Source: Chloroflexota bacterium (GTDB lineage: Bacteria; Chloroflexota; Dehalococcoidia; Dehalococcoidales; UBA2162). From it: a stretch of 64,000 nucleotides of DNA. Below, in pieces: positions 1 to 64,000 of this stretch. The notes beneath the pieces are model-generated. The model worked only from the letters and a program-made list of their open reading frames with translations. It searched no databases and was not told the DNA's origin. The stretch spans positions 241 to 64,240 of the forward strand of contig JACPPR010000030.1 in the NCBI GenBank assembly GCA_016190895.1. The letters run 5' to 3'. How positions within the stretch are numbered: position 1 is the stretch's first letter; each line of letters opens with the position of its first letter. The position numbers were made by a program, and so were the translations under genes.

Positions 1-530
1 ACTCCCGGGCTGGCTATCAGGCAGTGAATCACCCGTAGCTCGGTCTCGCCGCACACCTTCAACTTTGAGTCCAGCAGCAGGTCGTACGAGCGGCTGATAC
101 TGCCCTCCAGCGAATTCTCGATAGGCACGATGCCGGTGCTGGCTTCGCCCTGCTCGACAGCCCGGAAAACATCATCCAGGCTTTCACAGGGTTTGACCTG
201 GATGGCGGGGCCGAAATATTGGAAGGCGGCCTCTTCACTGTAGGCGCCGCGTTCCCCCTGGAAAGCGACTATCGTGCCTTCCGCGCTCTTGGCCAGGCTG
301 ATTATTTGCCGGTAGATTTTCTCTACGGCGTCCTGGCTGATGCCTTCTTCCTGAGCGATTTCACGGACGTGTTTCAGGACGGCCTGCTCGCGGGCGCCGT
401 CCTCGATTGGCTTGCCCTGCTTGTGCTTTTCCTCCCCGATTTCCTGGGCGATTTTGACTCGCTCGGCAATTGCCCTGACAATCTCGTGGTCGACATCGTC
501 TATTTTTCCGCGTAGTTCCTCCAGGCTCAT
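1..530 (-). CDS. pheA: Chorismate mutase / prephenate dehydratase (P-protein), N-terminal part; gene continues past window start
   Basis: Not in the ORF track because no stop lies inside the window. Manual minus-strand translation from ATG 530-528 gives [36 protein letters not shown]... (chorismate mutase helix), then ...[23 protein letters not shown] (prephenate dehydratase start). ATGA overlap with the aroC stop. The + ORF 219-515 is its antisense shadow. Confidence 0.8.
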
Positions 531-1618
531 CTTATCACCTCCGGAATCAGTCCTGCCCTCATGGCGAAATCGCACAGGGTGACAGCCATCATCGCTTCCA
601 CCACGGGCACGGCTCGGGGTACGATGCAGGCATCGTGTCTGCCCTTAACTTCGAGGCTGGCGTTTTGCGTGCTTCTCAGGTCAACCGTCTCCTGTTTGCT
701 GGCGATGGAGGGGGTCGGCTTGACGGCAACTCTGAGCGTTAGAGGCATGCCATTGCTGATTCCGCCGAGGATGCCGCCGGAATTATTGGTGGCGGTCACT
801 ATTTTGCCATCCCTGACGGTGAACGGGTCGTTATTTTCTGAGCCTTTCTTGCTCGCGGCTGAGAACCCCGCCCCGAACTCCACCCCTTTAACCGCCGGCA
901 CAGCGAAGAGGGCTTTGGCTAAATCCCCTTCGAGCGTGTCCATTACAGGCTCCCCCAGCCCGGCAGGTATGTTGAGGGCGAAGCCTTCGATAACGCCGCC
1001 GAGGCTATCGCTCGACTCTCTGGCTTGCTCGATTAGCCTTAGCATCTCTTTGGCAGCTTCAGGGTCGGCGCACTTCAGCGGGTCTTTTTCGACATTTTTC
1101 CAGATTTCATCAAGCTCTTTCGACTGTGCCCTGACCCCGCCGATTTCAATGGTGTGGGCAAGAATTTCAACGCCGATGTGTTTGAGAAGTTGTTTGGCCA
1201 CCGCTCCCGCCATCACGAATGTAGCCGTAATTCTGCCGGAGAATCTGCCCCCGCCCCGGAAATCGTTGAAGCCGCCGTACTTGACGAAGGCGGTGTAATC
1301 CGCGTGCCCCGGCCTCGGTATGAAGCGGATGCGCTCGTAGGCGCTGGAATCGGCGTCCCGGTTCCAGGTCAAGAGGCAGACGGGCGCGCCGGTGGTGCGG
1401 CCGTTGAAAATGCCGGAGAGAATTTCCACCTTGTCTTCTTCGGCGCGGGTGGTCGATGCCACGCTGCCTCCCGGTCTACGCTTATCAACCTCTTTCTGGA
1501 TATCTTCGAGCGTGATGGGCAATCCGGCCGGGCAGCCATCGATAACCACGCCGACGCACCGCCCGTGGCTCTCCCCGAAGCTTGTCATCGTGAACAGTTT
1601 TCCTAGGCTATTTGCCAT
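527..1618 (-). CDS. aroC: Chorismate synthase
   Basis: 363-aa ORF with [28 protein letters not shown] and GGGRFSGR motifs; operon context. Confidence 0.95.
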
Positions 1619-2870
1619 CTAACTTCACCTCCCCGCCGATGCTTTTCAGGGTACCCCAGTATTCCGGATAGGTCTTCGAAACACATTCGGCGTCTTGAAT
1701 TACGGTGCCGCCTGTCACCACGCCCAGCAGGCTAAAAGCCATAGCGATGCGGTGGTCGCCGCGCGTGTCAATTTCGGCGCCTTTTACGCGCGAACCTGTT
1801 ATGGTCAATTTGTTTTCTTCTTCTACGACCTTGATGCCCATTTTTGTCAGGCCTTCGGCAAGGGCGGAGGGGCGGTCGGATTCTTTGATGCGTGCCCGGG
1901 CGATGCCGGTGAGTTCGCTCGTTCCTTCCGCCGCCGCGGCCAGGACAGCTACCGTCGGCAGCAGGTCAGTGCAATCGGTCAGGTCGGCTTTGAGCGCCTT
2001 GAGTTTCGACTTATGGACTATGACCGAGTCATTCTTGATTATAATGTCAGCCCCCATATCTCTCAGGAAATCGGCGATTGCCTTGTCTCCCTGCAGACTG
2101 GCGGGGTTCAGGTTGGTTACCTCTATTTCGCCGCCCAGCGCCCCCGCCGCCAGCAGGTAGGAGGCTGAAGACCAATCGCCTTCGACAAGATACTTCGCCG
2201 GCTTGTAGCTTTGTTTCTTAATCTTATATTCGCGGAAATCAGGGGAAGCCTCGACTTTGATGCCGAACTTCTCTAGGCTCTCGATTGTCATCTGGACGTA
2301 AGGCTGTGATTCTAGGTGGGTGGTCAGCCTGATGGTCATACTCTCTTCGGCAAAGGGCGAGATGAGCAGCAACGCGGAGACGTACTGGGAGCTGATGTTG
2401 CCAGGCAATTCTGTAGTGCCCCCCCTCAGCCTCCCGCCCCGGACCACGATGGTCTTATCTGCTTCCTGTTTACAATCGATGCCCAGTTGCTGCATTGCCT
2501 GGATGAGCGGGTCGATGGGCCGGCGGGCGAGGGAGGGGGCGGCGGTGAGGTGACAGCGCCCCGGGATGAGCGCGCAGATGGCGGTCATAAACCTGAGCGT
2601 CACGGCGGATTCGCGGCAGAAGAGGTCACCCGAAGGCGCATTGAAATTGCCCCCGCCCACCCGCCAGCCATCTTCGTCTTCGGTGACGCTGACGCCAATC
2701 TTGCCCAACACATCCCTGGCGGCTTCGGTGTCATCTGAGCCGAGGGGATTAACTATCCGGCTTTCGCCCTTAGCCAGGGCGGCGCAAAGCACCCCGCGAA
2801 GCGTGTAGCTTTTGGAGGGCGGGGCGCTTACCCTGCCTTTTATGTCACTTTTTGAAATCGAAGCTTTCAT
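1608..2870 (-). CDS. aroA: 3-phosphoshikimate 1-carboxyvinyltransferase (EPSP synthase)
   Basis: 420-aa ORF with [32 protein letters not shown] and GDHRIAMAF; 11-nt overlap with aroC. Confidence 0.95.
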
Positions 2871-3402
2871 TCTCTTTCAGCCCGGCTATTATTTCTTCAA
2901 CCACGCCCTCGATGTCCAGTTTCGAGGTGTTAATCATAATATCTGCGGAGCGCTCGTAATATGGTTTCCTGAATTGTAGCATATCTTTGATTGTTTGCAG
3001 CGGGTCTTTCACATCGAGCAGCGGACGCTGCCCCTGCTGAAGCGCCGTCCGCTTCAGGATTGTTTGCGCCGAGGCCGTCAGGCAGACTATCACGCCGCGC
3101 TCTCTGAGGCGGTCGATGTTTATCTTGTTAAGAACAACGCCTCCGCCGCAGGCAATCACGGCGTTCTTTTCCATAGCGATTTGCCTCACGGCTTCTATTT
3201 CAAGCTCCCTGAAGGCTATCTCGCCGTCCTCACGGAAAACTTCAGGTATCTTCTTGCCGGCGAGCTGCTCGATAAGCCAGTCCACCTCGAAGAACCGCAT
3301 ATCCAGTTTCTCAGCCAGCCGCCTGCCGACGGCCGTCTTGCCGGTGCCCATGTAGCCTATGAGGGCGATGTTGGTTTTCAATCTGAAATCCCTCTCATCC
3401 AT
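2845..3402 (-). CDS. aroK: Shikimate kinase
   Basis: The track ORF 2845-3564 is inflated at its N-terminus by read-through of an intergenic repeat. Start placed at ATG 3402 (MDERDFRLKTNIALIGYMGTGKTAVGRRLA, Walker A). Overlaps the aroA start by 26 nt. Confidence 0.88.
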   Translation of the reverse strand: MDERDFRLKTNIALIGYMGTGKTAVGRRLAEKLDMRFFEVDWLIEQLAGKKIPEVFREDGEIAFRELEIEAVRQIAMEKNAVIACGGGVVLNKINIDRLRERGVIVCLTASAQTILKRTALQQGQRPLLDVKDPLQTIKDMLQFRKPYYERSADIMINTSKLDIEGVVEEIIAGLKENESFDFKK

Positions 3403-3410
3403 ATCCAGGG

Positions 3411-3491
3411 AAAATCCCTCTGTATCTCTCTTTACGAAAGGGAGAGGCCGGGGCTCTCCCCCTTTGTCAAAGGGGGATAAAAGGGGGATTT
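3411..3491. mobile_element. MITE-like repeat family 1 (TIR AAATCCCYC / GRGGGATTT, internal CCCTTTnnnAAAGGG hairpins), copy a
   Basis: Fills the aroE-aroK spacer. Hairpins at 3427-47 and 3456-78. Confidence 0.8.
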
Positions 3492-3494
3492 GGT

Positions 3495-4358
3495 TTAGGA
3501 ATCTCCCAGAAGCTTTAATGCCTCCGCCTTCATCAACTCCACCGGCGCTTTCTGTCCGGTCCACTTTTCAAAAGCCAAAGCTCCCTGCCAGACGAGCATA
3601 TCGAGGCCGCTGATGGTCTTGCAGCCGGCGGCTTCTGCTTCCCGCAAGAGCCTGGTCTTGACCGGATTATAGACAATGTCATAGACGACTAGCCCCGGTT
3701 TCAGCAACTCGGCGGGCACCGGCGTTTCATCAGATTTCGGACTCATGCCAACCGGTGTGGCGTTGACCAGAATTTCGGTTTTCGCCAAAGTTTTCGCGAG
3801 GTTCCCCGGCGAAAGCTCTAAAGCGGCTACTGAGCTACCGAAAGTCTGCGAAATCCGGTCGGCTAAGTCCTTCGCCCTGTCTTGCTGGCGGTTAAGGATT
3901 ATCAGATTAGCTCCGCGCTCAGCCAGGATGAACGATATGCCTCTCGACGCCCCACCCGCCCCCACCAGCGCGACATTGTTCCCCTTCGGCTCGATGCCAG
4001 ATTCCAGCAACGGCTGGAGAAAGCCGGTGGCGTCTGTATTGTAGCCGGTCAAGACTCCATCATCATTGACGATGGTGTTGGCCGCGCCGATTTTCTCAGC
4101 CAGTGGGTCGAGCCTGTTCAGCAGCTTCATAACAGCCACCTTGTGCGGGATGGTGACATTCAGCCCCCTCATATTCAAAGCCCGCATTCCGGCAATGGCC
4201 TTATCAAGCTCTGTTCCTTTTACCCTGAAGGAGACGTAGACATAGTCCAGCCCGAGCTTCGCGAAGGCGGCGTTGTGCATCGCCGGGGACATCGTGTGCT
4301 CGACCGGGTCGCCGATGAGGCCACAGACCCTCGTTTTACCTGAGATGTTGGTTGTCAT
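3495..4358 (-). CDS. aroE: Shikimate dehydrogenase
   Basis: 287 aa with GLIGDPVEHTMSPAMHNAAF, GYNTDATGF and VGAGGASRG. Confidence 0.93.
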   Translation of the reverse strand: MTTNISGKTRVCGLIGDPVEHTMSPAMHNAAFAKLGLDYVYVSFRVKGTELDKAIAGMRALNMRGLNVTIPHKVAVMKLLNRLDPLAEKIGAANTIVNDDGVLTGYNTDATGFLQPLLESGIEPKGNNVALVGAGGASRGISFILAERGANLIILNRQQDRAKDLADRISQTFGSSVAALELSPGNLAKTLAKTEILVNATPVGMSPKSDETPVPAELLKPGLVVYDIVYNPVKTRLLREAEAAGCKTISGLDMLVWQGALAFEKWTGQKAPVELMKAEALKLLGDS

Positions 4359-5092
4359 TTTCTAACCTTGTCTATAATCGCGATATATTGGGAATCGTTA
4401 TGGTCAATGTATCTACCGACCTGCCATCCCGTCCCATCGAGAATATTTTCCATTTCCTTTTTTGAGACCATAAGGTAGTCGAACCACGGTCCGATATATT
4501 GCTTGTACCTCACTCTAATTCTTATTTGTCCGGACATCCGGCCTTTCCTCCGGTTCGATTCCTGGTAGGCCAGGTGTTCGGGGTTTTCCGTCCGGTAAAC
4601 GTCACGGCTCGAAGTGATTATTCTCCCGTTCTTGGAGGTTATCTTATCGAGTTTCTTTAGCAGCCGTTTTGCGCCCTCGAAACTACCGAACAGCCCGAAG
4701 TTATTGCCCATCATGAGAACTGTATCAAAAATGCCCATCCTGGAGCTTATCTGACTTATAGGTATTATCCTGGCGTCTTTCACTCCCCTCAGTTTACAGA
4801 CCTCGATTGCCAGAGGGGAATTATCTATCGCTGTAACCTCCAGTCCTTTCTCCTGAAGATAGAGAGAACATCTGCCGGCACCTGAGCCTATGTCCAGGGC
4901 TCTACCCCGAGCATATCTCATCGCTTTTCTCTCAGAAGGCACCCAGCCTTTGTATTCGCTAAAGTATGCTTTGGGCCCGCCCGATGTATCAATGTATCTA
5001 TCATCTTTTTCGATGATTTCCGCAGTATCTATCCGTCCTCTAAAATAATCATATACTCCATGCCCAAAGGCATCCTGTTGGTTTGTTAACAT
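4355..5092 (-). CDS. Class I SAM-dependent methyltransferase (substrate unknown) embedded in the shikimate operon
   Basis: 245 aa; motif I ALDIGSGAGR, post-I EVTAIDNS; 4-nt overlap with the aroE start; visibly AT-richer than flanking genes. Confidence 0.75.
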   Translation of the reverse strand: MLTNQQDAFGHGVYDYFRGRIDTAEIIEKDDRYIDTSGGPKAYFSEYKGWVPSERKAMRYARGRALDIGSGAGRCSLYLQEKGLEVTAIDNSPLAIEVCKLRGVKDARIIPISQISSRMGIFDTVLMMGNNFGLFGSFEGAKRLLKKLDKITSKNGRIITSSRDVYRTENPEHLAYQESNRRKGRMSGQIRIRVRYKQYIGPWFDYLMVSKKEMENILDGTGWQVGRYIDHNDSQYIAIIDKVRK

Positions 5093-5135
5093 CTTTTGTC
5101 TCCAAGTTGAAGTCGTTTTCCGCCATTACTGATAG

Positions 5136-5792
5136 TCACGGCGATATCATCCCGTATATTTCTGTCAGTTCTTTTACCGTTATCTGCCCAGGGGCGGATT
5201 CTTTGCCACGCTCGATGGAGGCGTAGGTGAAGTCGGCGCCGGCGAGCGGGCTGAGCACACGGCTGATTCGCCCCTCCTGCCCCATAGCGAAAGAGACTAT
5301 CTTGTTCTCCCGAAACTCGGAGACCAAACGAAGCACCGCCAGGTTATCTTCGAATGCTCTGGCCGTGGTAACTACTTTACAGATATCGGCACCGGCTTTT
5401 AGCTGCTTCTGGACTATCCCCTTCAGTTCTTCGAAGGGCGGCGTTTTCTCCAGGTCGTGGAAGGAAAGGATGCACTTTGCCCGCTTCTTGACCATCGGGA
5501 CGATATTTTCGAGGTTCTTTGTCCTGAGTTCGATATCCACGAACGCGGCCCCAAGCTCGATAGCCAGCAGCAGCGACTCGATGCGCCGTGCTTCGGTGCC
5601 CTGCCATTTACCCCCCTCATCGGGTGTCCGGTTGGTGGCAATCCAGGGCTTCTTCAGTTGCCTGGCCAGCTCTTGCCAGCCGTCGCCAATCATGTCTATT
5701 CGGACCTCGAAGAGGTCGGCTAGAGGCTCGACCTCCTTGACGGCCTTAAGGTCGGTATTGACTATAGCGGCGCAGATTCTTGGTTTATCCAC
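5136..5792 (-). CDS. aroD: 3-dehydroquinate dehydratase, type I
   Basis: 218 aa with FEVRIDM, ILSFHD and VSFAMG context; 8-nt overlap with the aroB stop. Confidence 0.88.
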   Translation of the reverse strand: MDKPRICAAIVNTDLKAVKEVEPLADLFEVRIDMIGDGWQELARQLKKPWIATNRTPDEGGKWQGTEARRIESLLLAIELGAAFVDIELRTKNLENIVPMVKKRAKCILSFHDLEKTPPFEELKGIVQKQLKAGADICKVVTTARAFEDNLAVLRLVSEFRENKIVSFAMGQEGRISRVLSPLAGADFTYASIERGKESAPGQITVKELTEIYGMISP

Positions 5793-6891
5793 TCGTGGTG
5801 ACCTCAGTGGAACCCTTCCAGTCCCTCAGAACCTCTTCTACCAGAGACGGATTTACTTCGTCAGTAATGAGTACCTCACCTATCTTTTTCGGCAGGACGA
5901 ACTTTATCTTGCCCGCGACAATCTTCTTATCGTGCTGCATTGCCTGCATCAGCGCTTTTGCGGGCAGGGAGGGGATGTGGGTGGGCAGGCCGGCGGCGGC
6001 GATGACTGTTTCTAGTCGGTCTAGCTCTTTTGTGCTTAGCTTGCCCAGCCGGTTCGAGATATCTGCCTCAGCCAGCATACCGATGGCAACCGCCTCACCG
6101 TGCCAAATTTTTAGCCCCGAGACCGATTCAATGGCGTGCCCGACAGTATGGCCGTAGTTCAGGATATTTCTCAGCCCGAGGTCAAGCTCGTCTTTCTCCA
6201 CCACTCCGGCTTTGATTGCCGCCGAGCGGGCGACAACTTTTTCCAGCACAGGCTCATCGAGCGCTCGTATTTTAGCCAGGTTCTTCTCAAGATAGCTGAA
6301 AAACTCGCCATCCAGGATTACCCCATGTTTGATTATCTCGGATAGTCCGTCGCTAAGCTCCCGTTTAGACAGGGTTTTCAGGGTGCTGACATCGGAGATG
6401 GTCAGGCGCGGGTGATAGAAAGCCCCGACCATATTCTTCAGCTTGCCGTGATTCACGGCTGTTTTCCCGCCGATGCTGCTGTCCCCCTGTGAGAGCAGGG
6501 TGGTCGGTATTTGTATCAAGGGCACCCCCCGCATATAGGTAGCGGCGACAAAGCCGGTGAGGTCGCCGATGACCCCGCCCCCCAGCGCGAGAATAGGCGT
6601 GTTCCTTTCGGCAAAGAAGTCGGTCAGCTGGTAGTAGAGCCGGCCCGCCGTCTCCAGTGATTTCTGCTCTTCCCCCGGAGGAACATCGATAAGGAGCGCC
6701 TCGAAGCCGCTATCAGTAAGGCTCTGCTTAAGAGCATCGCCGTAGAGTGTCTTCACTCTGGAATCGGTGATGATAACCGCTTTGCCGGTGAAGCCCAGTT
6801 CTCGCAATCGGGCGCCGGTCTGGGACAGCAAACCCGACCCGATAATGATATCGTAGCTATTACGGCTGAGTTTTACAGAGACTTTTTCCAT
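5785..6891 (-). CDS. aroB: 3-dehydroquinate synthase
   Basis: 368 aa with GGGVIGDLTGFVAATYMRGVPLIQIPTT and NYGHTVGHAIE. Confidence 0.94.
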   Translation of the reverse strand: MEKVSVKLSRNSYDIIIGSGLLSQTGARLRELGFTGKAVIITDSRVKTLYGDALKQSLTDSGFEALLIDVPPGEEQKSLETAGRLYYQLTDFFAERNTPILALGGGVIGDLTGFVAATYMRGVPLIQIPTTLLSQGDSSIGGKTAVNHGKLKNMVGAFYHPRLTISDVSTLKTLSKRELSDGLSEIIKHGVILDGEFFSYLEKNLAKIRALDEPVLEKVVARSAAIKAGVVEKDELDLGLRNILNYGHTVGHAIESVSGLKIWHGEAVAIGMLAEADISNRLGKLSTKELDRLETVIAAAGLPTHIPSLPAKALMQAMQHDKKIVAGKIKFVLPKKIGEVLITDEVNPSLVEEVLRDWKGSTEVTTSG

Positions 6892-6932
6892 CCGATTTTA
6901 CCCTGCGTCCATATTATATACTATTCAGCCCT

Positions 6933-6963
6933 AAACGAAAGAACCCTCCGTCTGGGAGGGTTC
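6933..6963 (-). terminator. Intrinsic terminator (attenuator) between the aro leader peptide and aroB
   Basis: Minus strand: GAACCCTCC-cagac-GGAGGGTTC followed by TTTCGTTT; 41 nt upstream of the aroB ATG. Confidence 0.55.
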
Positions 6964-6992
6964 TTTAACTTTTTCAAATCACTGGCTGTCCT

Positions 6993-7082
6993 TTAGCTCA
7001 AAACCTCCCCCGCGGCACATAGCAGTGCCGTAAACGAGAAATAGGTAGTATACATTTTGGGGGCGGCAATTTGAGCTAACAT
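6993..7082 (-). CDS. Candidate aromatic (Tyr/Phe-rich) leader peptide of the aro operon
   Basis: Below the ORF-track size cutoff; read manually. SD AAGGAA lies 6 nt before the ATG. Product is 29 aa, MLAQIAAPKMYTTYFSFTALLCAAGEVLS, with 2 Tyr + 2 Phe codons within 7 codons. It is embedded in alternative-pairing segments upstream of a terminator. Confidence 0.45.
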   Translation of the reverse strand: MLAQIAAPKMYTTYFSFTALLCAAGEVLS

Positions 7083-7105
7083 GGCATTTCCTTAATGTTA
7101 CGTTT

Positions 7106-7134
7106 AATCTAACATAACGCTCTGGCCTTGTCAA
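7106..7134 (-). promoter_or_regulatory. Sigma70-like promoter for the aro leader/operon
   Basis: Minus strand: TTGACA (7134-7129), 17-nt spacer ending in TGT, then TAGATT (7111-7106). Confidence 0.5.
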
Positions 7135-7349
7135 ACCACGCGGAGGCAACTTCTCCATAGTAATAAATTAGGTAGGTTTACGTATTTTGTTATGGGTTCA
7201 AACGCCATAAGATTGGATTATCTCCCTTTCGGCCAAAGTTTACACTGACCCTGAACTTGGGGAAGGGGAACGTGCTCAGGGCAAGCCCTTTCTTTGCAGC
7301 GTAAGTCCGCTGGTAGGGGGAAATAGTACTGAAGAAGGAGGAAACAAAG

Positions 7350-7796
7350 ATGGCCCCACAAGTTTCAGAAATCAGCATTGTTGTTATGGTGCGAGAGTTT
7401 GTGGCCGCATGGAACAAACATGACCTGGAGGCCTTGGCCGATTTTTACTCGGAAAAAATTGTGCGAGAAGGTCGGCATGCCCGGCTGGAGGGGAAAGACG
7501 CATTGAAAAAGTCCTGGGAGCGGGTGCTGCGCGCCTTTCCCGACCTATCTGTCGATTACAGCCATCAATTCGCGGTCGGTACTCACGGGGTGCTTGAGTG
7601 GGTTATGCGGGGTACACATACTGGCACGTATGAGGCGTATACAGGCAATATTTTGCCAACCGGAAAACGGGTAGAGTGGACAGGAGTATCTATCTGGGAG
7701 ACGGACAAGCACGGACTCATAATCCGGGAGCGAATTTACCCGGATACGGCCGGTCTTCTAGAGCAACTGGGTGTCTTGAAGAAAGCGGGCGCTTAG
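7350..7796 (+). CDS. SnoaL-like / ester cyclase family protein
   Basis: 148 aa with FVAAWNKHDLEALADFYS and PTGKRVEWTGVSIWE; strong SD GAAGGAGG upstream. Confidence 0.7.
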   Translation: MAPQVSEISIVVMVREFVAAWNKHDLEALADFYSEKIVREGRHARLEGKDALKKSWERVLRAFPDLSVDYSHQFAVGTHGVLEWVMRGTHTGTYEAYTGNILPTGKRVEWTGVSIWETDKHGLIIRERIYPDTAGLLEQLGVLKKAGA

Positions 7797-7974
7797 GTTA
7801 CGGGCCGCATCCGAGTCGTGTTGCGAGCAATAGATTCAAGATGCATACTCAGCCCATAACCGGTCTTCCATTACCTGACCTCGTGCCCTAGCGCATTTTC
7901 AGACTTGTTCCAAGCGCCGTAGCGGACCTTAACATGCATTTGTTTCCGCTGGTGTCCATTGGAGGTAAAGAGAT

Positions 7975-9441
7975 ATGGCTATAGTCCGCGCTCTCGAAAA
8001 ACTCGAAAAAATCTCTGATACGATATGGGAATTGCCTGTCACCTATAAAGAGGGCATGAGGGTGCCAGCCCGAATCTTCGGCACCGAGCGGTTGATTCGG
8101 GAAATGGACGAGGCGGTCTACGACCAGGTTTCGAACGTAGCTACTCTGCCAGGCATAATAAAATACGCAATGTGCATGCCGGACGGACACTCCGGTTATG
8201 GGTTTCCCATAGGTGGAGTGGCCGCCATGGACTTGAAGACCGGCGTTATCTCTCCCGGAGGTATCGGCTTCGATATCAATTGCGGTATGCGCCTGGTGAC
8301 TACCAACCTGACCTGGGACGATGTGAAGCCTCATTTGACCCGCCTTGTCGACCGGCTTTACCAGCGGGTGCCGGCCGGAGTCGGCAGCACCGGATTCTTG
8401 AAGCTAGCTCCAGCCGAATTTCGTACCATTCTGGAAGAGGGCGCCGGCTGGTGCGTGCGTAGCGGATATGGTTGGGAGGAGGACCTGGAATTAACCGAGG
8501 AAAATGGATGTATCAAGGGGGCGGATGCTTCAGCTGTAAGTCAACAGGCGATTTCCCGAGGCATAAACCAGATTGGGACACTGGGTTCCGGCAATCACTA
8601 TCTGGAAATACAGGTGGCTAATCCGGAGAACATATTCGATAGAGAAATAGCCAGGGCGTTCGGCATCACCATCCCCAACCAGGTAGTTGTGATGTTTCAC
8701 TGCGGCAGCCGCGGATTCGGCCATCAGGTGGCGTCCGATAATCTGCTGGTGTTCCTCAAAGTGATGGAAAGCAAATACGGCATCAAAATCCTAGACCGGG
8801 AACTGGCCAGCGCCCCCTTTGATTCGCCTGAAGGCAAGAAATACTTTGCGGCTATGAAATGCGCTCTGAATATGTCCTTCGCCAACCGCCAGGTCATATT
8901 GCACCGCATCCGGGAGGCTTTTTCGGAGGTCTTCGGCCGTTCGGCGGAAGATATTGGTATGCATATGGTCTATGACGTAGCCCATAATACCGCCAAGCTG
9001 GAACATCATCTAGTAGACGGTAAAGAACGGGAACTGCTCGTCCACCGTAAAGGGGCGACCCGGGCTTTCGGTCCCGGCCTACCCGGATTGCCGGCACGGT
9101 ATCAGCACATCGGTCAGCCTGTAATAATCGGCGGGAGCATGGAGACCGGCTCATACCTGCTGGTGGGGATACCCAGCGGCGCCCAGAGCTTCTTCAGCAC
9201 CTCCCACGGCAGCGGCAGGACGATGAGCCGGACTAAAGCCCGTAAGCTTTGGTTCGGCCAGACACTGCAGAAAGACATGGAAGCGCGGGGCATCTACGTG
9301 CGGACCGCTTCATGGCCGGGATTGGCCGAAGAGGCAGGCGGGGCTTACAAAAGCATCGATGAAGTCGTGGAAGCCACTGAGTTGGCCGGCCTCAGCCGCC
9401 GGGTGGTGCGATTTACGCCTGTGGGGAATATCAAAGGGTAG
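7975..9441 (+). CDS. rtcB: RNA 3'-phosphate ligase RtcB
   Basis: 488 aa with PDGHSGYGFPIGGV, GSGNHYLE and HCGSRGFGHQ. Confidence 0.95.
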   Translation: MAIVRALEKLEKISDTIWELPVTYKEGMRVPARIFGTERLIREMDEAVYDQVSNVATLPGIIKYAMCMPDGHSGYGFPIGGVAAMDLKTGVISPGGIGFDINCGMRLVTTNLTWDDVKPHLTRLVDRLYQRVPAGVGSTGFLKLAPAEFRTILEEGAGWCVRSGYGWEEDLELTEENGCIKGADASAVSQQAISRGINQIGTLGSGNHYLEIQVANPENIFDREIARAFGITIPNQVVVMFHCGSRGFGHQVASDNLLVFLKVMESKYGIKILDRELASAPFDSPEGKKYFAAMKCALNMSFANRQVILHRIREAFSEVFGRSAEDIGMHMVYDVAHNTAKLEHHLVDGKERELLVHRKGATRAFGPGLPGLPARYQHIGQPVIIGGSMETGSYLLVGIPSGAQSFFSTSHGSGRTMSRTKARKLWFGQTLQKDMEARGIYVRTASWPGLAEEAGGAYKSIDEVVEATELAGLSRRVVRFTPVGNIKG

Positions 9442-9487
9442 CCAAAGCGAGCTGTAGAAAGTGCTCGCCGTTCCTGGAGTGTGCGCC

Positions 9488-9919
9488 ATGACCCACCGCT
9501 TTATTGAAGAAGAAGCCACCGCTGATATCGCTTTTGAAGCAACCGGTAAAGACCTCAGGGAAGTTTTCCGCAGTGCGGGAGACGCCGTCATGAACGTTAT
9601 GATTGATAACCTTGACGCTATCCGGCCTCGCGAAAGCAGGGTAATCGAGGCCGATAGTGAGGCGCTCGACCTTCTGCTACTGGATATGCTGCAAAGCCTG
9701 ATTTACTATAAGGATGCCGAGCAGTTGCTGCTGCGCGTGAGACAGATAGAGATTGACAAACTCAACGGAATCTGGCACCTTCGCGCCCTGGGCGAAGGTG
9801 AACGCCTAGACCGGGAGCGGCATCATCAGCGAGCAGATGTGAAGGCCGTCACGTTGCACGATTTCAGACTCGAACAGGTCGATGGTGGCTGGCTAGCCCA
9901 CGTCATCCTGGATATCTAG
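9488..9919 (+). CDS. Archease (RtcB activator)
   Basis: ATG 9488 chosen (MTHRFIEEEATADIAFEATGKDL...); the track ORF begins at GTG 9461. Adjacent to rtcB. Confidence 0.82.
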   Translation: MTHRFIEEEATADIAFEATGKDLREVFRSAGDAVMNVMIDNLDAIRPRESRVIEADSEALDLLLLDMLQSLIYYKDAEQLLLRVRQIEIDKLNGIWHLRALGEGERLDRERHHQRADVKAVTLHDFRLEQVDGGWLAHVILDI

Positions 9920-9974
9920 GTACTAGTACCTAATTGCGAAAGTTCGCGTAAATTAATGCTGGGAGTTTTTATCT

Positions 9975-10004
9975 GGTGGCACAGGCGTCCTCGCCTGTGC
10001 CACC
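9975..10004. repeat. GCACAGGCG-TCCY-CGCCTGTGC hairpin family
   Basis: GGTGGCACAGGCGtcctCGCCTGTGCCACC, after archease. Confidence 0.8.
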
Positions 10005-10050
10005 TCGGTTGATAATTACGCTGACTTATGCAACTAAGTACTTGCGTGGG

Positions 10051-10137
10051 TTTCTAACACTTCGTTAGCAACCCCAACCATACCGACGCAAGTCGGTATC
10101 CAGAGGTGGGGCTTGATTCCGGCTTTCGCCGGAATGG
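10051..10137. repeat. ATACCGAC-hairpin / GATTCCGG-hairpin repeat family
   Basis: TTCGTTAGC..AACCATACCGACgcaaGTCGGTATCCAGAGG...GATTCCGGCtttcGCCGGAATGG. Confidence 0.75.
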
Positions 10138-10176
10138 AACGCAGCAGGCTCATAACGTTATTTCGGATACACCACA

Positions 10177-11325
10177 CTAGTTCGTGCGTCTTCTGGTAAA
10201 CCAGATGAATGCTATTGTTCCCATCAGGCTTGCCACACCGCCGAAATAAAATACCCAGTTGATGTCCAGTAATTGGGCGATGGCGCCCGAGGCGATCGGG
10301 CCGGAAGCCATCCCAATGCTCATCGCCAGAAATAGCATAGACATCATCGAGCCCATGCCGAACCTTCTGCCCTCCTCCACTGTCAAGGCTGAAGAGGCCG
10401 TCGTACAGATTGCCGAACCCAACCCCTGAAAGAGCAGTATCACCAGTAGGGGCCAGAAGCTGCCCGCCAGAGGAATGGCCACCAGAAAGGCAGTGAGCAA
10501 AAGGCTGCCTATCACTGTGAGCGCTCTCCGGCTGAATCTATCGGCGATGAAGCCGATGGGCGGATTAAATAGGGTCACGGCCAGAATGTTCACTGAGAGC
10601 AGTATTCCTATCAGGCTTGTTTTCATGCCAATGGCGCTGGCGAAGATTGGTAGGAAGGTGCCGATACCGCCGAAACCCAGAGCTTGAGCCATCCTGAAGC
10701 TGAAGAGTCCTTTGACCATATTGCTGTCGCTTATCTGTCTCAAAGATATACGAGGCTTTTCGGTCATTTTTCTGGGGCTGACCTTTGGCAGGAAGAAAAA
10801 GGCGATGATGAAGGCTAAAAGGTTAAGACTGCTCATGCTGATGAAAGAAGCGGTCATGCCGAAATGTTCGGATAGGAGCCCGCCGACGAAGGGTCCGAGA
10901 CCGAACCCGCTGAAAAACGTGGCATTACTGTAGCCCATCCACTTCCCCTCTTCGCCCTCCGGAGACAGGTCGCCGACGTATGCTAGGGCAATGGGCGCAA
11001 TCAGCGCTCCGATAGCGCCGTGTACAAAGCGGATGAGAGCTAAAAGGCTGACATCACGCGCCCAGATGTAACTCAATGAAATAATCGAGGCGGCCAGGAA
11101 GCCGGCAGTCAGAAATGCCTTTCTGCCCTTCCTGTCGGACAGTCCGCCGGCAATCGGAACGGCGATACTGTTAGAAATGAATGTTGCTGCGATGACAATG
11201 CCTAACCAGATTCCGGTGGCGCCCATATCCCTGATATAGAGTGGCAGCAGCGGTGAGACTATCCCGTCTCCTAAAGTGGAAGCAAAGACGCTAATCGACA
11301 GGACGAGGAAAATCTTCTTTATCAT
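10177..11325 (-). CDS. MFS transporter
   Basis: About 12 predicted TM segments; MFS motif GGLSDRKGRK between TM2 and TM3. Start is ambiguous: ATG 11325 (MIKKIFLV...) or TTG 11367. Confidence 0.8.
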   Translation of the reverse strand: MIKKIFLVLSISVFASTLGDGIVSPLLPLYIRDMGATGIWLGIVIAATFISNSIAVPIAGGLSDRKGRKAFLTAGFLAASIISLSYIWARDVSLLALIRFVHGAIGALIAPIALAYVGDLSPEGEEGKWMGYSNATFFSGFGLGPFVGGLLSEHFGMTASFISMSSLNLLAFIIAFFFLPKVSPRKMTEKPRISLRQISDSNMVKGLFSFRMAQALGFGGIGTFLPIFASAIGMKTSLIGILLSVNILAVTLFNPPIGFIADRFSRRALTVIGSLLLTAFLVAIPLAGSFWPLLVILLFQGLGSAICTTASSALTVEEGRRFGMGSMMSMLFLAMSIGMASGPIASGAIAQLLDINWVFYFGGVASLMGTIAFIWFTRRRTN

Positions 11326-11378
11326 CGGGTGGTAACGAATTATAACCCTTTGGGCTGGGATGGGCAAACTCGACGATG

Positions 11379-11491
11379 AAATCCCCCTTTTTCAAAGGGG
11401 GATACCTAAAGCGAAAGTGGCCAACGGCAAGGCATCTCCCTTTGTAAAGAGCCTGCCCCGTACTTGATACGGGGGAGATAGAGAGGGATTT
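11379..11491. mobile_element. Family 1 repeat, copy b
   Basis: Shares GGGGGATACCTAAA and GGCATCTCCCTTTGT blocks with copies d and g, and AAAGAGCCTGYCCCGT with copy c. Confidence 0.8.
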
Positions 11492-11507
11492 TCTAACGTC
11501 CCTCCGA

Positions 11508-11536
11508 TTGCACTGCTCGTCCGTGGCTGGTATAAT
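11508..11536 (+). promoter_or_regulatory. Sigma70-like promoter of thrS
   Basis: TTGCAC (11508-13), 17-nt spacer ending in TGG (extended -10), then TATAAT (11531-36). Confidence 0.6.
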
Positions 11537-11561
11537 TGATGCGGTTTTCATAAAGTCAGGC

Positions 11562-11589
11562 AGGGCTTGCCCTGAGCTAGTCGAAGGGG
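11562..11589 (-). repeat. 28-nt GCTCAGGGCAAGCCC-type repeat unit (reverse orientation) in the thrS leader
   Basis: Its reverse complement is 27/28 identical to 33479-33506. The GAAGGGG end doubles as the thrS SD. Confidence 0.8.
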
Positions 11590-11598
11590 TTTTCAGAT

Positions 11599-13362
11599 AT
11601 GGTTAATAGAACAGTTGAAGATGAAAAGCTGGAGACGATGCGCCATTCGGCGTCTCATATTATGGCCGAGGCGGTGCAATCTATCTTTCCCGGCGCCAAA
11701 TTCGCCATCGGTCCGGCTATCGAGAATGGCTTTTATTACGACTTCGATTTGCCTCGCCCGCTGACTCCCGATGACTTGCCTGTCATCGAGGCTAAGATGG
11801 GCGAGATAATCGCTTCGAATACTCCTTTCATCAGAGAGGAGATAACCAGGGAGGAGGCCAGGCAGCTATTCGCAGCTCAGCCCTATAAGCTGGAACTGAT
11901 TAATGAGCTTCCTGAGAACGAGAAGCTAAGCGTTTACCGTCAAGGCTCTTTTCTCGATCTGTGCCGGGGGCCCCACGTCAAGGCCAGCGGAGAGGTAAAA
12001 GCTTTCAAGCTGATTAATATTGCCGGCGCTTACTGGCGGGGTGATGAACACCAGCCCATGCTTCAGCGGATATACGGCGTCGCTTTTGATACTCGGGAAG
12101 CTCTCGAGGAACATCTCGCCCGGCTGGAAGAGGCCAAGAACCGCGACCACCGAAAACTGGGCAGAGAGTTGGAGATATTCATCTTTGATGATGAGGTTGG
12201 GCCCGGTCTGCCGTTGTGGCTACCCAACGGCGGCGCGATGATTGAAGAAATTGAGCGACTGGCAAAGGATGTGGAGTTCGAGCATGGCTATGTGCGCGTC
12301 AAAACTCCTCACCTGGCGAAGGAAGACCTGTTTAAGCACAGCGGGCACCTGCCGTACTACGCTGAAAGTATGTACCCGCCTATGGAGTTGGAAGGGGTGC
12401 GCTATTATATTAAACCAATGAATTGCCCGCTGCACCACAAGATATTTGCCAGCAAAACACGAAGTTACCGCGACCTGCCCCTGCGTATTGCCGAATATGG
12501 TACCTGCTACCGCTACGAAAAATCCGGTGAGCTTCTCGGCCTGCTGCGGGTACGCTCGATGCAGATGAACGACTCCCATATTTACTGCTCGGAAAAGCAG
12601 TTTGACCAGGAGTTCGTTGGCGTCATTTCCCTTTACCTGGAGTACTTTAAGATATTCGGTATCAAGGAATACTATATGCGCTTGAGCACTCATCATCCGA
12701 ACGGCTTGGGCAAGAAGTATGTGAATAACCCGGAGCTGTGGCTGAAGACAGAGGCTATGGTGCGGCAGGCAATGAACAATCACAACGTGCCTTACTACGA
12801 AGTAGCCGATGAGGCCGCATTCTATGGCCCCAAGATCGATGTGCAGATAAAGAGCGCTATCGGGAAAGAGTTCACCCTGGCAACGAACCAGGTGGACTTT
12901 GCCCAGGCGGAACGCTGTGACTTGAAATTTGTTAATGAAAAGGGAGAGGAAGAACGGCCGCTGATTATCCACCGGGCGCCACTCGGCACGCACGAACGCT
13001 TTGTCGGGTTTCTGCTGGAGCATTACGCCGGCGCCTTCCCGGTCTGGCTGGCCCCGGTGCAGGTGACGATAATTCCGGTGGCGGACCGTCATCTGGAATA
13101 TGCCGGCAGACTGGAGTCCGACCTTAGGAGCAGGGATATCCGGGTAAAGATTGATGCCCGGTCGGAAAGGATGAACCCGAAAATCAGGCAGGCGCAGCTC
13201 GAGAAGGTGCCCTATATGGTGGTGATAGGCGATAAAGAGGTGGAAGCGGGTACTGTGTCGGTTCGTCTGCGCAGCGGCGAGCAGTTGCCTCCTCAATCCA
13301 GCGATGCCTTTATTGAAACTGTCAGCCGGATTATCGCCAGCCGGTCGCAAGACCTGAAATAA
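11599..13362 (+). CDS. thrS: Threonine--tRNA ligase (no N-terminal TGS domain)
   Basis: 587 aa. Begins at the editing domain (HSASHIMA); class II core YRYEKSGELLGLLRVRSMQMNDSHIY; anticodon-binding C-terminus. Confidence 0.94.
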   Translation: MVNRTVEDEKLETMRHSASHIMAEAVQSIFPGAKFAIGPAIENGFYYDFDLPRPLTPDDLPVIEAKMGEIIASNTPFIREEITREEARQLFAAQPYKLELINELPENEKLSVYRQGSFLDLCRGPHVKASGEVKAFKLINIAGAYWRGDEHQPMLQRIYGVAFDTREALEEHLARLEEAKNRDHRKLGRELEIFIFDDEVGPGLPLWLPNGGAMIEEIERLAKDVEFEHGYVRVKTPHLAKEDLFKHSGHLPYYAESMYPPMELEGVRYYIKPMNCPLHHKIFASKTRSYRDLPLRIAEYGTCYRYEKSGELLGLLRVRSMQMNDSHIYCSEKQFDQEFVGVISLYLEYFKIFGIKEYYMRLSTHHPNGLGKKYVNNPELWLKTEAMVRQAMNNHNVPYYEVADEAAFYGPKIDVQIKSAIGKEFTLATNQVDFAQAERCDLKFVNEKGEEERPLIIHRAPLGTHERFVGFLLEHYAGAFPVWLAPVQVTIIPVADRHLEYAGRLESDLRSRDIRVKIDARSERMNPKIRQAQLEKVPYMVVIGDKEVEAGTVSVRLRSGEQLPPQSSDAFIETVSRIIASRSQDLK

Positions 13363-13370
13363 TTCAATCT

Positions 13371-13556
13371 TCATTGCGAGGGCACGTTCTTTTCGCTCAG
13401 TGTAAACTCCGCCTCGTGGCAATCTCAAAATCTTAGAGATTGCTTCGCCTTCCGCCTATGGCGGAATGGTCTCGCAATGACAGTGGTGCGTGATTGCCAC
13501 GCCCCGACTCGTTCCGATGCGTCAGAGTGAATAAATCGAGGCTCGCAATGACAGTG
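13371..13556. repeat. ATTGCGAG/CGAAGCAAT repeat family (composite)
   Basis: Lies in the thrS-infC spacer. Contains the reverse-orientation unit AGATTGCTTCGCC..GGTCTCGCAATGAC. Confidence 0.75.
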
Positions 13557-13647
13557 GAAGTGAATTTGATTACTTTCAGCAGATATGATATAGTTTTTTC
13601 ACGAAACATTACGAAACACACCGGTATTCGGGGAGGTAATTTAAGAG

Positions 13648-14238
13648 ATAGTTAGGAAGCAACGCGTTAACACGGAAATCAGGGCCAGGGAAGTTCGCCT
13701 GGTGGGGGAAAAAGGGGAGCAGCTTGGAGTCATGCCTCTGTATCAGGCTCGGGAGATAGCGAGGGCTCAGGGACTTGACCTGGTTGAGGTGGCAGCTACG
13801 GCGGTGCCGCCGGTGTGCCGTCTGCTTGACTACGGGAAATACAAGTATGAGCAGGCCAAGAAAGAACGCGAGGCCAGAAAAAGCCAGAAAATCATCGAGG
13901 TAAGAGAAGTCAGGATACGCCCCAAAATCGGCGACCATGATTTTGAGGCAAAGGCCAGATTGGGCAAGAAGTTACTCGAGGGCGGAGATAAGCTGAAAGT
14001 AACTGTAATGTTCCGGGGGCGCGAGATTTCCCATCCCGATATTGCCCGTAAACTCCTGCAAAGGATGGCCGAACAGTTGAAAGAGGTTTCTACCATCGAG
14101 AGAAACCCGGTTTTCGAGGGCAACAGAATGCACATCATCCTGGCTCCGGTAGCCGCTCCCAAAGCCGCCACACCGAAAGCGGCAAGTAAGGAAAAGGAAA
14201 GCCCTGAAAAAGAAAAAGAAGAGGTAAAAAAGACTTAG
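13648..14238 (+). CDS. infC: Translation initiation factor IF-3, probable non-AUG start
   Basis: The conserved N-terminus RVNTEIRAREVRLVGEKGEQLG lies upstream of the first ATG/GTG (track start GTG 13702). An in-frame stop at 13642-44 leaves ATA 13648 (SD GGGAGG 13631-36) or ATC 13678 as the start. Confidence 0.85.
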   Translation: MVRKQRVNTEIRAREVRLVGEKGEQLGVMPLYQAREIARAQGLDLVEVAATAVPPVCRLLDYGKYKYEQAKKEREARKSQKIIEVREVRIRPKIGDHDFEAKARLGKKLLEGGDKLKVTVMFRGREISHPDIARKLLQRMAEQLKEVSTIERNPVFEGNRMHIILAPVAAPKAATPKAASKEKESPEKEKEEVKKT

Positions 14239-14439
14239 ATGCCAAAGATTAAAACTCACAAGGGGGCGCAAGCCCGTTTCCATATTACAGGCACCGGCAA
14301 ACTGATGCGGATTAAAGGCCCGAAGAGCCACCTGCGCAGTCATAAAGCCAAGCGGGTTAAGGGTCTTTTCGATAGCAAGATTCCGGTAAGCGCCGTCGAT
14401 AGGGCGCGCCTTAAGAGACTCTTACCCTACGGTGTATAA
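14239..14439 (+). CDS. rpmI: 50S ribosomal protein L35
   Basis: MPKIKTHKGAQARFHITGTGK... Confidence 0.95.
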   Translation: MPKIKTHKGAQARFHITGTGKLMRIKGPKSHLRSHKAKRVKGLFDSKIPVSAVDRARLKRLLPYGV

Positions 14440-14482
14440 TAACGCGGGTTTTATCCCGTGCAGATAGAAAAAGGAGATTACC

Positions 14483-14842
14483 TTGCCAAGAGTAAAAAGG
14501 GGCGTTACAGCCCGTCACCGACATGCGAAGATACTGGAGCTAACCAAGGGCCACCGGGCGACCAAACATAGCCTGTATCGCCGCGCCCATGAATCGATGC
14601 TTAAGTCATTGAGCTATGCCTTCGCTCATCGCCGCGAGCGCAAGGGCGATATGAGGCGTCTCTGGATAACCCGGGTCAATGCCGCCAGCCGGGCTAACGG
14701 ACTTACCTACGGTCAATTCATCGAAGGTCTGAAGAAGTCAGGCATCGAGGTTAACCGCAAGATGTTGGCCGATATGGCCGTCAGGGAACCTGCAGCCTTC
14801 GCCAGCCTGGTTACTACGGCTAAAGCTAAAGTAGAGGCATAA
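14483..14842 (+). CDS. rplT: 50S ribosomal protein L20
   Basis: [18 protein letters not shown]...; TTG start after SD AAGGAG. Confidence 0.95.
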
Positions 14843-14901
14843 TGCTGAATATGAAAGTCTCCCTCCGATTTAAGACGAACTTCATGTTTACGGAGCGCTG
14901 A
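14842..14901 (+). CDS. Candidate pheM-like Phe leader peptide
   Basis: Read manually. The ATG overlaps the rplT stop (TAATG); SD-like AGAGG at 14833-37. Product is 19 aa, [19 protein letters not shown], with 3 Phe in 7 codons. It occupies the same position as E. coli pheM. Confidence 0.45.
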   Translation: MLNMKVSLRFKTNFMFTER

Positions 14902-14972
14902 GGCGCTTGGGGGAGGCTTTGACACGGTAAATTAGCTCTTTAAGACTGAATATCCGAAAAAATAATTGCCAG

Positions 14973-14997
14973 AACCCTCCCAACGGAGGGTTTTTTG
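14973..14997 (+). terminator. Intrinsic terminator 25 nt upstream of the pheS ATG
   Basis: AACCCTCC-caac-GGAGGGTT followed by a T-run. Confidence 0.7.
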
Positions 14998-15021
14998 GTA
15001 ATAGAGGCGAAAGGTAAATAG

Positions 15022-16149
15022 ATGTCAGAACAACCGGAACAACTGAAAATAAAGGCGCTGCAAGAACTCGAGGGCGTTACCAGTGCGGATAAACTGGAAC
15101 AATGGCGGGTGCGCTATCTGGGCAGGAAGGGGGAACTGACCCTGATTCTGCGCAGCCTGGCCGAATTGCCTCCCGATGAGAGGAAAACGCTGGGGGCGCG
15201 CGCCAACCAGACCAAGGTCAGTTTGGAAGAGGCGTTGAAACAGAAAGAGCAGGTTATCAAGGAGGCGCAGCTAGTTGCCGCCAAAAAAGGCGGCATAGAT
15301 ATCACCCTGCCCGGCCGCCCTCTCCCGGCCGGCCGCCTGCACCCGATTACTCAAACCCTGCATGAAATTTGCGATATTTTTTCGGCGATGGGCTTTCAGG
15401 TGGTGGAGGGGCCTGAGGCTGAGTGGGACTATTACAACTTCGAGGCGTTGAACATACCTCCGGAACACCCGGCGCGGGACACGCAATCGACATTCTGGAT
15501 TGCTCACGGTACAGGCAACAGGGAAAAGAGCGCTTCAGTCAACACTGGCACAATCGGGGCTGTCTCTCCTTCGGTCAGGTACGAGATGGAGGGTGGGGAA
15601 AAGCCGATGCTGCTGCGCACCCAGACCACTTCGGTCACCGCCCGCACAATTGCCGAGGTCGGCGAAGGGAAGAGGCAATTGCCCATAATGGTGGTCGAGC
15701 CGGGCAAGGTCTACCGCTATGAAGCTACTGATGCCACTCACGGCTGGATGTTATACCAGATTGACGGATTGGTGGTGGACAAGCATATCACGATGGCCGA
15801 CCTGAAGGGCGCTCTCTATGAGTTCGTCCACCGCTATTTCGGGGCTGATAGGAAGGTGCGCTTCCGCGCTGACTACTTCCCCTTCGTCGAGCCGGGCGTT
15901 GAGGTCGCCATTGAATGCGCTATCTGCCGAGGTGATGGCTGCCGGCTTTGCGGCGATAGCGGCTGGATTGAAATTGCGGGTGCTGGTATGACTCATCCTG
16001 ATGTTCTGAGACGGGGAGGTATTGACCCGGATGTTTACACCAGCTTTGCCTTTGGTATGGGTGCCGACCGTACAGTGATGCTGCGTTATGGCGTCGATGA
16101 CATCCGTTTATTCTACGGCAGCGATTTAAGATTTTTGAGGCAATTCTGA
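15022..16149 (+). CDS. pheS: Phenylalanine--tRNA ligase alpha subunit
   Basis: 375 aa with [25 protein letters not shown] and [16 protein letters not shown]. Confidence 0.95.
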
Positions 16150-16168
16150 GAGGACGCTGAAGGGCGCC

Positions 16169-16299
16169 GGTCTCCCCTTTGAAAAAGAGCCTGTCCCGTG
16201 CTCGACACGGGACTAAGGGGGATTTAAGGTCCCAAAATCCCTCTCTTTCTCCCTTTTCCAAAGGGAGATGCCTTATTAGGGGAAGGGTCAGGAGGGATA
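16169..16299. mobile_element. Family 1 repeat, copy c (two abutting partial units)
   Basis: Lies in the pheS-pheT spacer. Confidence 0.7.
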
Positions 16300-16332
16300 G
16301 GTTACAAGTAATTTTAGTAAGTGGTGGGATAA

Positions 16333-18732
16333 ATGAAAATCTCGTTGAAATGGCTAAAAGAATATGTGGATATCGCTCTGCCGGCTGAAGAGCTGGCTCA
16401 TAAGCTGACTATGGCCGGCTTTGAGGTCGAGGGGATGCGGGTCATCGGCGGCGGCTGGGACAACGTCGTTATCGGCAAAATACTGGCGATAAATCCTCAC
16501 CCCAACGCCGACCGCCTTACCCTGCCCACCATAGATTTAGGCACCGAGCAGGTGACCGTGGTCTGCGGGGCGCCTAACCTGAAGGTGGGTGTTAAGGTTT
16601 CCTATGCCCGAGTCGGCGCCCAACTGATAGATGCCCATACCGGCCAGGTAGCCACGCTGAAGGCGGCCAAGATTCGCGGCATCGCCTCTAACGGCATGCT
16701 CTGCTCAGAAAGGGAGCTGGGAATTTCGGATAGCCACACAGGCATCCTGACTTTGCCGGATGACGCTCCTCTTGGCATGCCTCTGGCTGATTACATGGGG
16801 GATGTCATACTGGATGTCACTATCACGCCCAACCGGCCTGATTGCCCCTCCGTCATCGGTATTGCCAGGGAGGTCGCCGCGCTCACCGGCCAAAGCCTGC
16901 ACATCCCTGAAATTAGCTACCAGGAAGCCGGTCCTTCCATAGAAGGGCAGGTAGGCTTGGCAATTAGAGCGCCCGACCTCTGTCCCAGATACTGCGCGAG
17001 CTTGGTCACCGGAGTCAAGCTCGCTGAATCTCCGGTCTGGATGCAGCATCGCCTGCAGGATTGCGGAATGCGCCCGATAAACAACATCGTTGACATCACC
17101 AACTACGTTATGCTGGAATACGGTCAGCCCTTGCACTCCTTCGATTTTGAAAGAATCCGGGGCAAAAAGATTATTGTCCGCCGGGCAAACCACGGCGAAG
17201 TCCTGATAACGCTGGATGGGGTGGAGCGGAAGCTCTCCCCGGATATGCTGGTCATTGCCGATGAAGACCGCGCCGTGGCGGTGGCGGGAGTGATGGGCGG
17301 GGCTAATACGGAAGTGACCGGGAGCACCACCACTATCCTGCTGGAAGCGGCCAGCTTTAATCCGGCCAGTATCCACTATACCGGACGGACGTTGGGTCTG
17401 CCCAGCGAAGCCTGTACGCGCTTCGAGAGGGGCATCAGCGCCGGCATGACGATGCCCGCCCTGAAACGGGCTACCCAATTGCTTGTCGAGCTGTGTGGTG
17501 GGGTGGCGGCTAGAGGCATCGAAGAAGCCTACCCCGGCAAGACGGAGCGGGCGCCGCTTTCGTTATCGGCCGGGGATGTCAACCGGATTCTCGGCTCTGA
17601 TTTTAGCCTTGAGCAGATAAACAACGCCCTGACCTCGCTTGGATTCGAGTGTAAACGAATAGATTCGTCTCTTCTGGTTGCGACACCATACTGGCGCAGC
17701 GATATCCGCCTGACTGTCGACCTTATCGAGGAGGTCGCCCGTGTTATCGGCTACGACCAAATCCCGATGACCATGCCAGTCCAACCCCTGAACAAGCCCG
17801 CCCCGACTCCCATCATCGGCCTGAAGCGCAATGTGAGCCAGATTCTGACAGGGCTCGGCTTCCAGGAGATAATCACCTACTCTCTGACCAGTCTGGAAAC
17901 GATGAATAATTTGTCAGCCGCTGCTCAGCCTGCTGAGCCGTCGCTGCTGCGCCTGGCTAATCCGATGACCTCCGAGCAGGAGTATCTCCGGCCCAGCCTG
18001 AGAGCTAGTTTGCTGGCTGCTGTCGCCGCCAATCGAAGGCACGAGGATAGCGGCATCTGGCTTTTTGAGTTGGGCAAGGTTTACCTGCCCCGAAACAATA
18101 ATTTGCCCGATGAGAGAGAAACGCTCTGTGCTATTATGAGCGGGCCGGCTGTTGAGAAATCCTGGCACGGCGAGGGCCGGGCCCCTGATTTCTTCGAGGC
18201 GAAGGGGGTAGTGGAGAGCTTACTCTGCCGGTTGGGTATCACCGCAAGTTACGAACCGGCCTCAGATGAGAGCCTCAACTCAGCCGAGCAGGCGGCTATA
18301 GTTATGGATGGCGCCAGGGTCGGCGTTCTGGGCAAGTTGCATCCTGATGTTCTGGAGCGGTTTGAAATTACCGAGTCTGCCTATCTCTTTGAAATCGACC
18401 TGCCCGCTCTGCTCCGGTTCGTCGTCGGAGATAAATTGTACCGGCAGATTCCCCGCTTCCCCGCCGTGGTCAGGGACGTGGCGCTGGTAATCGATGCTGA
18501 TGTAGCCCACCAGAGACTAGTAGATATCATCAAGAGCTTCCCCCTGGTTGAGAAGGTCGTCCTTTTCGATGTCTATTCGGGCGGGCAGGTGCCCCAGGGC
18601 AAGAAGTCCCTCGCCTACCGCATTACCTTCCAGTCGCGTGAGCACACCCTGACCGATAGTGAGGTGAATACTGTCCAGCAGCAAATCCTGGAGAGGCTGG
18701 GTGGGGAGTTAGGGGCGGGGTTGAGGGGCTGA
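16333..18732 (+). CDS. pheT: Phenylalanine--tRNA ligase beta subunit
   Basis: 799 aa. N-terminal MKISLKWLKEYV tRNA-binding domain; B3/4, B5 and C-terminal FDX-ACB-like region. Confidence 0.95.
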   Translation: MKISLKWLKEYVDIALPAEELAHKLTMAGFEVEGMRVIGGGWDNVVIGKILAINPHPNADRLTLPTIDLGTEQVTVVCGAPNLKVGVKVSYARVGAQLIDAHTGQVATLKAAKIRGIASNGMLCSERELGISDSHTGILTLPDDAPLGMPLADYMGDVILDVTITPNRPDCPSVIGIAREVAALTGQSLHIPEISYQEAGPSIEGQVGLAIRAPDLCPRYCASLVTGVKLAESPVWMQHRLQDCGMRPINNIVDITNYVMLEYGQPLHSFDFERIRGKKIIVRRANHGEVLITLDGVERKLSPDMLVIADEDRAVAVAGVMGGANTEVTGSTTTILLEAASFNPASIHYTGRTLGLPSEACTRFERGISAGMTMPALKRATQLLVELCGGVAARGIEEAYPGKTERAPLSLSAGDVNRILGSDFSLEQINNALTSLGFECKRIDSSLLVATPYWRSDIRLTVDLIEEVARVIGYDQIPMTMPVQPLNKPAPTPIIGLKRNVSQILTGLGFQEIITYSLTSLETMNNLSAAAQPAEPSLLRLANPMTSEQEYLRPSLRASLLAAVAANRRHEDSGIWLFELGKVYLPRNNNLPDERETLCAIMSGPAVEKSWHGEGRAPDFFEAKGVVESLLCRLGITASYEPASDESLNSAEQAAIVMDGARVGVLGKLHPDVLERFEITESAYLFEIDLPALLRFVVGDKLYRQIPRFPAVVRDVALVIDADVAHQRLVDIIKSFPLVEKVVLFDVYSGGQVPQGKKSLAYRITFQSREHTLTDSEVNTVQQQILERLGGELGAGLRG

Positions 18733-18740
18733 TAGTAGTG

Positions 18741-18823
18741 AAATCCCCCTAATCCCCCTTTTTCAAAGGGGGAGGTTCGAGTGTAGGCATCTCCCTTTGT
18801 CAAAGGGAGAATGAGAGGGATTT
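18741..18823. mobile_element. Family 1 repeat, copy d
   Basis: Lies between convergent pheT and proS. The right TIR overlaps the proS stop. Confidence 0.8.
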
Positions 18824-20513
18824 AACCCACAAGCTCCCTTAGCTTGCTAACCGCCTCCTCCACCCCTACCAACTCCGCCTGTTTTTCCGAGCGGCGTTTG
18901 ACCTCAATGCTGTTCTTTTCCAGCGAGCGCGGGCTGATGGTCACCCGGAAGGGGATGCCCAGCAGGTCGGCATCATTGAACTTTACCCCCGGCGATTCCT
19001 GGCGGTCATCTAAGAGGACTTCTAATCCGGCTGCGGTAAGGTCGGCATACAGCTTCTCGGTTACTTCCGCAACCTTAGAACCTTCCCGGTAGAGTGGGCA
19101 AAGATGAATCTGATATGGGGCGACCGAAGCCGGCCATATGATGCCCTTGTCATCGTGATGGTGCTCGATGATGGCGGCGAGCAGCCGGCTGGGGCCGATG
19201 CCGTAGCAGCCCATGATAATCGGCTTAGACTGGCCGTCTTTGTCTATGAAGCTCGCGCCGAGCTTCGCTGAATAAAACGTGCCCAGCTTGAAGATGTGCC
19301 CAAGCTCCAGGCTGCAGCTGGAGGCCAGCTTGCCGCCGCACCTCGGGCAGGTATCCCCGGCGCGGGCTTTGGCGATATCGGTAATGATGTCCGCCTTGAA
19401 ATCCCGCGGGTAGTTGACGTTCTTGATGTGCGTGGCGGGCTTGTTGCCGCCAGCGATAAAGTTCGTGCCTGAGCTTACTGAATCGTCGGCGATAATCTGA
19501 ATGTCTTTGATGCCCACGGGTGAAGCCGCCCCGGGTACCAGACCGGCTTCCTTCACCTCGTCCTCCGTGGCCATTCGGAGGTCTGTGCAGTGCAGGGCGT
19601 TTTTCAGCTTGGTCTCGTTCACCTCGAGGTCGCCCCGGATAACGCCGAAGACAAAGTTCTTATCCGCCACGTAGAAGACGGCTTTCAGTGTGCGGGAGTG
19701 GGGAACTTTGAGAAAATCGGCGACTTCTTCGATGGTCGCCTTGCCCGGCGTGGCGACTTCCTCGATGGGCAGCAACTCTTCGCTATGCGCTATGCTCTTG
19801 GCGCTCGCCGCCTTCTCGGTGTTGGCGGCGTAGCCGCAGGAACAGTGGATAATCTCATCCTCGCCAGAATCAGTGACGAGCATGAACTCTTTCGATTCTT
19901 TGCCGCCAATAGCCCCGCTATCCGCCTCTACGAGCACGGTAGGCAGGCCGCAGCGGTCGAAGATGTTCTGGTAAGCTACGCGCATCTTCTCGTAGCTGAT
20001 GTCCAGCCCAGCCTCATCGGCATCGAAGCTATAGAGGTCTTTCATGGCGAACTCGCGCGCCCGCACCAGTCCGGCGCGGGGGCGGGGTTCATCGCGGAAC
20101 TTGGTCTGGATTTGGTACAGGAGTTGGGGCAGGTCGCGGTAGCTCTGCACGTTGTATTTCACAAGCTCGGTGATGACCTCTTCGTGAGTTGGCCCCATGG
20201 CAAGCTGGCGGTCACGGCGGTCCTTGAGGGTGAAAAGGATTTGTCCCAGCGCGCCGTGGCGCCCGGTCTGCTGCCAGAGCTCGAGGGGCTGGAGTACGGG
20301 CATCATCAGCTCCTGCCCGCCGGCCTTGTCCATCTCATCGCGGATGATGTTCTCGATTTTGTTCAACGCCCGCAAGGCCAGCGGCAGGTAGGAATAGACG
20401 CCGGCGGCAATCTGGCGTATCATGCCCGCCCTCAAAAGCAGCTGGTGGCTGGCTGTATCCGCCTCGGCGGGGAGCTCTCTCTGGGTTTTACCGAACAGTT
20501 GCGATATGCGCAT
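18822..20513 (-). CDS. proS: Proline--tRNA ligase (bacterial type with INS editing domain)
   Basis: 563 aa, starting MRISQLFGKTQRELPAEAD...; class II motifs; convergent with pheT. Confidence 0.94.
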   Translation of the reverse strand: MRISQLFGKTQRELPAEADTASHQLLLRAGMIRQIAAGVYSYLPLALRALNKIENIIRDEMDKAGGQELMMPVLQPLELWQQTGRHGALGQILFTLKDRRDRQLAMGPTHEEVITELVKYNVQSYRDLPQLLYQIQTKFRDEPRPRAGLVRAREFAMKDLYSFDADEAGLDISYEKMRVAYQNIFDRCGLPTVLVEADSGAIGGKESKEFMLVTDSGEDEIIHCSCGYAANTEKAASAKSIAHSEELLPIEEVATPGKATIEEVADFLKVPHSRTLKAVFYVADKNFVFGVIRGDLEVNETKLKNALHCTDLRMATEDEVKEAGLVPGAASPVGIKDIQIIADDSVSSGTNFIAGGNKPATHIKNVNYPRDFKADIITDIAKARAGDTCPRCGGKLASSCSLELGHIFKLGTFYSAKLGASFIDKDGQSKPIIMGCYGIGPSRLLAAIIEHHHDDKGIIWPASVAPYQIHLCPLYREGSKVAEVTEKLYADLTAAGLEVLLDDRQESPGVKFNDADLLGIPFRVTISPRSLEKNSIEVKRRSEKQAELVGVEEAVSKLRELVG

Positions 20514-20535
20514 TGCTTACTCCGATTAAGCGAAT

Positions 20536-20583
20536 GGTGGGTTACGTCCTTCCGTTGCGAGATGCGGAAGGACGTAACCCACC
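20536..20583. repeat. Perfect 19-bp stem hairpin in the proS 5' region
   Basis: GGTGGGTTACGTCCTTCCG-N10-CGGAAGGACGTAACCCACC. Confidence 0.85.
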
Positions 20584-20711
20584 CTACGGCTTCCGACAAT
20601 CCTTTAACTTGACACTTAGGCAAACGCAGGGTTAAGCTTATTTTAAATAAGTGTGTCAGCAGGTAGGTTAACATTTTGCAAGGCTACACGTCAATAAGAA
20701 GGCTAAAATGA

Positions 20712-20921
20712 ATGGATTTAGTCTACTCAGACCATGCGCTAAAGAGGATGAAGGAGAGGGCTGTTTCTGAAAGTGACGTAGAAACATGCCTTCGAGACCA
20801 CGACATACTTTCTACGGATAGAAATGGTAACCCCAAATACAGTAGACATATTGGAGAAAGATATATCAAGGTTGTCGTAGCTAAAGATGACCATAACTTC
20901 GTAATCACGGTAGAAGACTGA
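20712..20921 (+). CDS. DUF4258-like small toxin-like protein
   Basis: 69 aa with YSDHALKRMKERAVSESDV; low GC; paired with the next ORF. Confidence 0.55.
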   Translation: MDLVYSDHALKRMKERAVSESDVETCLRDHDILSTDRNGNPKYSRHIGERYIKVVVAKDDHNFVITVED

Positions 20922-20942
20922 AAAAACCAGGGGAATCAGCAG

Positions 20943-21182
20943 ATGAAGATGAAAATAGAGCACGATAAAAAAGCGGACGCAATCTATATATATCTTAGCG
21001 ATGCGCCCTATTCCTATGGCAAGAATTTAGACACCGAAAGACGTGTGGACTATGATGCCAATGGCAATCCCAGAGGAATAGAATTGCTGTGTGTAAGCAC
21101 GGGTGTCAATACCGATGGTTTGCCGAATCGGGCTAAAGTTGAAAAACTTCTGAGTGATAGTGGGATAAAGGTCTTTGCCTAG
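20943..21182 (+). CDS. DUF2283-like small protein (putative antitoxin partner)
   Basis: 79 aa with DKKADAIYIYLSD ... DANGNPRGIELL; low GC. Confidence 0.55.
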   Translation: MKMKIEHDKKADAIYIYLSDAPYSYGKNLDTERRVDYDANGNPRGIELLCVSTGVNTDGLPNRAKVEKLLSDSGIKVFA

Positions 21183-21239
21183 ATTGAGCTACCCGTCATT
21201 TCTCTACATTCCGGCGAAGGTTAATTGACGGTCTAGGAG

Positions 21240-21278
21240 AAAATCCCTCTCAATCTCCCTTTGCGAAAGGGAGAGGCC
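21240..21278. mobile_element. Family 1 repeat, half copy e
   Basis: AAAATCCCTCTCAATCTCCCTTTGCGAAAGGGAGAGGCC. Confidence 0.6.
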
Positions 21279-21826
21279 TACCCCTCGTTCTGCCTAATGT
21301 TAATGGCGGCCTTCAGCAGGGCTAGCTCGCCTGGCTCGATATCCATTGCCAGCGCTTCTGCGATGGGGTGGAACTCTACTCCGTGAACGTATTCATCAGC
21401 GATGGTGGCTTTCGGGAAATGTTTGTCCGCCTGAGCGGTGTAGATAAGCCAGATGAAGTCAGGATAGGGGTAGGCATAGCCGGCGGGTTTGGGACCGAGG
21501 TGGTGAAAGTGCATGAAGCCGAGGGGTCGGTTGTCTTTGAGAGTCCAGCCGGTCTCCTCGAGAAGCTCCCGGCGGAGTGTTTCCTCTATGGACTCGCCTT
21601 TTTCGCATCGTCCTCCGGGGGTTATGTAGAACTCATTCTTCCCATTATCCACGACAAGCACCTTATCACCACGAAAAACGATAGCCCGCACGGAACTGAC
21701 GTATTGCGCCGGCGGCTGTTCAGCGTTTTGATAACAAGCGATTTCGAGGGGCATATCGCCCCACTTGGTGGTGCCTTCGGCGAGTAACTTGCCGGAGGCG
21801 AGAAAGGCGGAGAGGTCTGGGTTCAT
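21278..21826 (-). CDS. Nudix hydrolase
   Basis: Nudix box GGRCEKGESIEETLRRELLEETG. Confidence 0.85.
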   Translation of the reverse strand: MNPDLSAFLASGKLLAEGTTKWGDMPLEIACYQNAEQPPAQYVSSVRAIVFRGDKVLVVDNGKNEFYITPGGRCEKGESIEETLRRELLEETGWTLKDNRPLGFMHFHHLGPKPAGYAYPYPDFIWLIYTAQADKHFPKATIADEYVHGVEFHPIAEALAMDIEPGELALLKAAINIRQNEG

Positions 21827-21865
21827 TTTTCAGTCACGTAGTCTATCATTTTGAGGTAAAGGTGC

Positions 21866-22753
21866 TTATTTAGCGTTGCGCCGATGTTCAATAATTTCAT
21901 TACCGAGCTTTTTCCAATCGTCCAGTGTGCTCCAGAGCGTATCCAGTGCCCACAATGAGGCTCCAATGATGAATATGATGAGCACTGAGCCCATACCCTT
22001 CGGGAGAAACTGGAGCATGAATATCAGCACACCAAGTAAGGTGAATGTCAAACCGGTTGCCTTTGCTATCAGGCGCGTATATCTAAACAGTTGGCGCAAT
22101 TTCTCTCGCATACTCGGCCCTCCAAGTGAGAATTTGTCTTGGTTCAAAATTTCTTTGAATGTTCTTGGGAGAATCTGTTCCCTGTCTAGTTCTTGAAGCA
22201 GGTTAATCCCTTCGTTTTCGACGGACTCTCTGTAAAATATTACAGGCGTGCCGTTTTTCTTGAAAGTGTCTAAAGAAAGTCTAGTGTAGCCTTCAAAGTA
22301 ATTAGCAAAATGACCTCGGCGCTCACGCGCTTTCTTGACATACTTATGTAGCCGATACCAACAACGTAATGACGTAGTTCCAGCATAAGCCTCGACTGCT
22401 AAGCTTCTATCAATATATTTCTTGTATACCAGCAATCCCAATATGTTAAATCGGGAAATCAGGTGTTCTATGATTTGCCTTTCTGTTTGATTCCCCGGTT
22501 CCGCATAATCATTGGGTAAACTATAAATGGCGCTGCGAAGTTGTTGCATTGAATCTTCGTCGCGTAGCTCTCTGAACCAGTCCATGGCAATTTGAACTTG
22601 TGTGTTACGTTTTGATTCCCGTATCTGCAATATGGCGACGACTATTCCCAGTGCCAGAACTAGAGTCGCGAGAGCATATACAGCCGTCCAGAATACCAAC
22701 GGTTCCGTCCAAAATACCAGCGGATTGGCTTGTGCGGTAGCAGTGACGTTCAC
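21866..22753 (-). CDS. Hypothetical membrane protein (1 N-terminal + 2 C-terminal TM helices), low GC
   Basis: 295 aa. The GTG start overlaps the ispG stop (GTGA). N-terminal tandem PLVFWTE/PLVFWTA. No family recognised with confidence. Confidence 0.6.
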   Translation of the reverse strand: MNVTATAQANPLVFWTEPLVFWTAVYALATLVLALGIVVAILQIRESKRNTQVQIAMDWFRELRDEDSMQQLRSAIYSLPNDYAEPGNQTERQIIEHLISRFNILGLLVYKKYIDRSLAVEAYAGTTSLRCWYRLHKYVKKARERRGHFANYFEGYTRLSLDTFKKNGTPVIFYRESVENEGINLLQELDREQILPRTFKEILNQDKFSLGGPSMREKLRQLFRYTRLIAKATGLTFTLLGVLIFMLQFLPKGMGSVLIIFIIGASLWALDTLWSTLDDWKKLGNEIIEHRRNAK

Positions 22754-23886
22754 AGCCTTCCCACCTCCCCCATCAGAACGCGAACGAAATCTGCTTCCTG
22801 AACCACCCCGATTTTTTTGCCTTTTTTGAAGAGGATTGCCATGCCTTTGCCGCAGGCGATGCCGATATCGGCATCCATGGCTTCGCCGGGGCCGTTGACG
22901 GCGCAGCCCATGACGGCGACCTTGATAGGCTTGTCAATCTTTAATAGCTCTTTCTCGACTGCTTCGGCGATGGGGATGAGGTCTACCTCGGTGCGGCCGC
23001 AGGAGGGGCAGCTAACCAGCACCGGTCCGTGCTGGCGCAGGTTCAGGCTTTTCAGGATTTCGTAGCCGGCGATGACCTCTTCCTTCGGCGGGGCGGTGAG
23101 GGAAACGCGGATGGTATCCCCGATGCCCATTGCGAGCAGCGTGCCGATGCCGACGGCGCTGCGGATGATGCCCGTGCGGGGCGTGCCCGCCTCCGTGATG
23201 CCGATGTGGAGGGGGTAGGGGATTTTTTCCGCGATGTCTCTGTAAGCTTCTATTGTGGTAGGCACATCGAAGGCTTTCAGGGAGACCTTGATGAGGTCGA
23301 AATCGAGGCTTTCCAGTAGCCGTACCTGCTCCAGGGCGGCCTCGACCATATTGCGAGCGATAGACGATATTGTCATTCCCTGCGAAGGCAGGGAATCCAG
23401 AGGAGGAACGGGAGGGTTGGATTCTCCGGTCAAGCCGGAGAATGACAATTCTGAACTGCCGAGGCTGGCTTTTTTAGGCAAACTACCCGCATTCACCCCG
23501 ATGCGGATGGGGACGCTCCGCTCTTTGGCCGCTTTGACCACTGCTTTGACTCTTTCCGGGTCGCTGATATTGCCGGGGTTAAGGCGCAGGCCGTCCACGC
23601 CCGCCTTGAGCGCGGCCAGAGCCAGGCGGTAATCGAAATGGATATCGGCAATCAGTGGAATTCTGATGCCTTTCTTGATGCCCGCGAGCGCCTCGGCGGC
23701 CTGCATATCCGGCACGGCGACGCGGATTATCTCGCAATCGGCCTCCTCAAGCTCCTTAATCTGGGCGATTGTTGACATAACATCATGGGTATCGGTGTTG
23801 GTCATCGATTGGACGGAGATGGGGGCTGTGCCCCCCACACTAACATCACCAATCTGTATCTGTTTTGAAAGCCTGCGGGAAATCAT
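22750..23886 (-). CDS. ispG: HMBPP synthase (GcpE/IspG) carrying an in-frame 81-nt repeat insert
   Basis: IQIGDVSVGG, VQSMTNTDT, CPSCGRTEVD and MGCAVNGPGEA. Start moved to ATG 23886 (SD GGGGAGGGG). Confidence 0.92.
   Translation of the reverse strand: MISRRLSKQIQIGDVSVGGTAPISVQSMTNTDTHDVMSTIAQIKELEEADCEIIRVAVPDMQAAEALAGIKKGIRIPLIADIHFDYRLALAALKAGVDGLRLNPGNISDPERVKAVVKAAKERSVPIRIGVNAGSLPKKASLGSSELSFSGLTGESNPPVPPLDSLPSQGMTISSIARNMVEAALEQVRLLESLDFDLIKVSLKAFDVPTTIEAYRDIAEKIPYPLHIGITEAGTPRTGIIRSAVGIGTLLAMGIGDTIRVSLTAPPKEEVIAGYEILKSLNLRQHGPVLVSCPSCGRTEVDLIPIAEAVEKELLKIDKPIKVAVMGCAVNGPGEAMDADIGIACGKGMAILFKKGKKIGVVQEADFVRVLMGEVGRL
23369..23449. mobile_element. 81-nt palindromic repeat inserted in frame in ispG
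   Basis: 9-bp perfect TIR ATTGTCATT / AATGACAAT. Internal hairpins ATTCCCTGC-gaa-GGCAGGGAAT and TTCTCCGG-tcaa-GCCGGAGAA. Confidence 0.8.
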
Positions 23887-23896
23887 AGTTCCCCTC

Positions 23897-23950
23897 CCCG
23901 AAAAATCCAAATGTCAAAATCCAAATGCCAAGTAAAGCTCAAAGCTCTAC
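23897..23950. repeat. AT-rich CAAAT/ATTTG word repeat
   Basis: AAATCCAAATGTCAAAATCCAAATGCCAAGTAAAGCTCAAAGC. Confidence 0.6.
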
Positions 23951-23952
23951 CT

Positions 23953-24051
23953 AAATCCCTCCCAGCCTCCCTTTACGAAAGGGAGGTGCCAGATGCTGCC
24001 ATCCTCGTCTCAGGCATCCCTCTTTCGTAAAGAGGGACAGGAGGGAGATTT
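23953..24051. mobile_element. Family 1 repeat, copy f
   Basis: Lies in the ispG-rseP spacer. Confidence 0.8.
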
Positions 24052-24057
24052 GTGACC

Positions 24058-25107
24058 TTACCCGCTAATAATTCTCATAATATCATTGAAAGTGACTGCC
24101 AGGAGAAAGGCCATCAGCAGGAGAAAGCCGATGAGGTGCACCCGGCCTTCGGCTTTGGGCGAAATGCGCTTGCCCCGGCGCAGCCACTCCAGCAGGACGA
24201 AGGCAACTCGGCCGCCATCCAGGGCGGGCAGGGGAAAGATATTGATGATGCCCAGGTTGATGCTGAGGAAGGCGGCAAACTCGAGCAGCGGGCTGAAGCC
24301 GGCCTGAGCTACTTCTCCGGTCAACTGGGCGATGCCCACCGGCCCGGTGACTTCGGCAGGCGCCGTGCCGATAAACATACCGATGATGCCGTTCTTAAAT
24401 AAGGTAAATGTTTCGATAGAGGCGCCGATTCCCATCGGTATCGCCCTCCAGAAAGGCTCGCTGCGGCGGACAATCTTTGCCTCTGAAGTCCTGAGCAGAA
24501 CACCCACCGCTCCCTGCCCTTCCGGGGGTTTCCAGCGAGGTATCACTGCGATGGTTTCTCTGGTAGCATCACTGTGCTGGACGAGCAGGGTAATCTGCTT
24601 GCCCAGATTGAGGTCGATAGCGCGGCTTAAATCGATGTTGCTCTCCAACGGCTTGTTATTAATGCTGAGGATAGTATCTCCCGGTCTGATACCGGCGTTC
24701 AGGGCGGGCGAGTTCGGGGCTACGTCCTCGACTGTCACCTTCCCGCTTACCGTATCGTGGGGTACCATAAAAGCGATGGAGAAGAGGAGCAGGGGCAGCA
24801 ATAAATTCATTATCGAACCGGCGCTGAGCACGAGCAGGCGGGTGGCGATGCTCTTACCGGCCAGGCTGCCCGGCACTTTGGGGTCTTCTTCCCCGGCCAT
24901 TTTGACGAAGCCGCCCAGAGGGATTGCGTTCAGCGAATAGATTGTCCCGCCTCGTTTAATAGAAAGAAGTCTCGGCGGGAAAAAGAGACCGAACTCCTGC
25001 ACCGTCACTCCCCTGGCTTTAGCCGTGGCAAAGTGTCCCAGCTCGTGTGCCAGAACAAGCACTACGATAACTATTATGAAGGCGACCATAGAAATCAATG
25101 CTGTCAT
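24058..25107 (-). CDS. rseP: RIP zinc metalloprotease RseP
   Basis: HELGHF, PDZ domain, NIFPLPALDGG. Confidence 0.9.
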   Translation of the reverse strand: MTALISMVAFIIVIVVLVLAHELGHFATAKARGVTVQEFGLFFPPRLLSIKRGGTIYSLNAIPLGGFVKMAGEEDPKVPGSLAGKSIATRLLVLSAGSIMNLLLPLLLFSIAFMVPHDTVSGKVTVEDVAPNSPALNAGIRPGDTILSINNKPLESNIDLSRAIDLNLGKQITLLVQHSDATRETIAVIPRWKPPEGQGAVGVLLRTSEAKIVRRSEPFWRAIPMGIGASIETFTLFKNGIIGMFIGTAPAEVTGPVGIAQLTGEVAQAGFSPLLEFAAFLSINLGIINIFPLPALDGGRVAFVLLEWLRRGKRISPKAEGRVHLIGFLLLMAFLLAVTFNDIMRIISG

Positions 25108-25160
25108 TTGTTTGTCCTTCGTAATACTACAAATACTACCAATGTCAAATACTACAAATA
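25108..25160. repeat. AT-rich word repeat (TACTACAAATA type)
   Basis: Reverse-complement similarity to 54365-54398. Confidence 0.6.
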
Positions 25161-26285
25161 GTTCAATACCTGCTGTCTCGCCCAGGCGTCAGCTTCGATA
25201 ATCTGTTCCAGATTTGGGCGCGATATGGATTGATGCCCGGACAATGTTTGCTCGACGAGCCGGGCGATATCAGTGAACTTGATTTTCTGAGCGAGGAAAA
25301 GCTCGACGGCTGCCTCGTCGGCGCCACAGAGCACGGCCGGGCAGGTGCCGCCCTGCTTGCCCGCCTCGATAGCCAGCTTGAGACAAGGGAAGCTGTCACA
25401 ATCCGGCGGCTCGAAGGTCAGGCTGGCTGCCTTATCCCAGTCGAGTTTGGGCAGTTGCGGGTTAGCCAGGCGCTCAGGATATGAAAGAGCGAACTGGATA
25501 GGCAGGCGCATATCGGGGTAGCTTAGCTGCGCCTTAATCGAACCGTCGGCAAACTCAACCATCGAGTGTATTATACTCTGAGGGTGGACGAGGACACTAA
25601 TTCTTTCAAATGGCATCTCGAATAGCCAGTGAGCTTCAATTACTTCAAGCCCCTTATTCATCAGGGTGGCCGAGTCAATGGTAATCTTTCTGCCCATTCT
25701 CCAGGATGGGTGTTTGAGAGCCTGCTCGGCGGTGACTTTCTCAAGCTGGGCCAGGGAATAATTGCGGAAGGGCCCGCCGGAGGCAGTCAGGATAAGACGG
25801 GCGGCCGGGGTTGTCTCTCCATTCAGACATTGCCAGATGGCGCTGTGTTCGCTATCGATGGGCAGAATCCGGGCTGAATGCTGCTTTGCCTCGGCGGTGA
25901 CAATCTCCCCGGCCATTACCAGGGCTTCTTTGTTTGCCAGGGCGACAGTCTTGCCGGCCCTGACTGCGGCGAGCGCCGGGAGTAGCCCGGCTTTCCCCGA
26001 GGTGGCGATGACCACGGTATCTACCAGAGGGAGATTCGCCATCGCTTCCGGCGGCAGGATTTCATACCCGGCGCCGGCAATAGAGTGTAGTTTCTGTTCG
26101 TCCTGAAGATAAACGAAGCGTGGTTTGAACTCCTCGATTTGCCGCTTGAGCAGGTCAGAATTGTTGCCGGCGGCGAGGGCGATGACGCGGAAGCGGTGAG
26201 AGAAGGCACGCAGCACCTCAAGCGTTTGCTGCCCGATGGAACCTGTCGAACCCAGGACGGCGAGGTGCTTTACGGAATCAGCCAT
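25152..26285 (-). CDS. dxr: 1-deoxy-D-xylulose 5-phosphate reductoisomerase
   Basis: 377 aa with LGSTGSIGQQTL and typical Dxr core. Confidence 0.94.
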   Translation of the reverse strand: MADSVKHLAVLGSTGSIGQQTLEVLRAFSHRFRVIALAAGNNSDLLKRQIEEFKPRFVYLQDEQKLHSIAGAGYEILPPEAMANLPLVDTVVIATSGKAGLLPALAAVRAGKTVALANKEALVMAGEIVTAEAKQHSARILPIDSEHSAIWQCLNGETTPAARLILTASGGPFRNYSLAQLEKVTAEQALKHPSWRMGRKITIDSATLMNKGLEVIEAHWLFEMPFERISVLVHPQSIIHSMVEFADGSIKAQLSYPDMRLPIQFALSYPERLANPQLPKLDWDKAASLTFEPPDCDSFPCLKLAIEAGKQGGTCPAVLCGADEAAVELFLAQKIKFTDIARLVEQTLSGHQSISRPNLEQIIEADAWARQQVLNYL

Positions 26286-27094
26286 ACAGCATAATAGTAT
26301 ACCACGACTCCAGCAAAGACAAGACTATCCAGGCGGTCGAGCAGTCCGCCGTGTCCCGGCAAGAAGGTGCCTGAATCTTTCACCCCCATATTGCGTTTGA
26401 AGAGGGATTCGGCAAGGTCGCCGAACTGGCCGAAAACGCTGACCAGTAAACCCAGCGCGATTGCCTGTCCCCAGTTCAGGGGCAGGCTCAGGGGTGTCGG
26501 TAATATGAAGAAAAGGCTGACGAGCATGGCGCCGATAGCTCCGGCCACGGCGCCTTCCCGAGTCTTGCCCGGGCTAATATCCGGGGCAAGTTTGTGCCTG
26601 CCCAGAGCCTTGCCGGCGAAGAAAGCCGCCGTGTCGGAAGCGAAGGTGACGAACAGAGTCAGGTAAACCCAGTTTCGGCCGTCGCTCAGGCCTCTCAGCG
26701 CCACCATATACCCCAGCAGCCAGCCGATGTAAAGAATGCCGGCGACCGTCCAGACCCAGCCGGCTATGGCGCCGTCCTTTTGCCTTCGCAGCAATAGCCA
26801 GATAAGCGGCAGCACCACCATGACAGTCAGCAGCAGCCTGATGTCGAGGTAAGATTGGATGACAAGCGGTAATCCCGAATCACGGCTGAGAATAAAGAGG
26901 GCTGTCAAGATCAGCCCGAAGTAGGTGAGAGGCGGCACTTTAGACGCAGCTACAGCTTTATAGAACTCGCGTACGGCCAGGACTCCCCAGGCGGTAATCA
27001 GGATGGTGAACCAGGGCAGAGGCCGGTCGAACCAGACAGCAAGGCTCAGGAGAGGGATGCCCCACAGTGAAGTGATGAGCCTTTTTCTAAGCAT
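26270..27094 (-). CDS. cdsA: Phosphatidate cytidylyltransferase
   Basis: Signature SLFKRNMGVKDSGTFLPGHGGLLDRLDS; multi-TM. Confidence 0.92.
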   Translation of the reverse strand: MLRKRLITSLWGIPLLSLAVWFDRPLPWFTILITAWGVLAVREFYKAVAASKVPPLTYFGLILTALFILSRDSGLPLVIQSYLDIRLLLTVMVVLPLIWLLLRRQKDGAIAGWVWTVAGILYIGWLLGYMVALRGLSDGRNWVYLTLFVTFASDTAAFFAGKALGRHKLAPDISPGKTREGAVAGAIGAMLVSLFFILPTPLSLPLNWGQAIALGLLVSVFGQFGDLAESLFKRNMGVKDSGTFLPGHGGLLDRLDSLVFAGVVVYYYAVWLIP

Positions 27095-27190
27095 TTTGCC
27101 TATTATACCATCTTAAATTCTAAGCACGAAATCCGAAACTCTAAACAAGTTCAAATTTCAAAGCTCAAATGTCAAAAAAATGATATGTCC
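27095..27190. repeat. AT-rich word repeat, left arm
   Basis: CTAAGCACGAAATCCGAAACTCTAAACAAGTTCAAA matches the reverse complement of 56873-56910. CAAAGCTCAAATG is inverted at 27331-43. Confidence 0.65.
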
Positions 27191-27290
27191 AAAATCCTCC
27201 TTCAGTCCCCCTTTACAAAAGGCGATACCTAAAACTGAAGAGGGTCGCAGTAGGCATCTCCCTTTATTAAAAGGAGAAGGAGAGGGATTT
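27191..27290. mobile_element. Family 1 repeat, copy g
   Basis: Lies in the cdsA-uppS spacer, nested between inverted AT-rich arms. Confidence 0.8.
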
Positions 27291-27350
27291 AGCTTTAAGC
27301 ATTTGGATTTCATTTGTAATTTGGATTTTGGCATTTGAGCTTTCGGTGAA
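27291..27350. repeat. AT-rich word repeat, right arm
   Basis: CATTTGGATTTCATTTGTAATTTGGATTTTGGCATTTGAGCTTTC. Confidence 0.65.
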
Positions 27351-28076
27351 TCATAGTCCGCCGAAGCGTCTGTGCCTGCGGCCGTAGGATAATAGCGCTT
27401 TATCGATATCCTTTTCACCAAAATCGGGCCAGAGGACTTCGGTAAAATGGTACTCGCTGTAGGTCGTTTGCCAGAGTAGGAAATTGCTGAGGCGGAATTC
27501 GCAGCCCGTGCGGATGAGCAGGTCGACATCGGGCAGGCCGGCTGTGTAAAGGTAGTTGCCGAACGTCTCTTCGTTGATTTTTTCGGGGGGGACGCCTTCG
27601 GCGATGAGGCGGCGTACCGCGTCCAGTATCTCGGTGCGCGCTCCGTAGTTGAAGGCGACGCTCAGGGTCATCCCGGAATTATTTTTGGTAAGCTCGATGG
27701 CATCGGTGATGGCTAGTTGCAGACTTTTGGGCAGCTCATTAAGCCGGCCGAGGTGGCGGAGCTTGATGCCCGCCCGATGAATTTCCGGGGCAGTTCTCCC
27801 TATAAAGGCCTCGAGTAACTTGAAGAGACCGGTAACTTCGGCTTTAGGGCGGTTCCAGTTTTCCGTAGAGAAGCCGTACAAGGTGACATACTTTATGGGG
27901 TATTCATTAAGGTATTTGACGATGTGGCGCATGTTGTCAGTGCCGGACTGATGGCCGCTAAGTCTGGGCAAGCCACGCTGCTCTGCCCATCTGCCGTTGC
28001 CGTCCGGAACAATAGCGATGTGCTCAGGGAGCCGACTGAATTTCTGAGTCTTTGGTGCGTCAGCCATCATCCTCAC
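27351..28076 (-). CDS. uppS: Undecaprenyl diphosphate synthase
   Basis: IAIVPDGNGRWA and RLSNFLLWQ; GTG start. Confidence 0.93.
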   Translation of the reverse strand: MRMMADAPKTQKFSRLPEHIAIVPDGNGRWAEQRGLPRLSGHQSGTDNMRHIVKYLNEYPIKYVTLYGFSTENWNRPKAEVTGLFKLLEAFIGRTAPEIHRAGIKLRHLGRLNELPKSLQLAITDAIELTKNNSGMTLSVAFNYGARTEILDAVRRLIAEGVPPEKINEETFGNYLYTAGLPDVDLLIRTGCEFRLSNFLLWQTTYSEYHFTEVLWPDFGEKDIDKALLSYGRRHRRFGGL

Positions 28077-28190
28077 GAAACAAGTTCAAATATCAAAATC
28101 CAAAGTTCAAATAAAATCCAAATGTCCTAATGTCAAAATTTCTTGCCAGTATCGTTTGGCCTTTGAGCTTTGGCATTTGGATTTTGTTTA
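28077..28190. repeat. AT-rich word repeat, imperfect palindrome
   Basis: AAAATCCAAAG..AAATCCAAATG / TTTGAGCTTTGGCATTTGGATTTTG. Confidence 0.65.
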
Positions 28191-28748
28191 CTAGACCTGT
28201 CTCAGCTCGGCTTCTTTGTCCAGTCCCACCTTATCGGCGGTGGCTATAAAAGCATCCGTAATTTTCTGTAGCTGGCTCAGGGCGCGCTTATGCTCGTCCT
28301 GTGTTATTTCCTTGCTCTTTTCAGATTCCTTCAGCGTCTCCGTAACCTCACGCCTCAGGTTACGCACTACCACTTTTCGTTCCTCGACACGGCGTCTCAC
28401 CAGCTTGATGAGTTCCTGACGCCGCTCTTCGGAAAGGGGCGGCAAGCTTATCCGGATTATTTTGCCATCGCTGACAGGATTCAACCCCAGGTCGGATGTC
28501 TGGATAGCTTTTTCGATACCGCGGATGGCGCCTGGGTCCCAGGGCTGAATGAGGAGAAGTTTTGCCTCCGGCACGGAAATGCCGGCAACCTGGTTTAATG
28601 GCAGCATAGCGCCGGCGTATTCCACCTTGAGATGCTCTACCAGGGCGGGGCTGGCTCGCCCGCTGCGGATGGTCGCTAAATCCTGCTTCAGGCCATCGAT
28701 AGTCTTCTGCATTTTGTCTTCGATATTTCTTAACGTTTCGCTAGTCAT
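28191..28748 (-). CDS. frr: Ribosome recycling factor
   Basis: Start set at ATG 28748 (MTSETLRNIEDKMQKTIDGLKQDL...). The track ORF extends to 28934 through a repeat. Confidence 0.92.
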   Translation of the reverse strand: MTSETLRNIEDKMQKTIDGLKQDLATIRSGRASPALVEHLKVEYAGAMLPLNQVAGISVPEAKLLLIQPWDPGAIRGIEKAIQTSDLGLNPVSDGKIIRISLPPLSEERRQELIKLVRRRVEERKVVVRNLRREVTETLKESEKSKEITQDEHKRALSQLQKITDAFIATADKVGLDKEAELRQV

Positions 28749-28831
28749 TTTCCCCTCGACTCTGCTCGGGATAAACCCCTCGACTCCCGCTCCTTCGACT
28801 TCGCTCAGGACAAGTCGGGATAAACCCCTCG
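28749..28831. repeat. Repeat-filled frr-pyrH spacer
   Basis: Direct repeat GGGATAAACCCCTCG x2, plus a CTTCGACTTCGCTCAGGACAAG variant of the GCTCAGGGCAAG unit. Confidence 0.6.
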
Positions 28832-30070
<1,239 letters not shown>

Positions 30071-30074
<4 letters not shown>

Positions 30075-30883
30075 GCTGCGGCCTCCTTGTTCGCTTGAGG
30101 TACGGATGCCGGGGGTGTAACCGGATTGACGGCGACGCCGGCCGGGGCAGCCGCCTGCGGAGTCTTGGCTTCTACCTCGGCGGTCACAGGCAAGGCCTGT
30201 CCGGCAATGCCTTCGAGAATGGCATCGGCGACCTTATTACAGATTAGCTTGATAGCTCTAATCGCATCGTCATTGGCCGGTATCGGGTAATCCAACTCCT
30301 CCGGGTTGCAGCTCGTATCGGCTATCGCCACGACAGGAATGCCCATCCGCTTGGCTTCGGCCAGGGCGATTTTCTCCTTCGGCGGGTCGACGATGAAGAG
30401 GACGTCCGGCAGGCTGGTCATCTCTTTGATGCCGCCCAGTTGCTTGTTGAGGCGGGCAATTTCCTTTTCCAGCAGCAGTGCCTCAGTTTTGGGCAAACGG
30501 GCAAATTCGCCCTTGGCTTGCTGGTCTTCCAGACGCACCAGATAATCGATACGGGCCTGGATATTGACAAAATTAGTCAATATGCCGCCAATCCAGCGTT
30601 GAGTGACATAATACATACCGCAGCGCTTGGCGGCTTCTTCGACAGATTCCTGCGCCTGTTTCTTGGTGCCGACGAAAAGGATTTTGCCGCCATCGGCGGC
30701 TACCTGCTTGAGATACTGGCAGGCTTTATCCAGCATGACAGCGGTTTTTTCAAGGTCGATGATGTGGATGCCATCGCGCTTGGTGAAGATATACTTCTTC
30801 ATGGCTGGATGCCAGCGGCTGGTCTGATGACCGAAGTGTGCGCCGGACTCCAAAAGTTGTTTTACAGATACGGTAACTGGCAA
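30071..30883 (-). CDS. rpsB: 30S ribosomal protein S2
   Basis: [17 protein letters not shown]. Start set at TTG 30883, preceded by SD GGGAGAG; the track ORF starts 54 nt further upstream. Confidence 0.93.
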
Positions 30884-30974
30884 ATTTCTACTCTCCCTTT
30901 TATTAGTCAGTTTAGAGTATAGCATACCAGCTAACAAGCGGGCAACAACCTATCACTGAGGGTGTTTAGCAACA

Positions 30975-31010
30975 CGCCGTCATTGCGAGCGTAGCGAAGC
31001 AATGACGGCG
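30975..31010. repeat. ATTGCGAG/CGAAGCAAT family, minimal palindrome
   Basis: CGCCGTCATTGC-N12-GCAATGACGGCG. Confidence 0.75.
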
Positions 31011-31056
31011 TGAGCAGATTGGCGTGGCAGTTATTAAACATCCTCAGGGAGCCAGT

Positions 31057-31085
31057 TTGACAAGCCTCGGTTGAAATACTATTAT
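31057..31085 (+). promoter_or_regulatory. Sigma70-like promoter of ORF 31115
   Basis: TTGACA (31057-62), 17-nt spacer, TATTAT (31080-85). Confidence 0.5.
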
Positions 31086-31114
31086 TGAGCTTACGAAAAG
31101 CTGAGGGTGGTCAG

Positions 31115-31501
31115 ATGCAGATTAAGAAGACGTACCGAGAGGTAAATCCCGAACTGCTCTATAATGAGGTAAAGGATTTCACTGTGAAGCAGGGAGCGGT
31201 CATCGTTGATGCTAAATTGGAAACCTACTCCCTGCCCGATGACTCCTCCTCATTTGTGACGCGCGGCACGCTGACTTTCAAAATGCCTGATGCCTCCGCT
31301 TCTTCCGGTGCCGGAAAGACTGACAAAGAATGCATCAGCGCCCACATTGTCGGCTCGGCCAGAGGCGAAACCAAGCTGCTGCTCGATATCGATGAAAAAC
31401 TCTTCCCCCAGCAGAAGGTGTCCGCCCTGCAGGCTGACCTCGATTTCATACTCGGCTCCTACGAGGTCAAGCCGGGGCAGGAGCCCGCCAGGAACCAGTA
31501 A
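31115..31501 (+). CDS. Hypothetical protein
   Basis: ATG 31115 after SD GAGGGTGG. The track TTG 31085 lies inside the predicted -10. No recognisable family. Confidence 0.55.
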   Translation: MQIKKTYREVNPELLYNEVKDFTVKQGAVIVDAKLETYSLPDDSSSFVTRGTLTFKMPDASASSGAGKTDKECISAHIVGSARGETKLLLDIDEKLFPQQKVSALQADLDFILGSYEVKPGQEPARNQ

Positions 31502-31582
31502 AATTGGTTTTCTCTCCTTTCTCTATGCAAAGTATGGTCTCTTTTTGTGCGGGGTGCTGAGGTGGTGAAAGATTCTACCCAG

Positions 31583-31608
31583 TAGGGGCACGGCATGCCG
31601 TGCCCCTA
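31583..31608. repeat. GC-rich perfect palindrome family TAGGGGCRCRGCATGCYGYGCCCCTA
   Basis: TAGGGGCACGGCATGCCGTGCCCCTA. Confidence 0.85.
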
Positions 31609-31727
31609 TGCCAACGTTTGTCGGCTGGGGTGAATATGGGGTATAATTAATTAAGGTGTTTTACCTGGAATGCGGCAAATTGAACCTTCAAATTGTCCGC
31701 TTGTCTGCCGGGTCGGGACGTAAGTTA

Positions 31728-31756
31728 TTGACATATTAGCTACAATATGTTAGCTT
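31728..31756 (+). promoter_or_regulatory. Promoter-like element of the glutamate synthase/hisHF cluster
   Basis: TTGACA (31728-33), 17-nt spacer ending in TGT, TAGCTT (31751-56). The spacer holds the inverted repeat CATATT-N6-AATATG (31732-49). Confidence 0.4.
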
Positions 31757-31812
31757 AAGAGACGGAAACTCATTACCGCTAACGGGCTGTGCAGAGAGGG
31801 GTTTTGTTCAAT

Positions 31813-32256
31813 ATGAAGCGAGTTTTTATCAAGGAAAAAGTCTGTATGGGCTGTCACCTGTGCGAGGTGTATTGCCAGCAGCAGCACTCCAAATCGAAGG
31901 ACCTGATTAAAGCCTTTAAGACGGAAACCCCTCGTCCGTTACCGAGAGTCAGGATGGAGGCGAAAGGCTCCGTATCCTTCTCCGTGCGCTGCCAGCATTG
32001 CGCCGATGCTCCCTGTACTCAAGCCTGTCTTACCGGCGCTCTCAGCAAAGACCCCGTTACGGGAGTGGTTCTAGTGGATACCGAGAAGTGCGTCGGCTGC
32101 TGGACCTGTATCCTGGTTTGTCCCTTCGGAGCCATCAGGCGGGATGAAGAGCAGGGTAAAGCTGTCAAGTGCGACCTCTGTCGTGGGAGACCAACGCCGG
32201 CCTGCGTGGATAATTGTCCTAATGAGGCGCTGATATTTGCCGAAGCCGAAAGCTGA
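31813..32256 (+). CDS. 4Fe-4S dicluster ferredoxin-type subunit (electron-input module of split glutamate synthase)
   Basis: Cys motifs CMGCHLCEVYC, CQHCADAPC, CVGCWTCILVCP and CDLCRGRPTPACVDNCP. Start at ATG 31813. Confidence 0.8.
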   Translation: MKRVFIKEKVCMGCHLCEVYCQQQHSKSKDLIKAFKTETPRPLPRVRMEAKGSVSFSVRCQHCADAPCTQACLTGALSKDPVTGVVLVDTEKCVGCWTCILVCPFGAIRRDEEQGKAVKCDLCRGRPTPACVDNCPNEALIFAEAES

Positions 32257-32271
32257 TGTGAGAGAGAAGAA

Positions 32272-32898
32272 GTGATTGCGGTAATCGATTACGGCGCCGG
32301 CAATCTGCGCAATGTGGCTAATGCCATCAGCAGGTTGGGCTATGAGCCTAAGATAACCGGTGACCCGGCCGAAGTTTTTAATGCCCAGGCGGTTGTCTTG
32401 CCCGGGGTGGGCGCGGCGGCCGATGCCATGTCTAATCTGGCGAAGCTGAAGCTGGTGCGCCTGATTCGCCGGATTATCGATGAAGATAAGCCTTTTCTGG
32501 GTGTCTGCCTTGGTCTACAGGTGCTCTTTACGGGTACTGAAGAGGGCGGCTGGCACGAGTGTCTCGGCATTATACCGGGAAGCGTGCGGAAACTGCCGGC
32601 CGGGCTGAAGATACCTCATATGGGCTGGAACCAGGTCAGGCAAAAGATGACGCACCCGATTTTTGAGGGTGTGCCGGATGAGGCTAATTTTTACTTCGTG
32701 CATAGCTATTATGCCGAGCCGGAGGACAAATCGTTGGTCGCCGGTGAAACCGATTACGGCATTCCGTTCTGCAGCGTCATCGCCCGGGGAAACCTGGTAG
32801 CAACCCAGTTCCATCCGGAGAAGAGCGGCGAGCTGGGGCTGAAGATTTATGATAATTTCATCAAGCTTGCTCTTGGAGCGAAGGCAGGCCGTAACTAA
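32272..32898 (+). CDS. hisH: Imidazole glycerol phosphate synthase, glutamine amidotransferase subunit
   Basis: IAVIDYGAGNLRNV, GVCLGLQ, QFHPEKS; GTG start. Confidence 0.9.
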   Translation: MIAVIDYGAGNLRNVANAISRLGYEPKITGDPAEVFNAQAVVLPGVGAAADAMSNLAKLKLVRLIRRIIDEDKPFLGVCLGLQVLFTGTEEGGWHECLGIIPGSVRKLPAGLKIPHMGWNQVRQKMTHPIFEGVPDEANFYFVHSYYAEPEDKSLVAGETDYGIPFCSVIARGNLVATQFHPEKSGELGLKIYDNFIKLALGAKAGRN

Positions 32899-32927
32899 TG
32901 CGAGTTTGGAAGTGACGTAAGCAATTT

Positions 32928-33015
32928 CCTCTCCCTTGAGGGGAGAGGTTAGGTGAGGGTGATATGATTCTGTGACCCCTCACCCTTATTCCCTCTCCCG
33001 CAAGGGGAGAGGGAG
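32928..33015. repeat. GGGAGAGG-hairpin repeat family, symmetric double copy
   Basis: CCTCTCCCttgaGGGGAGAGG ... CCCTCTCCCgcaaGGGGAGAGGG, with inner inverted repeat GGTGAGGGTG/CCCCTCACCC. Confidence 0.75.
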
Positions 33016-33034
33016 ATTGGATGGCTGAGAGAAA

Positions 33035-34405
33035 ATGGCTACTAAAAAGATAGAGAAAGTAAAATACCTGATTATCGGGAACTCGGCGGGAGGCATCGGG
33101 GCGGTGGAGGCTATCCGTGAGAAAGACAAGACGGGGACGATTGCCATCATCTCGGACGAGCCTTACCCGGCTTACTCACGGCCGCTCATCTCACCCTATC
33201 TGGCTCACGAGCGCACTCTGGAGAGTATGCTCTACCGCCCGGCTGATTTCTATGAAAAGAATAGCGTCCAGGCTTTTCTGGGCGTCAAAGTGGAGCGGCT
33301 CGACCTGGAGAACCATGCCATCGACCTGGCGGACAAAGGCAGAATCGAGTGGCAGAAGCTCTTGCTGGCTACAGGCGGGGTGCCGATTTTCCCCAAGACC
33401 GAAGGCAGCGACCTGAAAGGCGTCTTTACCTTTACCACCCTGGATGATGCTAAAGTTATCGACAAGTTCCTGGGTAAGCCCCTTCGACAAGCTCAGGGCA
33501 AGCCCTCAAAGAAAAAGGTGAAAGCGGTGGTTATCGGCGGCGGCCTTATCGGGGTCAGCGTCACCGAAGCCCTGGTCAAACGCGGGGTTGCTGTAACCAT
33601 CGTCGAGCTGAGGGAGCGGGTGCTGAATGTCATTCTCGATGAAGTCGCCTCGGCTTTGGCTGATGAAGCCCTGAAGAAGGTCGGCGTTAAGATTGTCACC
33701 GGTCACACGGTAAGTAAAATAACGGGCGATTCGGCGGGCAATGTGGCCGGCGCTATTTTCGATGATGGCAAAGAACTGCCCTGCGATATGGTGATTGTCG
33801 CCATCGGCGTCCAGCCCCGCCTGGAACTGGTGAAAGATACAGGGATAAAGGTGAACCGCGGTATTGTAGTCGACCGTCATATGACTACTTCTAATCCGGA
33901 TGTTTACGCCTGCGGGGATGTCGCCGAGGCTTATGATTTTGTTCTCGGGATAAACCGGCTCACCCCCATATGGCCCAATGCCTATGTCGGGGGCAGAGTC
34001 GCCGGCTTGAATATGGCGGGCGTCCCGACCGATTACCCGGGCGGCACGGCGATGAACTCTTCGCACTACTTCGGCGTTAGCGTTGTCTCGGCAGGGGTAG
34101 TCACTCCCACGGGCGATGGTTATGAGGAACTCAGCGCCCGCAGCGACCATTCTTACAAGAAGGTCCTTGTGAAAGACGGGCTGGTGGTGGGCATGGTCTT
34201 CAGCGGCGACATCGAGAAAGCGGGCATAATTTACAATTTGATAAAAGACAAAGTGAAGGTAGAGGCTTTCAAGCAAACTCTTGTCGCCAGTGATTTCGGT
34301 TTGCTCTCTTTGCCTGAAGAGAGGTGGCGGCCGAAACTGGAATTGCCGGCCAAGGCAGCCCCTTCAGCAGCCTCTGGCAAGAGTGGTTCTCCCACAGGGC
34401 ACTAA
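33035..34405 (+). CDS. FAD-dependent NAD(P)H oxidoreductase (NirB/rubredoxin-reductase/Nox-like)
   Basis: Two Rossmann motifs (IIGNSAGGIGA, VIGGGLIGVSV) and YSRPLIS. Contains a repeat-derived segment at 33479-33506. Confidence 0.82.
   Translation: MATKKIEKVKYLIIGNSAGGIGAVEAIREKDKTGTIAIISDEPYPAYSRPLISPYLAHERTLESMLYRPADFYEKNSVQAFLGVKVERLDLENHAIDLADKGRIEWQKLLLATGGVPIFPKTEGSDLKGVFTFTTLDDAKVIDKFLGKPLRQAQGKPSKKKVKAVVIGGGLIGVSVTEALVKRGVAVTIVELRERVLNVILDEVASALADEALKKVGVKIVTGHTVSKITGDSAGNVAGAIFDDGKELPCDMVIVAIGVQPRLELVKDTGIKVNRGIVVDRHMTTSNPDVYACGDVAEAYDFVLGINRLTPIWPNAYVGGRVAGLNMAGVPTDYPGGTAMNSSHYFGVSVVSAGVVTPTGDGYEELSARSDHSYKKVLVKDGLVVGMVFSGDIEKAGIIYNLIKDKVKVEAFKQTLVASDFGLLSLPEERWRPKLELPAKAAPSAASGKSGSPTGH
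33479..33506 (+). repeat. Same 28-nt repeat unit inside the FAD oxidoreductase CDS
   Basis: CCCCTTCGACAAGCTCAGGGCAAGCCCT, encoding PLRQAQGKP. Confidence 0.8.
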
Positions 34406-34430
34406 TACTGATTAGGCAGGGATGTAGCTA

Positions 34431-35570
34431 ATGGAAGATTTACAAAAGATTAACAATCCTTACGGTGCCGATAAGGTAATCGATTCCTGTTCCATCTTCG
34501 GAATGATGGATACCTCGGGGCGCCGGTTCTCCGGCGAGGACATCACCAAGGCGATTGCCAATATGCACTTCAGGGGCAACGGTCTGGGGGGCGGGCTGGC
34601 TGTCTACGGTATTTATCCCGATTATGCCGACCATTACGCCTTTCATATTATGTACCTGAGCCCGCAGGGACAGCAGCAAACGGAGGCTTTCCTGAAGGAC
34701 AAATTCTACATGGTCAAAGCTGAGGAAGTGCCGATGCGGCCGATTCCGGCGATTGTCAATCCGCCGGCAGTCTGGCGCTACTTCCTCGATGTCAAGCAGG
34801 ACAGGCGCGGCGCTGAATCTGCCGACGACTATGTAGTCGAGCGGGTGATGGATATCAATACCAAGCTGAAAGACAGCTTTGTTTTCTCCAGCGGCAAGAA
34901 TATGGGCGTGTTCAAGGGAGTCGGGTATCCGGAGGAGATATCCGAATACTTCCGTCTGGAAGAATATGAAGGTTATCTCTGGACTGCCCACGGCCGTTTC
35001 CCGACCAACACGCCGGGCTGGTGGGGGGGCGCTCACCCGTTCAGTATTCTCGATTGGACGGTGGTTCACAACGGAGAGATTTCCTCTTACGGCATCAACC
35101 GCCGCTACCTGGAGCAGTTCGGCTATCAGTGCACGATGCAGACCGATACCGAGGTGGTCGCTTACGCTATCGACCTTCTCATTCGCAGGCATAACCTGCC
35201 CATCGAAATAGCGGCCGAGGTGCTGGCGGCGCCCTTCTGGAGCGATATCGAGCGGATGCCGCCGAAGGAGCAGAAGCTGGCCCGCACTCTGCGACAGGTC
35301 TATCCCGGTCTGCTACTGAACGGGCCGTTCACGATAATTATTGCCCACAATGGCGAAATGATCGGCCTTACCGACCGAATCAGGCTGAGACCCCTGACCG
35401 TAGGTGTCAACGGTAACATGATATATCTCTCCTCGGAGGAGGCCGCCATCCGTCTTATCAGTCCCGAGCTTGACGCCGCCTGGATTCCGAGCGGTGGCGA
35501 GCCGATTATCGGCCGGCTGGGAGTCCAGCTAAAACCGGAACCGTCCGTTGTTAGTGGAGCCAGGTTATAA
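34431..35570 (+). CDS. Class II glutamine amidotransferase, GltB domain-1-like subunit
   Basis: [34 protein letters not shown]. Confidence 0.82.
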
Positions 35571-35571
35571 G

Positions 35572-36354
35572 ATGCTGACCAAGAGGATTATCCCCTGTCT
35601 CGATGTGAAAAATGGCCGGGTGGTCAAGGGAGTCAAGTTCCGCGACCACCGTGATGCCGGTGACCCTGTCGAATTGGCTGCCTTCTATAACGAGCAGGGG
35701 GCTGACGAGCTTGTTTTTTATGATATTACCGCCTCCAGTGATGGGCGGGAAATTATGAGAGAGGTAGTAGAGCGCACCGCCGGTCAGGTATTTATTCCGC
35801 TGACTGTGGGTGGCGGGCTGCGCACTGTGGAGGATATCCGGCAGATGTTAGCAGCCGGCGCCGATAAAGTTTCTATCAATACGGCGGCAGTGCTAGACCC
35901 AGATTTTATTACCCGGGGCGCCGAGCGGTTCGGCAACCAGTGTATCGTTCTGGGGATGGATGCCCGGCGTGTTCCGGGGTCGAACCCGACTCGCTGGGAG
36001 GTGTTCACGCATACCGGGGCAGATGGCGGCCGAACTTCCGGCAGGGATGCTGTGGAGTGGGCTATCGAGGCCGTCAAAAAAGGCGCTGGCGAGATAGTTG
36101 TTAATAGCATCGATGCCGATGGCACTCAGGCCGGCTACGACCTGGAGTTGCTCCGGTCCATTTCCGAGGCAGTCAGCGTGCCCGTAGTGGCTAGCGGCGG
36201 CGCCGGACAGCCTGAAGATTTGTATCAAGCCCTGGTCTCCGGTAAAGCCGATGCTGTGCTGGCAGCCACCATCTTTCATTACGGGACTTATTCGATTAAC
36301 GATGTTAAAGAGTACCTGAGGAAAAAACAAATAGCGGTGCGCGCAAGAGGCTAA
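35572..36354 (+). CDS. hisF: Imidazole glycerol phosphate synthase, cyclase subunit
   Basis: [23 protein letters not shown] ... [21 protein letters not shown] 35572 lies 1 nt after the upstream stop. Confidence 0.92.
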
Positions 36355-36359
36355 ATTAA

Positions 36360-36408
36360 GGTAGCGCAGGCGTCCTCGCCTGTGCTTGCAGGCGGGATGC
36401 CTGTAATA
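36360..36408. repeat. Same hairpin family
   Basis: GCGCAGGCGtcctCGCCTGTGC plus a second hairpin, after hisF. Confidence 0.75.
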
Positions 36409-36460
36409 CCGAGAGGTGAAGAAGTAAAAGACCGATTGAGGTTGGGGTGGAGTAGGAATA

Positions 36461-37966
36461 ATGAAAACGTTTTTACCTGCTAAATTCAAAGTAGACAGGA
36501 GCTCAGACCGGTGCATTCAGTGTCAGGTCTGTGTTAACCAGTGCAGCTTCGATGTCCATTATTATGACGCCGAAGACAACGAAGTGCGCAGCCGCGAAGA
36601 GAATTGCGTCGGTTGCCACCGTTGCGCCATCTTCTGCCCGGCCCGCGCCCTGACCATCAGCCGGAACCCGATGGACTATCGGGATAATTTGAACTGGCGT
36701 GGCGAAACTATCGAGGATATCTTCAAACAGGCGGAAACCGGCGGTATGCTTCTGACCGGTATGGGTGACGACAAAGGGCAGCGCATCTACTGGGACCATT
36801 TGGTCTTGAATGCTAGCCAGGTTACCAATCCATCTATCGACCCGCTGCGGGAACCGATGGAGTTGGTCACCTATATCGGGCGCAAACCCGACCGGGTGAC
36901 CATCGACCCGGTGACTCGTGAACTGAAGACGGATTTAGCTCCGCAAATCAAACTGGAAATACCGGTGATGTTTTCGGCGATGTCTTACGGCGCCGTCAGC
37001 CTTAATGTGCAGGAGTCTCTTGCCAGGGCGGCCACCGAGTTCGGCACCCTGTGGAACACGGGCGAGGGCGGGCTTCAATCTAGCCTGTTCAAGTATGGCA
37101 AGAACACCATCGTCCAGGTGGCATCGGGACGTTTCGGAGTGCACTCCGATTACCTAAATGCCGGACAGGTGGTTGAGATAAAGATTGGTCAGGGCGCCAA
37201 GCCCGGTATCGGCGGCCACCTGCCGGGGGAGAAGGTGAGCCTGGATGTTTCACTCACCAGGATGATACCCCAGGGCACCGATGCTCTGTCACCGGCGCCA
37301 CAGCACGATATCTACTCCATCGAGGACCTGGCGCAGTTGGTCTATGCCCTGAAAGAAGCCACCAATTACACCAAACCCATCTCGGTGAAGATTGCTGCCG
37401 TCCACAATGCGGCGGCTATTGCCAGCGGTATGGTCAGAGCTGGCGCCGATATCATTTGTCTTGACGGCCTGAGGGGAGCTACCGGAGCCGCTCCCAAGGT
37501 GATTCGTGACAATGTCGGCATTCCCATCGAGATGGCGCTGGCGGCGGTGGATTCCCGCCTGAGACAGGAAGGTATCCGTAACCAGGCTTCGGTAGTCATT
37601 GCCGGCGGTATTAGAAGCGCCGGTGACGTGGCTAAGGCGATTGCCCTGGGGGCGGACGCTGTTTACATCGGGACGGCGGCTCTGATTGCACTGGGCTGCC
37701 ATGTCTGCCAGCAGTGTCACACAGGCAAATGCGCCTGGGGTATCTGCACCTCCGACCTGGGTCTGACCAAGAGAATCAATCCTGACATCGGCGCCCAGAG
37801 ACTGGTCAATTTGTTGCGCGCCTGGAGTCTGGAGCTGAAAGATATTCTCGGCGGCCTGGGCGTCAATGCCCTGGAAAGCCTGAGGGGCAACCGCTTGCAC
37901 TTGCGGGGCATCGGACTGACTGATACCGAACTGGATATCCTCGGCGTAAAGATGGTAGGAGCTTAG
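36461..37966 (+). CDS. Glutamate synthase FMN-binding (GltB domain 2) subunit with N-terminal 2x[4Fe-4S]
   Basis: CIQCQVCVNQC, CVGCHRCAIFCP, KIGQGAKPGIGGHLPG, LRGATGAAP. Confidence 0.88.
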   Translation: MKTFLPAKFKVDRSSDRCIQCQVCVNQCSFDVHYYDAEDNEVRSREENCVGCHRCAIFCPARALTISRNPMDYRDNLNWRGETIEDIFKQAETGGMLLTGMGDDKGQRIYWDHLVLNASQVTNPSIDPLREPMELVTYIGRKPDRVTIDPVTRELKTDLAPQIKLEIPVMFSAMSYGAVSLNVQESLARAATEFGTLWNTGEGGLQSSLFKYGKNTIVQVASGRFGVHSDYLNAGQVVEIKIGQGAKPGIGGHLPGEKVSLDVSLTRMIPQGTDALSPAPQHDIYSIEDLAQLVYALKEATNYTKPISVKIAAVHNAAAIASGMVRAGADIICLDGLRGATGAAPKVIRDNVGIPIEMALAAVDSRLRQEGIRNQASVVIAGGIRSAGDVAKAIALGADAVYIGTAALIALGCHVCQQCHTGKCAWGICTSDLGLTKRINPDIGAQRLVNLLRAWSLELKDILGGLGVNALESLRGNRLHLRGIGLTDTELDILGVKMVGA

Positions 37967-37967
37967 A

Positions 37968-38729
37968 ATGACAAAAACAGCCGGCAATTCGGTAGTAAAA
38001 ATAGATACCACGGGCATTTTATATAAAGAGCTTAATGCTCGACTGAGGGAGATAGCTTCGGATAGTGTCGAGAAGGTCGAGCTTTACAATGTCTGCGGGC
38101 AGAGATACATCGGCACGGACCTGAACAGGCCGATTCAGATTGATATCTACGGCACGCCTGGCAACGACCTGGGCGCTTTTATGAACGGGCCGAAGATTGT
38201 CGTACACGGCAATGCCCAGGACGGCTGCGGCAACACTATGAATGAGGGCGAAATAATCGTTCACGGACACGCCGGAGATGTCCTCGGCCTATCGGCGCGC
38301 GGTGGCAAAATCTTCGTCCGTGATTACGTCGGTTATCGAGCCGGCATTCATATGAAAGAGTATAAGGAAAAGAAACCGACGCTGGTTATCGGCGGTACTG
38401 CTCAGGATTTTGCCGGTGAGTATATGGCCGGAGGCGTGCTGGTTCTACTAGGTCTGAATCTCGCTGAAGGGGAGAAACACAAGGCAAAATACATCGGCAC
38501 CGGTATGCACGGCGGTGTTATTTACCTTAGGGGCGAGGTCGAGAAGTACCAGTTAGGCCCTGAAGTTGGCGTCGCCGAACTGGATGAGAAGGACAATCAA
38601 GTTCTACGGACGCTGGTCGGTGAGTTCGCCGGCCACTTCGGGTATCCGGCTGACAAGATACTGAACCATAAGTTTATGAAACTGTATCCTCGCTTTCTTC
38701 GCCCTTACGGAAGGCTTTACGCTTATTAA
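37968..38729 (+). CDS. Glutamate synthase GXGXG (GltB C-terminal beta-helix) subunit
   Basis: VHGNAQDGCGNTMNEGEIIVHGHAGDVLG repeats. Confidence 0.85.
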   Translation: MTKTAGNSVVKIDTTGILYKELNARLREIASDSVEKVELYNVCGQRYIGTDLNRPIQIDIYGTPGNDLGAFMNGPKIVVHGNAQDGCGNTMNEGEIIVHGHAGDVLGLSARGGKIFVRDYVGYRAGIHMKEYKEKKPTLVIGGTAQDFAGEYMAGGVLVLLGLNLAEGEKHKAKYIGTGMHGGVIYLRGEVEKYQLGPEVGVAELDEKDNQVLRTLVGEFAGHFGYPADKILNHKFMKLYPRFLRPYGRLYAY

Positions 38730-38762
38730 TCTGAAGGTGCCGGTCATTTGTGGGGGTAGGTT

Positions 38763-39437
38763 ATGCTGCGCCTGCTGATTATAGCCCCGGAAAGTAAGGC
38801 ACTGGCGGAGCTGGCCACCGCCCTGAACCAAAAAGATATTGCCTGTGCAACGGCATCTCCTGACGGTGAAATGACGGAGTTAATCGCCCGTCAATCTCCG
38901 GATTTGGTTATGGTTGAGGTGGGCGGGCGTTTTCCAGATTCAGCCACGTGGGAGCTTATTCACGGAATAAAGCGCGAGCGTTCTCTACCGGTTATCGCTC
39001 TGGTAGCCGGCGAAGTGTCCGAAGAAATCAACGGCTATTTTGAAGTAGATGATTTTCTTGTTCGCCCCTACGATCTCAGCGAACTGCTAATCAGAGCCAA
39101 GCGGCTGCTGCAGAACTGCAAGGCTGTCAGCGGCAGCGAGCTGATTAAGTGTGACGGCCTGGTGATAGACGTGACGAATTGCGATGTGACGGTGGGCGGG
39201 AAAGTCGTCGAGCTTACCTTCAAGGAGTACGAGTTATTGAAGCTGCTGGCGGCGAACCGGGGCCGGGTTTACACCCGTCAGGACTTGCTCAACAAAATCT
39301 GGGGCTATGACTACTACGGCGGTGACAGGACTGTCGATGTCCACGTCAGGCGCCTCAGAAGCAAGATAGAAGGACCCGGTGAGGTCTTCATCGAGACAGT
39401 CAGAAACGTCGGCTACCGGTTTAAGAAAGACGCCTGA
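38763..39437 (+). CDS. OmpR/PhoB-family winged-helix regulator with degenerate (pseudo-)receiver domain
   Basis: The C-terminus is typical (LTFKEYELLKLLAANRGRVYTRQDLL...TVDVHVRRLRSKIE...VRNVGYRF). The receiver lacks the canonical residues: LLIIAPES replaces the DD pocket, PDLVMVEV replaces the phospho-Asp, ALVAG replaces Thr, and VRPY replaces Lys-Pro. Confidence 0.85.
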   Translation: MLRLLIIAPESKALAELATALNQKDIACATASPDGEMTELIARQSPDLVMVEVGGRFPDSATWELIHGIKRERSLPVIALVAGEVSEEINGYFEVDDFLVRPYDLSELLIRAKRLLQNCKAVSGSELIKCDGLVIDVTNCDVTVGGKVVELTFKEYELLKLLAANRGRVYTRQDLLNKIWGYDYYGGDRTVDVHVRRLRSKIEGPGEVFIETVRNVGYRFKKDA

Positions 39438-39483
39438 CATCATCGAAATTCAGGCTCAAAATTCAAAACCTAAAATCCTTCGT

Positions 39484-39540
39484 GTCACTGCGAGGCGAAG
39501 CCCCCGTAATCTACGCGAATCTTAGAGATTAGGATTCGTA
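39484..39540. repeat. ATTGCGAG/CGAAGCAAT family fragment
   Basis: GTCACTGCGAGGCGAAGCC...AATCTTAGAGATT. Confidence 0.55.
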
Positions 39541-39709
39541 TAGATTGCACTACTGCTCTGCTATCATGCCCAATGTGCGGCTATGATGCTCTAAGGAACC
39601 CGGTCCAACCAGCAGGCAGGATTGCCACCGGTCGAATCTAGCTGTGTATTATTAGCAAGTCACCAATCGGTTAGTGGCTCGCCTCAGTACGATAAGGGTG
39701 GAACGATTA

Positions 39710-41014
39710 ATGACTGACGTCAATATTCTAGTCAATGTGATATTAGTATTAGGCGCTGCTGTGGTCGGCGGCGCTTTGGCTCTCCGCCTGAAACAACCTG
39801 TTATCCTTGGATATCTCGTTGCTGGTCTTATCGTAGGACCATTCACTCCTGGTCCGCAAGCCGACTTCGACCAGTTTCGCTTCCTGACGGAGGTCGGTCT
39901 GGGTTTGCTTCTATTTGTGCTTGGGGCCGGCTTGCCTCCTTCGCGATTTCGGGGACTGGGAACTGTCATCGTATTAGGGGGAGCCATCCAAATTACGCTT
40001 GTTAGTGCGCTGGGGTTTCTCTTTATGCTCTGGTTTAGCCTGAGCCTGGCACAGGCGTTCTTGTTGGGTGCCATTCTGGCTCAGTCGAGTAGCGCGGTGA
40101 TAGCAAAGGTTCTCGATGACCGCAACGAGACTGAATCGGTTCACGGACGGATTGCCGTCGGTATGAGTGTCGTTCAGGACCTTTCTTCTCTCCCTCTGCT
40201 ACTCTTGTTGTTGGTCTTCCTCGGGCAAAACGATGTGACGCTTTCATCCTTCATTGTTACCATTGGCGAGGTATTTGGCATCGCCATCTTTATGTATGTC
40301 ATAGGCAAGGTCATCTGGCCCCGGTTTCTGGAGTGGATTGGATACATGGGTTCCGATGAATTGACTATTTTGGTGGCGTTGCTTCTCGCGTTGGGTGGCG
40401 GACTCCTGTTGCAACAGATTGGACTTTCCTTCACACTTGGGGCTTTTCTTGCAGGCCTAGTAATTGCGGAATCTCCTCAACGCCAGGAAGCGGTTTCCAG
40501 GATGTTACCGCTAAGGGATGTCTTCGCCGCCATGTTTTTCGTTTCTATCGGAGCTTTGTTTAATCCGTCTGTACTCTGGCAATTACCCATCCCGCTAATT
40601 GGACTTCTGAGTACTCTGGTCATAGGCAAGGCGCTAATCACGGGCGTCGTGGTCAGGACATTCGGGCAAAGCGCTTCCACTGCCATTCTCACGGGACTGC
40701 TTCTCGCTCAGATTGGCGAGTTCGCGTTTATTTTAGCCAATATCGGGCTGGAACACGGTGCTATCACACAAGAATTATTCTCTCTAATAATAGCTGCAGC
40801 TGTTATCAGCATTTTCATAAATTCGTTGATTTTGGATTCGGCGCCTCCGGTACTTGTAGCATTGGCCAGGATTATGCGATTCAACGCGCTTTTGAAGCAA
40901 CCTCCTGGGTCTGTCACATCGACCTTTAGAAGAGGCCGTTCGATGGCTGACGGGTCAAGGGTTCAAAGCTCATCCTTCCAATCACGGAAGGACAAAACTC
41001 AAAACCATAGCTAA
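39710..41014 (+). CDS. Cation:proton antiporter (CPA2/Kef-type membrane domain only)
   Basis: Multi-TM. ATG 39710 after SD AAGGGTGGA. No TrkA/KTN domain. Confidence 0.8.
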   Translation: MTDVNILVNVILVLGAAVVGGALALRLKQPVILGYLVAGLIVGPFTPGPQADFDQFRFLTEVGLGLLLFVLGAGLPPSRFRGLGTVIVLGGAIQITLVSALGFLFMLWFSLSLAQAFLLGAILAQSSSAVIAKVLDDRNETESVHGRIAVGMSVVQDLSSLPLLLLLLVFLGQNDVTLSSFIVTIGEVFGIAIFMYVIGKVIWPRFLEWIGYMGSDELTILVALLLALGGGLLLQQIGLSFTLGAFLAGLVIAESPQRQEAVSRMLPLRDVFAAMFFVSIGALFNPSVLWQLPIPLIGLLSTLVIGKALITGVVVRTFGQSASTAILTGLLLAQIGEFAFILANIGLEHGAITQELFSLIIAAAVISIFINSLILDSAPPVLVALARIMRFNALLKQPPGSVTSTFRRGRSMADGSRVQSSSFQSRKDKTQNHS

Positions 41015-41118
41015 GAACTCAAAACTCCTTTTTGCAGTTTTGGTATACTGATTTTTCTTTACCTAGTTACTTTTGAGTTGTGGTTTTAACCTTTAAGCTT
41101 TCACTTTTTACCTCTCCT

Positions 41119-41178
41119 GTAACACAGATTTAATCTGTCCGTAACTTACATTTAACCTCTTTGTAATTCCACCGAAAC
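41119..41178 (+). promoter_or_regulatory. Six 11-bp phased pentamer boxes (candidate activator site) upstream of sORF-amt1
   Basis: GTAAC 41119, TTAAT 41130, GTAAC 41141, TTAAC 41152, GTAAT 41163, GAAAC 41174. Confidence 0.6.
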
Positions 41179-41220
41179 AATCGGGCGTTAAGCTAGATAT
41201 AAAACGCAAGGAGGTTACCG

Positions 41221-41343
41221 ATGTCGATTGAAGCAATCCTGGCCGCAGTATCTTTCATTGGGCTTTTCACCGCCTGGGTGATTCTGCCCAGCCGCCTGCA
41301 CAAGCGCCACGCCGCTAGAGAACAGAACGAATCCCTCGAATAG
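41221..41343 (+). CDS. Candidate 40-aa single-TM small protein upstream of amt1
   Basis: Read manually. Strong SD AAGGAGG lies 6 nt before the ATG. Product MSIEAILAAVSFIGLFTAWVILPSRLHKRHAAREQNESLE. Confidence 0.4.
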   Translation: MSIEAILAAVSFIGLFTAWVILPSRLHKRHAAREQNESLE

Positions 41344-41355
41344 CAAAACCTTCAT

Positions 41356-41452
41356 CCTCACCCCGTTCGGCTACGCTCAGGGCAGGCTCTAACCCTCTCC
41401 GACCTCACCCCTGTCCCCTCTCCGCTTGCGGAGAGGGGGAGAAAGAGGAGAG
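41356..41452. repeat. GGGAGAGG-hairpin repeat family
   Basis: Contains CCCCTCTCCGCTTGCGGAGAGGGG, identical to the core at 56192-56215. Confidence 0.75.
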
Positions 41453-41503
41453 GTTGTTTGGGGACGGACACAAGGAATGTTTGGGTTTTGAAAGGAGGAT
41501 TTT

Positions 41504-43009
41504 TTGTTTATGAAAGACCGCTTATCGGACACGATGGAATCAGTGAAATCTACCTTGTCTCCGTTAGCGCCGCTGGTCAAGCGGCGCTGGTTCAAAGGAC
41601 TGGTAATGGCGTTCATTCTGTTCGGGGCTTTCTGGGGATTGCCGGCTATCGCCCGCGCCGCCGACCCGACCGGCACGGATACTTTTAACGCTAATCCCAA
41701 CAGCGCCGTCAATATGGCCTGGACGCTCATCACCGGTTTCCTGGTCTGGTTTATGCAGCTCGGTTTCGCCTTCCTGGGCGCCGGTCTGATTCGCTCCAAG
41801 AATCAGACTAACTACTGGACGAAGAGCTTTATGGATTTTTGTATCGCCTCGCTGGGCTTCTGGGCATTTGGGTTCGCCCTGATGTTCGGAGGCTCGAAGT
41901 TATTTCCCGGCCTAGATGACGGTAATGCGTGGATAGGTTTTTCCGGGTTTTTCCTGAGCGGCGGCGCCTATGATGTCTCGACGATTATGATGTGGTTCTT
42001 CCAGATGGTCTTTGCCGCTACCGCCACGACTATCGTTGCCGGCGCCGTGGCCGAAAGGATGAAGATTTCTGCCTACCTGGCTTACGCCTTTATTATCGGC
42101 GCTCTTATTTATCCTCTCTATGGTAAGTGGATATGGGGTGGCGGGTGGCTGGGCAGCTTAAGTATTGCTGGCGCTGCGGGCGCCAGAGACTTTGCTGGCT
42201 CCAGCGTCGTTCACATGGTCGGCGGATTGGCTGCCCTGATTGGTGCGGCTATGGTCGGACCGAGAATCGGCAGATTCAATAAGGATGGGACGCCCAATAA
42301 CATCAAAGGTCATAACCTGCCTTTTGTCGTTATCGGTACCTTCATCCTTTTCTTCGGCTGGTTCGGTTTTAATCCCGGCAGCACCCTGGCGGCTACCGAC
42401 CTGCGTATCTCGGTCATCGCTGTCAATACTTTCCTGGCCGGCGTTACCGGCGCGGTAGTAGCGCTCTACTGGGTTTTTGCCAAGACCGGCAAGATGGATA
42501 TCATCATGGGCTGCAACGGTAGTCTGGTCGGGCTGGTCGCCGTTACTGCGCCGGCGGCCTATATCGCTCCGTGGGCGGCAGTGCTCATCGGAGCGATAGC
42601 GGTTCCATTCATGTTTGCCACGAATCATGTTGTTGAGCGTGTGCTCAAGGTAGACGATGCCGTAGGCGCCGTCCCGGTGCACCTGGGTGGAGGGATGTGG
42701 GGCATGCTGGCAGTGGGTATTTTCGCCGATGGAACCTATCTAGGGGTCAAGGGACTCATTGCCGGTGAGATAGGCCAGCTAATCCTGCAACTAGTCGCCA
42801 TCGGGACTGTGTTTGTCTGGGTGGGCGTAACGGCCTTCCTTACCTTCTGGGCTATCAGAAAGAGCATCGGTCTGCGGGCTAGCCGTGAAGAAGAGCTGCA
42901 GGGGCTGGATATACCAGAGCACGGCATAGAAGCCTATCCGGCTGATTCCAGTATCACTTTAGGCGGAAGTACTCCTGTTGTTCCAAAGGCGCTCCCGGTT
43001 ACTCGTTAA
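41504..43009 (+). CDS. amt: Ammonium transporter (long form with signal-peptide-like N-terminus)
   Basis: AGSSVVHMVGG and FGWFGFNPGS. Start is TTG 41504 or ATG 41510, after AGGAGG. Confidence 0.92.
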   Translation: MFMKDRLSDTMESVKSTLSPLAPLVKRRWFKGLVMAFILFGAFWGLPAIARAADPTGTDTFNANPNSAVNMAWTLITGFLVWFMQLGFAFLGAGLIRSKNQTNYWTKSFMDFCIASLGFWAFGFALMFGGSKLFPGLDDGNAWIGFSGFFLSGGAYDVSTIMMWFFQMVFAATATTIVAGAVAERMKISAYLAYAFIIGALIYPLYGKWIWGGGWLGSLSIAGAAGARDFAGSSVVHMVGGLAALIGAAMVGPRIGRFNKDGTPNNIKGHNLPFVVIGTFILFFGWFGFNPGSTLAATDLRISVIAVNTFLAGVTGAVVALYWVFAKTGKMDIIMGCNGSLVGLVAVTAPAAYIAPWAAVLIGAIAVPFMFATNHVVERVLKVDDAVGAVPVHLGGGMWGMLAVGIFADGTYLGVKGLIAGEIGQLILQLVAIGTVFVWVGVTAFLTFWAIRKSIGLRASREEELQGLDIPEHGIEAYPADSSITLGGSTPVVPKALPVTR

Positions 43010-43022
43010 CATCAAGAAAGTC

Positions 43023-43055
43023 GGGTACCGCCCCGACATTATCGGGGCGGTACCC
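43023..43055 (+). repeat. Perfect 14-bp stem hairpin after amt1
   Basis: GGGTACCGCCCCGA-catta-TCGGGGCGGTACCC with no T-run. Confidence 0.6.
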
Positions 43056-43200
43056 ACGACCATTAAGCCGGATTCTCCTATCTCAAAGGAAAACAAATGC
43101 TTGAGTTAAGCCAGATTGCAGCAGTTGTTATTTTCGTGGCAATCCTCCATGCCCCGATTGCATCGGGGCACCACGAAGTATGAAAATCGGTCACGAGGAT

Positions 43201-43322
43201 GTCGTCATTCTGGCACGTTCACTTCGTTCAGTGTAAACTCCGGCCAGAATCCACTTCATCACACTCCACTGGATTCCAGCCGGAGTTTACCCCGTACTGC
43301 GATACGGGGCTGGAATGACGGA
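43201..43322. repeat. Composite repeat in the amt1-amt2 spacer
   Basis: Shares CACGTTC..TTCAGTGTAAACTCC with 13383-13410, plus GGATTCC...GGAATGAC ends. Confidence 0.6.
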
Positions 43323-43393
43323 CGGTGGCAGGCTTTTCGTGAGAATGTTTATTGCTATCGTCTACCTTTGGGTTCTGAGTTTTCAGTTTTCTT

Positions 43394-43431
43394 GTAACAT
43401 GTTTTTAACATATCCGTAATATGCTGGAAAC
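43394..43431 (+). promoter_or_regulatory. Four 11-bp phased boxes upstream of amt2
   Basis: GTAAC 43394, TTAAC 43405, GTAAT 43416, GAAAC 43427. Same order as the last four boxes of the amt1 site. Confidence 0.6.
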
Positions 43432-43471
43432 ACTAATGGCATAAGCTGGATGTAAAAGCAAGGAGGAACTT

Positions 43472-44704
43472 ATGCCCATTAATTCCGGTGATACTGCCTG
43501 GATACTGGTTTCGGCAGCCCTGGTGATGCTGATGACGCCGGGGCTGGCTCTTTTCTATGGGGGGATGGTGAGACGGAAGAACGTGCTCTCCACCATGATG
43601 ATGAGCTTCGCCATGCTCGGTCTGGTCGGCATTCTCTGGGTGCTCTATGGGTACAGTTTGAGCTTCGCTCCTGATATAGGTGGCATCATCGGCGGTTTTG
43701 ACTTCTTAGGACTCAAGAATGTCGGGCAGGACCCGTCATCGGTCTATGCCACCACCGTTCCTCACCTGGCCTTTATGATATATCAGGCGATGTTTGCCAT
43801 AATTACCGTCGCCTTATTTACGGGAGCCGTTGTCGACAGGATAAAATTCAGCGCATTGCTTGTCTTTTCGGCTCTGTGGTTGACCCTCATTTACGTTCCG
43901 GTGGCGCACTGGGTGTGGGGCGGCGGGTGGCTGGCGAAGCTGGGCGCCCTCGATTTTGCCGGCGGCACCGTGGTTCATATCAATGCCGGTGTCTCGGCGC
44001 TGGCTTTAGCCCTGCTCCTGGGACCCCGTAAGGGTTTTAAGGACAAGGAGCCTATGGAGGCCCACAATATTCCCTGGGTAATGCTGGGCGCGGGCTTGCT
44101 CTGGTTCGGTTGGTTCGGCTTTAACGCCGGCAGCGCTCTCACGGCTGGCGGGTTGGCTTCCAGCGCATTCGTTGCTACCAATACTGCTGCCGCCAGCGCC
44201 GCTTTCACCTGGATGCTGCTGAGCTGGATTTACCGACGTCCGACGGCTTTGGGAACGGTCACCGGCGCCGTTATCGGACTGGTGGCCATTACTCCTGCGG
44301 CCGGCTTTGTTGCACCGATAATGGGCATTCCCATAGGTATGGGGGCAGCCCTGGTCGGCTATTATGCCATGCTTGTCCGGGCAAAAACGCGGGTGGACGA
44401 TTCTCTGGATGTCCTGGCCTGCCATGGGATGGGGGGTATCTGGGGAGCTTTAGCGACCGGTATTTTTGCCAGCGTCGCTGTCAATTCAGCCGGAGCCGAC
44501 GGCCTGATTTTTGGTAATGCTATGCTGGTCGTCAAACAATTGGTTGCTATCGTCGCCGTTGGAGTCTTTGCCTTCGTCGGCACCTGGATTTTGGGCAAGC
44601 TCGTCGATATCACTATCGGGCTTCGAGTTAGTCCTACTGAAGAAAATCTGGGTCTTGATATATCCCAGCACGGTGAAAGAGCTTATGGAGGGCTTGCACG
44701 ATAA
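43472..44704 (+). CDS. amt: Ammonium transporter
   Basis: 410 aa with DFAGGTVVHINAG and FGWFGFNAGS. Confidence 0.94.
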   Translation: MPINSGDTAWILVSAALVMLMTPGLALFYGGMVRRKNVLSTMMMSFAMLGLVGILWVLYGYSLSFAPDIGGIIGGFDFLGLKNVGQDPSSVYATTVPHLAFMIYQAMFAIITVALFTGAVVDRIKFSALLVFSALWLTLIYVPVAHWVWGGGWLAKLGALDFAGGTVVHINAGVSALALALLLGPRKGFKDKEPMEAHNIPWVMLGAGLLWFGWFGFNAGSALTAGGLASSAFVATNTAAASAAFTWMLLSWIYRRPTALGTVTGAVIGLVAITPAAGFVAPIMGIPIGMGAALVGYYAMLVRAKTRVDDSLDVLACHGMGGIWGALATGIFASVAVNSAGADGLIFGNAMLVVKQLVAIVAVGVFAFVGTWILGKLVDITIGLRVSPTEENLGLDISQHGERAYGGLAR

Positions 44705-44736
44705 TCACCTGAATAACAAACAAAAATATGATTGGT

Positions 44737-44764
44737 GTAGGGGCGCAGCATGCTGCGCCCCTAC
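44737..44764. repeat. Same palindrome family
   Basis: GTAGGGGCGCAGCATGCTGCGCCCCTAC, between amt2 and amt3. Confidence 0.85.
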
Positions 44765-44805
44765 GGAACGGCGGCATGTCTGAAGGTCAAATATTTTATC
44801 TCTTT

Positions 44806-44821
44806 GTAACATGTTCGTAAC
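44806..44821 (+). promoter_or_regulatory. Two GTAAC(AT) direct repeats 11 bp apart upstream of amt3
   Basis: GTAAC at 44806 and 44817. Confidence 0.45.
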
Positions 44822-44871
44822 ATTAGTGGGCTAAACTGCATTTGTAGAATATACAAAGGGAAGGGGAAGTT

Positions 44872-46104
44872 ATGCCCATTAATTCCGGTGATACTGCCTG
44901 GATATTGGTCTCGGCAGCCCTGGTTATGCTCATGACTCCAGGGCTGGCTCTTTTCTACGGGGGGATGGTGCGGCGGAAGAACGTGCTTTCGACTATGATG
45001 ATGAGCTTTGCCATGCTGGGTTTGGTCGGCCTTCTCTGGGTGCTTTATGGCTATAGCCTGAGCTTCGCTCCTGATATGAGTGGCATCATCGGCGGTTTTG
45101 ACTTTATGGGTTTGCGGAACGTTGGACAGGAACCGTCCTCGGTTTATGCCACCACTGTTCCTCACCTGGCCTTTATGATATATCAGGCGATGTTCGCTAT
45201 CATCACTGTCGCCCTCTTCACCGGAGCCGTTGTGGACAGGATAAAGTTCGGCGCTCTGCTGGCGTTCTCAGCCTTGTGGCTGACATTCATCTATACGCCA
45301 GTGGCGCACTGGGTGTGGGGTGGTGGCTGGCTGGCAAAGCTGGGCGTTCTGGACTTCGCCGGCGGCGTGGTAGTTCACATCAATGCCGGTATGTCGGCTT
45401 TGGCTCTGGCTTTGCTGCTGGGTCCCCGCAAGGGTTTTGTTGAAAAGGAACCGATGGAAGCGCACGATATTCCTATGGTGATGCTGGGGGCAGGGTTGCT
45501 CTGGTTCGGCTGGTTCGGCTTCAATGCCGGCAGCGCCTTCACTGCCGGCGGGCTGGCCTCCAGCGCCTTTGTGGCTACGAATACGGCCGGGGCCGCCGCT
45601 GCCTTTACCTGGATGCTGCTTAGCTGGATATACCGCAGACCGACGGCTCTTGGGACAGTCACCGGGGCTGTTATCGGGCTGGCTGCGGTCACTCCGGCCG
45701 CCGGTTTTATCTCGCCGATAATGGGAATACCCATCGGCATCGGGGCGGCGCTGGTTGGGTACTATGCTATGCTTTTCCGGTCGAAATCACGTGTCGATGA
45801 TTCCCTGGATGTTATGGCTGCTCACGGTATGGGTGGTATCTGGGGAGTGCTGGCGACAGGCATATTTGCCAGTGTGGCTGTCAATGCGGCGGGAGCCGAT
45901 GGGCTTATCTTCGGAAACGGAGCGCAGTTACTGAAGCAGATGGCTGGCGTTGTTGCCGTCGGCGGCTTTTCTTTTATCGGGACGCTGATTTTGGGCAAGC
46001 TCGTCGATGCTACTATCGGTCTTAGAGTTACCCGCACTGAAGAGAATTTGGGCCTTGATATATCTCAGCATGGTGAAAGAGCTTATGGAGGGTTGGGAAG
46101 ATGA
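44872..46104 (+). CDS. amt: Ammonium transporter (tandem paralogue of the previous gene)
   Basis: 410 aa; by eye roughly 85-90 percent identical to amt2. Confidence 0.94.
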   Translation: MPINSGDTAWILVSAALVMLMTPGLALFYGGMVRRKNVLSTMMMSFAMLGLVGLLWVLYGYSLSFAPDMSGIIGGFDFMGLRNVGQEPSSVYATTVPHLAFMIYQAMFAIITVALFTGAVVDRIKFGALLAFSALWLTFIYTPVAHWVWGGGWLAKLGVLDFAGGVVVHINAGMSALALALLLGPRKGFVEKEPMEAHDIPMVMLGAGLLWFGWFGFNAGSAFTAGGLASSAFVATNTAGAAAAFTWMLLSWIYRRPTALGTVTGAVIGLAAVTPAAGFISPIMGIPIGIGAALVGYYAMLFRSKSRVDDSLDVMAAHGMGGIWGVLATGIFASVAVNAAGADGLIFGNGAQLLKQMAGVVAVGGFSFIGTLILGKLVDATIGLRVTRTEENLGLDISQHGERAYGGLGR

Positions 46105-46478
46105 AAAAAATAGAAGCTATCATTCGGGAAGAAAGGTTGGAACCTGTCAAACAGGCTCTGGAGGCCGGGGGTTACTTCGCTATGACTGTCACCGAGGTGA
46201 GCGGGCGTGGCGAGCAAAGGGGGCTTACCCTACCCTGGCGAGTCGGAGAGTATCGGGTCGATTTACTGCCTAAACTCAAACTTGAGATTGTCGTTCAGGA
46301 TAAAGAGGTCGATACGATAGTCAAAGCGATTATTGACAATGCCCGGACTGGTGAGATTGGCGATGGTAAGATATTTATCATACCAGTAGAAAACGCAATC
46401 CGCGTCCGCACCAACGAGGATGGCGACAAAGCAATCAATAAAGTAACAAACAATAAGGAGGAAGCAAAGACAAAATGA
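46101..46478 (+). CDS. glnK: PII nitrogen regulatory protein (GlnK-type, amt-linked)
   Basis: TVTEVSGRGEQRG T-loop with conserved Tyr (VGEY) and GDGKIFI. ATGA overlaps on both sides. Confidence 0.92.
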   Translation: MKKIEAIIREERLEPVKQALEAGGYFAMTVTEVSGRGEQRGLTLPWRVGEYRVDLLPKLKLEIVVQDKEVDTIVKAIIDNARTGEIGDGKIFIIPVENAIRVRTNEDGDKAINKVTNNKEEAKTK

Positions 46479-47890
46479 ATTCAACGGAAGTCATAAAGTT
46501 TGCTAAAGAGAAGGGCTGTCAGTTTGTCGACCTCAAGTTCATCGACCTGCCCGGCACCTGGCAGCATTATACTCTGCCTATCAGCGAGCTAAATCAGGAC
46601 CTCTTCGAGGAGGGTAACGGTTTTGACGGTTCTTCGATAAGGGGCTTTCGGCATATCAACGAAAGCGATATGTTGCTGATTCCCGACCCGGCGACGGCTA
46701 TCTGCGACCCGGTACTGGAAGTGCCGACATTGAGCCTGATTTGCGACGTGCGTGACCCGCTCACGGGCAAGGACTACGAGCGTGACCCGCGTAATATCGC
46801 CAAGAAGGCTGAAGCTTATCTGAAGACGACGGGCATTGCCGAGGGTAGTTACTGGGGTCCCGAACTGGAATTTTTCATATTCAACAGCATACGTTTCGAG
46901 CAAAACAGCCATGTCGGCTTCTATGCCATCGATTCCCAGGAGGGCATCTGGAACTCAGGTAATGGCGAGCACAGTAATCTGGGCTACCGCCCCCGTCACA
47001 AGGAAGGCTACTTCCCGGTGCCGCCTACCGACCAGACACACGATATCCGTACTAAAATCGCCCTCAAAATGATGGAGGGTGGTTTGAAGATTGAAAAGCA
47101 TCATCATGAGGTTGCCACTGCCGGACAGGCTGAGTTCGGTATCCGCTTCGATACCCTGACCAGGCAGGCGGATAATGTTATGCTCTACAAGTACATTGCT
47201 AAGAACGTGGCTGTGCAGAATGGCTTTACGGTGACATTCATGCCCAAGCCGCTTTTCCAGGACAATGGTTCAGGAATGCACGTACATCAGAGTCTCTTCA
47301 AGGGCGACAAGAACGTTTTCTACGATGCGAAGGGCTATGCCCTGCTTTCCCAGACGGCTAAACATTATATAGGCGGGCTGCTGGCACATTCACCGGCTTT
47401 GCTGGCGCTCTGCGCTCCGACCACCAACTCTTACCGCCGGCTCGTCCCCGGTTACGAGGCTCCCATCAATCTGGTTTACTCGGCAAGTAACCGCAGCGCC
47501 AGCATTCGTATTCCTCAGTACTCGACCAGTCCGAAGACCAAGAGAATCGAGTACCGCTGCCCGGATTCGAGCAGCAATCCGTATCTGGCCTTCGCCGCCA
47601 TGCTGCTGGCTGGCCTGGATGGCATCAAGAATAAGATTGACCCCGGCGAGCCTATCGACAAGGATATTTATGAGCTTGCGCCGGAAGAAAAGGCCAATAT
47701 CAAGTCAACGCCCGGCTCACTGCTCGAGGTACTGGATGCCCTCCGCGAAGACCATGATTTCCTTCTGAAGGGTGATGTCTTTACCGAGGACCTCATCGAG
47801 ACCTGGATAAACTACAAGAGAAAGAATGAGTATGACCAGGTCGCCCTGCGACCCCATCCCTACGAGTTCCATCTGTACTACGATATTTAG
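46475..47890 (+). CDS. glnA: Glutamine synthetase type I (471 aa)
   Basis: FDGSSIRGF, GSGMHVHQSLF, NSYRRLVPGYEAP. Confidence 0.95.
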   Translation: MNSTEVIKFAKEKGCQFVDLKFIDLPGTWQHYTLPISELNQDLFEEGNGFDGSSIRGFRHINESDMLLIPDPATAICDPVLEVPTLSLICDVRDPLTGKDYERDPRNIAKKAEAYLKTTGIAEGSYWGPELEFFIFNSIRFEQNSHVGFYAIDSQEGIWNSGNGEHSNLGYRPRHKEGYFPVPPTDQTHDIRTKIALKMMEGGLKIEKHHHEVATAGQAEFGIRFDTLTRQADNVMLYKYIAKNVAVQNGFTVTFMPKPLFQDNGSGMHVHQSLFKGDKNVFYDAKGYALLSQTAKHYIGGLLAHSPALLALCAPTTNSYRRLVPGYEAPINLVYSASNRSASIRIPQYSTSPKTKRIEYRCPDSSSNPYLAFAAMLLAGLDGIKNKIDPGEPIDKDIYELAPEEKANIKSTPGSLLEVLDALREDHDFLLKGDVFTEDLIETWINYKRKNEYDQVALRPHPYEFHLYYDI

Positions 47891-47917
47891 ATACGTCGGT
47901 TGACCTGCGTGGTCTGT

Positions 47918-47958
47918 GTATGGGCGACCCGATTCTATCGGGTCGCCCATACGTTTTT
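47918..47958 (+). terminator. Intrinsic terminator after glnA
   Basis: GTATGGGCGACCCGA-ttcta-TCGGGTCGCCCATAC followed by GTTTTT. Confidence 0.75.
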
Positions 47959-48244
47959 CGGCGAGGTGCGGGAGTTAATGATGGTGGGCTTGAGCTGCAG
48001 CGAAGCCTACCCTACTCGGCTGTGTTGACAGCGTCATAGTCCTTGTATGGCTATAATAAAGCATAATCCAGATACTCGCAAGCGGTGCTCGGGTAACACC
48101 ATAGTTAAATTGTGGGCCAACAATCGGGCAGAACGTTGAACGAGTGATTCAATCAACAGCATTAGTCTCCAGCGTGGCCGTTGCCACGGTCGCTCACTGT
48201 TGACAATAAACTCAGTTCCATAATATCATTCTTCAGTAGCGAAG

Positions 48245-48364
48245 ATGACAAACACCGTACAGATCTTAATTGACTATGAGAGAATAGCGTATTCGCTAAA
48301 CAGCGCCGACCTCGTTGTCGTTGTTAGCTGGGGCTTGCGTGCCTCAAACTCAACGACAAGCTAA
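48245..48364 (+). CDS. Candidate Val-run leader peptide of valS
   Basis: Read manually. 39 codons, MTNTVQILIDYERIAYSLNSADLVVVVSWGLRASNSTTS, with GTT GTC GTT GTT at 48314-25. Weak SD. Confidence 0.4.
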   Translation: MTNTVQILIDYERIAYSLNSADLVVVVSWGLRASNSTTS

Positions 48365-48392
48365 ACAAAGACAGAGAGTAAGAGACACGAAG

Positions 48393-48430
48393 CCCGGGAG
48401 AAAGGAAAGACTCCCGGGTTTTTGTTTTTG
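48393..48430 (+). terminator. Strong intrinsic terminator abutting the valS SD
   Basis: CCCGGGAG-N10-CTCCCGGG followed by TTTTTGTTTTTG; ends 38 nt before valS GTG 48469. Confidence 0.8.
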
Positions 48431-48468
48431 CAGAGATGCAAATGAGGCGAGAAGAAGAGGAGGCCAAA

Positions 48469-50913
48469 GTGGGCAACCTATCGAAGCGATACATACCGAT
48501 TGAGAGCGAGCGCACGTGGCGGAAGAATTGGGAGGAAAAGCAGGTTTACCGATTCCAGTCGGCAAGTCGGAGCCCTGTCTATTCTATTGATACTCCTCCG
48601 CCGACTGTGTCAGGCGACCTGCACATGGGGCACTGCTATTCGTACTGCCAGGCCGATTTTTACGCTCGCTTCCATCGAATGAAAGGCTGCAACGTTTTCT
48701 ATCCGATGGGCTGGGATGATAACGGACTTCCGACCGAACGCTTGGTAGAAAAGCGGTTGGGAATCAGGCCGGAGAACGTCGGCCCTGAGGTATTCATCCT
48801 TGAAATCCTCAAAACCAGCCAGGAGCTTGAACACAAGTACAAGAATCTTTGGCAGCGGCTGGGCCTGAGCGTCGACTGGAACCATACGTACAGCACTATA
48901 AGCCCCGAATCGCGCAAAATAGCACAATACTCTTTCATCGACCTCTTCCGGAAAGGGCTAGTTTACCAGGCTTCCTCACCCACCATCTGGTGTCCGGTCT
49001 GCAGGACGGCTATCGCTCAGGCCGAGGTGTCGGACATGCAGCGTAGCTCGCAGTTTGTGACAGTTACTTTCAAACTGGACGATGGTCAACCATTACTTAT
49101 CGCCACCACTCGTCCGGAACTCTTGCCCGCCTGCGTGGCGATATTCGTGAATCCTTTAGACGAGCGCCATCGGCACCTGATAGGGCACAAAGCAATTACC
49201 CCAGTTTTTGGCAAGGAGGTGCCGATATTGGCTGACAAGAAGGCCGACCCCGAAAAAGGCACCGGTATTGTCATGTGCTGCACTTTCGGCGATGCCACCG
49301 ATGTCAAATGGCAACGCGAGCGCCATCTTCCGATAGTCGCCGCAATTGACACCGATGGCAGGCTTGGCAATCAGGCGGGTGCGCTCGTCGGACTAAACGT
49401 CAGTGAAGCACGTCAAGAGGTCATCAAGCTGCTTGCGGACAAAGGTCTCATTACGGACATCAGCCCAACCATTCAAACTGTGAGCGTACATGAAAGATGC
49501 GATACTCCTATCGAATACATTACCACCGAGCAATGGTTCGTAAGGGTATTGGACCAGAAGCAAAGACTCCTGGATGCCGGTAGAGCCATCAACTGGTATC
49601 CGAGCTACATGCTTGCCAGGTACGAGGATTGGGTACAGAATCTGGAGTGGGATTGGTGTATTTCCCGGCAGCGGTATCATGGCGTCCCATTCCCTCTCTG
49701 GTATTGTGCGAGTTGCGGGAGTGTAACACTAGCAGATTCTGGCGATCTTCCGGTCGACCCTCGCATCCAGCCGCCGCCCGCACCCTGCAAATGCGGTCGC
49801 CGGAAGTGGATTCCGGAGGAAAGCGTGATGGATACGTGGGCGACTTCGTCTCTCACTCCACAAATAGCAGGCCGATGGCTTGAACCGGACGGACTCTTCA
49901 ACCAGGTATTCCCGATGTCTCTACGTCCCCAGGCGCATGACATCATTCGGACTTGGACATTCTACACGATCGTCAAGTCGATTTATCATCTGGATACCGT
50001 GCCGTGGAAGGACGTCGCCGTCTCTGGGCACGGACTTTCTCCGGAAGGTAATAAGGTAAGTAAGTCCAAGGATAATAGCGTCGTGGATCCCTTAAGAGTG
50101 CTGGACAAGTACTCTGCCGACGCCGTACGGTATTGGGCGGCCAGCGCCAAACTGGGCGAGAACGCCCTCATCAGCGAAGAAAGGATTGCTGCCGGTCAGA
50201 AGCTGGTGAACAAGCTTTGGAGCGTTTCTGTATTCTCCTACCAGTTCCTGAACGGCTATCGGATTCCGGCGTCTTCGCCAGAGCTCGTGCCAACTGACAA
50301 GTGGGTGCTTTCCCAGCTTCAACGCCTCATCGTAGAGACAACGCAGTCTTTTGCCGACTATGACCACGCCGCAGCCAAAACCAAGGTGGAAGCGTTCTTC
50401 TGGGATATTCTCGCCGACAACTATTTGGAGATGGTCAAGGCCCGATTATACGATGAAGCACAGGGGCTATCCGGAAAACAATCGGCACAATATGCCCTCT
50501 ATAAGGTTTTGTCAGCCCTGAACAAGATGTTCGCGCCATTCCTTCCTTACATCACCGAGGAGATATTCCAATCCCTATTCACCGGTGCCGCCTCTCGTGC
50601 TTCGATTCATACGGAGGCGTGGCCAACCGAAAATAAGGAACTGATTGATGAATCCGCCGAACGTCTGGGTGAGGCTATGGTGGAAATTGCTGTCAACGTT
50701 CGGCGGTACAAATCTCAACAACACCTGGCAATGGGTGCCAGGCTAGACAGGGTCACCATATCCACGGAGGAAGCCGACCTGATAGAACAGCTGAAAAGCT
50801 GCCTCGCTGATATCAGAAGTGTTACCAGAGCAGAAACAGTCGAATTACGACTCGATACTGCGCGGTGCTCGGAAAGCCATGGTAAAGTCGACGTGGCTGT
50901 CGGCTTGCACTAA
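48469..50913 (+). CDS. valS: Valine--tRNA ligase (archaeal-like type, no C-terminal coiled coil)
   Basis: TPPPTVSGDLHMGHCYSY, GWDDNGLPTE, DWCISRQRY, KVSKSKDN. Start set at GTG 48469 after SD GAGGAGG; the track starts at ATG 48436. Confidence 0.88.
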   Translation: MGNLSKRYIPIESERTWRKNWEEKQVYRFQSASRSPVYSIDTPPPTVSGDLHMGHCYSYCQADFYARFHRMKGCNVFYPMGWDDNGLPTERLVEKRLGIRPENVGPEVFILEILKTSQELEHKYKNLWQRLGLSVDWNHTYSTISPESRKIAQYSFIDLFRKGLVYQASSPTIWCPVCRTAIAQAEVSDMQRSSQFVTVTFKLDDGQPLLIATTRPELLPACVAIFVNPLDERHRHLIGHKAITPVFGKEVPILADKKADPEKGTGIVMCCTFGDATDVKWQRERHLPIVAAIDTDGRLGNQAGALVGLNVSEARQEVIKLLADKGLITDISPTIQTVSVHERCDTPIEYITTEQWFVRVLDQKQRLLDAGRAINWYPSYMLARYEDWVQNLEWDWCISRQRYHGVPFPLWYCASCGSVTLADSGDLPVDPRIQPPPAPCKCGRRKWIPEESVMDTWATSSLTPQIAGRWLEPDGLFNQVFPMSLRPQAHDIIRTWTFYTIVKSIYHLDTVPWKDVAVSGHGLSPEGNKVSKSKDNSVVDPLRVLDKYSADAVRYWAASAKLGENALISEERIAAGQKLVNKLWSVSVFSYQFLNGYRIPASSPELVPTDKWVLSQLQRLIVETTQSFADYDHAAAKTKVEAFFWDILADNYLEMVKARLYDEAQGLSGKQSAQYALYKVLSALNKMFAPFLPYITEEIFQSLFTGAASRASIHTEAWPTENKELIDESAERLGEAMVEIAVNVRRYKSQQHLAMGARLDRVTISTEEADLIEQLKSCLADIRSVTRAETVELRLDTARCSESHGKVDVAVGLH

Positions 50914-50980
50914 GAGACTCGATGTCGGTAGGGGGGACAGCACAACCTTACTGCAAACATGTCTGCCGAGAGAACAGTAG

Positions 50981-51050
50981 GCTGACACTGGCTCTAACTT
51001 GTGGTATGATAACGTTGAATCATCCATGGGTTAGGAGGGCCAGTGTCAGC
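50981..51050 (+). promoter_or_regulatory. 12-bp perfect stem enclosing the SD and covering the start codon of glnA2
   Basis: GCTGACACTGGC (50981-92) is the exact reverse complement of GCCAGTGTCAGC (51039-50). GTG start at 51043; SD AGGAGG at 51033-38. Confidence 0.5.
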
Positions 51051-52386
51051 TAAAGATAGGGCTGAATCCTGCGGTTATGTCCTGAAAATGGCCAAGGAGC
51101 ATGATGTCAAGTTCATCAGGCTCTGGTTCACCGATATCCTTGGGGTCCTGAAAAGCTTTGCCATTACTGTAGAAGAGCTTGAAGAGGCTCTGGCCGAGGG
51201 GAAGGGGTTCGATGGCTCTTCTATCGAGGGCTTCGCCCGCATCGATGAAAGCGATATGGTGGCCCTGCCCGACCCGGATACCTTCCGTCTGATTCCCTGG
51301 CGGCCACGGGAACACCACGCCGTCGCCCGTATGTTCTGCGACGTCCTTAAACCGGGCGGGCAGATTTTCGAGGGCGACCCGAGATATGTCCTCAAGAGAA
51401 ATCTGAAACGGGCTGCCGAATTGGGCTATACCTACTACGTCGGCCCCGAGTTGGAGTTTTTCTATTTCAAGAGCGCCAATGCCACTGAGACTCTGGATGC
51501 CGGCGGCTATTTCGACCTGATGCCGTTGGATGTCGCCACCGACCTGAGGCGAGATACGGTTCTCACCCTCGAAGAGATGGGCATCGGCGTCGAGTATTCC
51601 CATCACGAAGTGGCGCCCAGCCAGCATGAAATAGATATGAGGTATACCGATGCCCTGACTATGGCTGATAATGTCATGACCTACCGCCTGGTCGTGAAGC
51701 AAATCGCTCTGCAGCACGGCGTCTACGCCACCTTTATGCCCAAGCCGGTTTTCGGTATCAATGGCAGCGGTATGCACGTTCACCAGTCTCTCTTTAAGGG
51801 TGGCAAGAATGCCTTCTTCGATAGGAAAGACAAATATTACCTGTCTAAATTAGCCAAGGGCTACATTGCTGGCTTGCTGAAACATGCCCCCGAAATCACC
51901 TCTGTTACCAGTCAGTGGGTCAATTCTTACAAGCGGCTGGTGCCTGGCTATGAGGCGCCGGTCTATCTCTCCTGGGCGCGGCGCAACCGTTCTGATTTGA
52001 TTCGAGTTCCCGAGTATAGGCCGGGCCGGGAAAACGCCACGCGCATCGAGTACCGCTCGCCGGACCCGGCTTGCAACCCCTACCTCACCTTCAGTGTTAT
52101 GCTGGCTGCCGGGCTGGATGGGATTGAAAAGGGATTGGAACCGCCTGAGCCGGTCGAAGAAAACGTCTACGAGATGTCCGAAGAGGAAAGAAAAGCGAGA
52201 GGAATAGTGACTTTACCCTCTAGCCTTGCTGAGGCTATCGAGCTGACCGAGAAAAGTGAGTTGGTGAGAAAAGCCCTCGGCGACCATGTTTTCAATGCTT
52301 TTATTGCCAATAAAAAGATAGAGTGGGATAACTACCGCACTCAGGTGACCGAATACGAAATTAAGAGGTACCTGCCTATATTGTAA
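51043..52386 (+). CDS. glnA: Glutamine synthetase type I (447 aa, alpha-like)
   Basis: FDGSSIEGF, GSGMHVHQSLF, NSYKRLVPGYEAP; GTG start. Confidence 0.93.
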   Translation: MSAKDRAESCGYVLKMAKEHDVKFIRLWFTDILGVLKSFAITVEELEEALAEGKGFDGSSIEGFARIDESDMVALPDPDTFRLIPWRPREHHAVARMFCDVLKPGGQIFEGDPRYVLKRNLKRAAELGYTYYVGPELEFFYFKSANATETLDAGGYFDLMPLDVATDLRRDTVLTLEEMGIGVEYSHHEVAPSQHEIDMRYTDALTMADNVMTYRLVVKQIALQHGVYATFMPKPVFGINGSGMHVHQSLFKGGKNAFFDRKDKYYLSKLAKGYIAGLLKHAPEITSVTSQWVNSYKRLVPGYEAPVYLSWARRNRSDLIRVPEYRPGRENATRIEYRSPDPACNPYLTFSVMLAAGLDGIEKGLEPPEPVEENVYEMSEEERKARGIVTLPSSLAEAIELTEKSELVRKALGDHVFNAFIANKKIEWDNYRTQVTEYEIKRYLPIL

Positions 52387-52560
52387 ATCCGAAATTCTAG
52401 TATCGAAATCCGAAACAAATCCAAATTACAAAATCCAAATGCCAAATAAAGCCTAAATGCTTGAATGCCAAGTTCACAAAGGGCGTGGTCATTTTAGCTT
52501 TGATATTTGGCATTTATTTGAACTTTGAGCTTTGGATTTTGAGTTTCGCCGGAGGTCATT
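52387..52560. repeat. AT-rich word repeat, long imperfect palindrome
   Basis: CAAAATCCAAATGCCAAATA ... TATTTGGCATTT ... TTTGGATTTTG. Confidence 0.7.
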
Positions 52561-52563
52561 AAT

Positions 52564-54300
52564 ATGCACCGTCTACGGGTTGGTATGGCTCAGATGAACG
52601 CTACCGTGGGCGATTTTGCCGGTAACACACGGAAGATTCTGGACATTATCTCTCAAGCCAGGGCTTTAGAGGTGGACATGCTCACTTTTCCTGAGCTTGC
52701 CATCTGCGGCTACCCGCCGGAAGACCTGCTTTTCAAGCCCAAGTTTATCGAGGAAAACCTGCGTTTCCTGAACAAAGTCATAGAAGCTTCGGCCGGAATT
52801 ACTCTTGTCGTCGGCTTCGTCGATGCCAAAGAGGATATCTACAACGCAGCGGCAATCGTCCATGATGGCAAGCTGGTCAGCGCTTATCACAAGATTTACC
52901 TGCCTAACTACGGCGTCTTCGATGAAGACCGTTACTTCCGGGCCGGCGCCAGCAGCGAATGCCCGGTGTACACGATCGCCGGAGTGGGCATCGGCATTAA
53001 TATTTGTGAAGATATATGGTACGAAGCAGGGCCGACCTCTATCCAGGCCTATGCCGGGGCCGAGGTAATCGTTAATATCAGCGCCTCGCCGTTTCATTAC
53101 GGCAAAGGAAACGCCCGGGAGAGAATGCTAGCCACCCGCGCCTCGGACAATGTGTCGGTCGTTGTTTTCAACAACCTGGTTGGCGGCCAGGACGAGCTGG
53201 TTTTCGATGGCAACAGCCTTATCCTGGACGAGAAAGGGCAGGTCATTGCCCGCGGCAAGCAGTTCGAGGAAGACCTGATTATAGCCGACCTTGAGATTGA
53301 GTCCGTCTTCAGGACTCGTTTGCATGACCCGCGGTGGCGGAAAGAGAAGCTGCTCGCGGAGCAGAGAGGCGGCGGCATCAGGGTGATGGTATCGGAAGCG
53401 CCCGTCTCGCTCACCAAACCGCCGCTACCAGCGAGACAGGTTATAACCAAACCTCTTCTCGGCGAGGTCTATGACGCCCTCGTGCTCGGCACCCGCGATT
53501 ACGTCCGCAAGAACGGCTTTAAGAAGGTGCTGATGGGACTCTCCGGGGGCATAGATTCCAGTCTGGTGGCAACCATCGCCACCGATGCCCTGGGCAAGGA
53601 CAATGTGGTCGGCATCTCGATGCCTTCCCGGTATTCCTCGGAGGGCAGCGTTACCGATGCCGAGCTTCTGAGCAAGAACCTGGGTATCAAGCTGAAGACC
53701 ATACCCATCGAGGAAATCTTCCAGGCTTACCTGAATACGCTGATGCCTCAATTCGAGGGGAAAGAACCGGACGTTACCGAGGAGAATATCCAGGCCCGTA
53801 TCCGGGGCAATATCCTGATGGCGCTGTCCAACAAGTTCGGCTGGCTGGTGCTGGCTACGGGGAACAAAAGCGAGATGGCTACCGGCTTCACCACCCTTTA
53901 TGGCGATATGGCAGGCGGTTTTTCCGTCATCAAGGATGTCCCAAAAACAATGGGCTACGAGCTTGCCAAGTACCGAAACTCGGTGGCTGGTTATGAGCTG
54001 ATACCCTCGGCTATTATCGGCAAAGCTCCTTCTCCGGAGTTGAAGCCCGAGCAGAAGACTACCGATACTTTGCCGCCTTACCCCCGGCTCGACCCCATCC
54101 TGATGGCATATGTGGAAGAAGACAAGAGCGTCGAGCAGATAATCGCCGCCGGGCATGATGAAGCAACTGTTAGACGCGCGGCGCAGTTGGTTGACAGGAG
54201 CGAGTACAAGCGTCGCCAGGCGCCCCCCGGTGTTAAGATAACCCCCCGGGCCTTCGGCCGGGATAGAAGACTGCCGATTACCAACCGGTTTAAGGGATAA
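52564..54300 (+). CDS. nadE: Glutamine-dependent NAD+ synthetase
   Basis: N-terminal CN-hydrolase (FPELAICGYPPEDL, INICEDIW) plus PP-loop GLSGGIDSS. Confidence 0.93.
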   Translation: MHRLRVGMAQMNATVGDFAGNTRKILDIISQARALEVDMLTFPELAICGYPPEDLLFKPKFIEENLRFLNKVIEASAGITLVVGFVDAKEDIYNAAAIVHDGKLVSAYHKIYLPNYGVFDEDRYFRAGASSECPVYTIAGVGIGINICEDIWYEAGPTSIQAYAGAEVIVNISASPFHYGKGNARERMLATRASDNVSVVVFNNLVGGQDELVFDGNSLILDEKGQVIARGKQFEEDLIIADLEIESVFRTRLHDPRWRKEKLLAEQRGGGIRVMVSEAPVSLTKPPLPARQVITKPLLGEVYDALVLGTRDYVRKNGFKKVLMGLSGGIDSSLVATIATDALGKDNVVGISMPSRYSSEGSVTDAELLSKNLGIKLKTIPIEEIFQAYLNTLMPQFEGKEPDVTEENIQARIRGNILMALSNKFGWLVLATGNKSEMATGFTTLYGDMAGGFSVIKDVPKTMGYELAKYRNSVAGYELIPSAIIGKAPSPELKPEQKTTDTLPPYPRLDPILMAYVEEDKSVEQIIAAGHDEATVRRAAQLVDRSEYKRRQAPPGVKITPRAFGRDRRLPITNRFKG

Positions 54301-54400
54301 ATCAAATAATACCAATACTACCAATAAGTACCAATATTTGAGTAATTCAATATTTGTTGAATTATTTGTAGTATTTGACATTTGTAGTATTGGTAGTATT
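54301..54400. repeat. AT-rich word repeat / palindrome upstream of nrpR
   Basis: AATACCAATACTACC ... ATTCAAtatttgTTGAAT ... GTAGTATTGGTAGTATT. Contains TTGACA at 54375-80. Confidence 0.65.
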
Positions 54401-54405
54401 TTTCT

Positions 54406-55401
54406 ATGGTGCAAAAAATCAGTTCTGACGGGGAAAGGAAGCTCCTGGCGATTCTGAAGGTGCTTAGTGAATCTTCAGAACCGCTCGGTTCGGCCACCAT
54501 CGCCCGCGAGCTTGAGCGCTACGGCATTTACCTGAGCGAGCGCGGGGTCAGGTATAACCTGAAGCTAGCCGATGAGCGCGGCTATACCCAGCCGATGGGC
54601 CGTGACGGGCGGATGATTACCACTCAGGGCTTGCAAGAACTGACGGCGGCGCTGGCTCCCGAGCGGGTTGGTTTCGTCCTCGAAAAACTGGAACTGCTTG
54701 CCTTTCAGACCACTTTCGACCCGGCAAAACGCACCGGCCGGGTGCCGATAAATACCTCGCTCATCGATAAGAGCCAGTTCAAGAAAGCGCTCGCGGTAAT
54801 GGGCGCCGCTTTCAAGGCCGGAATCTGCGTCAGCGACCTGGTGGCTACCGCCTCAGAGGGTGAAAAGCTCGGCTCGGTAGTCGTGCCCCCTGGTAAAATC
54901 GGCCTGGCGACAGTCTGCAGCGCCACCATTAACGGCGTGCTGCTAAAAGCTGGCGTGCCCGTCGAGTCGAAGTTCGGCGGCGTGCTTGAAGTCAGGAAAT
55001 CTCAGCCCAGCCGTTTTGTGGCTATCATCAACTATTCCGGCACCTCGCTCGACCCTTCCGAGCAGTATATCCGCGCCCGGATGACCAGCGTCGGCAAGGT
55101 CATCACTACCGGGAGTGGGCGGCTGCTGGCCAATTTCAGGGAGATGCCGGCCCTATCGAGGGCGCTGGCTGAGGAGAAAATCGCCCAACTCAAGGCGGCG
55201 GGGATTGGTGGGGTCTACGCCCTTGGCAATACCAGCGAGCCGCTCTGCCAGATTCCGGTCGGTCTCAACCGCGTGGGGATGGTGCTGCTGGGCGGCTTGA
55301 ATCCGATAACTCTCGCCGTCGAGGCAGGCATCGAGATTGACAACATCGCCGAAAGCGGGCTGGTTGATTTCGAGCGACTGGTTAGCTTTTGGAAAATTTA
55401 G
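54406..55401 (+). CDS. nrpR: NrpR-like nitrogen regulatory protein (wHTH + one NrpR/DUF128-type domain)
   Basis: 331 aa with LAILKVLSESSEPLGSATIARELERYGIYLSERGVRYNLKLADERGYT..GRDGRMITTQGLQEL and GLATVCSATINGVLLKAG. Family assignment is from memory of COG1693-type proteins. Confidence 0.7.
   Translation: MVQKISSDGERKLLAILKVLSESSEPLGSATIARELERYGIYLSERGVRYNLKLADERGYTQPMGRDGRMITTQGLQELTAALAPERVGFVLEKLELLAFQTTFDPAKRTGRVPINTSLIDKSQFKKALAVMGAAFKAGICVSDLVATASEGEKLGSVVVPPGKIGLATVCSATINGVLLKAGVPVESKFGGVLEVRKSQPSRFVAIINYSGTSLDPSEQYIRARMTSVGKVITTGSGRLLANFREMPALSRALAEEKIAQLKAAGIGGVYALGNTSEPLCQIPVGLNRVGMVLLGGLNPITLAVEAGIEIDNIAESGLVDFERLVSFWKI
55318..55401 (+). repeat. Direct repeat copy 1 (functional 3' end of nrpR)
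   Basis: 77/84 nt identical to 55985-56068, in register including the TAG stop. Confidence 0.9.
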
Positions 55402-55477
55402 GTGGGAAGTGTCATTCTGGAGTCCGACAAGTCGGGACGAAGAATCTCAGGGCGGGGGAGGCATTTCTATTTCAGTT

Positions 55478-55506
55478 TTAGCCTCGTTCTGAAGTTATGT
55501 TATAAT
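55478..55506 (+). promoter_or_regulatory. Promoter-like element of hicBA
   Basis: TTAGCC (55478-83), 17-nt spacer including TGT, TATAAT (55501-06). Confidence 0.5.
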
Positions 55507-55529
55507 CTTATTTGAAGAAGGTGACAGAA

Positions 55530-55736
55530 ATGAAATTCCGTATTGTCCTTGAGTATGACCCGGAGACCAAAAGTTATGCTGCCTACTGCCCGGAATTGCC
55601 GGGGTGTTGCAGCGCTGGCGATACAGAGGAAGAAGCGCTCGAAAACATCAAGGAGGCTATTTCTCTATATCTTGAACCCTCTCCCGTAAAACTGAACCCG
55701 GATGAGAAGGTTTTTGAGGTGGAAGTACCTGTCTGA
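55530..55736 (+). CDS. hicB: HicB-like antitoxin (UPF0150)
   Basis: MKFRIVLEYDPETKSYAAYCPELPGCCSAGDTEEEALENIKEAISLYLE. ATG 55530 lies downstream of the predicted -10. Confidence 0.8.
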   Translation: MKFRIVLEYDPETKSYAAYCPELPGCCSAGDTEEEALENIKEAISLYLEPSPVKLNPDEKVFEVEVPV

Positions 55737-55960
55737 TGCCTCAGAAGCTACCAAGGTTAAGAGCTAGTGAGGTAATCCGAGTCCTTCAACGGCATGATTT
55801 CATTCTTGTTTCACAGCGTGGCAGCCATCAGAAGTGGCGTCATCCGGATACAGGGAATCAGGTTATTGTCCCTTACCACAAAGGGAAACAACTCCCGCTA
55901 GGTACCATCAGAAGCATCATTGAAGGGAGTCACATTCCAGAAAAAGAATTTCGCCCGTAG
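55736..55960 (+). CDS. hicA: HicA-like mRNA interferase toxin
   Basis: LPRLRASEVIRVLQRHDFILVSQRGSHQKWRHPDTGNQVIVPYHKGKQLPLGTIRSII. Its ATG overlaps the hicB stop. Confidence 0.82.
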   Translation: MPQKLPRLRASEVIRVLQRHDFILVSQRGSHQKWRHPDTGNQVIVPYHKGKQLPLGTIRSIIEGSHIPEKEFRP

Positions 55961-55984
55961 CTTCCCCGTGGTTTGGCTTCGGTC

Positions 55985-56068
55985 GTCGAGGCAGGCATCG
56001 AGATTGACAACATCGCCGAAAGCGGGTTGGTTGATTTTGAGCGACTGGTGAGCTTCTGGAGACTGTAG
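55985..56068 (+). pseudogene. Orphan duplicate of the last 27 codons of nrpR
   Basis: Encodes VEAGIEIDNIAESGLVDFERLVSFWRL*, versus ...FWKI* in nrpR. No upstream coding continuity. Confidence 0.85.
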
Positions 56069-56089
56069 AGGGGGGCTTGTTGTCATTCT

Positions 56090-56117
56090 GTAGGGGCACA
56101 GCATGCTGTGCCCCTAC
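56090..56117. repeat. Same palindrome family
   Basis: GTAGGGGCACAGCATGCTGTGCCCCTAC, right after the orphan nrpR fragment. Confidence 0.85.
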
Positions 56118-56149
56118 AGCGCCCGTTCGAGCTTCCCCACGAGTCACGG

Positions 56150-56240
56150 GAGAGTTTGAGAGGGCTTCGCCCTCTCAAGAGAAATCTCTTTCCCCTCTCC
56201 GCTTGCGGAGAGGGGAACACAAGGGGTGAGGTGATCCCCC
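56150..56240. repeat. GGGAGAGG-hairpin repeat family
   Basis: GAGAGGGCttcGCCCTCTC plus CCCCTCTCCGCTTGCGGAGAGGGG. Confidence 0.75.
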
Positions 56241-56242
56241 CC

Positions 56243-56272
56243 TTGACAACCCCTCTGAGCCTATTGTATAGT
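56243..56272 (+). promoter_or_regulatory. Promoter-like element upstream of the Rrf2 gene
   Basis: TTGACA (56243-48), 18-nt spacer, TATAGT (56267-72). A second TATAAT lies at 56294-99. Confidence 0.4.
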
Positions 56273-56316
56273 AAAGTCACTACTTCAGTCACCTATAATA
56301 CTTATTTAAGATATTT

Positions 56317-56760
56317 ATGAAACTTTCTACTCGCGGACAATACGGCGCCAGGCTTCTGCTGGATTTAGCCCTCCATAAGGCGGAGGGGCCGGTCTTATTA
56401 AAAGACATCGCCAGGAGACAGGAGATTCCGCTTGCTTATCTGAAGCATCTGGTGGCTCCGTTAGTGGGCGCGGGAATACTGCGCAGCGCCCGGGGCGCCA
56501 AGGGCGGCCTATTGCTGGCCAAGCCTCCCGAGCAGGTAAAGCTGAGAGAGGTAATCCAGCTCCTCGAAGGCCCAATCAACCCCGTCGAGTGCGTTAATGA
56601 CCCCGCCGTCTGCGGGCGCTCGTCTTCCTGCGCCACCCGAGATGTCTGGGTCGACCTGCAGAAGGCGATGGAGGGGGTCTTAGAGGCGACTACTGTTGCG
56701 AACCTGGTGGAGCGGCACCGTGAGAAAGAACAGCCGGTCGGGGCGATGTACAATATATAA
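56317..56760 (+). CDS. Rrf2-family transcriptional regulator with three-Cys cluster motif
   Basis: MKLSTRGQYGARLLLDLA...; Cys motif CVNDPAVCGRSSSC. Confidence 0.88.
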   Translation: MKLSTRGQYGARLLLDLALHKAEGPVLLKDIARRQEIPLAYLKHLVAPLVGAGILRSARGAKGGLLLAKPPEQVKLREVIQLLEGPINPVECVNDPAVCGRSSSCATRDVWVDLQKAMEGVLEATTVANLVERHREKEQPVGAMYNI

Positions 56761-56935
56761 ATCCTAAATACTAATATCGAAGCACTAAACAAATCCAAAT
56801 TACCAAAGCGCCCAAATGCCAATCAAATGACAAATGACGGAGTTCAGGTGACGAAATATTTTGAGTTTTCGATTTTGAACTTGTTTAGAATTTAGGATTT
56901 CGTGCTTAGAGTTTGGAAATAGCAGAATAAAGTTA
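56761..56935. repeat. AT-rich word repeat, long imperfect palindrome
   Basis: ATCCTAAAT..CGAAGCACTAAACAA is inverted as TTGTTTAGAATTTAGGATTTCGTGCTTAG. Confidence 0.7.
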
Positions 56936-56958
56936 CATAATGATTAAGAGGAGGGAAA

Positions 56959-57924
56959 ATGCAACATAGTCTGAAGAGGGAAGCTAAGCGCCTGGACATG
57001 GATTTCGATGTCCTGAAGAGTGGGGGATTTATCAAGCAGACGCAGGAGGACCTTTTCACGGTCAGGCTGCGCTGCCCCGGGGGGCGGGTGACTTCGCAAC
57101 AGCTGCGTATGGCCGCCGAGATAGCGGACAAATACGGGCAGGGGGAGATTCACAACTCATTCCGCCAATCGATAGAAGTTCCTTATGTGCACCATAAATA
57201 CTTCGACGCCGTCGATGCCGACCTGAAATCGATTAACTGGTCGGTGGCTTCCTGCGGTCCCCGTATCCGGGTGCCGACCGCCTGCGCCGGCTGCACCTAT
57301 AATCCTAACGGCCTGATGGATACTCAGAATATGTGCTTCGAGGTGGACAAAAAATACTTCGGCACGGCGACCACCCATCATAAATTCAAGATTTCCTTTT
57401 CCGGTTGTCCCATCGATTGCGCCCGCACCCGGGAGATGGACTTAGGCTTTCAGGGGATTGTCGAGCCGGAGTTGGATGATGACAAATGCACTAGTTGCGG
57501 ACTGTGCGTGGCAGCCTGCGAAGAGCAATCACTTACTATGGTGAAGGACGGCAAGCCGGTGAGAGACCTGAGCAAGTGCAATTACTGCGGTGACTGCATC
57601 AAAGTCTGCCCGGTGGATGCGATGATTGCCAAGAGGAAGGGCTGGCTCATCCGGGCCGGAGGCAAGCACGGCAAACATCCCATCTACGCTTACGAAGTGG
57701 CTCAGTTTGCCACCAACGAGCAGGGTTATGCCCTGATTGAAAAGACGATGGAATGGTATAAAGCCAATAGTAAAGGTCGAGAACGAATCGGCGCTACCAT
57801 GGGACGGCTGAACCTTGATAGATACCTCACCGAGGTCGTTAAACCGCTTGGACTGGAGGTGATAGAGACCCCTGAGCAGAGACAAAAGTTCTGGGCATCG
57901 GGGAACATGTATCAGAACAAATAG
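56959..57924 (+). CDS. Small sulfite/nitrite-reductase-like hemoprotein with inserted ferredoxin domain
   Basis: PTACAGCTYNPNG and FSGCPIDCA (siroheme/4Fe-4S type), plus CTSCGLCVAACE and CNYCGDCIKVCP. Confidence 0.75.
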   Translation: MQHSLKREAKRLDMDFDVLKSGGFIKQTQEDLFTVRLRCPGGRVTSQQLRMAAEIADKYGQGEIHNSFRQSIEVPYVHHKYFDAVDADLKSINWSVASCGPRIRVPTACAGCTYNPNGLMDTQNMCFEVDKKYFGTATTHHKFKISFSGCPIDCARTREMDLGFQGIVEPELDDDKCTSCGLCVAACEEQSLTMVKDGKPVRDLSKCNYCGDCIKVCPVDAMIAKRKGWLIRAGGKHGKHPIYAYEVAQFATNEQGYALIEKTMEWYKANSKGRERIGATMGRLNLDRYLTEVVKPLGLEVIETPEQRQKFWASGNMYQNK

Positions 57925-57979
57925 TTTAGATTACTAGTGCGTTAACAAATATTAAGAATAATTAATACAGGAGTTAAAG

Positions 57980-58720
57980 GTGGAAGATAAAGTTTTTCAT
58001 GCCAAGGAACTGATTGCCAATGCGATAAAGGAGTACCCGAGAATAGCGGTTGCCTGCTCTTTCGGGAAGGACAGCATGGTCGTCTCTCATATCGCCAGAG
58101 AGGTCGACCCGAATATCAAGATTTTTGCCGTGATGACGCAGTTTAAGCCTCCGGAGACCTTTGAATATCTCAAGAGAATGAACAAAAAGATGGGGCTCGA
58201 TATTACCGTCTATATGGTGGCCGATAGCGTCCCCACGATTCTTCAGGACAAGTCCATCAAAGTTATTCTGTTGCCCAGTAAGGAATTCGAGGGTAAAGCG
58301 GCTGCGACCAGGCAAGCAACCGGAAAAGAAATCTATAAAGTAGACCCCGATGAATGCTGCCGGATACTTAAAGTAGACCCGACCAAAGTGGCTGTCAGCG
58401 GCCTGGATGCATGGATAACCGGTTTGAGAAATACGGAAGGGAGAACCAGGGTGGACTACCAGGAAGTCGAGGAGAAGGGCGGGCTTATCAAGATAAATCC
58501 CATCCTTACCTTCACCGAGACCGATATCTGGAAATATATGGCTACCCGCGGTATCGAGGCTCATCCCTGGTACCGGCTGGACTATCGTTCTCTCGGCTGC
58601 GCCCCCTGCTCCAATCCCGGCGGTGAGAATGAGCGTGACGGCAGGTGGCAGGAGACCAGCAAGTGCGGCGGCGAGTGCGGTATCCACACTCGAATACTGA
58701 AAGAGAAAGTAGCCAGTTAG
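57980..58720 (+). CDS. cysH: APS/PAPS reductase (CysH family, Fe-S type motifs)
   Basis: PP-loop ACSFGKDSMV; ECCRILK and GCAPCS; C-terminal ECGIH; GTG start. Confidence 0.85.
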   Translation: MEDKVFHAKELIANAIKEYPRIAVACSFGKDSMVVSHIAREVDPNIKIFAVMTQFKPPETFEYLKRMNKKMGLDITVYMVADSVPTILQDKSIKVILLPSKEFEGKAAATRQATGKEIYKVDPDECCRILKVDPTKVAVSGLDAWITGLRNTEGRTRVDYQEVEEKGGLIKINPILTFTETDIWKYMATRGIEAHPWYRLDYRSLGCAPCSNPGGENERDGRWQETSKCGGECGIHTRILKEKVAS

Positions 58721-58850
58721 TCTTTTCGGACAATGGCACAGCCGCAGATAATAAGGTGGAAACCAACCCGGATAGCAATTAACGGCAAGTGGTTGCTATC
58801 CGGGTTGGTTATCTCCCCTGAGAACTGAGATAGCTTGAAGGTGGACTGGT

Positions 58851-59093
58851 ATGGCAAATTTTCCGGTCGATACTCCTAGGCGTTCCTGGGTAAAATCCAT
58901 TACCTGGCGCATTATGGGCATCTTTATTCTGGGTGGTATCACCTGGCTCTTTACTCATAGCTGGGAGAAGACGACCTGGATAACGGTTACCTTTCACTCT
59001 ATCAGGCTGGTGCTTTACTATTACCACGAGAGGGTCTGGGAGCGAATAAGCTGGGGCAGGCGGAAACCGGTTCCGGAGGATTACACGATATAG
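58851..59093 (+). CDS. DUF2061 membrane protein
   Basis: SWVKSITWRIMG...LVLYYYHERVWERISWG. Confidence 0.75.
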   Translation: MANFPVDTPRRSWVKSITWRIMGIFILGGITWLFTHSWEKTTWITVTFHSIRLVLYYYHERVWERISWGRRKPVPEDYTI

Positions 59094-59173
59094 AGTGTTC
59101 GGAAAGTGCCGGCAGGTGACACTCCGTGTCATCTGTAGTAATATGTGGTATTAATCGCGATAAGGGTAGTTGT

Positions 59174-60163
59174 ATGGAAAATCGTAAACAAAAAGCCGAC
59201 CATCAGAGAAGGGTTTATTCGGACATAACTCAGCTCATTGCCAACCCGGAGAACCCGACACCACTGGTGAGGCTGAACCGGCTCAATACGGCTAAGAACT
59301 TTCAGATTTATCTCAAGCTGGAAAGGTACAACCCGTTCGGCTCGGTGAAGGACCGAATCGCCTATGCCATGCTGAAGGCGCTGGATACCAAAGGCAAGAC
59401 TCTTGTCGAGCCTTCCTCGGGCAATACCGGCATTGCTCTCGCTGCCGTAGCTAACGCGATGGGCATACCTGTCGAGATAGCCGTCCCGGAGAGAATTCCG
59501 GAAGAAAAAAAGGTGATTTTGAAATTCCTCGGTGCTACGTTGATGGAGGCTGATGACTCTTTGTGTCCCTTGTTTCCGACTGAAGGCGCCCGGGGGTTGG
59601 TCAACGCCTTAATCAAAAGCCCGGCGACTAAAGATACCTACGTCAGTCCCAATCAGTATGAGAATGAGCTTAATGTCGAGGCGCATTACCGGGGCACCGG
59701 CCCAGAGATATGGCAGCAGACCGCAGGCAAGGTGGATTATTTCTTCGCCGGCTTCGGCACTTGCGGCACCATAACGGGCGTAGGCAGATACCTGAAAGAG
59801 CAAAATCCCAAGATAAAGATAATCGGGGTGGAGCCGGCTTCACCGAACCATAAGCTGCCGGGCATGAAGAGAATTACCGGTCTGGCCGAGGAGTATATCC
59901 CCAAAATTCTGGACCGTTCGGTTATCGATGATACCGTGGCGGTAGCCGATGCAGATGCCTATCAGGCGGCGATAAACCTGGCGCGGAAAGACGGCATCAT
60001 GGTCGGGCCGACTACGGGGGCAATACTCCATGTCGCTCTGGAATTTGCCAGGAAAAACCGTGGCTTAGGGGTAGTTATCTCCCCTGACGATGCCTTTAAG
60101 TATACCAGCTTTTACCAGGAAATTCTGAATGCGGGAACTCTGAAAGAAGGGGAAGGAATTTAA
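59174..60163 (+). CDS. Cysteine synthase-like PLP enzyme (CysK/CysM family)
   Basis: FGSVKDR (PLP Lys) and EPSSGNTGIALA. ATG 59174 chosen over track start 59126. Confidence 0.82.
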   Translation: MENRKQKADHQRRVYSDITQLIANPENPTPLVRLNRLNTAKNFQIYLKLERYNPFGSVKDRIAYAMLKALDTKGKTLVEPSSGNTGIALAAVANAMGIPVEIAVPERIPEEKKVILKFLGATLMEADDSLCPLFPTEGARGLVNALIKSPATKDTYVSPNQYENELNVEAHYRGTGPEIWQQTAGKVDYFFAGFGTCGTITGVGRYLKEQNPKIKIIGVEPASPNHKLPGMKRITGLAEEYIPKILDRSVIDDTVAVADADAYQAAINLARKDGIMVGPTTGAILHVALEFARKNRGLGVVISPDDAFKYTSFYQEILNAGTLKEGEGI

Positions 60164-60166
60164 GAT

Positions 60167-60382
60167 ATGGCAGAAACCTTTGATTTGTCGGGCTTCGTTT
60201 GCCCTTTGTCCAAGATAAAAGCTACTCAGGTGCTCAACAATCTGGCTGAGGGTAAAACGGCGACCATCATACTGGGAGATTCCGACTCCTTTAAGAGTGT
60301 CGCTCAGGAACTGAAAGCCAGGGGTATCAAGCCGTCTTTGAAGCAAGATGGCGGTAAGTATCTCCTGACGGTTAACAAATAG
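60167..60382 (+). CDS. TusA/SirA-like sulfur carrier protein
   Basis: 71 aa with FDLSGFVCPLSKIKATQVL (Cys-Pro motif). Confidence 0.78.
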   Translation: MAETFDLSGFVCPLSKIKATQVLNNLAEGKTATIILGDSDSFKSVAQELKARGIKPSLKQDGGKYLLTVNK

Positions 60383-60390
60383 AATGTTAT

Positions 60391-60495
60391 TTTACTATTC
60401 GTTAGGCCGTTTGGCAAACCATACCGACGAAAGTCGGTATCCAGAATGTTAATATCAAAACGGCGCTTCCTGGATTCCGTGTCAGCACGGAATGG
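60391..60495. repeat. Same family as 10051-10137
   Basis: TTCGTTAGG..AACCATACCGACgaaaGTCGGTATCCAGA...GGATTCCGTgtcagCACGGAATGG. Abuts the disrupted tauE 5' end. Confidence 0.75.
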
Positions 60496-60590
60496 AAAGA
60501 GAATCGTAAGCTACGTTAGAGAAATATTTAAGATATCTTTTCGTCTTAGCCTTTGCTTTCATAGCACAACTGATTGATGGTGGGATAGGT

Positions 60591-61301
60591 ATGGGGTTCG
60601 GGGTGAGCCTTACTACCTTACTGCTCTCAATCGGCACCGGGACCGCTCAGGCAAGCGCCGCCGTCCACATAGTGAAGATATTTGCCGGCTTTTTCTCGGG
60701 GGTCTCACATTTCAGGTTGGGCAATTTTGACAAGAGAATCTTTATCTACCTGACTGGCTCCGGAGTCATCGGGGGAGCTATCGGCGCTTATGCTGCGGTA
60801 AAGTTTCAAGAAGTTTCTCTAATCACAACTTTCGTGTCAGGCATCCTATTATTAATGGGGTTGCTGATTATCATCAAATACGCTAGGAAGAAAGAGGGAG
60901 CTCTGGAGCACGAATATGAGACGCCCCACCGAAGACATCTTATTCCTCTTGGCTTGGTCGCTTCTTTCGTCGACGCCATCGGGGGTGGGGGATGGGGTCC
61001 TATCTCTACACCGATTCTAGTGGTCAATAACACGCATCCTGCCAAAGCCATCGGTTCTGTCAACGCTGCCGAGTTCTTTGTCACTCTTTCAATCTCTGCA
61101 ACCTTTCTGTTGACCTTGACCAAATTCGAGTGGACGTTTATCCTTCCGATGATTATCGGCAGTATTATTGCCGCACCGCTGGCGGCGATGATCACAAGAA
61201 AATTACCCCACCGAGCCTTAGGGATTGTCGTTGGCTGTGTGATAATATTCCTGAGTTTGAGGACTATCTTGAAGCTGGCGGGTGTGGGATTCTTATTTTA
61301 G
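60591..61301 (+). CDS. TauE/SafE-family sulfite/anion exporter, 5' end apparently disrupted
   Basis: Multi-TM. The conserved first-TM motif (...LFVLAFAFIAQLIDGGIGMGFGV) continues upstream of the first ATG in frame, with no canonical start back to the TAA at 60507. Confidence 0.7.
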   Translation: MGFGVSLTTLLLSIGTGTAQASAAVHIVKIFAGFFSGVSHFRLGNFDKRIFIYLTGSGVIGGAIGAYAAVKFQEVSLITTFVSGILLLMGLLIIIKYARKKEGALEHEYETPHRRHLIPLGLVASFVDAIGGGGWGPISTPILVVNNTHPAKAIGSVNAAEFFVTLSISATFLLTLTKFEWTFILPMIIGSIIAAPLAAMITRKLPHRALGIVVGCVIIFLSLRTILKLAGVGFLF

Positions 61302-61370
61302 GTTGGGAAGTGATATCCGGTTTATCCTGACCGATTTCCAGGCTGTCCGACCTTCGTTCCGGCCGGCCTT

Positions 61371-61403
61371 GGTAGCACAGGCGTCCCCGCCTGTGCTCGT
61401 ACC
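61371..61403. repeat. Same hairpin family
   Basis: GCACAGGCGtcccCGCCTGTGC, after tauE. Confidence 0.8.
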
Positions 61404-61454
61404 GTAGCCTCTTCGGCCCTAAAGAGGGCTGAGGGGGTGAGGTCAGCAAGTCAG

Positions 61455-62165
61455 CTAATCGGCTGCAATTTTCTTGAACCCGTGAATCAGGGGCACCCGG
61501 TAGAAGCCGAAGACCTCCCGGCTGCGCAGGAAACCCAGGAAAATGATGATGATGCCCAGCAGTTCGAAGACATAGAAGAGCTGGAGGTTGCCGATGGCTC
61601 TCATTATTCCCCCGCCGATAGCCGGCAACAACACACCGAGAGCAATCAGAAGGTTGGATGAGACGCGGTGGGGCAGTATTTTCTTGCGCATGAATACCCA
61701 GGAACTGTATATTGCCCCGCCCACCAGCACCAGCGTGGCAGTATAGCTCAGGTAGCGGGATAAAGCCCGGACGCTTTCTGGTAAGACCCTGCCGGAAAGG
61801 TGCTCCAGACTGCTCAGGTCGATAGGGGTGGTATAGACACGGGCGGCAGCGTAAATCGATACCGCCAGCAATACCGCCATAATGACGTGAGCCAGCCGCC
61901 TCGGGGTAAGCAAGTAAATCGTGCCCATCCCAAGGTAAGCCGCTACCAGAATTGCCCCAAAAAGGTACCACAAGCGGTAAGCGGCCAAACTTATGCCGTT
62001 CGCCTCTGCCCAGAACTCCGCCCCCGTGCTGATAGCGTACATAAGTAAGCCTATCGCCCAGACAAGCTGATAGGGTTTTCTGCGGGCAAAGAACTGGTCC
62101 AGAACAGTTACGGCGAAAATAAGACTGACAATGGCGGATATCAGCGGTATGACGGCAGTACTCAT
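61455..62165 (-). CDS. Hypothetical integral membrane protein (about 7 TM)
   Basis: 236 aa, hydrophobic periodicity, good start context. Preferred over the overlapping 342-aa R/P/G-rich ORF 61264-62292. Confidence 0.65.
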   Translation of the reverse strand: MSTAVIPLISAIVSLIFAVTVLDQFFARRKPYQLVWAIGLLMYAISTGAEFWAEANGISLAAYRLWYLFGAILVAAYLGMGTIYLLTPRRLAHVIMAVLLAVSIYAAARVYTTPIDLSSLEHLSGRVLPESVRALSRYLSYTATLVLVGGAIYSSWVFMRKKILPHRVSSNLLIALGVLLPAIGGGIMRAIGNLQLFYVFELLGIIIIFLGFLRSREVFGFYRVPLIHGFKKIAAD

Positions 62166-62286
62166 ATATTCTCCTTGTTATGCTGGATTTACGGCGGTTT
62201 TTAATAACATAATATAGCACAATATTTTCGGTAAGGAAATACGGCCCGACTTCCCGCAATCCGTGGATTCTCGGAAACGGTTGGCC

Positions 62287-62430
62287 CGTCATTGCGAGAC
62301 CATCCCGACTTTGTCGGGAGGCGAAGCAATCCGTGTGGGGCGAAACCTTCCACCCAGATTGCCACGTCGCTTCACTCCTCGCAATGACACCTCGGTGAGA
62401 TTCTTGGATTCAGACTCACGGATTAGAGAG
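62287..62430 (+). repeat. ~140-nt ATTGCGAG-family element, left copy flanking the UPF0261 gene
   Basis: Alignable end to end with 63808-63962 in the same orientation. Confidence 0.85.
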
Positions 62431-62470
62431 TTCCTGGAGAGCAGCAGCATGGCTTGCCTACCGCATAGGC

Positions 62471-63688
62471 TCACTGTTCGATGATATCAAGGAATTCATT
62501 TGCCACCGCCTGGGCAAATTCATCATCATTGATGTGGGCGTCGATTTCCTTCACTGTAATGGCTCTGTTCAACGAACTTTTTAGAGAATCGATGAACGCC
62601 TCATCGGCTGCGGGGTCGTAAAAAATGTTTCCCACGCGGTCGAGTGAAGAGAAACCGCGCAGAGGAATCAGCACTCTCACCGGCCCGCTAGCCCGGTTCA
62701 GTTTCCTGGCTACTTCCTTGCCAATTACTCTTAGTTCCTCGGCATTTACTCTCGGCAGGGTTGCCTGCGGGTTATGATAAGCGATGGTACTGTTTTTATA
62801 TCGTTCAGGCAGCGTCTCCGGAGCCAGGAAGTTTAAGATATCGATGCAGCCGGGAGTGACAATTTGTGGGATTCCCTTCTCACCGGCGGCTTCAAGGCGG
62901 TGTGGGCCGGCCGAGGCAAGTCCGCCAAAAAGCTCGTTCCCGATTTCGTTTAATCCTAGCTCTATGACACCCTTTACCGAATTGGTTTTAATCAATTCTT
63001 CGAAGGTCTGCCCGCCGACGCCGATAGCGTGAAATATGGCTACCTCGAAGCCCCTGTCTTCAAGAGATGCTTTAACTCTCAGCCCGCAGCCAGTGGACAG
63101 ACCGGTCATGGTCATGAACACCAGCGGTTTCCCAGATTCCTCGGCTTCGGCTGCTCCCACCATACCGATGATGGCGCCGACTGCTGTGCTTAAGGCGCCT
63201 CTGGTCAGCCTGTTCAATCCGGCTATGTCGGCCACCGATGGCATGACGACGATATCCTTGGTTCCTACATAGTTGCGGATGCCCGCCTGAACAATCTTTT
63301 GGGAAGAGAGCATAAACTTGGGCACGCCTATGGGAAGCCCCTTCATCACTGCCGAGGCTACCGCGGAACCCATGCCGCCTCCTATGGAAATGACCCCCCG
63401 AAATTTGCCTGCCCGGTACAAATCTGTGGCGATTTTTATGGCTCCGGCTGTCATAATTTTCGCAGCCGGGCCGGATTCCGGAAGCGCCCTGACTGCCTCG
63501 ATTGTGCTGCCGGCTGCCCTGGCGACTTCATCGGCGGTGATATCGGCAGCGAAGGCAGCTTTCTCCTGGCTGCTGATGTCCATAACCAGAGCGCGGAAGC
63601 CCCTCTTCCGGTCTATCAGTTGTTTTACGTAATCAAGCTCGGGGCCTTTGGTATCCAGTGTCCCGATGCACAGAATAGTCTTTTTCAA
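62471..63688 (-). CDS. UPF0261 / Tm-1-like ATP-binding domain protein
   Basis: 405 aa, starting MKKTILCIGTLDTKGPELDYVKQLI... Confidence 0.75.
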   Translation of the reverse strand: MKKTILCIGTLDTKGPELDYVKQLIDRKRGFRALVMDISSQEKAAFAADITADEVARAAGSTIEAVRALPESGPAAKIMTAGAIKIATDLYRAGKFRGVISIGGGMGSAVASAVMKGLPIGVPKFMLSSQKIVQAGIRNYVGTKDIVVMPSVADIAGLNRLTRGALSTAVGAIIGMVGAAEAEESGKPLVFMTMTGLSTGCGLRVKASLEDRGFEVAIFHAIGVGGQTFEELIKTNSVKGVIELGLNEIGNELFGGLASAGPHRLEAAGEKGIPQIVTPGCIDILNFLAPETLPERYKNSTIAYHNPQATLPRVNAEELRVIGKEVARKLNRASGPVRVLIPLRGFSSLDRVGNIFYDPAADEAFIDSLKSSLNRAITVKEIDAHINDDEFAQAVANEFLDIIEQ

Positions 63689-63807
63689 AACGGCACCTCC
63701 GTCAAGTTTGGAAGGTTTTTCGTGTTTCTATTCTACCCCCAATGACAAGGTGTATCAATACAAATATGATGACTCGCGATCCATCGATTTTCATAACCAG
63801 TCTACCT

Positions 63808-63962
63808 CGTCATTGCGAGACCATTCCGCTGCAGCGGAAGGCGAAGCAATCCGTGAGGGGAGGGGGTTTTACCCCTCCCAGATTGCCACGTCGCTTCGCT
63901 CCTCGCAATGACACCTCGGCGGTGAGATTCCTGAATTCGGACTTACGGATTAAGGATTAAGG
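63808..63962 (+). repeat. ~150-nt ATTGCGAG-family element, right copy
   Basis: CGTCATTGCGAGACCAT.CCG...GGCGAAGCAATCCGTG...CAGATTGCCACGTCGCTTC.CTCCTCGCAATGACACCTCGG. Confidence 0.85.
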
Positions 63963-64000
63963 ATGACTCACTAGGTTGACGAGTATTGGCAGAGATGTTA

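Follow-up and report, generated by a model that had tools for sequence, protein, structure and literature searches.

Attenuation of pheST has been verified experimentally; the valS attenuator described here is predicted from sequence comparison and folding. In enterobacteria, the leader peptides of ilvBN (ivbL) and ilvGMEDA (ilvL) contain runs of Val codons and sense the charging of Val-tRNA by ribosome stalling. The pheST attenuator is cited as the model for attenuators of aminoacyl-tRNA synthetase genes (PMC1262725), and classical attenuators have been predicted upstream of leuS and trpS in Streptomyces, while in Bacillus a His leader precedes hisS paralogues (PMC1262725; PMC2965389). Neither Rfam 15 nor the literature open to searching gave a description of a leader-peptide attenuator for valS, or for any gene in Chloroflexota. 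The mechanism that we propose is a textbook one.

Here we analyzed the region upstream of valS in a 64-kb stretch of DNA (the window, which refers to the whole stretch at its full length) from an uncultured Chloroflexota metagenome-assembled genome (MAG). Our analysis indicates that the valS leader is likely a ribosome-mediated (leader-peptide) transcription attenuator, which would couple valS transcription to the supply of Val-tRNA(Val). An earlier reading of the sequence (the original prediction) had proposed such a Val-codon leader-peptide attenuator, and this proposal is strongly supported by conserved elements, complementarity and in-silico folding.

Gene context and promoter of the valS leader

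The leader is located between glnA and valS, with the following features:

46475-47890, plus strand: glnA (TIGR00653, 658 bits)
47920-47958, plus strand: intrinsic terminator of glnA, a 13-bp hairpin (ATGGGCGACCCGA/TCGGGTCGCCCAT) followed by a T-run
48200-48229, plus strand: leader promoter, with -35 TTGACA at 48200-05, an 18-nt spacer and -10 TATCAT at 48224-29
48457-63, plus strand: SD of valS (GAGGAGG), with the GTG start at 48469-71
48469-50913, plus strand: valS, valine--tRNA ligase of 814 aa (NF009687, 1042 bits against a cut-off of 738)
48315-48503 (plus strand), 48324-48515 (minus strand) and 48350-48565 (minus strand): mechanical ORFs reaching valS, which nothing suggests are genes

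Direct reading of the sequence placed the glnA hairpin at 47920-47950 and its T-run at 47954-58, and found every coordinate given in the original prediction to be correct. Since the glnA terminator forms the upstream boundary, valS needs its own promoter. The promoter hexamers noted originally carried the caveat of a 15-nt spacer, which is resolved by our promoter scan: at 48200-48229 it detects TTGACA-N18-TATCAT, in agreement with the consensus at 11 of 12 positions. The predicted transcription start site (TSS) lies at ~48235-37, which would give a transcribed leader of ~233 nt (about 48236-48468) and leave 47959-48199 as spacer, in place of the 510-nt leader proposed earlier. The gap had also been described as free of ORFs of at least 60 codons, which needs qualification, as the three mechanical ORFs (62-71 codons) overlap its last 150 nt and enter valS. 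The 814-aa product of valS is 100% identical to the NCBI-annotated ValS (P0001), and its N-terminus aligns with MDNLPKRY of the homologues. The GTG at 48469 lies 38 nt past the T-run of the strong terminator reported in the original prediction, which we read at the same position.

Search for known RNA families

Rfam gave no match at the gathering threshold in the whole 64-kb window, and at E<=10 the region 47850-48520 gave only a spurious miRNA match, within the hairpin of the glnA terminator. The check for a T-box or other riboswitch that had been suggested for this leader was thus run with Rfam, and neither a known riboswitch nor a T-box was found. The T-box family (RF00230) was rejected for the window leader, with no match at the gathering threshold or at E<=10, while both controls were positive: T-boxes were detected upstream of valS in Halothermothrix (L002, 140.7 bits) and in an Anaerolineae MAG (L001, 58.1 bits), so the T-box test works. 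The Rfam amino-acid leader families (Trp, His, Leu, Thr, Phe and others) were likewise rejected, with 0 matches at the gathering threshold in the window, L023, L024 and L001. Inspection by eye also revealed a T-box-like sequence upstream of valS in a Caldilineaceae MAG (L093).

A leader ORF with a run of valine codons

The 39-codon sORF holding GTT GTC GTT GTT is present as originally described:

48245-48364, plus strand: leader sORF of 39 codons, MTNTVQILIDYERIAYSLNSADLVVVVSWGLRASNSTTS followed by a stop (ATG at 48245, TAA at 48362-64)
48314-25, plus strand: Val run GTT GTC GTT GTT (four Val codons), of which 48315-23 is also the 5' strand of the off-state stem

The SD of this sORF is weak (GAAG), in agreement with the caveat raised before, and its predicted 5' UTR is only ~9 nt. 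The Val run is the sole stretch of at least four GTN codons on both strands of the whole 64-kb window. A run of at least four GTN codons arose in 0.5% of dinucleotide shuffles of 47959-48468 (P=0.005), in keeping with the original estimate of ~1%.

To place the leader among its relatives, we compared the valS leaders carrying the core, namely those of the window, L023-L027, L030, L060, L067, L077, L084, L090, L091 and L094, in which ValS is 60-77% identical to that of the window. The Dehalococcoidales genome CP070800 is also among the carriers of the element. All 14 share a layout of sORF with Val run, blocks B and B', and terminator, arranged in the order TTGACA-N18-TAnnnT promoter, sORF, 16-nt block B, B', terminator, SD and valS. 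The TTGACA precedes block B by 120-136 nt in 12 of the 13 leaders compared, with a TAnnnT 18 nt later in each. A sORF of 34-39 codons occupies the equivalent position in 14/14, preceded by AGGAGA 5-6 nt upstream of the ATG in relatives including L026, L030 and L094; the SD is canonical in L025, L026, L030 and L094. Testing the relatives for loss of the Val run gave the opposite result, as the 13 other leaders all keep 3-5 consecutive Val codons (14/14 with the window). The codons of the run differ only at their third positions (GTT 38, GTC 21, GTA 3), the gap between run and block B is 4-7 nt in the leaders measured, and the sORFs as a whole are rich in Val. The peptide is not conserved over its N-terminal two thirds, and the sequence 5' of the run is variable. 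Block B is followed by the stop codon at 15-16 nt in all 13 valS leaders. The ~110-nt non-coding core is 67-75% identical to that of the window, as compared with 62-66% for the first 600 nt of valS; by this measure of sequence identity, the non-coding core is conserved as strongly as the gene.

A close relative, L092 (ValS ~61% identical), has no such leader. Upstream gaps of 472 and 311 nt precede the genes of P0002 (70%) and P0007, respectively. A scan of a genome collection with ValS gave only distant relatives (<=53% identity).

Database searches identified further members of this group. Five additional sORFs called in public data carry VVVV or VVVVV; a profile search of 5.8 billion proteins gave 7 sORFs, all of Val or GNAT type, and a search of 1.84 billion representatives gave two more of these types (P0129 and P0131). 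Neither protein search, in data where small ORFs are rarely called, gave sister leaders with runs of other amino acids (Ile, Leu and others).

As promoter, sORF and terminator would make up a complete unit of ~195 nt, and terminated attenuator RNAs can act in trans in other bacteria (rnTrpL; PMC6614838), the locus could also be read as a separate small gene or sRNA unit unrelated to valS, with valS transcribed from an unrecognised promoter past the terminator. However, the unit is always directly upstream of valS even though the flanking genes differ between contigs, and the interval in which such a promoter would have to fit is short, with only 12-51 nt from the U-tract to the first long-ORF start across the leaders (38 nt to the annotated GTG of the window). 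The promoter scan finds no promoter-like site in this interval of the window (48431-48468). The lack of conservation in the N-terminal two thirds of the peptide also argues against a separate gene, and we consider this explanation extremely improbable.

Predicted mutually exclusive RNA structures

Downstream of the Val run, the attenuator proposed here would involve four RNA elements:

48331-48345, plus strand: block B GGGCTTGCGTGCCTC, 5' strand of the antiterminator, forming a small local hairpin in the off state
48351-48359, plus strand: A' CAACGACAA, pairing over 9 bp with the Val codons at 48315-23 (TTGTCGTTG) and closing the off-state hairpin around B
48382-48395, plus strand: block B' GAGACACGAAGCCC, 3' strand of the antiterminator
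48391-48430, plus strand: intrinsic terminator, AGCCCGGGAG (48391-400), 10-nt loop, CTCCCGGGTT (48411-20) and U-tract TTTTTGTTTTTG (48419-30)

The core arms of the terminator are CCCGGGAG (48393-400) and CTCCCGGG (48411-18). Folded alone, it has a free energy of -17.6 kcal/mol, and 96.6% of its cells are paired across 13 leaders. Block B has the consensus GGGCTTGG(Y)(R)TG(Y)CTC, near-invariant in all 22 leaders. Read on the minus strand, 48380-95 fits the pattern of block B, and no copies of block B exist in the 64-kb window beyond B and the reverse complement of B'. The last 5 nt of B' (AGCCC, 48391-95) form the base of the terminator 5' arm.

The antiterminator was originally drawn as GGGCTTGCGT (48331-40) with ACGAAGCCC (48387-95). 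The pairing and its overlap with the terminator arm stand, and its length is to be corrected from 9 to 13 bp (6 + 4 + 3, including a bulge and a C/A mismatch; -19.7 kcal/mol in the window). The B:B' duplex is kept in 19/19 leaders (-19 to -28 kcal/mol), and in alignment A2 93.4% of its cells are paired, versus 20-45% when the 3' partners are slid. Compensatory changes occur at two B:B' positions (GCCUC/GAGGC in L026, and AUG.../...CAU in L027 where others have G-C), each in one sequence only and in a number that 62 of 500 shuffles also reach. Statistical covariation in B:B' and the terminator is not significant, there being too little variation in these two almost invariant elements.

The stem between Val codons and A' is more variable. 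The hairpin 48312-48362 folded alone reaches -21.5 kcal/mol, and the RNAalifold consensus of 13 leaders contains the helix (columns 13-18 with 51-56) in a 6-bp, G-U-rich version, within an off state composed of this stem, the local B hairpin and the terminator. The Val-codon stem noted originally is strong in the window and one sub-clade (the L027 clade), whereas the other leaders retain it only by means of G-U pairs. A strong stem common to all leaders was rejected: in the duplex test it is no better than shuffles in L023, L024, L025, L026, L030 and L060, with A' weak or absent in the first five of these.

These pairings bear on whether the leader could be an RNA-only switch (a riboswitch or a protein-dependent antiterminator), in which the sORF is incidental and the GUN repeats are kept only as a helix strand. 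Such a switch would account for the pairing of Val codons with A' in the window and the L027 clade, for the conservation of B at the nucleotide level and for the weak sORF SD in the window. It does not sit well with the persistence of the Val run in the five leaders with weak or absent A', nor with a run that varies only at third positions, always in frame within an ORF that starts with ATG and is conserved in length; a canonical AGGAG SD precedes several of these ORFs. Moreover, the run is missing where the downstream gene is not valS, no Rfam family matches, and there is no conserved, structured, aptamer-like domain, the sequence 5' of the run being variable. We therefore judge an RNA-only switch very unlikely.

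Model for attenuation of valS

Compared with the parts of an attenuator, the window has a sORF near the promoter (starting ~9 nt past the predicted TSS, with a weak SD), a cognate codon run (four Val codons at 48314-25), a terminator between sORF and gene (48391-48430), an antiterminator sharing AGCCC with the terminator 5' arm, and a stall geometry that fits in silico.

In our model, transcription would start at ~48236 from the promoter at 48200-48229, and the sORF would be translated while RNA polymerase advances. When Val-tRNA(Val) is plentiful, the ribosome would pass the Val codons and B (48331-45) and reach the stop at 48362, and B would be covered, or kept apart from B' (48382-95), by the ribosome; as a result the terminator would form and transcription would end 38 nt before valS. 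When Val-tRNA(Val) is scarce, the ribosome would stall with its A site on Val codons at the start of the run (48314-22), its leading edge ~12 nt downstream and ending just before B. This stall would melt the Val-codon:A' stem, which otherwise locks B in a hairpin, and the freed B could pair with B' (13 bp), removing the base of the terminator stem so that the polymerase would read through into valS. According to this model, the switch most likely raises expression of valyl-tRNA synthetase when charged tRNA-Val is low. Overall, valS would be under feedback control by tRNA-Val charging, the same function that a T-box performs 5' of this gene in more distant relatives.

The original prediction could not derive a consistent stalling model; folding with an in-silico ribosome footprint shows that a geometrically consistent one exists. 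In these calculations, the ribosome footprint was removed and the terminator 3' arm was taken as not yet made. B:B' has a probability of 1.0 when Val1 or Val2 occupies the A site, and most leaders reach this value with Val3 too; the probability falls at Val4 and is 0 with the ribosome over B or at the stop codon. In free RNA of the window, the terminator state beats the antiterminator by 3.5 kcal/mol, a margin of only 0.5-1.2 kcal/mol when Val1 or Val2 is in the A site. The stall flips the equilibrium outright in L027, L067 and L077. The full-length equilibrium remains with the terminator in the window, L023, L024, L025 and L030 even with a stalled ribosome, so that regulation in these five leaders must be kinetic. 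In RNA that carries no ribosome and ends before the terminator 3' arm, the equilibrium likewise favours the antiterminator, and an untranslated leader may therefore read through.

The same core upstream of other genes

We scanned metagenomes with a pattern consisting of block B and AGCCCGGG; as this pattern leaves the Val codons aside, the scan tests the Val run independently. Of the 62 matches, ~40 were discarded as unrelated, having no terminator, Val run or valS; they correspond to human-gut contigs sharing one 54-nt match and to GC-rich coding DNA. Among the terminator-bearing matches, a Val run that stops 4-7 nt short of B is present in 5/5 of those with valS downstream, and a Val run is present in 0/10 of those without valS downstream (GNAT and asd leaders). 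The same RNA core is thus found 5' of GNAT acetyltransferase and asd genes without the Val run, and in the sequences analyzed the run is strictly tied to valS among core-bearing leaders. The leader-bearing GNATs resemble AAC(6')/SpeG, below the cut-off. The GNAT encoded after valS in L090 is only 27% identical to them, and hence no orthology is claimed.

Block B encodes ...AW(R/C/H)VS... in most leaders, and in the resulting AWxVS motif A, W and S are invariant across 17 peptides, with V nearly invariant. The window reads block B in a different frame, giving SWGLRAS instead of RAWRVS, with nucleotides and pairing kept. Direct reading gives a distance of 16 nt from block B to the stop in the GNAT leaders. 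The simple attenuation model fails to explain the invariance of B before unrelated genes and the fixed distance from B to the stop.

An alternative reading is a general ribosome-stalling sensor, acting through the nascent peptide or translation speed (block B plus a fixed stop distance) and responding to any translation stress, such as antibiotics or inhibitors of aminoacyl-tRNA synthetases, with the Val run merely tuning it for valS. The presence of the core before GNAT and asd genes without the Val run, the invariant A, W and S, and the agreement in B-to-stop distance (15-16 nt in 13 valS leaders, 16 nt in GNAT leaders) speak for such a sensor. Yet the changed frame of the window abandons the peptide while keeping nucleotides and pairing, L069 has an in-frame TAG before B, and synonymous sites within B show no variation (always GCT and GTC), a sign of constraint at the RNA level; the strict association of Val run and valS is a further argument against it. 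On balance, a general sensor appears improbable as an account of the valS leader, and attenuation by Val codons remains the reading that we prefer. The GNAT-linked copies themselves might fit drug-responsive ribosome-stalling leaders of the erm/cat type; in comparison with such leaders, AWxVS is conserved in most of our leaders and frame-shifted in the window, where the gene is valS and not a resistance gene.

More tentatively, and with considerable doubt, the valS leader could represent one copy of an attenuator cassette that is portable in Dehalococcoidia-like Chloroflexota and retargeted through the codons 5' of B, in which case the invariance of B would reflect, in addition to antiterminator pairing, a further function such as a signal from the nascent peptide, a pause or a trans-factor. 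The proposed parts of this cassette, before valS, GNAT and asd, would be the invariant 16-nt B, a stop at near-constant distance, the B' strand and a CCCGGG terminator. The core common to these leaders offers a route to study how attenuators are copied and re-targeted.

Comparison with known systems

An attenuator would explain the long unannotated gap before valS, and small ORFs called 'hypothetical protein' by some pipelines (P0121, P0127) would be leader peptides. It would also imply functional transcription-translation coupling in Chloroflexota. The distribution of leaders suggests a regulatory replacement, with valS under a T-box in the Anaerolineae MAG, Halothermothrix and apparently the Caldilineaceae MAG, and under a Val sORF in the clade of the window; both regulators would read tRNA-Val charging.

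The T-box of valS (RF00230) resembles the window leader in gene, position, terminator/antiterminator output and the signal of tRNA-Val charging. Nevertheless, in a T-box the RNA itself senses uncharged tRNA, by means of a specifier codon and the T-box bulge, and translation is not involved, whereas the window has a Val-codon sORF that is predicted to be translated. The ivbL and ilvL leaders differ in that they belong to Proteobacteria, control branched-chain amino-acid biosynthesis and contain Leu and Ile codons alongside those for Val, and they have no sequence or Rfam similarity to the window leader. The leaders of Streptomyces and Bacillus share with it a leader peptide and terminator 5' of an aminoacyl-tRNA synthetase gene, outside Proteobacteria and found by comparative genomics; Streptomyces leuS and trpS and Bacillus hisS nevertheless represent different synthetases, phyla and sequences. 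Finally, pheST of E. coli and other gamma-proteobacteria is likewise a synthetase operon under a leader peptide (pheM) that is encoded close to the promoter and rich in the amino acid of the synthetase, and its antiterminator and terminator hairpins exclude each other; the window leader differs from it in using Val rather than Phe, in phylum and sequence, and in having no Rfam match to Phe_leader.

The valS leader and its genomic context

The window comes from a Chloroflexota MAG. The gene downstream of the putative Val-codon attenuator encodes an 814 amino acid ValS that is 100% identical to an NCBI-annotated protein and was identified by NF009687 (1042 bits). It is embedded in a nitrogen-assimilation cluster (window 41504-54300), which includes:

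41504-43009, 43472-44704 and 44872-46104: three ammonium transporter (amt) genes, upstream of valS
46101-46478: P-II gene, upstream of valS
46475-47890: glnA, upstream of valS
51043-52386: second glnA (type I), downstream of valS
52564-54300: glutamine-dependent NAD+ synthase, downstream of valS

Direct reading of 47700-48700 recovered, position for position, every element that the original prediction had listed between glnA and valS. One minor correction concerns its statement that no ORF of 60 codons or more occurs here: the final 150 nt are shared by three mechanical ORFs (62-71 codons) that run on into valS. The leader elements, including a promoter identified by a promoter scan, are:

47920-47950 (+): glnA terminator hairpin, then a T-run
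48200-48229 (+): promoter TTGACA-N18-TATCAT (11/12 positions matched)
48245-48364 (+): leader sORF, 39 codons
48314-25 (+): Val run GTT GTC GTT GTT, inside the sORF
48315-23 and 48351-59 (+): Val-codon stem, TTGTCGTTG complementary to CAACGACAA
48331-40 and 48387-95 (+): candidate antiterminator as originally predicted, GGGCTTGCGT complementary to ACGAAGCCC
48393-48430 (+): intrinsic terminator, CCCGGGAG-N10-CTCCCGGG then TTTTTGTTTTTG
48469 (+): valS start GTG, with the SD GAGGAGG (48457-63) ahead

Since glnA has its own terminator, a valS promoter is required within the gap; the scan found none between the leader terminator and valS. Nowhere else in the 64-kb window, on either strand, are there four or more consecutive GTN codons, and the supposed rarity of this Val run by chance was borne out: runs of at least that length appeared in 0.5% of dinucleotide-shuffled versions of the region.

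Between the glnA terminator and the valS promoter lies a 240-nt spacer (47959-48199). It contains a TTGACA (48025) and a TATAAT (48052) separated by 21 nt and, shortly ahead of the -35 element of the valS promoter, a small GTGGC/GCCAC hairpin (48175-88). Our tools flagged nothing on the + strand of this spacer, and this upstream context is found in no relative.

Conservation of the Val run among valS leaders

The nearest homologues of the window's ValS are only 60-70% identical, and upstream DNA of relatives was obtained through exact-protein look-ups. Five valS loci (L023-L027) share this architecture, in the order promoter, Val-run sORF, block B (the 5' antiterminator strand), B' (the 3' strand) with terminator, and valS. 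Their block B is near-invariant (GGGCTTGG(Y)(R)TG(Y)CTC), and the complementary B' (GAGAC...AAGCCC) is fused to a CCCGGG terminator. The architecture is also present in two Dehalococcoidales MAGs, one a complete genome (L090 and L091), and absent from the upstream DNA of L092.

We also scanned metagenomes with a pattern composed only of block B and AGCCCGGG, and thus blind to Val codons. Among the terminator-bearing matches, five more loci precede valS, all five with 4-5 Val codons in a run ending 4-7 nt before B; the other 10 do not precede valS, and none has a Val run. A leader-peptide profile search showed that public data already contain called sORFs of this kind (P0121-P0127, P0129 and P0131). 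One of them, P0125, lies 110 nt upstream of valS (809 aa) on four contigs, and constitutes independent evidence, since its terminator (AGCCCGAGAG...) cannot be matched by the scan pattern. The expected conservation of the Val run was found in all 13 other valS leaders whose DNA carries the core.

Two measures are notable as indicators of selection: variation inside the Val runs is confined to third codon positions (GTT 38, GTC 21, GTA 3, GTG 0), and identity to the window is 67-75% in the non-coding core versus 62-66% in the first 600 nt of valS. GTT and GTC account for 59 of the 62 Val-run codons in the window and 13 relatives, with no GTG, while 26% of the Val codons of the window's genes are GTG. 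This bias may reflect the sensing of one tRNA-Val isoacceptor or a constraint from RNA pairing.

Three further features were observed at these loci. At L023:2960-2985, L025:1399-1420 and L026:1953-1975, an additional small hairpin (CCCTT...AAGGG or CCTTTC...GAAGG) separates the U-tract from the valS SD; the window lacks it. In the Dehalococcoidales MAG L090, an AAC(6')-like GNAT gene (L090:3974-4555) follows valS by 38 nt, which would place it under the Val attenuator; its identity to the GNATs that have their own leader core is just 27%. Finally, one and the same 54-nt match to the pattern, followed by AGCCCGGGGATCTCTTTTATGACG, recurs in L028, L029, L031 and about 20 further loci from the human gut, with neither terminator nor valS; it is presumably coding sequence conserved in a common gut organism.

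The leader core upstream of other genes

This core also precedes asd and genes for small GNAT acetyltransferases (179-187 aa), the latter at seven distinct loci (plus duplicate contigs L062 and L056):

L032:6894-7024, L047:1795-1924 (-), L048:1705-1835, L069:3432-3565, L081:9122-9254 (-), L087:8520-8650 (-) and L050:123-253: GNAT leaders with TTGACA promoter, sORF, B, B' and CCGGG terminator
L064:10092-10222 (-): leader of asd (aspartate-semialdehyde dehydrogenase; NF006416, 458 bits)

These GNATs are generic, scoring under every NCBIfam cut-off. Their leader peptides end in ...Y(W/R)AWCVSNF(R/K)ET, and the main-group sORFs have 2-3 Cys codons within 6 codons. The asd leader peptide, MVLNWNITTNLTMSRRTKRLRRAWCVSSSGEIRT up to its stop, has no obvious single-codon run. 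Val runs are missing from the GNAT and asd leaders alike, which makes these a natural control for the run specific to valS.

The sORF stop follows the end of B by 15-16 nt in 13/13 valS leaders tested (window: 48331-48364); direct reading gives 16 nt for the GNAT leaders and 22 nt for that of asd. The footprint of a terminating ribosome would just fill the B-to-B' gap. A simple attenuation model leaves the invariance of B and the fixed B-stop distance unexplained. An essential peptide-level role of the B-encoded AWxVS motif seems unlikely from the sequences, because the window reads B in a different frame (SWGLRAS) and the sORF of the GNAT leader L069:3432-3565 is cut short by an in-frame TAG 36 nt ahead of B. 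B, B' and the terminator are intact in this leader, and the TAG may be a sequencing error, mark a decaying copy, or be a sign that B acts as RNA.

Antiterminator, terminator and Val-codon stem

The B:B' bipartite helix is possible in 19/19 leaders tested (-19 to -28 kcal/mol). The complementarity of the predicted antiterminator strands (48331-40 with 48387-95) was confirmed in the window, and its extent was revised to a three-part helix joining 48331-45 to 48382-95: GGGCUU:AAGCCC (48331-36 with 48390-95), CGUG:CACG (48338-41 with 48386-89) and CUC:GAG (48343-45 with 48382-84). Its only irregularities are one bulged G and one C/A mismatch, and its energy is -19.7 kcal/mol as a duplex and -22.7 kcal/mol for the segment folded alone.

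On an alignment of 13 leaders (A2), 93.4% of B:B' cells are paired, versus 20-45% with the 3' partners slid; in the terminator, pairing reaches 96.6% and the sequence hardly varies. Compensatory changes in B:B' occur at two positions only, in one sequence each, so statistical covariation is weak. The non-valS leaders have other B' sequences (GGAGCAUCAAGCCC, GAGCGCACCGAGCCC, GCACAGCAAGCCC), all of which retain complementarity to the invariant B. For A2, RNAalifold gives the off state as its consensus: the Val-codon stem, a local B hairpin and the terminator, with the Val codons paired to a downstream (A/G)(A/G)CGAC element. Both the window (hairpin -21.5 kcal/mol) and the L027-type clade have the predicted 9-bp Val-codon stem; in other leaders it consists mostly of G-U pairs and does not outperform shuffles.

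Search for T-boxes and other known leaders

The original prediction named a significant match to a known riboswitch or T-box as grounds for refutation; Rfam 15 gave no match at the gathering threshold over the whole window. At E<=10, the sole match in 47850-48520 was a spurious miRNA on the glnA terminator hairpin. The search is valid as a test, since it found T-boxes ahead of valS both in Halothermothrix (L002; 140.7 bits) and in an Anaerolineae MAG (L001:3697-3955; 58.1 bits, E 1.5e-10). The latter falls well short of the gathering score of 93 and goes unreported in default mode. By eye, a Caldilineaceae valS leader (L093) has a T-box-like GGTGGTACCAC sequence and a terminator. T-boxes of Chloroflexota may be under-annotated. 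The Halothermothrix contig also carries a SAM-I riboswitch (L002:18-137, 88 bits) about 3.5 kb upstream of valS, unrelated to the attenuator.

Predicted mechanism

Stalling was modeled by removing the RNA under and upstream of the ribosome, with a footprint reaching 12 nt past the first A-site nucleotide; the terminator 3' arm was left out because it is made last. The antiterminator probability was 1.0 with Val1 or Val2 in the A site (in most leaders also Val3), fell at Val4, and was 0 with the ribosome over B or at the stop codon. For the window, free RNA favours the terminator state by 3.5 kcal/mol, and this advantage shrinks to 0.5-1.2 kcal/mol when the A site holds Val1 or Val2; a stalled ribosome reverses the full-length equilibrium in L027, L067 and L077. 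Ribosome-free RNA without the terminator 3' arm likewise favours the antiterminator at equilibrium, which in this model could provide basal expression of an essential gene.

According to the proposed mechanism, when charged tRNA-Val is plentiful the ribosome would cover or pass B, the terminator would form and no valS mRNA would be made. When charged tRNA-Val is low, the ribosome would stop on the Val codons, melting the locking stem and allowing B to pair with B', so that the base of the terminator stem would be lost and polymerase would read through. We infer the transcription start, sORF translation, coupling and kinetic control, as well as the steric separation of B from B' by a ribosome at the stop codon. 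Overall, sequence comparison makes a classical attenuation mechanism a well supported prediction.

Comparison with known systems

Among aaRS genes, pheST of gamma-proteobacteria is an established case of leader-peptide attenuation. Such control has also been predicted for Streptomyces leuS and trpS (PMC1262725) and for Bacillus hisS paralogues, and switches between T-box and leader peptide are documented for one same gene (PMC2965389). In Dehalococcoides, the T-boxes reported by early surveys belong to ileS and trp genes and not to valS (PMC2494555). In the literature searched, we found no description of leader peptides for valS or in Chloroflexota. The valS attenuator would thus be a new, well supported case of an already known form of aaRS regulation: like pheST, an aaRS gene under leader-peptide attenuation, here predicted from comparative genomics.

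Follow-up and report, generated by a model that had tools for sequence, protein, structure and literature searches.

An NrpR-family regulator of Dehalococcoidia and its probable operator at a glutamate synthase operon

By sequence and structural model, the Dehalococcoidia DNA analysed here (the window, 64,000 nt) encodes a genuine bacterial copy of the methanogen nitrogen repressor NrpR. Its DNA target within the window is likely the promoter of a glutamate synthase operon, 22.6 kb upstream of nrpR, where a palindrome forms a probable NrpR operator (Table 1). The operator candidate is what is new here; the NrpR family itself was already known.

Table 1 Features of the window discussed in the text, with their positions and the basis of each call.
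Feature	Position	Strand	Basis
Promoter TTGACA-N17-TAGCTT of the ferredoxin-hisH-glutamate synthase operon	31728..31756	+	Direct reading
Candidate NrpR operator ACGGAAACTCATTACCGC	31762..31779	.	PWM from nrpR-promoter sites; register with relatives
Predicted target operon	31813..39437	+	Pfam
OmpR-type (GlnR-like) regulator	38763-39437		Trans_reg_C 1e-27; receiver domain below cut-off
glnA2-nadE, preceding nrpR in the window and in relatives	51043..54300	+	TIGR00653, NF010588, synteny
Type I glnA (glnA2)	51043-52386		
Glutamine-dependent nadE	52564-54300		
AT-rich inverted-repeat element, 105 nt, filling the nadE-nrpR spacer	54301..54405	+	Repeat search
Promoter-like TTGACA-N16-TATTTT	54375..54402	+	Promoter scan, direct reading
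Alternative extended -10-like TGGTAGTAT	54391..54399	+	Direct reading; relatives use TGnTATAAT
nrpR, NrpR-family regulator, 331 aa	54406..55401	+	ATG start; Pfam PF08461 + PF01995
Winged-helix DNA-binding domain, residues 15-79	54448..54642	+	PF08461, E 1.2e-16
Single NrpR regulatory (sensor) domain, residues 88-325	54667..55380	+	PF01995, Foldseek vs 3NEK
nrpR 3'-end duplicate, 84 nt, 77/84 identical, encodes ...SFWRL*	55985..56068	+	Sequence comparison

The first-pass annotation had recognised in the nrpR product a winged helix followed by one NrpR-type sensor domain. Family and architecture were both borne out by the HMM search, in which PF01995 (NRD1_2) matched over its full model length (E 1.2e-79, 267 bits; curated cut-off 25 bits) behind an N-terminal winged helix, and the fold comparison concurred. 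The sole PDB match by phmmer was 3NEK, the NrpR domain of M. jannaschii MJ0159 (E 7e-26). An AlphaFold model of the protein (mean pLDDT 87.6) was matched to the same structure by Foldseek with a TM (target) of 0.89-0.92, an rmsd of 2.2-2.3 Å, E 2e-21 and 30% identity, the next-best PDB match having E 3e-06. MJ0159 is the sole solved relative, and the NRD of the model superposes on it; unlike the window protein, the solved chain (238 residues, PDB record) has no winged helix, and it aligns with the sensor domain only. The winged helix of the model consists of three helices and a beta hairpin (H-H-H-strand-strand), and the helix LSER(G/A)VRY(N/H)L within this domain was conserved (alignment A1), as was the MVQ N-terminus among NrpR relatives. 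Across 17 relatives, C171 and C281 were invariant and C141 nearly so; C171 aligned with a Cys in MJ0159 (phmmer alignment). In M. maripaludis NrpR, the conserved Cys148 is needed for the response to 2-oxoglutarate. With a dN/dS of 0.05-0.06 against relatives, nrpR is by this measure under purifying selection. The duplicate of its 3' end (Table 1) is the trace of a hicBA cassette insertion. Separately, directly 3' of nrpR one relative (L035) carries a resolvase gene and a HicB-like antitoxin gene for which no hicA was called.

The gene is ordinary for its lineage. A phylogenetic survey detected NrpR in 99 of 301 sampled Dehalococcoidia genomes, one third of the class, and in every sampled genome of the window's own order (17/17). 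Homologues are already annotated as "NrpR regulatory domain-containing", and the occurrence of NrpR in "certain Bacteria" was already in the literature (PMC2723118). The whole MAG, 79% complete, encodes a single PF01995 gene and no second, helix-less NRD protein of the Methanosarcina type; because of this completeness, the assembled part may lack further NrpR targets or a partner protein. The order glnA2-nadE-nrpR was shared by loci L034, L036-L038 and L200 and by 32 of 80 subfamily loci, and in relatives a split gltB, an OmpR-like gene, glnA, nadE and nrpR form one block. The co-existence of NrpR with a GlnR-like OmpR-type regulator, raised by the first-pass annotation, is real, and it is conserved in relatives.

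NrpR of M. maripaludis represses nif, glnA and glnK-amtB. It binds a palindromic operator, GGAA-N6-TTCC, near the transcription start (GGAAN6TTCC in PMC2723118). The equal motif, AGGAAA-N4-TTTCCT or close variants of it, was found directly 3' of the -10 box in 18 of 30 class-level nrpR loci (16 clear sites, the degenerate L015, and the perfect L030 that entered the matrix). Five genomes had the perfect 16-mer, each time at their own nrpR promoter; one additional perfect 16-mer, in G198, was located within a coding sequence. No larger regulon emerged from a search of 13 genomes with the perfect 16-mer, as one-mismatch matches were no commoner than those of a reversed control pattern. At other loci, nrpR genes that carry the operator are the first genes of operons that also include hisF-like, glutamate synthase-domain or glutamate dehydrogenase genes. 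Judged from these sites, many Dehalococcoidia nrpR copies look autoregulated, whereas methanogen nrpR was reported not to be nitrogen-regulated (PMC9765008).

Regarding the window, the first-pass annotation had seen no perfect GGAA-N6-TTCC in the intergenic regions that it covered. This held for perfect sites, but a core with one mismatch, GGAA-N6-TACC, is present at 31764-31777. The one perfect match, at 47002 within the glnA1 coding sequence, is at chance level, because at least one match occurred in 76 of 100 shuffles. The one-mismatch core lies in the candidate operator, whose first position coincides with the start site predicted for transcription of the glutamate synthase operon. This operon comprises, in order, genes for a Fer4_11 ferredoxin, a hisH-like GATase, an FAD oxidoreductase, the GltB amidotransferase, a hisF-like protein, the GltB FMN domain, GXGXG and the OmpR/GlnR-like regulator. 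Between its first and last positions (31813-39437), no internal promoter or terminator above chance was detected, and the GXGXG and regulator genes are 34 nt apart. Of 15 aligned loci, only L119 (TTAGCT) departed from the TTGACA columns of its promoter, which were invariant or nearly so in the other 14.

A PWM trained on nrpR-promoter sites only gave the window site a score of 11.1, as against 16-27 at the nrpR-promoter sites, and its right half reads TTACC instead of TTTCC, which makes it weak relative to them. It aligned in register with the palindrome conserved among relatives, at a distance of 28 nt from TTGACA, the commonest after the 13-locus class at 22 nt. Of 80 metagenomic relatives, 46 had a PWM site 36-75 nt 5' of the ferredoxin gene, and one more match at -126 brought the number at the cut-off to 47/80, compared with 2.4% of random control segments. 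The operator was present in 14 of 20 NrpR-positive and in 1 of 11 NrpR-negative genomes (p 0.002), the sole NrpR-negative genome having it being a 66%-complete MAG. The ferredoxin orthologue and NrpR co-occurred as well (52/11/47/191, odds ratio 19, p 3e-20).

Other candidate sites were rejected. The high-scoring hisH-internal site at 32278-32295 (GCGGTAATCGATTACGGC) is best explained by chance, because it encodes the conserved AVIDYG motif, its DNA was not conserved in 48 relatives, and its independent matrix score was only 4.2. Two genome-wide matrix matches had no promoter context, one (C45:14624) being located before pnp inside REP-like hairpins and the other (C32:11121) 3' of a terminator. 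No NrpR site was found at the glnA and amt promoters of the window, and none was convincing upstream of glnA and amt in 14 genomes of the same order, where GTAAC-type boxes are present instead. The predicted regulon is therefore small and not the same as in archaea.

The palindrome begins at about +1, which would make it part of the transcript, where a stem of 7 bp could form. It could then be a 5'-terminal mRNA hairpin affecting stability or translation, or else the site of another regulator, with NrpR acting elsewhere or on other targets; that the classical targets, the glnA and amt promoters, have no site would fit this. We consider this explanation very unlikely in either form. The GG.AA and TT.CC half-sites were invariant, compensatory changes were absent from the paired positions, and in 16 of 34 sites the variable position pair formed neither a Watson-Crick nor a G-T match, a pattern of protein half-sites and not of a hairpin. 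Also against this explanation stand the identical motif on nrpR's own promoters, its match to the experimentally defined archaeal operator, and the lack of the palindrome in 10 of 11 genomes with the operon and without nrpR. An NrpR operator thus remains the probable identity of the site.

The nrpR gene of the window has an unusual upstream region. In relatives, the nadE-nrpR spacer is either 24-39 nt long with AGGAG, or has its own TGnTATAAT promoter and a GAGG SD. In the window it is filled by the 105-nt element, which is built of 9-10 nt units TACCAATAC / GTAGTATTG and has 22-nt arms with 91% complementarity (repeat search). As RNA, the element would form a single long hairpin (54304-54401) followed by UUUUCU, with a fold energy of -31 kcal/mol (z -4.5). 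The genome has five copies, the other four before rseP, a TPR-gyrA pair, a cysE-like gene and nifU, and none was found in the nadE-nrpR spacers of relatives. By sequence comparison, the element is genome-specific and replaced the usual spacer. Its AT-rich repeats were rejected as an nrpR operator, given the other genes behind the copies and the absence from relatives' spacers. Likewise rejected was the palindrome TAATTCAA-N6-TTGAATTA (54343-54364), which belongs to the tip of the repeat hairpin and is not of the GGnAA type.

The first-pass annotation stated of this region that nrpR lacks an SD, that TTGACA-N16-TATTTT ends 3 nt from its ATG, and that the mRNA could therefore be leaderless or nearly so. 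Within 20 nt 5' of the ATG, there is indeed no purine-rich SD (...TTGGTAGTATTTTTCT-ATG), and the promoter-like sequence was located as described, inside the repeat element. A promoter scan upstream of nrpR gave two promoter-like sites versus 0.7 expected. With TTGACA-N16-TATTTT, transcription is predicted to begin at about 54409, on the G that opens codon 2 (GTG); TGGTAGTAT would place +1 at the first base of the ATG (54406), resulting in a truly leaderless mRNA. Judged by promoter geometry alone, a leaderless or near-leaderless nrpR mRNA is plausible; a literature search for leaderless mRNAs in Dehalococcoidia found nothing. Because the gene has no SD and follows a terminator-like hairpin, we can only infer its expression in the window, which probably proceeds from a promoter within the repeat element.

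Since the repeat element with its terminator-like hairpin replaced promoter and SD, the nrpR of the window could also be silenced or weakly expressed and decaying, its operator being a relic. The missing SD would agree with this, as would the long hairpin with a U tract, which ends 4 nt before the ATG, the SD and mostly own TGnTATAAT promoter of the relatives' genes, and an operator more degenerate than most. This reading is nevertheless quite unlikely in our view: the frame is intact and full length, with the low dN/dS also against the closest relatives; the element offers two well-placed promoter candidates, one of them with +1 on the start codon; and a close relative (L199) likewise has an nrpR without SD, behind a spacer of just 9 nt.

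We favour a working gene, and think it likely that its product is a functional transcriptional repressor of the NrpR family with one sensor domain, acting by the following mechanism. A dimer (or higher oligomer) would contact the palindrome GGnAA-N4-TTnCC (= GGnA-N6-TnCC) through its winged helices, at the start of the ferredoxin-hisH-glutamate synthase-hisF-glnR-like operon. When nitrogen is sufficient, NrpR on the operator would block bacterial RNA polymerase. Under nitrogen limitation, 2-oxoglutarate on the sensor domain would release it, by analogy with the archaeal proteins. Repression of nitrogen-assimilation genes as the direction of regulation is suggested by the gene context of sites and operons, and 2-oxoglutarate as the effector by the conservation of the domain with the archaeal proteins.

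Like M. maripaludis NrpR, the protein has an N-terminal winged helix and the NRD sensor fold, and it is predicted to control genes for nitrogen assimilation. Two NRDs, named NRD1 and NRD2 by Pfam, are present in the archaeal protein, whereas the nrpR product has one. The promoter there is of the archaeal TATA/TFB type, while here the site follows a bacterial -35/-10. The predicted targets here are glutamate synthase, hisHF and glutamate dehydrogenase operons plus nrpR, rather than glnA, amt or nif. The architecture is the same as that of M. mazei NrpRI, with one winged helix and one NRD. Methanosarcina differs in its second, helix-less NrpRII, which contacts archaeal transcription factors; the bacterium has no TBP or TFB. 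PMC11957540 cites the release of M. mazei NrpRI by 2-oxoglutarate.

The protein could instead be a regulator with the NrpR fold that senses another ligand, such as glutamine, glutamate or an intermediate of the histidine or NAD pathway. It would then coordinate glutamine-amidotransferase pathways (hisHF, nadE, GOGAT) and not general nitrogen status. The conserved partners, namely hisH/hisF-like, nadE, glutamate synthase, glutamate dehydrogenase and hisG genes, would suit such a role. This reading is unlikely, as the sensor domain shows strong conservation with its archaeal counterpart (30% identity, TM 0.9), and GOGAT and GDH consume 2-oxoglutarate, which makes it a natural signal. Moreover, archaeal homologues of differing architecture all respond to 2-oxoglutarate, according to work cited in PMC11957540.

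NrpR may also be connected to a second nitrogen regulator. The regulator at the end of the operon resembles the family of actinobacterial GlnR, an orphan OmpR-type nitrogen activator, which has a fold unrelated to NrpR and direct-repeat boxes as its DNA site. GlnR is relevant here because a GlnR-like gene ends the predicted NrpR-controlled operon. As this is the last operon gene and GlnR-like boxes were located at amt promoters, the two nitrogen circuits may act in series, with NrpR above the second. A fuller version, in which NrpR stands atop a two-tier cascade and a leaderless nrpR is transcribed from a hairpin cassette, is possible but rather doubtful. The GlnR-like activator would then switch on amt-glnK-glnA and, in relatives, glnA-nadE-nrpR, creating a feedback loop, and a portable terminator-plus-promoter hairpin cassette would have re-plumbed nrpR in the window's genome.

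To our knowledge, NrpR has been studied in methanogens only, and bacterial copies have been annotated by domain alone. The literature searched did not describe DNA targets of bacterial NrpR, and mentioned NrpR together with Dehalococcoides-type bacteria only in a table of one paper. Our result extends the known NrpR family and does not represent a new kind of system. Dehalococcoidia are important in subsurface and marine sediments and in bioremediation. The comparative data suggest an archaeal repressor design on a sigma-70 promoter, with the operator at +1, directly after the -10 box. The NrpR-controlled step that they indicate is glutamate synthase and not glnA, amt or nif, and they raise the possibility that one of two unrelated nitrogen regulators stands above the other.

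Domain searches bore out the first-pass annotation of the nrpR product as a winged helix followed by one NrpR-type sensor domain. An HMM search assigned the protein to the NrpR family, with 267 bits to PF01995 against a cut-off of 25 bits; no NCBIfam model matched the 331-aa protein. Among all PDB sequences, its sole match was 3NEK, the NrpR-like domain of Methanocaldococcus jannaschii MJ0159 (E 7e-26). An AlphaFold model from an alignment of 17 relatives (mean pLDDT 87.6) superposed on 3NEK with a TM score of 0.89-0.92 and an rmsd of 2.2 A, and the second-best PDB match to the model was weaker by fifteen orders of magnitude. The dN/dS against three close relatives was 0.05-0.06; the gene is under strong purifying selection. 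The N-terminus, MVQ..., is conserved in relatives, which supports the annotated start.

Features of the nrpR locus, its repeats and the glutamate synthase operon (window coordinates unless residues or a contig of the window's own MAG, G000, are named)
Feature	Position	Strand	Details
nrpR ORF	54406-55401	+	ATG start, 331 aa
NrpR winged-helix domain	residues 15-79		Pfam PF08461, E 1.2e-16
NrpR regulatory domain (NRD)	residues 88-325		single, full-length, Pfam PF01995, E 1.2e-79
glnA	51043-52386		type I glutamine synthetase; just upstream of nadE, nrpR
nadE	52564-54300		glutamine-dependent NAD synthetase; just upstream of nrpR
OmpR-type regulator gene	38763-39437		degenerate receiver domain
Ferredoxin (glutamate synthase) operon	31813-39437	+	ferredoxin, hisH-like, FAD oxidoreductase, GltB amidotransferase, hisF-like, GltB FMN domain, GXGXG, OmpR-like
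Five-copy repeat family	25123-25156; 54301-54405; G000 C73:7222-7312; C81:28382-28527; C81:33175-33332		AT-rich inverted repeats
Promoter candidate TTGACA-N16-TATTTT	54375-54402		right arm of repeat; predicted +1 near 54409, G of codon 2
Extended -10-like TGGTAGTAT	54391-54399		right arm of repeat; canonical +1 = A of nrpR ATG

The MAG (2.09 Mb, 79% complete) has one nrpR copy. In the bacterial survey, PF01995 was found in 99 of 301 Dehalococcoidia genomes evenly sampled across the class, in all 17 same-order genomes sampled, including complete single-contig genomes of 1.4-2.1 Mb, and outside the class in about 2% of phylum-sample genomes (5 genomes). The protein database holds >6,400 NrpR homologues, and at least 594 stretches of species-representative genomes encode relatives, the best 80 of which are nearly all from Dehalococcoidia MAGs. 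The gene thus adds one more member to a family that is known, already annotated and common in the class, and its novelty is modest. Three MAGs labelled Syntrophobacter or Deltaproteobacteria (loci L209, L224, L231) carry NrpR 72-74% identical to the window's protein; transfer is a less likely explanation for this than mis-binning or mislabelling.

The nitrogen cluster also encodes a GlnR-like OmpR-type regulator, as had been annotated. Relatives at 79-80% identity share the order split glutamate synthase, OmpR-like regulator, glnA, nadE, nrpR and Rrf2 sulfur cluster, so the pairing of the two regulators is conserved. Of the best 80 species representatives, 32 have nadE directly upstream of nrpR. 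In these relatives, the spacer is either 24-39 nt with AGGAG, or has an extended -10 (TGnTATAAT) ~40 nt before the ATG and a GAGG ribosome-binding site; spacers with the TGnTATAAT promoter lacked an NrpR-like site. In the window's NrpR subfamily (L203-L282), the leader past TGnTATAAT often contains a conserved ...(C/G)(A/G)GTCTATC..., ~20-45 nt before nrpR. At the other end, the last 84 nt of nrpR (55318-55401) are duplicated at 55985-56068 across a hicB-hicA cassette (77/84 identical), the distal copy (...SFWRL*) being nearer to relatives than the working one (...SFWKI*). In a relative (L035), the equivalent place holds genes for a HicB-like antitoxin (with no hicA called) and a resolvase; the 3' end of nrpR therefore seems a hot spot for integration.

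The window's own nadE-nrpR spacer (105 nt) is AT-rich and built from 9-10 nt units in an inverted array (TACCAATAC... / ...GTAGTATTG); its 22-nt arms are 91% complementary. Four further copies occur in the genome, each between co-directional genes, upstream of rseP, a TPR-gyrA pair, a cysE-like gene and nifU, none of them nitrogen genes. The element is absent from the closest relatives, whose spacers are 9 nt, 66 nt, or 264 nt of unrelated repeats. For these two reasons we rejected the repeat as an NrpR operator. The cassettes are ~85-100 bp long. Four full copies begin at the upstream gene's stop codon, the rseP copy is a half-element overlapping the dxr stop, and each of the five finishes in promoter-like TGnTAnnnT / TTGAYA motifs. 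The cassettes may act as portable units that combine a terminator with a promoter. As RNA, the spacer forms a single long hairpin (54304-54401, -31 kcal/mol, z -4.5) with UUUUCU after it, and therefore looks like a terminator for glnA2-nadE. The annotated TTGACA-N16-TATTTT element, ending 3 nt before the ATG, is present, and there is no Shine-Dalgarno sequence upstream of the ATG. Promoter geometry makes it reasonable to suppose that the nrpR mRNA is leaderless or nearly so. The glnA2-nadE spacer (52387-52563) holds another repeat family of similar architecture, with AAATCCGAAA-type units in tandem on its left side and inverted TTTGGATTT units on its right. In a close relative (L200/L201, 89% identity), the 264-nt nadE-nrpR spacer is full of GC-rich REP-like hairpins, including GGCAATC-N15-GATTGCC. 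Repeats insert recurrently in the nadE-nrpR spacer.

Across the class, a palindrome follows within a few bases of the -10 box wherever nrpR heads its transcription unit. It is a perfect AGGAAA-N4-TTTCCT in six loci (L005, L010, L016, L017, L026, L030), an AGG(C/T)AA-N4-TT(T/G/A)CC variant in about ten more, and GGCAA-N4-TTGCC in Dehalococcoides-like genomes. Dehalogenimonas-like genomes (L093, L095, L097, L098, L099) have GGCAA-N14/15-TTGCC instead of N4, which adds one helical turn between the half-sites, and their ferredoxin-operon sites (L305-L307) are degenerate. AGGAAA-N4-TTTCCT equals the experimentally defined Methanococcus maripaludis operator, GGAA-N6-TTCC (PMC2723118). The first-pass annotation reported no perfect copy of that operator in the intergenic regions it inspected; the sole one in 64 kb lies inside glnA1, at chance level. 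Five genomes contain the perfect 16-mer, four of them as a single copy and one as two copies; apart from one copy within coding sequence, every copy lies at the promoter of nrpR itself. Two gene orders occur downstream of operator-bearing nrpR. In one, a hisF-family gene follows after 3-5 nt and precedes a gene for a glutamate synthase-domain protein, glutamate dehydrogenase or an FAD oxidoreductase; in the other, nrpR directly adjoins a glutamate synthase-domain gene.

A position weight matrix built solely from these nrpR-promoter sites had few matches in the window. One was ACGGAAACTCATTACCGC at 31762-31779 (score 11.1), 5 nt past a TTGACA-N17-TAGCTT promoter (31728-31756); the ATG of the first gene of the ferredoxin operon (31813) follows 34 nt later. 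Conservation was assessed in 80 metagenomic loci with ferredoxins 57-87% identical: in 47, the 130 nt upstream contained a site with a score of 11 or more, a score reached by 2.4% of random control segments from the same loci. The distance to the ATG is 36 to 75 nt for all of these sites but one, which is at -126, and most cluster at -41 to -51; the consensus is GCGGTAAC-CG-GTTACCGC. The window site is in register (invariant columns CGG.A.....TT.CCG) and 28 nt from TTGACA, most sites being at 28-31 nt. GG.AA and TT.CC were invariant and hence free of compensatory changes, and in 16 of 34 distinct sites the one pair that varies fitted neither Watson-Crick nor G-T pairing; the palindrome thus behaves like two protein half-sites, not a nucleic-acid hairpin. 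A subgroup of ferredoxin-operon promoters (L159, L161, L167, L170, L179, L180, L188, L190, L191, L198) carries ACCAAC-CA-CTTGGCT (CCAA-N4-TTGG) ~93 nt before the ATG, past a TATAAT box, replacing GGnAA-N4-TTnCC; the motif could be an operator variant or belong to another regulator. The spacer of the window's glutamate synthase promoter (31735-31755) contains TTAGCT-N8-TTAGCT overlapping the imperfect palindrome AGCTACAATATGTTAGCT, which could be a second regulator's site.

Ferredoxin orthologue and NrpR co-occurred strongly in the class sample (52/11/47/191, odds ratio 19, p 3e-20), usually ~7 kb apart on the same contig. Among genomes with the orthologue, an independent matrix (score of at least 11) found the operator in 14/20 NrpR-positive vs 1/11 NrpR-negative genomes (p 0.002), the sole such negative being a 66%-complete MAG.

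Most likely, NrpR would bind the candidate site at the +1 of the glutamate synthase operon as a symmetric oligomer and occlude RNA polymerase there. If it works like archaeal NrpR, 2-oxoglutarate would free it from DNA, an effect summarised for methanogens in PMC11957540 and PMC9765008. This effector is physiologically sensible because 2-oxoglutarate is consumed by both glutamate synthase and glutamate dehydrogenase. The OmpR/GlnR-like gene comes last in the operon, 34 nt past the GXGXG gene, and no above-chance promoter or terminator lies inside the operon. Since it closes a predicted NrpR-controlled operon, the two circuits may be hierarchical, not merely parallel. In relatives, GlnR-like boxes lie upstream of glnA-nadE-nrpR, and the GlnR-like regulator acting there would close the loop.

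Methanosarcina NrpRI has one NRD, like the window's NrpR; unlike Methanosarcina, the MAG (79% complete) lacks a second, helix-less NRD protein. The candidate site also departs from the archaeal paradigm in its bacterial promoter context, as does the absence of operator sites at glnA or amt in the window and 14 same-order genomes. Promoter sequences indicate that nrpR autoregulation is frequent in the class and absent in the window's NrpR subfamily, a predicted state that matches the constitutive nrpR expression reported for methanogens (PMC9765008). The NrpR-like regulator next to glnA2-nadE is real and was correctly interpreted; what is added here is a conserved, testable candidate operator and a predicted target within the same window.

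Follow-up and report, generated by a model that had tools for sequence, protein, structure and literature searches.

A predicted hicBA toxin-antitoxin pair bracketed by a duplicated nrpR 3′ end in a Dehalococcoidia contig

The locus described here lies in a 64,000-nt stretch of DNA (the window) and starts with nrpR (nucleotides 54406 to 55401; this gene, hicB, hicA and rrf2 are on the forward strand), the final gene of a nitrogen cluster with the order amt-glnB-glnA-...-glnA-nadE-nrpR. The gene is intact and codes for 331 amino acids, the length of most NrpR homologues, with the Pfam domains HTH_12 and NRD1_2 (267 bits, E 1e-79). Downstream there are two small, adjacent and co-oriented genes, hicB (55530-55736) and hicA (55736-55960), in which the hicB stop codon and the hicA ATG overlap by 1 nt at position 55736. 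HicA, the predicted toxin, is a 74-amino acid protein with a GSH motif that matches HicA_toxin (PF07927; 66.4 bits, cut-off 27). Residues 3-50 of the 68-amino acid HicB match HicB_lk_antitox (PF15919; 42.7 bits, cut-off 27), although the match covers positions 1-47 of the 123 of the profile, the N-terminal toxin-binding domain only. By this Pfam match the protein does not include the C-terminal DNA-binding domain (RHH/HTH), and any autoregulation must therefore work differently. The HicB partners in the homologous pairs examined are likewise 68 amino acids long. The hicB gene is preceded by an AAGGTG ribosome-binding site and, 24 nt 5′ of its ATG, by a perfect extended -10 box (TGnTATAAT), TGTTATAAT (55498-55506, forward strand), from which the pair is probably transcribed. 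A two-hexamer promoter scan did not call this box since it has no -35 box; the same motif is found after nrpR in two related loci, L082 and L086. On the basis of the domains, both above the Pfam cut-offs, and of the small, adjacent, overlapping genes, hicB-hicA can be considered a type II hicAB pair with predicted toxin and antitoxin activities, which differs from the usual type II hicAB in that the antitoxin gene comes first and its product has no C-terminal DNA-binding domain.

The end of nrpR is present a second time downstream of hicA. This duplication bracketing the hicBA genes had been reported in a first-pass annotation and was confirmed by our analysis: the 84-nt segments 55318-55401 and 55985-56068 are identical at 77 of 84 positions and in frame, coding for VEAGIEIDNIAESGLVDFERLVSFWKI followed by a stop codon in the first (copy A) and for a version ending in SFWRL and a stop codon in the second (copy B). 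The repeat search returned a single direct repeat in this region, 90 nt long and 90% identical (55317-55406 versus 55984-56073), with a spacing of 667 nt, which far exceeds chance. Each copy is followed by TGTCATTCTG (at 55410 and 56081), as the annotation had stated; this sequence has just two matches in the 64-kb window, where 0.12 would be expected by chance, and its presence after both copies extends the repeat to about 55422 and 56093 if a 4-nt indel is allowed. Copy A (55317-55422, forward strand) thus consists of the 84-nt working nrpR tail, ending in SFWKI and a stop codon, a short spacer and TGTCATTCTGGAG, and copy B (55984-56093, forward strand) of an 84-nt displaced tail with an intact frame, a spacer and TGTCATTCTGTAG. 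The first 43 nt of copy A (55317-55359) are identical in copy B, which by tblastn shows 93% identity to NrpR residues 305-331. On its left side the repeat breaks off abruptly: the 100-nt sequences that precede copies A and B show no similarity (651 of 1000 shuffles score as well). Beyond TGTCATTCTG the sequences 3′ of the two copies are unrelated, that of copy A continuing from 55423 as GAGTCCGACAAG....

The elements between the two copies are only a REP-like stretch (TGTCATTCTGGAG...CGAAGAATCTCA, 55410-55450, forward strand), the TGTTATAAT box, hicB, hicA and a 23-nt spacer (55961-55983, forward strand) that goes from the hicA stop codon to copy B and contains the right-hand insert junction. 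The statement that just a promoter-like box and the hicB-hicA pair separate the tails was therefore correct, with the REP-like stretch to be added. This stretch is a single pattern match in the window and has homologous sequence directly 3′ of nrpR in L082 and L088. A terminator hairpin after copy A was considered and rejected: the fold has a z-score of 0.13, and the stretch is REP-like and common to these two relatives. At 56088-56119 there is a perfect 16+16 palindrome (z-score -4.3, with a fold of -33 kcal/mol); it belongs to a dispersed REP family, another copy of which is located at 44737. It is followed by a GC-rich cluster of REP-like hairpins (56120-56235; fold -60.5 kcal/mol, z-score -4.8) that includes an inverted repeat and lies 3′ of copy B and 5′ of the rrf2 promoter. 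The promoter (TTGACA-18-TATAGT) and the rrf2 gene, the conserved right-hand neighbor, span 56243-56760 on the forward strand, with the gene itself at 56317-56760.

The seven differences between the tails of copies A and B are all located in the 3′ half, i.e. within 42 nt, which with a uniform spread would have a P of about 0.005. They change six codons, four of them by synonymous third-position substitutions and the other two conservatively (K/R and I/L). Five of the seven changes are at third positions (binomial P about 0.045), so that the codon-position argument, when taken from the window tails alone, is weak. The mostly silent differences suggest that the spare tail resembles the nrpR allele of another lineage rather than a decaying local copy. 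Two further cases show the same pattern. In locus L083, the sequences of the displaced and the working nrpR tails differ in eight codons, seven of which are synonymous, and frame and stop codon are intact. In L167, a remnant of the dnaN tail still encodes DIPMFVQW and a stop codon despite nucleotide changes. As these remnants are mostly silent or peptide-preserving, the spare tails probably diverged while coding, i.e. in another genome, and in the window, L083 and L167 the duplicated segment is best read as a pair of alleles whose divergence was limited by coding constraint. The identical 5′ block of the window tails could also have been obtained by gene conversion. The two window tails are 77/84 identical to each other and at most 72/84 to those of any relative. 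When the four synonymous sites were used to assign the foreign tail, by alignment and by eye, the relatives pointed both ways; with a nucleotide identity of 78-86% (best, 85.6%), the nearest nrpR sequences are too divergent for mapping a breakpoint within the gene.

The relatives examined were 80 GTDB loci and 80 metagenome loci with NrpR proteins 64-89% identical to that of the window, and none of them has hicBA after nrpR. Among these distant relatives only L109 added a tail repeat, besides L087, which is a duplicate of the L084 contig. Empty-type sites do exist, all of them in different species with at most 89% NrpR identity. In L085, rrf2 is found directly 3′ of nrpR; in L171, nrpR is followed by a 22-nt spacer and the palindrome GTAGGGGCAC..., of the same type as that at 56088; and in L088 the next gene is rpsB. 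The search for an empty site that the annotation proposed was in this way answered by L085 and L171. The 3′ flank of copy A resembles the nrpR 3′ flank of L082 and L088, while that of copy B, the 22-nt spacer and the GTAGGGGCAC... palindrome, matches the nrpR 3′ flank of L171; by this comparison, the window locus unites two natural nrpR 3′ contexts. The two nrpR ends and the empty-type sites partly support the proposal that DNA carrying a replacement end was inserted into the 3′ end of the gene; either tail may be the replacement, since the flanks of each resemble those of relatives.

Other cargo was found at the same place. In L083, L086 and L109 nrpR is followed by a different cassette in each case and then by a repeat of the nrpR tail, of 57, 24 and 49 nt, respectively. 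Counted from the end of nrpR, the repeats span positions -85 to +22 in the window, -54 to +2 in L083, -24 to 0 in L086 and -13 to +36 in L109, and the last 13 nt of nrpR are common to all four. In L109 the two repeat copies match perfectly and are largely intergenic. The ORFs of the L109 cassette, ORF140 of L083 and ORF127 of L086 gave no significant match to Pfam or NCBIfam families, and the L109 cassette can be called TA-like solely by its size, arrangement and own promoter. The gap between nrpR and rrf2 holds hicBA in the window and nothing in L085, and in L086 it includes a hicA-like gene and a hicB in the opposite gene order (46% HicB identity), a serine recombinase (a Resolvase-domain gene) and an ORF. 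Different cargo, or none, is thus found between nrpR and rrf2 across relatives, as it is in hot-spot islets. Minimal mobile elements, a concept from Neisseria, can be likened to such islets in hot spots between core genes.

At least 280 HicA homologues were found at E<=1e-10, of which the closest is 85% identical; those carrying source names are all from Dehalococcoidia or Chloroflexota, and no relatives were found in viral contigs. The search for further copies of hicBA with the same flanks, which the annotation had proposed, found none. HicBA homologues with 75-78% nucleotide identity are located downstream of dnaN and are followed by a remnant of the dnaN tail. Exact look-ups of NrpR, HicA and HicB for copies from the same genome or species gave zero matches, and that of Rrf2 gave only L081, a 1152-nt contig identical to 56149-57300 that ends short of copy B; an identical strain is present in SRR12113390. 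A scan of 1621 ORF tails in 1.48 Mb gave seven downstream matches of at least 20/27 versus none in the control. The seven include the nrpR and dnaN cases, two pairs of tandem paralogues and one borderline match, and tail remnants are hence not a general background feature. The matches between tails of tandem paralogues (L026, and amt of the window) were rejected as cassette insertions, as were other gene-tail-repeat matches, one in a REP/RAYT region (L107) and two borderline (L072 and L166).

The description of the locus as a minimal cassette with no integrase was accurate. The unit measures 667 nt, and Pfam analysis found no recombinase inside it or among the genes scanned at 39.6-64 kb. ARAGORN found no tRNA or tmRNA genes in the window, and a search for a known RNA target with Rfam gave one chance-level match only. 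An integron cassette was rejected, as no GTTRRRY was seen by eye at either junction and no integrase was found nearby (39.6-64 kb); the dispersed REP type of the palindrome at 56088, with its second copy at 44737, also counts against reading it as attC.

We propose that the hicB-hicA pair is a horizontally acquired islet without a recombinase, which was joined to the chromosome at the nrpR/rrf2 boundary, a probable hot spot, through homology in the nrpR 3′ end and not by a dedicated integrase; we give this explanation a probability of about 0.55. The donor DNA would have come from a related Dehalococcoidia lineage in which its own nrpR tail adjoined hicBA. The first join would be a homologous crossover within the tail, likely in the zone of the 43-nt identical block. 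For the second join there would be two options: the donor DNA may have closed as a small circle and entered by a Campbell-type single crossover, or its other end may have been joined illegitimately at nrpR position -85, a case of homology-facilitated illegitimate recombination. By either route the product would be nrpR with a complete tail, the cassette, a second, allelic tail and the old downstream DNA. That the repeat boundaries are different in all four nrpR cases favors homology-dependent joins over a single att core. The direction of transfer, the identity of the foreign tail and the form of the intermediate, circular or linear, are points that we infer. Precise, RecA-dependent excision through the 43-nt block could restore nrpR and release a circle with one repeat, and addiction to HicA may penalize the loss of the cassette.

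Three other explanations have to be weighed against homology-anchored import. A small cis-mobilizable cassette, whose attP contains the 3′ end of nrpR, could have integrated site-specifically with the help of a recombinase from another locus, e.g. a serine recombinase of the kind found in the ssrA islands of Dehalococcoides; the working tail would then be attL and the spare tail attR. Foreign DNA bracketed by a direct repeat of a gene 3′ end, the existence of empty sites and the final 13 nt of nrpR in all four repeats are compatible with this mechanism, and the serine recombinase in the nrpR-rrf2 gap of L086 makes enzyme-driven events at the nrpR site possible. On the other hand, selection alone would account for the stop codon in every repeat, given that an insertion survives only if it leaves nrpR intact, both the left and the right boundaries of the repeats vary, and the cassette ends show by eye no common motif. 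The 64-kb window gave no match when searched for relatives of the L086 recombinase, and in L086 itself inspection by eye of the region beyond the recombinase gene, just 5′ of rrf2 (3080-3300), revealed no tail repeat. With four repeats of differing boundaries and no recombinase in the cassette or among the genes at 39.6-64 kb, the annotation's analogy with site-specific integrative islands was not sustained, and we regard such an integration as unlikely. A local event, in which the insertion of hicBA duplicated the target in place (by a long staggered break, template switching in replication or tandem duplication, for example) and copy B then drifted while gene conversion kept its first 43 nt identical, would account for the perfect, mostly intergenic repeat of L109, which looks like a fresh target duplication, for the window tails being closer to each other than to those of any relative, and for a second short repeat just 5′ of hicB and rrf2. 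However, a dead copy should mutate everywhere, whereas in the window all seven changes are in the 3′ half and four of six changed codons are synonymous; the preserved frames, peptides and stop codons of the L083 and L167 remnants, with seven of eight changed codons synonymous in the former, argue in the same direction, as do the unrelated flanks after TGTCATTCTG, each of which matches the nrpR flank of a different relative. A purely local origin is accordingly quite improbable.

The remaining explanation, that there was no real insertion, takes the structure either as a mis-assembly of two strains or as an old, vertically inherited arrangement in which copy B is the degraded end of a second nrpR. 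The source is a metagenome-type contig (70,886 nt), no independent contig goes across the whole structure (L081 covers 56149-57300 only), and a second nrpR paralogue is located nearby in L017, L022 and L053. Even a mixture of strains, however, would need reads that join hicA, the 23 nt and the tail, which makes the tail remnant real, and the same type of structure was assembled independently in L083 and L084 (two samples), L086 and L109. The degraded paralogue, which the annotation had named as part of the finding that would overturn its interpretation, was rejected: identity to nrpR is just about 52% for the nearby paralogues of the other genomes and 92% (nucleotide level) for copy B, the sequence 5′ of copy B does not resemble nrpR, and relatives with empty sites exist. 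We consider this explanation very improbable.

Known systems share parts of this organization. Integrase-less toxin-antitoxin islets have been described whose spread is attributed to homologous recombination in the core genes on either side (Belot et al. 2026, PMC13617665). The window locus resembles them in having a bare toxin-antitoxin pair between conserved genes, no mobility gene and a gap of variable cargo, and differs in the allelic spare tail, which implies at least one event other than a clean double crossover; text searches of that paper found no report of a duplication of the 3′ end of a flanking gene. In the swapping of T6SS effector cassettes near vgrG, the breakpoint is where the conserved gene on the upstream side ends, and homology-facilitated illegitimate recombination has been invoked (PMC11751169). 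The breakpoint at the upstream gene 3′ end and the variable downstream cargo are also features of our locus, and its far junction looks sharp and probably without homology. That process is usually an insertion with a deletion, while in the window the far join is upstream of the anchor end and 85-107 nt are duplicated.

The ssrA islands of Dehalococcoides are kilobases long; their 20-bp repeat is constant, their crossover point is fixed and their conserved integration module includes the serine recombinase DsiB, and integrase-less "cis-mobilisable" units have been proposed (McMurdie et al. 2011, PMC3146451). They come from the same bacterial class as the locus described here and in them, too, the foreign DNA is delimited on its far side by a directly repeated 3′ end from a single-copy gene. 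Unlike them, the nrpR cases have repeats of 24 to about 107 nt, and the window has no integration module, 431 nt of coding cargo and a protein-coding target. The window therefore has the 3′-end repeat and the empty sites of a site-specific island but neither a recombinase of its own nor a constant crossover and repeat length. A displaced gene end that stays as a downstream remnant is also known from the orphan toxin tips of rhs and cdiA, in which a new end with one or more linked small genes recombines in and the old end persists downstream. The exchanged end is the toxin payload in those genes, whereas the two NrpR ends are near-identical as proteins and it is the separate hicBA pair that forms the payload.

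The way in which bare toxin-antitoxin pairs enter chromosomes without a mobility gene is still debated. The nrpR-hicBA locus reveals no new kind of molecular machine. What it may offer is a readable footprint, the mostly silent spare tail, which argues that the cassette moved together with a conserved gene end and was joined by homology. This footprint recurs in uncultured Dehalococcoidia, with other cargo at nrpR and with related hicBA genes at dnaN, and, if general, it would be a simple signature by which such imports could be detected and dated in metagenome sequences. The locus also suggests a possible route for a reversible, addiction-stabilized insertion beside essential or regulatory genes. 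A more speculative extension, which we think doubtful, is that the hicBA family with the short HicB and other small Dehalococcoidia cassettes are recombinase-free "tail-hitchhiker" elements that home to the same gene as one-repeat circles while the toxin punishes their loss. If this were true, each integrated copy would have a repeat of the upstream gene 3′ end on both sides and RecA would release the circle, whose repeat would act as a homing arm into naive cells and keep the host gene intact; the nrpR end, with four independent cassettes, would be a class-wide preferred landing site and the dnaN end another.

A minor observation concerns the sequences just 5′ of hicB and of rrf2, which match at 18 of 19 positions. 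This match hints that the duplicated module exceeds the tail, and homology-anchored import accommodates it without having predicted it.

The genes identified by Pfam at this locus are nrpR (54406-55401), a hicB-like antitoxin gene (55530-55736) whose short product of 68 aa consists of the N-terminal domain only, hicA (55736-55960) and rrf2 (56317-56760), with nadE and glnA upstream of nrpR. A repeat search of the window revealed a 90-nt direct repeat (55317-55406 and 55984-56073, 90% identity, 667-nt spacing) flanking the hicBA pair. The duplication of the nrpR end around hicBA described in the first-pass annotation was thus borne out, the 84-nt segments it had aligned being identical at 77 of 84 positions and in frame. 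The sequence TGTCATTCTG is present after each copy and absent from the rest of the 64 kb and, taken with a 4-nt indel, extends the repeat to about 55422 for the working nrpR tail (copy A) and 56093 for the displaced tail behind hicA (copy B). No similarity was found between the sequences upstream of the two copies; since these are unrelated, copy B cannot be what is left of a longer gene in decay. The opening 43 nt of the repeat show no differences, all seven being confined to the last 42 of the 84 nt (P ~0.005 under an even spread). Four are third-position, synonymous changes, and the final two codons change from K to R and from I to L, so that copy A ends in ...LVSFWKI and copy B in ...LVSFWRL, each followed by the stop. 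The two tails match each other at 77/84 and the tail of any relative at 72/84 at best.

Beyond TGTCATTCTG the two copies have unrelated flanks. Next to copy A come a REP-like stretch (REP being a dispersed palindromic repeat type) and then TGTTATAAT, a flank with homologous sequence behind the intact nrpR of the closest relative, L082 (94% protein and 85.6% nucleotide identity); the REP-like part is also present behind nrpR in L088. In L082 (1063-1239) the REP-like stretch and TGTTATAATC are common to the window, divergence is complete from 5 nt past the -10 box, and the contig stops 177 nt after the stop codon. Behind copy B lies a perfect palindrome that belongs to a dispersed REP family, an arrangement also found behind the intact nrpR of L171, where the stop codon is followed by 22 nt and the GTAGGGGCAC...GTGCCCCTAC palindrome. 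As each flank matches a natural nrpR flank, the locus joins two natural contexts of nrpR end and flank, with hicBA in between. In addition, an 18/19 match, TATAAT(A)CTTATTT(G)AAGA, is located directly 5' of hicB (55501-55518) and directly 5' of the rrf2 start codon (56294-56311), and was equalled by 1 of 1000 shuffles. It may reflect a duplicated module that reaches from the nrpR tail as far as the rrf2 leader, the interiors of the two copies being unrelated; AT-rich promoter DNA could also give such a match by chance.

The host belongs to the Dehalococcoidia and is uncultured. Among its relatives, an empty-type site is found in L085 (NrpR 89% identical to that of the window), where nrpR is followed by rrf2 after 188 nt. 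In L086 (88%) nrpR is followed by a TGTGTTATAAT box, a hicA-like gene and hicB, a 24-nt tail remnant (22/27 match, reached by none of 2000 shuffles), a serine-recombinase gene, an ORF and rrf2; this toxin-antitoxin (TA) pair differs from that of the window in its opposite, toxin-first order and in a HicB only 46% identical. Within this gap (1128-3110) the hicA-like gene scores below the Pfam cut-off, the recombinase (310 aa) has a Resolvase N-terminal domain and is weakly IS607/CcrB-like, and the ORF (127 aa) lies on the other strand. In L083 and L084, from two samples (89%), nrpR is followed by an inserted ORF of 140 aa that matches no Pfam or NCBIfam family and a 57-nt tail remnant with an intact frame, reading AESGLVDFERLVSFWGL and stop, in which 8 codons are changed with respect to the working tail, 7 of them silently. 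In this insert (L083 3879-4381, also L084) the remnant is nearer to the window tails than to the working tail of L083 itself. The more distant L109 (73%) has a perfect 49-nt repeat (2861-2909 and 3869-3917), made up of the last 13 nt of nrpR and 36 nt downstream, around a cassette of ~960 nt with its own promoter (TTGACA/TATACT) and two small ORFs of the same orientation (110 and 97 aa) without a family match; the second copy falls within a 108-aa minus-strand ORF. The boundaries differ among the four nrpR-tail repeats of the window, L083, L086 and L109. The 160 loci from more distant relatives (NrpR mostly 64-76% identical) keep glnA-nadE-nrpR upstream and vary in downstream content, and none has hicBA behind nrpR.

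Further hicBA copies with the same flanks, which the first-pass annotation had suggested looking for, did not materialize: no near-identical copy was found, the best HicA match being 85% identical. At E<=1e-10 the HicA family has at least 280 members; where a member carries a source name, that name is Dehalococcoidia or Chloroflexota. All three homologues with fetched context (L167, 350-913; L169, 2771-3330; L170) sit 23-27 nt behind dnaN, seemingly without their own promoter (HicA 81-82% identical to that of the window, pair 75-78% at the nucleotide level). A dnaN-end remnant of ~25 nt lies ~80 nt behind hicA in L169 (22/27) and L167 (20/27), at most 1 of 2000 shuffles being as good; that of L167 retains the reading DIPMFVQW and stop, and none was detected behind hicA in L170. 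The three loci are a single ancestral event and count as one further locus. When the last 27 nt of 1621 ORF tails were compared with the 2.5 kb downstream of each gene (1.48 Mb fetched, cut-off >=20/27), seven matches were found, versus none in the reversed-query control: the nrpR cases, dnaN, two tandem-paralogue pairs and one borderline case. Tail remnants are not common noise; the sample is nrpR-centred and gives no unbiased rate.

The pattern of silent changes in the spare tails of the window, L083 and L167 indicates that both tails still had a coding role during their divergence, and hence that they diverged in different genomes. Taken with the two different natural flanks, it argues for recombination of incoming DNA, in which an nrpR tail adjoined hicBA, into a genome with a tail of its own already in place. 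The codon pattern makes an in-place duplication followed by drift rather unlikely, and mis-assembly seems very improbable, as does a paralogue remnant inherited vertically. The replacement end proposed in the first-pass annotation is supported in part, there being two coding-diverged tails with two natural flanks; either tail could be the incoming one.

The same annotation had likened the cassette to integrative islands, a mechanism for which no support was found. The serine recombinase of L086 would suit a site-specific contribution, which we consider unlikely, since the repeat boundaries vary and no recombinase was found in the cassette or among the genes scanned within 39.6-64 kb. The nearest enzyme-driven analogue, the Dehalococcoides ssrA islands (PMC3146451), shows two features not seen at this locus, a 20-bp repeat that is constant and an integration module that is conserved. 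Because the variable boundaries and missing recombinase speak against a fixed att site, homology-anchored import of hicBA is the favoured reading. A small circle could enter by a single crossover, a model that fits the nrpR-tail-to-rrf2-leader module, or one homologous crossover could be combined with an illegitimate join at position -85; each route would yield the gene order seen in the window. The general picture agrees with the literature: the spread of TA islets that lack mobility genes has been ascribed to recombination within the core genes on either side (PMC13617665), and homology-facilitated illegitimate recombination has been invoked where cassettes are swapped and the breakpoint falls at the 3' end of the gene upstream (PMC11751169). 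The window locus is a TA islet at a hot spot, and its footprint is unusual and informative; that such loci represent recombinase-free cassettes with a host gene tail as homing arm is doubtful.

The 39.6-64 kb neighbourhood consists of housekeeping genes, with three amt, glnB, two glnA, an aminoacyl-tRNA synthetase gene, nadE and nrpR on one side and rrf2, a sulfite-reductase-like gene, PAPS reductase and a PLP enzyme on the other; no tRNA or known RNA family was found in the window. Two of the ammonium-transporter genes are tandem paralogues (43472-44704 and 44872-46104, sharing a 300-nt block of 86% identity) followed by glnB and glnA, and the third lies at 41504-43009. A 22-nt inverted repeat (54304-54325 and 54380-54401, 91% complementary, 54 nt apart) in AT-rich DNA just 5' of nrpR could be an operator or structured leader. 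The dispersed palindromic REP family (GTAGGGGC[AG]CAGCATGCTG[CT]GCCCCTAC) occurs at 44737-44764 and 56090-56117, and in L107 (10277-11203) an ORF resembling, by eye, a REP-associated tyrosine transposase lies amid palindromes of the same type. A UPF0261-family gene on the minus strand (62471-63688) has composite REP-like repeats of ~140 nt on either side (62290-62430 and 63810-63955; blocks of 88-96% identity). The core of these repeats, GTCATTGCGAG...CGAAGCAATC, resembles the stretch behind copy A, changes in one arm being paired with changes in the other. Within the nitrogen and sulfur gene clusters, AT-rich intergenic repeats of the AAATCCAAAT... type (25-50 nt) recur at 23903, 27115, 28082, 52392, 52417, 56758 and nearby.
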